A DNA stretch of 6,510 nt from a virus, in IMG/VR virus record IMGVR_UViG_3300014042_000248, positions 1 to 6,510 of that record; one strand, given 5' to 3'. This document shows, one piece after another, positions 1 through 6,510 of the stretch (position 1 is the first letter of the stretch; every line of letters begins with the position of its first letter). Position numbers and translations under genes: made by a program. Under the pieces are notes generated by a model, which searched no databases, had not been told where the DNA came from, and saw only the letters and a program-made list of their open reading frames with translations.

Positions 1-55
1 AGTTGAGCCTGACGGTCAAACTGATTGGGTTGGAAAAGGGATTATTAAACCGTAG
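1..55 (+). CDS. 3' fragment (duplicate copy) of the 62-aa basic DNA-binding-like protein gene, whose full copy is at 6304..6492
   Basis: It lies in the repeat. It reads ..VEPDGQTDWVGKGIIKP then stop TAG at 53-55, identical to the end of the 6304..6492 ORF. Confidence 0.8.
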   Translation, partial: VEPDGQTDWVGKGIIKP

Positions 56-73
56 GTTTGATGTAAGCGAAGC
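1..73. repeat. Left copy of the 73-bp terminal redundancy (circular wrap or tandem junction)
   Basis: agttgagcctgacggtcaaactgattgggttggaaaagggattattaaaccgtaggtttgatgtaagcgaagc is identical to 6438-6510. Confidence 0.95.
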
Positions 74-111
74 GAGGCGCTTTTTCTGGGACTTATCGCG
101 CCTCCGTTTTT
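74..111 (+). terminator. Putative rho-independent terminator of the accessory operon
   Basis: GC-rich 7-bp stem gaggcgc (74-80) / gcgcctc (98-104) followed by cgttttt. It starts 19 nt after the stop at 55. The loop is large (17 nt), so strength is uncertain. Confidence 0.45.
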
Positions 112-237
112 CATCGTTTGATAATGTTACAGATTCGAGATTGCTAAACACGTCCCTGCCTGACTCTTTTCTTTAGCTGCTGACTTTCAGCGCGTTTTCT
201 GCCTAACGGTCGTAGACAAAATTTTTTTTCAGCGATT

Positions 238-293
238 ACCGCGAAGCGGTTCGGGTTCCAGTGACACCCGAACTTTGGTGTGGTTTCCCACAC
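238..293. other. Cluster of three ssDNA hairpins between convergent gene ends (candidate complementary-strand origin and/or terminator for the minus-strand gene)
   Basis: Three hairpins: ACCGC-GAA-GCGGT (238-250); an 8-bp perfect stem gttcgggt (249-256) / acccgaac (266-273) with a 9-nt loop; and a 6-bp stem gtgtgg (278-283) / ccacac (288-293) with a 4-nt loop. Confidence 0.5.
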
Positions 294-481
294 TATTCTA
301 TTTCTATCTCCCCCCTCTTATTTACTTTTGTTCTTGATAGCGACTTTTCTAGAACTATATGTAATAACTCAGATTCTTGTATTGGCTTCTTTTCCAAATC
401 TATCAATATCTTGTTGATTTCTCTGCATTTTAGTTCTGCTGTACGTTGTTCATCTTTAGTTAATCTAAGTGTTTGCGCCAT
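293..481 (-). CDS. Small ribbon-helix-helix (CopG/Arc/MetJ-like) transcriptional regulator, putative phage repressor in the RstR position
   Basis: 62-aa ORF divergent from Rep. The pattern is beta-strand QTLRLT, then helix KDEQRTAELKCREINK, then a turn, then helix ESELLHIVLEKSL, which is typical of RHH proteins. The protein is charged and non-hydrophobic, unlike the antisense + strand ORF. There is a weak SD (AAAGG) 8 nt upstream of the ATG. Confidence 0.55.
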   Translation of the reverse strand: MAQTLRLTKDEQRTAELKCREINKILIDLEKKPIQESELLHIVLEKSLSRTKVNKRGEIEIE

Positions 482-597
482 TGTTTTGACCTTTGCGTTG
501 CTGCTACCTCCTAACTATACACGTATACATGTTGACACGTTCCTAGTGCGCGTGTATACATGTGCACATATTTACAGGATGTTACATGTATGCGTGA
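482..597. promoter_or_regulatory. Divergent control region between the repressor-like gene and Rep, with three copies of an ACATGT-core operator-like repeat
   Basis: GTATACATGT occurs at 523-532 and 554-563 (31 bp apart). cacgtatacatgt (520-532) is a 12/13 inverted match of acatgtatgcgtg (584-596). A perfect 10-bp palindrome ATGTGCACAT lies at 560-569. Confidence 0.6.
532..560 (+). promoter_or_regulatory. Candidate sigma70-type Rep promoter
   Basis: Perfect -35 TTGACA (532-537), a 17-nt spacer, and -10 TATACA (555-560). It lies about 40 nt upstream of the Rep start. Operator-like repeats abut the -35 and overlap the -10. Confidence 0.5.
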
Positions 598-1728
598 ATG
601 CTTATGACCTCTTTTTTCTTTGATTGGCTCACAGTAGAGCAAGATTTCGGTTTTGAATTACCATTTCTTTCTGATGTTGCTTATCAGCGTATACACGTTG
701 AGTCAGGGGAGGGGAGTTCACTAAATCAAACTCCTTTTACTCACAAGGGAAGTTTTTGCGATACCATTCTTATTAAAATTCGTGGCTCTGTTCTTAAGTT
801 TTCGGGCAATCCTTCTCGTTGGGGTCGTCTTGATAACCTTTTTGGCCTGAGTTCTGTAGATGCTTGTATATCCGTTTATAACTCTATTTGCCGCGATTTA
901 GGTTTACCTCAATTCACTCGCTGTACTCGTTTATTACCTTGCCAGACTCCTGATGCCACTCGTCAAAAATGGACTTCCGACGGTGCCATTATTAAGGAGT
1001 TACATATCACGCAAAATATTTCTGTTGGAGCTGGAAATGTTGATGACTATCTCTCTGGCCTGTCTACTCAGCGCTATCGCAATTCTATTCCCCGCCTTCA
1101 CTCTAACGGTAAATCTGTTGATTGGTTGTCGGCTCGTGGTAACGCAAATTTAATTTATCCAACTGTTTATGATAAGGCGCATGAAATTGAATTACATGCT
1201 TTGCCTAAGTTTAAAAATGTTTTTGGTGAAGAATCCGATAATTATAATTATTTGAAATCGTTAGCTGAATATTGTCGCTCTATTGGTTTGGTTCGTTTTG
1301 AGCAGAAATTGAAATCACGTTATTTACAAAAACACGACCTTAGTTATTGGGGAATTTCTGATTATTCCGTTTTAAATGATTTGCATAATGAATTTATAAA
1401 TGTTGATAAAAAATTACAGGTGACAGCTATGGATTTTGAAACTATATCTGAGCGTTTATTTAATCTTGGTATTGTTGAGACCACTCGCGCAGCCAATACT
1501 ACTGCAATTTATGCTGTTCAATGGATGCACGGCCATACTTTTGATTTCAACAAAAAGCAAGTTAAAACTCACCGCGCTAGGCTTCGTAAAATCGGTATTG
1601 ACATTGCTCAACGCTGTAATATTTCTAAATTCAGCCCTGTTTTTGTTACTGCTACCCGTGAAGTAAAACCCGTTCCCGTCCAAATCCCGTCTTGGTATCA
1701 AATGCCACGTCATTTATCTGTTGCTTAA
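598..1728 (+). CDS. Rolling-circle replication initiation protein (Ff pII / CTXphi RstA-type, Phage_CRI-like)
   Basis: 376-aa ORF. The N-terminal FDWLT motif and the segment GLVRFEQKLKSRYL closely resemble M13 pII GLVRFEARIKTRYL (from memory). It sits first in the operon, directly upstream of the gene-V homolog. The start could instead be the ATG at 604. Confidence 0.85.
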   Translation: MLMTSFFFDWLTVEQDFGFELPFLSDVAYQRIHVESGEGSSLNQTPFTHKGSFCDTILIKIRGSVLKFSGNPSRWGRLDNLFGLSSVDACISVYNSICRDLGLPQFTRCTRLLPCQTPDATRQKWTSDGAIIKELHITQNISVGAGNVDDYLSGLSTQRYRNSIPRLHSNGKSVDWLSARGNANLIYPTVYDKAHEIELHALPKFKNVFGEESDNYNYLKSLAEYCRSIGLVRFEQKLKSRYLQKHDLSYWGISDYSVLNDLHNEFINVDKKLQVTAMDFETISERLFNLGIVETTRAANTTAIYAVQWMHGHTFDFNKKQVKTHRARLRKIGIDIAQRCNISKFSPVFVTATREVKPVPVQIPSWYQMPRHLSVA

Positions 1729-1737
1729 GGAGTTAAT

Positions 1738-2043
1738 ATGCTTGTATTTGAAATTTTTGCTGATGAACAAACTTGTGAGCCTCGTGTTATTAAGGGCAAG
1801 GATAATAAGCCTGACCGTCAAGTTTTCGACCAGAAAGCTTATTTGAAAAAAGGTCGCCAGCTAATACAGTTGACAGTTACTCATGATTCACTTTTAGAAG
1901 CTTATCCTGCTGGTCTTTATACTTTGCATGAAGATTCATTTGAAGTTGAAAATTATTATGGCCGTGGTCAGTTAAAAATGGCTTATAAGATGAAATTAAC
2001 CCCTGTTTCATCTTCTGATTCTTCTGCTAAAAAAGCATTTTAG
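1738..2043 (+). CDS. ssDNA-binding protein (Ff gene V protein homolog)
   Basis: 101 aa with a strong SD AAGGAG 5 nt upstream. AYPAGLYTLHEDSFEVENYYGRGQL parallels M13 gVp AYAPGLYTVHLSSFKVGQFGSL, and the N-terminus MLVFEI parallels MIKVEI (from memory). It lies immediately after Rep. Confidence 0.8.
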   Translation: MLVFEIFADEQTCEPRVIKGKDNKPDRQVFDQKAYLKKGRQLIQLTVTHDSLLEAYPAGLYTLHEDSFEVENYYGRGQLKMAYKMKLTPVSSSDSSAKKAF

Positions 2044-2055
2044 GAATTAAACAAA

Positions 2056-2289
2056 ATGGCATTATGTGTTGAAAGTAAAACAATTTATTATGGACGTGAA
2101 CCTTTGGTTCAGCCTGTTTTAGTTGTTTCTGAGTCTCAACCTTGTACAACTTATTATTTGGTTGAGGCTGATGATTTGCAAAGTCAACTTTCAGCTTATG
2201 AGGTCGGTTTGTTTATAGCTGGTGCTATTTCATTATATGGAATGGCGTTTGTTTTTAAATTAGGTCGTCAGACTTTTGGTCTGCGTTAA
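2056..2289 (+). CDS. Small membrane protein, putative minor virion or assembly protein (Psh position of CTXphi)
   Basis: 77 aa with SD AGGA upstream and a C-terminal hydrophobic helix VGLFIAGAISLYGMAFVF followed by basic residues. It lies between the ssDNA-binding and major coat genes. Confidence 0.55.
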   Translation: MALCVESKTIYYGREPLVQPVLVVSESQPCTTYYLVEADDLQSQLSAYEVGLFIAGAISLYGMAFVFKLGRQTFGLR

Positions 2290-2298
2290 GGATATTTT

Positions 2299-2508
2299 AT
2301 GTCTAAAGCTAAAAAGCTGCTTTTATCTATTGGTGCTGTAGGCGCTTCCGTTGCTTCAACTGCTGCATCTGCCGCTATCGATGTTTCAGCCCAAGTTGAT
2401 ACTATGGTTTCTGACGGTATGCTTGTAATTGGTGCTGTTGGTGTTGGTATGATGACTTTAGCGGCCGCTACTGTTGTTTATAAATGGGGTAAGGCACAGT
2501 TCTTCTAA
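2299..2508 (+). CDS. Major coat protein precursor (pVIII/Cep-like)
   Basis: 69 aa with SD AAGGA. The signal peptide MSKAKKLLLSIGAVGASVASTAASA ends in ASA. The predicted 44-aa mature part has an acidic N-terminus (D, D, D), a hydrophobic core and a basic C-terminus (YKWGKAQFF). It is followed by a strong terminator, as in Ff. Confidence 0.85.
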   Translation: MSKAKKLLLSIGAVGASVASTAASAAIDVSAQVDTMVSDGMLVIGAVGVGMMTLAAATVVYKWGKAQFF

Positions 2509-2524
2509 ACTTAATTTCAATTAC

Positions 2525-2547
2525 AGCGGGGATTTTTCCCCGCTTTT
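2525..2547 (+). terminator. Rho-independent terminator or attenuator after the major coat gene
   Basis: 8-bp stem agcgggga (2525-2532) / tccccgct (2537-2544) with a tttt loop, followed by a T run. It lies 17 nt after the coat stop codon. Confidence 0.8.
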
Positions 2548-2581
2548 GAGGTTTTATGCTGATTACCTTACAGGATATTTT

Positions 2582-4015
2582 ATGGTTATTCGTACTCTTA
2601 GTAATCGTGGATTGCATAAGGCGGGTTTTTTTCTAACTCTATTTTCAACTTCACTCTTTGCCTATACACCTCCAGCTACCCCTAATCTACCTCTGTTTTA
2701 CGAGTTTACAGGCGCTAACGCTGTATCAGAATCCACCGATTTTTATAACTCACAATGTGACGCTGATAATTATTCTTGGTATGGTGTCGATTGGTTCTGT
2801 GCCACTGGTGACCCTACTAATCCTATTTGCCAAGTTAAAATGGCTTATCATTCTAGTGACGTTAATAATTGTCAGTCATATATTCCGCCTGATTTGCCTG
2901 ACCCCAATTTAACTCCTGACGAATTACAAGAGGGTACAGGTAGCAATAAAAATTTAATTGAAAAACTCGAATTGATGCGTATTGCTCAATTTAATAAGCT
3001 TGTTGATGACGGTCTTTATCAAGATAAGGATTTAGCTTTATCAAAGCAGACTAATTCGCTTTTAAATTCATTAAATCATACTTTATCCTATGCTAACGAT
3101 AACCGTTCTATTGTTGACGCTATTAATCAATGGGGTGCCACTTTACAGGTTAACTCCCAAAATCTCGCTCAATCTGAACGTGAATTTTGGGCTAATCGTT
3201 TTCATCTCGAAGATTTTAATTTTGACAATCGCTTAGGCGGCATTTCTTCTCAACTTACTGAGCTTTCAGGTTTGCAATCCTCTATGCAACAACTTGTTAA
3301 TAATACTGCTGGCGGTGGTTCTGGTGGCTCAACTGATTTAACTTTGACTAATCGAATGCTTGGTAATATTGAAGAACTTTTTTATGATTTTCGCAATTAT
3401 TATGGCTATCTTGAGTCATTCGATTCATATATGAAAGGTGAGCGCTATTCTTTGCTAACTGATATAAATGATTCCATTAAAGCTTTGGGGGGTGGTGATA
3501 ATTCTGCTGTTGTAGAGCAACTTGTAGATGCAAATAGCAATTTGACTGATATTGTTGATGCGATAGGAAAGGGCGGGGATGGTTCTAACCCTGATGCTAT
3601 TTCAGAAAATGGCTGCGCTGCCTTTTCTTGTTCTTCAGATAGTCCAGAGTGTTATATTGCTCGTAAAGCTTGGGAGCGTTCTTGCGCTGCATCTAAAAAT
3701 GAAACTGATGGTCAAGGGCTTATTGATTCTTTAGTTTCATCTGTAAAAGATTATACAGAGTCGCCTGACGGTGATATTCAAAATATAGATGCGGGTGTTA
3801 TTAATACCGATTCTTTGTTGAATAAATACACTAATGACAATGGCTTTAATGCAGGCGGTCAGAAAACCTGTCCTGAGCCTTTGGCCTTAGATATTGGCGT
3901 TACTGTTTTATATTTAAATTTAACTCCAATGTGTGATTTGGCGGCGGTCATTAGTTTCTTTGTTATTGCTACTGCCATGCTTTCATCTGGTCTAGCTATT
4001 GCTAAATATTCATAG
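2582..4015 (+). CDS. Minor coat / host-adsorption protein (pIII/OrfU-like)
   Basis: Start chosen at ATG 2582, with AGGA 7 nt upstream, downstream of the terminator. Evidence: signal-like N-terminus MVIRTLSNRGLHKAGFFLTLFSTSLFA; Cys-containing N-terminal region; Gly-rich linker AGGGSGGS; Cys-rich C-terminal domain; terminal membrane anchor AAVISFFVIATAMLSSGLAIAKYS. It is the largest ORF, lying between the coat and pVI-like genes. Confidence 0.75.
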   Translation: MVIRTLSNRGLHKAGFFLTLFSTSLFAYTPPATPNLPLFYEFTGANAVSESTDFYNSQCDADNYSWYGVDWFCATGDPTNPICQVKMAYHSSDVNNCQSYIPPDLPDPNLTPDELQEGTGSNKNLIEKLELMRIAQFNKLVDDGLYQDKDLALSKQTNSLLNSLNHTLSYANDNRSIVDAINQWGATLQVNSQNLAQSEREFWANRFHLEDFNFDNRLGGISSQLTELSGLQSSMQQLVNNTAGGGSGGSTDLTLTNRMLGNIEELFYDFRNYYGYLESFDSYMKGERYSLLTDINDSIKALGGGDNSAVVEQLVDANSNLTDIVDAIGKGGDGSNPDAISENGCAAFSCSSDSPECYIARKAWERSCAASKNETDGQGLIDSLVSSVKDYTESPDGDIQNIDAGVINTDSLLNKYTNDNGFNAGGQKTCPEPLALDIGVTVLYLNLTPMCDLAAVISFFVIATAMLSSGLAIAKYS

Positions 4016-4023
4016 GTGACTAT

Positions 4024-4371
4024 ATGCCTTATTTTTTGATGTTTCTTGCATCTATTTTCCCTTTTCTATCAAGCATCGTTGCTGCAACTGCTGGCCGCAT
4101 TGCTGTAGCTATAGGTTTTGGCACTGTAACTTTCATGGGTGTTGGTCTTATTTTTGACAAGATACTTGATAAGTTAAATGCCGCTACAACTACGCTGCCG
4201 CCTCTTGTTGCTACGTTTATCCATCTTTGCGGTATTGATACCGCTATAAACATTATGATGTCTACGGGCTTTGCTTTGTTGGTTCTTAAGGGGGCGAATA
4301 GGGCTGGCAACTCTCGCCAAATTGTTTGGCGTAAGCCAGGGGATAAATCTGACGTTGATTGGGGTGCCTAA
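4024..4371 (+). CDS. Hydrophobic minor coat protein (pVI / Ace-position protein)
   Basis: 115 aa with SD AGGTGA upstream and multiple hydrophobic segments. Length and position (between the pIII-like and Zot-like genes) match Ff pVI and CTXphi Ace. Its stop overlaps the next start (TAATG). Confidence 0.7.
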   Translation: MPYFLMFLASIFPFLSSIVAATAGRIAVAIGFGTVTFMGVGLIFDKILDKLNAATTTLPPLVATFIHLCGIDTAINIMMSTGFALLVLKGANRAGNSRQIVWRKPGDKSDVDWGA

Positions 4372-5681
4372 TGATTGTTTTGAGAACGGGTAAGCCCGGT
4401 GCAAGTAAAACTTTGAATTCTTTTTCAGACCTTGTTACTCAGAATGATGGTACTCGCCCGATTTATTATCACAATGTCCGTTTAGTTATGCTTGACTATG
4501 AGGTTTCATCCACTTTTTCAGGTTGGCTCTATGGTAATTATATTCCTAGGCTTAAGAACAAGGGGGCTATCAAGCGTCTAAACAAGATCATTAAAAGAGT
4601 TCATGCTGATGATGAATTTGTTTCTTTAGAGCATGTTCCTTGGCTTCAAAGTCTTTACGAGGCCGATTCTCCTTTGTCCACTTGGCTTTTGTGGGTTAGG
4701 AAACTCTATTCGCCTAAGCAGCTTGAACGCATGGAGGAATTTATTGCTAACATGCCTCAAGAGTCTCTTACTTTTGAACACCTTAAGCAGTTTAATTTGC
4801 ATTTCACTCGGTTTGATGATGTTCGCCAGTGGTTCACGTTGCCCAAGGGTTCGATTATCTTTATTGATGAATGTCAGCAGTTCTTCCCGCCTCGGGCCAT
4901 TGGCTCTAAGGTGCCTGATTACATATCGAACTTTGAAACTCACCGTCATCATGGTTTTGATGTTCATTTAGTCACACAGGATAGGATGTTGTTGGACAAT
5001 CACGTTCGCAAGCTGGCCAATAAACATATTCACTATCATAATCCGTTTGGTGGTGAGCGCATTTCTCGTTATGAGAATTCTAAGAGTTTTGACCCTGACA
5101 ATTATTTTGATACTCAGACTTGTCAAAAATCTATGCCTAAGCGCCCTAGTAAATTCTATGGCGCTTACTTTAGTTCTGAGATGCATACCCATAAATTCAA
5201 GTTGCCAAAGATTTTCTATGTTGGTGTATTCTTGATTATTTTCTTTATTGTTGTTGTCTATATGTTTGTTACATCTGACATTATGAACCCTAGCAGGCTT
5301 TCTGATTCTTCTGATAAGAAAGCGGCTACGTCTGAGGTTAAGAAGGATTCAGAATATTCTAGAGTTGCTAAAATCAACAACACTAATAAGAATGATTCAC
5401 CTATGTTTAGGGATTACATTGCTAAGTTAACTGATGGTGTTTTTATCACAGGTTCGCTTTATAAGCGTGATACTTATGGAAAGGTATCCTTTGATTATTC
5501 TTTTGCTAAAAAATCTACTGCCGAGCCTTTTGAGCCTTCGGCTGTTGGTTTTACGGTTAATCCTATAACTAATTGTTTGGCTCGTTTGTCTTTTGATAAT
5601 TACACAACGTTTATTACCTGTGATCCTTTTGGTGATAGTTTACCTTCTGAGTCTGACCAACCTACTTCCGCCTCTATATAG
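4371..5681 (+). CDS. zot: Zot-family / pI-like phage assembly NTPase (zonula occludens toxin-like protein)
   Basis: Start taken at ATG 4371, in a TAATG overlap with the upstream gene. Evidence: Walker A GKPGASKT; Walker B IIFIDECQQFFPPR (compare Zot FIDECGRIWPPR); THRHHGFDVHLVTQD (compare Zot MHRHHGWDI and M13 pI LGWDIIFLVQD, from memory); one TM helix IFYVGVFLIIFFIVVVYMFV; then a periplasmic C-terminal domain. Confidence 0.85.
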   Translation: MIVLRTGKPGASKTLNSFSDLVTQNDGTRPIYYHNVRLVMLDYEVSSTFSGWLYGNYIPRLKNKGAIKRLNKIIKRVHADDEFVSLEHVPWLQSLYEADSPLSTWLLWVRKLYSPKQLERMEEFIANMPQESLTFEHLKQFNLHFTRFDDVRQWFTLPKGSIIFIDECQQFFPPRAIGSKVPDYISNFETHRHHGFDVHLVTQDRMLLDNHVRKLANKHIHYHNPFGGERISRYENSKSFDPDNYFDTQTCQKSMPKRPSKFYGAYFSSEMHTHKFKLPKIFYVGVFLIIFFIVVVYMFVTSDIMNPSRLSDSSDKKAATSEVKKDSEYSRVAKINNTNKNDSPMFRDYIAKLTDGVFITGSLYKRDTYGKVSFDYSFAKKSTAEPFEPSAVGFTVNPITNCLARLSFDNYTTFITCDPFGDSLPSESDQPTSASI

Positions 5682-5684
5682 CCC

Positions 5685-5730
5685 AAAAATAGAGGGGGGG
5701 AGGCAAGCGAAGCGCCCCCCCTTTATTTTT
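5685..5730 (+). terminator. Long hairpin and terminator directly after the zot-like gene (also a candidate packaging signal)
   Basis: 16-bp stem AAAAATAGAGGGGGGG (5685-5700) / CCCCCCCTTTATTTTT (5715-5730) with one G.T pair. The 14-nt loop contains GCGAAGC. There is an A tract 5' and a T tract 3'. It starts 4 nt after the stop codon. Confidence 0.7.
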
Positions 5731-5782
5731 GTTTACATTCCTTACATCACTTTTTTTCTATCCCAAATCCCTCTCACACAAA

Positions 5783-5937
5783 ACTGCGTACAATGTACTG
5801 GCGGATTATGTTGGGATTTACACCTTGGCATAATTGCGCCAGCGCCAAGGTGCGAGAGAGCGTGAAAAGGGTGGTCGAGCTTGCGAGAATCGCTTGAGCG
5901 CTATTGAGTGCGTAACATAATCCTCATTGTGCGCGGT
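5783..5937 (+). other. Candidate XerCD-dependent attachment region (attP): two inverted dif-like sites able to form a forked hairpin in + ssDNA
   Basis: Plus strand 5783-5816 reads ACTGCGTACAA/TGTACTGGCGGA/TTATGTTGGGA. The minus strand of 5910-5937 reads ACCGCGCACAA/TGAGGA/TTATGTTACGC. E. coli dif is GGTGCGCATAA/TGTATA/TTATGTTAAAT (from memory). The arms are mutually complementary in ssDNA, and no integrase gene is present. Confidence 0.55.
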
Positions 5938-6015
5938 TCACTTCACAATTAAATGGTGTAACCATTTTATCCTTTGAAATTCGTATACAAATATTTTCAT
6001 TTTTCGCTTGAAAAG

Positions 6016-6059
6016 TGTTTACAAGATTCAATCTTTTGCTATAATGAATCATGTAAACA
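6016..6059 (+). promoter_or_regulatory. Strong sigma70-type promoter embedded in a 15-nt inverted repeat (operator) driving the accessory two-gene cassette
   Basis: -35 TTTACA (6018-6023), a 16-nt spacer, and an extended -10 TGcTATAAT (6037-6045). The inverted repeat is tgtttacaagattca (6016-6030) / tgaatcatgtaaaca (6045-6059), 14/15 complementary. An inner palindrome AAGATTcAATCTT lies at 6023-6035. Confidence 0.7.
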
Positions 6060-6080
6060 GAATTCAAAAGGTACTTAATC

Positions 6081-6311
6081 ATGCAACGCTTAAATGAACT
6101 CAAATCAGCCGCTAATATCGAAGTTGAAACCGTTTTTGCTGCTGGTCACAATCGCCATTTAATCTCTTTAGATAAGGGGCTTTTCTTTTGGACTGAGGGC
6201 TTTGATACTGTTTCTTACGAACCACAAAGCCGCGCTTACGCGAATATGTACCCAGTTAATCCTGATGGTTTTGATTTTCGTGCTTGGGTATGGAGTATGT
6301 GTCATGACTAA
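6081..6311 (+). CDS. Hypothetical 76-aa acidic protein (accessory, function unknown)
   Basis: ATG with SD AAGGT 8 nt upstream, about 30 nt downstream of the strong promoter. I recognise no motif. The stop overlaps the next ORF start by 8 nt (ATGACTAA). Confidence 0.55.
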   Translation: MQRLNELKSAANIEVETVFAAGHNRHLISLDKGLFFWTEGFDTVSYEPQSRAYANMYPVNPDGFDFRAWVWSMCHD

Positions 6312-6492
6312 ATCAACACGCGGTGGAGTCCGTCAAGGTGCTGGCCGTCCTAAGTCTGAGCCTACTGTTATGGTTCGCGTTCCCCAAGGCTGTTTAGATG
6401 ATGTTCGTTCTCTTATTGAACGTTATCGCTCACTGGGAGTTGAGCCTGACGGTCAAACTGATTGGGTTGGAAAAGGGATTATTAAACCGTAG
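6304..6492 (+). CDS. Small basic putative DNA-binding protein (GRP-type basic N-terminus plus a beta-alpha element, RHH-like)
   Basis: Start chosen at ATG 6304, with GGAG 8 nt upstream and overlapping the upstream stop. It encodes 62 aa: MTKSTRGGVRQGAGRPKSEPTVMVRVPQGCLDDVRSLIERYR.. The pattern basic GRPK, then a beta strand (V.VRVP), then a helix recalls CopG-like phage regulators, but a second helix is not obvious. Confidence 0.5.
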   Translation: MTKSTRGGVRQGAGRPKSEPTVMVRVPQGCLDDVRSLIERYRSLGVEPDGQTDWVGKGIIKP

Positions 6493-6510
6493 GTTTGATG
6501 TAAGCGAAGC
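6438..6510. repeat. Right copy of the 73-bp terminal redundancy
   Basis: Exact match to 1-73 by direct reading. Confidence 0.95.

Follow-up and report, generated by a model that had tools for sequence, protein, structure and literature searches.

A probable CTX-type attachment site, tuned to Shewanella dif, in an integrase-free filamentous phage

Gene content around the attachment module

The window, by which we mean the whole stretch of 6,510 nucleotides analysed here, represents an inovirus genome, circular and complete, with a length of 6437 nt. Its ORF set comprises a G2P-type replication protein, an ssDNA-binding protein, coat proteins, a pVI-like protein, Zot/pI and small regulators. 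The rolling-circle replication initiator (598..1728, + strand) belongs to the G2P type (PF05155 and PF05144) and shares 68% identity with the replication protein of the E. coli phage If1, whereas the initiator of CTXphi is of the RstA/Rep_trans type. The last morphogenesis gene is zot, encoding the Zot/pI assembly ATPase (4371..5681, + strand; PF05707, 2.7e-22; phrog_1041 'CTXphi Zot-like', 9e-94), and it lies directly upstream of the putative attP module. Just 3' of the zot stop codon, a terminator-like G+C-rich hairpin, GGGGGGGAGGCAAGCGAAGCGCCCCCCC (5693..5722, + strand), marks the end of the morphogenesis module. This hairpin was also picked up as a minus-strand reading in our scan, and homologous post-zot hairpins are present in L021 and L014. 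On the far side of the attP module, a strong sigma-70-like promoter (6018..6045, + strand; TTTACA, 16-nt spacer, TG-TATAAT; 11/12 positions, with an extended -10 TG) precedes the small ORFs at 6081-6311 and 6304-6492. This promoter region is the start of the regulatory module, which forms the left end of a prophage.

The original prediction, made from the sequence alone, held that the phage encodes no integrase. This was borne out: none of the ten ORFs matched a recombinase or an integrase when scanned with Pfam and PHROG, and the small ORFs flanking the attP matched no named family in these scans. A megablast search with the whole window gave a 40-nt match only, blastn of positions 5690-6080 against 50,697 phage records gave no match, and an Rfam scan of the window gave nothing at E <= 1.

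Two inverted dif-like sites and their predicted fold

Downstream of zot we find two dif-like sites in inverted orientation. Site A (5783-5816, + strand) consists of an XerC-binding arm, ACTGCGTACAA (5783..5793), assigned by arm comparison with Shewanella dif, a central region or spacer of 12 nt, TGTACTGGCGGA (5794..5805), and an XerD-binding arm, TTATGTTGGGA (5806..5816). It resembles attP1 of CTXphi. Site B, which resembles attP2, is located on the minus strand (5910-5937), with an XerC arm, ACCGCGCACAA (5927..5937), a central region of 6 nt, TGAGGA (5921..5926), and an XerD arm, TTATGTTACGC (5910..5920). The separation of 93 nt agrees with the roughly 95 nt that had been given for this pair. 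Compared with the arms of E. coli dif, site B reproduced the reported matches of 7/11 and 8/11; compared with the dif of Shewanella oneidensis, site B matched at 21/28 positions and the arms of site A at 10/11 and 7/11. The XerD arms are thus imperfect (7/11, 8/11) and the duplex of the XerC arms contains two wobbles, an imperfection similar to that of CTXphi. In 5000 dinucleotide-preserving shuffles of the genome, an inverted pair of this A/B grade within 200 nt never occurred (0/5000), single sites being expected at 0.17 (A-grade) and 0.012 (B-grade) per shuffled genome; with much looser thresholds a pair was found in 4.9% of shuffles. A general repeat search did not list the A/B arms, because the wobbles and the bulge keep them below its thresholds.

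All coordinates and pair counts that had been proposed for a hairpin in the + strand were reproduced exactly. Positions 5783-5795 pair with 5925-5937 by 11 Watson-Crick and 2 T.G pairs with zero mismatches, and 5803-5812 pair with 5914-5923 (10/10 Watson-Crick). In this arrangement the two XerC arms pair with each other, and the + strand copy of the site B XerD arm forms the bottom strand of the XerD duplex. In the central region, 7 nt (5796-5802) bulge opposite 1 nt (5924), and the GGA of the site A spacer pairs with site B. The outer 4 nt of the site A XerD arm are partly paired, forming the 'fork'. The minimum-energy fold of 5770-5950 in the + strand, calculated with DNA parameters, is this forked hairpin with -31.0 kcal/mol. 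As anticipated it is more stable than shuffled controls, but modestly (z = -2.43; 3/200 shuffles were equally stable), and the thermodynamic signal on its own is a modest one. In the minus strand the hairpin is not formed (z = -0.71), and the two T.G wobbles in the XerC-arm pairing are present in the + strand only. Nine related modules including CTXphi gave the same fold, the + strand being the more stable one in all nine. As a prediction, then, the structure would be a CTX-type forked hairpin of ~150 nt in which a partly unpaired centre lies between the XerC and XerD arms.

The whole module of ~155 nt can be aligned with the attP1-loop-attP2 region of CTXphi. Mean column identity in the alignment of the modules is 75% with 60 invariant columns, and the window is 60.8% identical to CTXphi across the module. 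This homology was missed by BLAST because it is too patchy, and becomes visible only by direct alignment. RNAalifold recovered the forked hairpin from the aligned modules. Across five lineages the predicted pairs were kept in 92.8% of cells, as against 31-45% when the partners were slid, and compensatory changes were found in 20/56 pairs; the covariation values observed were reached by 0/500 shuffles. The G.T wobble at XerD-arm position 8 (columns 41-142) is invariant in all five aligned lineages, which is sensible on the + strand only. Judged by these alignments, the module and the real CTXphi site are homologues, beyond a mere likeness of design. The CTXphi-style architecture put forward in the original prediction is hence supported by the match in anatomy, the alignment of the whole module and strong covariation.

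The 93-nt interior is structured as well. An inner hairpin (5821..5852, + strand) has a 9-bp stem, 5821-5829/5844-5852 (9/9 Watson-Crick), and a 14-nt apical loop, ATAATTGCGCCAGC (5830-5843). Compensatory changes were found in 6/8 pairs of this inner stem (helix 3), and the inner hairpin is conserved along with the attP. The motif of the apical loop, with the consensus yAyaAT(t)GCGCyAGC from Vibrio to Shewanella phages, occurs in every CTX-type module including CTXphi, invariably on the + strand, and VGJ-type loci lack it. A second structured domain (5853..5909, + strand) contains the conserved blocks TGG(G/T)CGAG and GAATCG, and in its helices 5-7 seven pairs show compensatory changes.

The Shewanella dif locus and integrated relatives

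As is typical of Shewanella dif, the XerC arms terminate with ...CACAA. Published Shewanella dif sites read xxTGCGCACAA TGTATA TTATGTTAAAT, and the empty sites that we fetched read ACTGCGTACAA TGTATA TTATGTTAAAT. We assigned dif from predictions in the literature and from where it maps, at about 47% and 57% in two complete genomes; at the scale of a 21-kb host locus, the GC skew was uninformative for the terminus. The XerC arm of site A is identical (11/11) to that of the empty dif in Shewanella strains carrying the T7 allele, such as the strain of AP025014.1. TGTA (5794-5797), which opens the site A spacer, corresponds to the first 4 nt of the Shewanella dif central region TGTATA, and the central region of the host dif is therefore compatible with site A. 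In total, window positions 5765-5797 match the left side of the empty dif in L033, L034 and L035 exactly over 33 nt, and the same dif-left sequence is present in L038-L041 and L044. The 18 nt at the beginning of this match, AAATCCCTCTCACACAAA (5765..5782, + strand), are located outside the hairpin and equal the chromosome directly left of Shewanella dif.

Such an identity to the dif-left of a living host, including the strain-level T at arm position 7, points to recent dif traffic. With 18 nt of host flank and the host arm allele in the phage, an integrated copy would be bracketed by perfect direct repeats of 33-38 nt. These host-flank repeats look like the footprint of excision via crossovers left of the XerC cleavage point, which may proceed by homologous or microhomology recombination. 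If this is true, the 'irreversible' CTX-type lysogeny would be reversible, and XerC-arm alleles would be shuffled between phage and chromosome.

A tyrosine recombinase gene (431 aa) is found 35 nt upstream of Shewanella dif genus-wide. An upstream 'integrase island' in L015 and L021 was considered as a mobile element and rejected, as it is a genus-wide chromosomal gene that is also found at empty sites.

Relatives of the phage are integrated at Shewanella dif, often in tandem. Their order is host flank, XerC arm, long phage spacer, intact site B, phage genes and regenerated dif, as seen by comparing the junctions in L015, L021-L023, L028, L010 and L045 with the empty sites L034-L037 and L042. 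One of these phages, the L021 type, carries an attP module 91.6% identical to that of the window; L023 and L021 show it as attL joined to the host left flank, L021 has tandem copies of it, and L022 and L028 show its attR, with a right flank equal to that of the empty sites L036/L042. The prophage of Shewanella psychrophila (CP014782.1) has sites A and B at its left, and its zot is followed by a perfect dif. The first 70 nt of L010 are identical at 69/70 positions to the dif-left flank of S. baltica; next come the XerC arm and the phage spacer, and then a second copy. L045 is a further attL of the same kind. In every integrated relative (L015, L021, L022, L023, L010, L045) the split site is A, and B remains intact inside the prophage. 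From these attL/attR junctions, XerC cleavage and strand exchange are predicted to take place between 5793 and 5794. Integration at the host dif with hybrid attL and attR, as foreseen for this phage, was thus found for its relatives. An integrated copy of the exact phage was not found; just one sequencing run yielded its proteins, and when viral and metagenome contigs were scanned for the exact patterns of the spacer/XerD arm and of a conserved loop segment, neither was found. Assemblies break right after 'XerC arm + TGTA', the point at which phage and dif diverge, as do this phage's Logan contigs (L002 begins at 5768, that is 5798-30), a contig of an S. morhuae isolate and L008. L004, labelled as a Hyphomicrobiales MAG, was considered as a non-Shewanella host and rejected: it contains an S. 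psychrophila-type prophage with a Shewanella dif and is hence probably mis-binned.

Proposed integration, alternatives and known systems

We regard it as very probable that 5783-5937 is a CTX-type phage attachment site that works by the following hairpin/XerCD mechanism. The ~155-nt forked hairpin would arise by annealing of site A to the site B complement within the (+) single strand, be it packaged or produced by rolling-circle replication, and its stem would imitate the duplex of Shewanella dif with an 11-bp XerC arm, an XerD arm of 7-10 bp and a central region whose two ends are paired and whose top strand has the 7-nt bulge. Host XerC and XerD would bind to this stem and to the chromosomal dif. 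[quoted passage not shown] By analogy, the reaction would be catalysed by the XerCD of Shewanella, and we infer that XerC alone exchanges the strands. The predicted prophage would start with the host left flank, the host XerC arm, the 12-nt phage spacer, the XerD arm of site A and the loop, continue with the intact site B, the regulatory, replication and morphogenesis genes and zot, and end with the phage XerC arm, the dif central region and the dif XerD arm. Its attL junction would read GGATGTTATCGGCACCCYAAATCCCTCTCACACAAAACTGCGTACAATGTACTGGCGGATTATGTTGGGA and its attR junction CATCACTTTTTTTCTATCCCAAATCCCTCTCACACAAAACTGCGTACAATGTATATTATGTTAAAT. The left site would be masked in duplex DNA, and as a working dif would be rebuilt on the right, further copies could stack in tandem. 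Going by its sequence, this particular phage presumably integrates as well. The prophage junctions alone fit single-strand and double-strand integration at site A equally; covariation, strand asymmetry and the analogy with CTXphi are what argue for the single-strand route via the hairpin.

The original prediction had also suggested that the duplex form of site B alone could serve as an attP. In this case site B, with its 6-nt spacer, would be the working attP in the manner of VGJphi and site A a by-product. The canonical 11-6-11 layout of site B and its match to S. oneidensis dif might speak for this, as might its orientation relative to the genes, which is that of the dif-like sites flanking a VGJ-like prophage of Vibrio litoralis (L007). 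However, in the six integrated relatives the junction is at site A and never at the site with the 6-nt spacer. Moreover, on the side of XerC, TG is all that site B has in common with the dif central region, the A/B compensatory changes outside the dif-mimicking positions would be left unexplained, and in sequence-family scans of small ORFs no homologue of a VGJ-type Xer activator was detected adjoining the site. With relatives that split site A and keep B intact, the suggestion is unsupported, and we consider it very unlikely.

We likewise give little credence to the idea that the hairpin is mainly another ssDNA signal, such as one for packaging or a complementary-strand origin, in an episomal phage with dif-like arms as a relic. 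The inner hairpin and its conserved apical loop imply selection without an obvious need in integration, and the module follows the last of the morphogenesis genes, which in Ff phages is the place of the packaging signal and minus-strand origin. In addition, at least one inovirus of Shewanella, Dolos, is non-integrating. Against the idea stand the 33-nt identity with dif-left, including a strain-level allele, and the integration of close relatives. A dual function is possible and would be compatible with a CTX-type attachment site. Along these lines the module might exceed the known role of the CTXphi attP, either by reversible lysogeny or by the inner hairpin being a separate ssDNA signal, which may serve for priming, for packaging or for an accessory protein; we offer this as a tentative and rather unlikely extension. 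Least likely of all, with a very slim chance of being right, integration at dif would use this site and be catalysed or assisted by the 431-aa dif-adjacent tyrosine recombinase instead of XerCD alone: its gene is present across essentially the whole genus (63-97% identity) in a constant order of response regulator, small ORF, recombinase and dif, and it is distantly Xer-like (44 bits vs an XerC cut-off of 335), but what the phage sites mimic are the arms for XerC and XerD, experiments in Vibrio cholerae have shown the homologous CTXphi site to depend on XerCD (PMC4246890, PMC3089051), and the link between recombinase and phage is proximity and nothing else.

So far, the cholera-toxin phage is the only case in which hairpin-based single-strand hijacking of XerCD has been worked out. 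In the present material it takes the form of a conserved, portable cassette of ~155 nt that is also found in filamentous phages of another order (Shewanella, Alteromonadales) and is joined to at least three replication modules, of the G2P, RstA/RstB and GPA types. Natural variation, in the form of compensatory changes, conserved wobbles and the conserved loop, shows on which parts of the hairpin selection acts. Shewanella would be a non-pathogenic host, amenable to genetics, for studying the rules that CTX-type integration follows. For annotation, such phages should be sought at dif and in tandem arrays, with assembly breaks to be expected at the XerC arm.

Several known systems can be compared. 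With VGJphi the window shares the use of host XerCD at dif without an integrase and an XerC-first exchange beside a short identity in the central region. VGJ-type phages integrate as duplex DNA and have a single 29-bp duplex site, the Xer activator XafV adjoining attP and two usable flanking sites (PMC4246890), whereas the window has two inverted sites and the long-spacer site is the one split in its relatives. The 'CTX-II' inoviruses, reported from Vibrio only, target dif without XafT or toxin genes and form zot-terminal prophages, 95% of them in tandem arrays (PMC12715192); the window's relatives behave alike, a likeness judged by prophage layout and not by a hairpin attP. For CUS-1phi of E. 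coli and Ypfphi of Yersinia pestis, both at dif, attP features of direct single-strand integration have been described (PMC3089051). Hence CTX-type sites had been suggested beyond Vibrio before, in this instance for other hosts and other phage lineages, which we liken to the window by the description in that review.

The closest likeness is to CTXphi itself. Its attP consists of attP1 with a 12-bp centre and attP2 with one of 5-7 bp, inverted ~90 nt apart, between the end of a morphogenesis/cargo gene and the regulatory module, and no integrase is present (PMC4246890; PMC3089051). The window and CTXphi have in common the inverted sites with a 12-nt spacer in the coding-strand site, 5-7 nt in the other and 87-93 nt between them, the position between the last core/cargo gene and the regulatory module, the lack of an integrase and the same predicted fold including the G.T wobble at XerD-arm position 8. 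The window's relatives also form tandem prophages with dif regenerated on the right. The two differ in their arms, which read ...GCGCACAA with TGTATA (Shewanella dif) for the window and ...GCGTATTA with TGTATG (V. cholerae dif1) for CTXphi, and in their backbone, with a G2P/If1-like replication protein and no toxin genes in the window as opposed to RstA/RstB in CTXphi. In contrast to CTXphi, the 18 nt upstream of the XerC arm equal the host chromosome in the window. The site of CTXphi is known from experiment, that of the window from sequence. In conclusion, the module adds one more to the Xer-exploiting elements of the known CTX type; the trick was known before, and here it is tuned to Shewanella.

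Probable attachment module and its predicted fold

The window (6510 nt) spans the entire circular genome of a filamentous phage; positions 1-73 recur at 6438-6510, which leaves a unit of 6437 nt. The recognisable genes are on the + strand in every case: a G2P-type rolling-circle initiator (598-1728), a ssDNA-binding protein (1738-2043), the major coat protein (2299-2508), a pIII-like adsorption protein (2582-4015), a pVI-like protein (4024-4371) and Zot/pI (4371-5681). Phage If1 of E. coli has a replication protein 68% identical to the one encoded here. For Zot, a Shewanella morhuae contig (77% identity) and uncultured viral contigs encode the closest relatives. No recombinase is encoded among these genes, as had been claimed for this phage. 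A near-consensus promoter (TTTACA, 16-nt spacer, TG-TATAAT) directly 3' of attP drives two overlapping small ORFs of 76 and 62 aa (6018-6492), and a divergent 62-aa ORF (293-481, - strand; phrog_5642) is close to paired GTATACATGT operator-like repeats at 523-576.

Positions 5783-5937 are in all likelihood a CTX-type attP, a reading whose enzymology is taken from CTXphi. Site A (5783-5816, + strand) reads ACTGCGTACAA-TGTACTGGCGGA-TTATGTTGGGA and site B (5910-5937, - strand) reads ACCGCGCACAA-TGAGGA-TTATGTTACGC. A site pair of equal quality was absent from all 5000 dinucleotide-shuffled versions of the genome, so the pair is not a chance event. The original prediction described an outer stem (5783-5795 with 5925-5937, 11 Watson-Crick pairs plus two T.G), a perfectly paired second stem (5803-5812 with 5914-5923), seven bases unpaired opposite one between the two stems, and a perfect 9-bp inner stem (5821-5829 with 5844-5852). 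All its coordinates and pair counts were correct on recomputation, and the forked hairpin is indeed the minimum-energy + strand fold of 5770-5950 under DNA parameters (-31 kcal/mol). Its stability against shuffled controls is modest on energy alone (z = -2.43, with 3 of 200 shuffles equally stable). The complementary strand lacks the hairpin (z = -0.71) because the T.G wobbles turn into A.C mismatches.

Through Zot similarity we reached the same module in four other phage lineages; in a further class of modules the interior is shorter, at 46-48 nt. All related modules fold into one shape, the + strand being the more stable. RNAalifold recovered the forked hairpin from the five-lineage alignment, with standard pairs in 92.8% of cells, compared with 31-45% when partners were slid by 1-3 columns. 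Both sides had changed in 20 of 56 pairs, and not one of 500 shuffles reached any observed measure. It could be that arm-to-arm agreement partly reflects both sites copying one host dif. Yet compensatory changes are also found where mimicry of dif imposes nothing: in columns 31-32 with 152-153, at the central region's inner end, and all through the interior helices. XerD-arm position 8 forms a G.T wobble in each of the five lineages, which makes sense only if the + strand is the folded form. The inner hairpin (5821-5852) has compensatory changes in six of eight stem pairs, and its apical loop (5830-5843) reads CATAATTGCGCCAGC in the window, TACCATTGCGCCAGC in CTXphi and TATAATGCGCAGC or CATAATGCGCTAGC in others. 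The loop consensus yAyaAT(t)GCGCyAGC is kept from Vibrio CTXphi to Shewanella phages, always on the + strand. Every CTX-type module examined carries it (647-661 in the CTXphi region L032, 10007 in L021, 6197 in L030, 125 and 6663 in L010, 3466 in the S. psychrophila-type locus L015), whereas VGJ-type loci are without it. We found no stated function of this loop; a priming signal, a packaging signal and an accessory-protein site are candidates.

Shewanella dif and integrated relatives

The dif of S. oneidensis has been predicted as ACTGCGCACAA TGTATA TTATGTTAAAT (PMC2731167). In the part of the PMC3025954 supplement consulted, the predictions begin GCTGCGCACAA for S. baltica and AATGCGCACAA for S. 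amazonensis, and the arm ending GCGCACAA belongs to Shewanella entries only. Both window sites have the ACAA ending. Empty Shewanella dif sites, located via the gene adjoining the prophages, read ...AAATCCCTCTCACACAAA ACTGCGTACAA TGTATA TTATGTTAAAT at eight loci in seven assemblies. They match window 5765-5797 exactly over 33 nt, comprising an 18-nt flank, the XerC arm with its unusual T at position 7, and TGTA; strains encoding the identical recombinase protein (P0106; L036, L042, L043 and L045) have C there. From this match the host is very probably a Shewanella of this dif group. The first four spacer bases of site A would permit strand exchange at the dif of such a host. Variation is concentrated in a small hotspot directly around dif: besides the T/C position, strains with the identical recombinase protein differ over about 12 nt adjoining the XerD arm on its right (L038-L043), and the central region differs between samples (TGTGTA at L021 16562-16589, TGTATA at L022 6641-6668).

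Related prophages were found at Shewanella dif, as had been predicted for this phage. In the L021-type phage, present in L021 as two tandem copies, attL (L021 and L023) consists of the host recombinase gene, flank, ACTGCGCACAA, an 11-nt phage spacer, the XerD arm, the loop and an intact site B. At attR (L022 and L028) the phage right end is followed by ACTGCGCACAA, TGTATA, TTATGTTAAAT and the fdhD side, with the right flank of the empty sites L036 and L042. A related prophage in the same arrangement, with a perfect dif 3' of zot, is present in the complete chromosome of S. psychrophila. L010 starts with 70 nt matching the S. baltica dif-left flank at 69 positions, then the XerC arm, a 13-nt phage spacer and a second copy. 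The isolate genome L045 (GCA_012843185.1), whose contig ends 141 nt past the recombinase gene, has a different CTX-type attL at 4332-4437 (ACTGCGCACAA-TGTGATCACAAG-TTATGTAAAAC, then a T-rich hairpin), which shows dif in that strain to be occupied by another CTX-type phage. Tandem arrays are as expected for CTX-type phages. The bin label is almost certainly wrong for a 7.8-kb scaffold filed under a Hyphomicrobiales MAG (L004, JABSRY010000094.1), which is an inovirus prophage of the S. psychrophila type with a Shewanella dif at its end.

[quoted passage not shown] It is unlikely that a neighbouring conserved tyrosine recombinase helps or catalyses integration, since only its proximity to dif points that way. 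From the end of this gene (430-432 aa; L034 10001-11359, L033, L035-L045, L015 1107-2399, L021 2031-3326) to the dif downstream of it, the distance is 35 nt in the closest hosts, over 100 nt in S. baltica and about 1 kb in S. psychrophila. The gene occurs at 63-97% identity in essentially all Shewanella species and also in Parashewanella, Oceanimonas and Gallaecimonas, always 3' of a response-regulator gene and a 72-aa ORF and at empty sites too, and its resemblance to Xer is remote (44 bits, with a cut-off of 335). That duplex site B alone might be a working attP of VGJ type, as also proposed originally, is contradicted by the integrated relatives, in all of which site B is untouched and the split falls in the long-spacer site A. 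A hairpin serving purely as an episomal single-strand signal, its arms being relics, is contradicted by the exact allele-level identity to a living host's dif.

Host sequence in the phage and assembly breaks

Within 5765-5797, the 18 nt of host flank precede the XerC arm and lie beyond the Xer site; the T at arm position 7 makes the phage's hairpin less stable (T.G in place of C.G). Neither Xer exchange at the arm/spacer boundary nor rolling-circle output from tandem copies can bring host sequence there; a crossover between attL and attR left of the cleavage point can. There is thus a hint of an additional excision route, and the sequences suggest that phage and chromosome exchange material by crossovers left of the XerC cleavage point. 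Outside its record the window phage was found in one sequencing run only, assembled there as two contigs. One starts at 5768 (5798 minus 30), as expected with 31-mers from a branch directly after 5797, the exact point of divergence between phage (TGTA-C) and dif (TGTA-T). Contigs of an S. morhuae isolate and of a virus (L008) end likewise at '...GCGCACAATGTA'. The XerC arm plus TGTA occurs in a second sequence context in those samples, which fits a lysogen and equally free phage mixed with uninfected host. The second break falls at a short common segment (259-293; L002 ends at 288, L001 starts at 264) adjoining a GTTCGGGT...ACCCGAAC hairpin (249-273) upstream of the divergent 62-aa ORF; this segment could be an origin, a site common to another element in the sample or an inverted-repeat assembly effect.

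Relation to known systems

The attP module of L021 (9962-10115) is 91.6% identical to window 5783-5937, compared with only 65% for the adjacent zot DNA (window 4371-5681, L021 8583-9896), and the cassette is joined to three replication modules: G2P-type (window, L021), RstA/RstB-type (L029-L031) and GPA-type (L015). For these reasons the module seems to be a mobile or host-constrained cassette. CTX-type sites outside Vibrio were previously suggested for CUS-1 and Ypf (PMC3089051), and zot-terminal, tandem, Xaf-less inoviruses are already catalogued in Vibrio (PMC12715192); within an incomplete literature coverage we found no paper on this module in Shewanella phages. A specialist would see confirmation more than surprise here, along with a few useful new details. 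In CTXphi two inverted dif-like sites, about 90 nt apart between ctxB and rstR, have central regions of 12 bp (attP1) and 5-7 bp (attP2), and the (+) single strand forms a forked hairpin of about 150 nt that XerCD recombine with dif (PMC4246890, PMC3089051, PMC5357621). The region reads AGTGCGTATTA-TGTGGCGCGGCA-TTATGTTGAGG, a loop, then the complement of AATGCGTATTA-TACGCCA-TTATGTTACGG. The window shares this layout, with spacers of 12 and 6 nt and sites 93 nt apart, as well as a similar placement between zot and regulatory ORFs, and direct alignment shows the two modules to be homologous over their full length, interior included. In contrast, the prophage of Vibrio litoralis DSM 17657 (L007), a more distant relative with a 47% identical Zot, follows the VGJ pattern: a perfect dif and a dif-like site with a 7-nt spacer flank it (4811-4838 and 12405-12433), directly oriented to each other and on the opposite strand from the phage genes.
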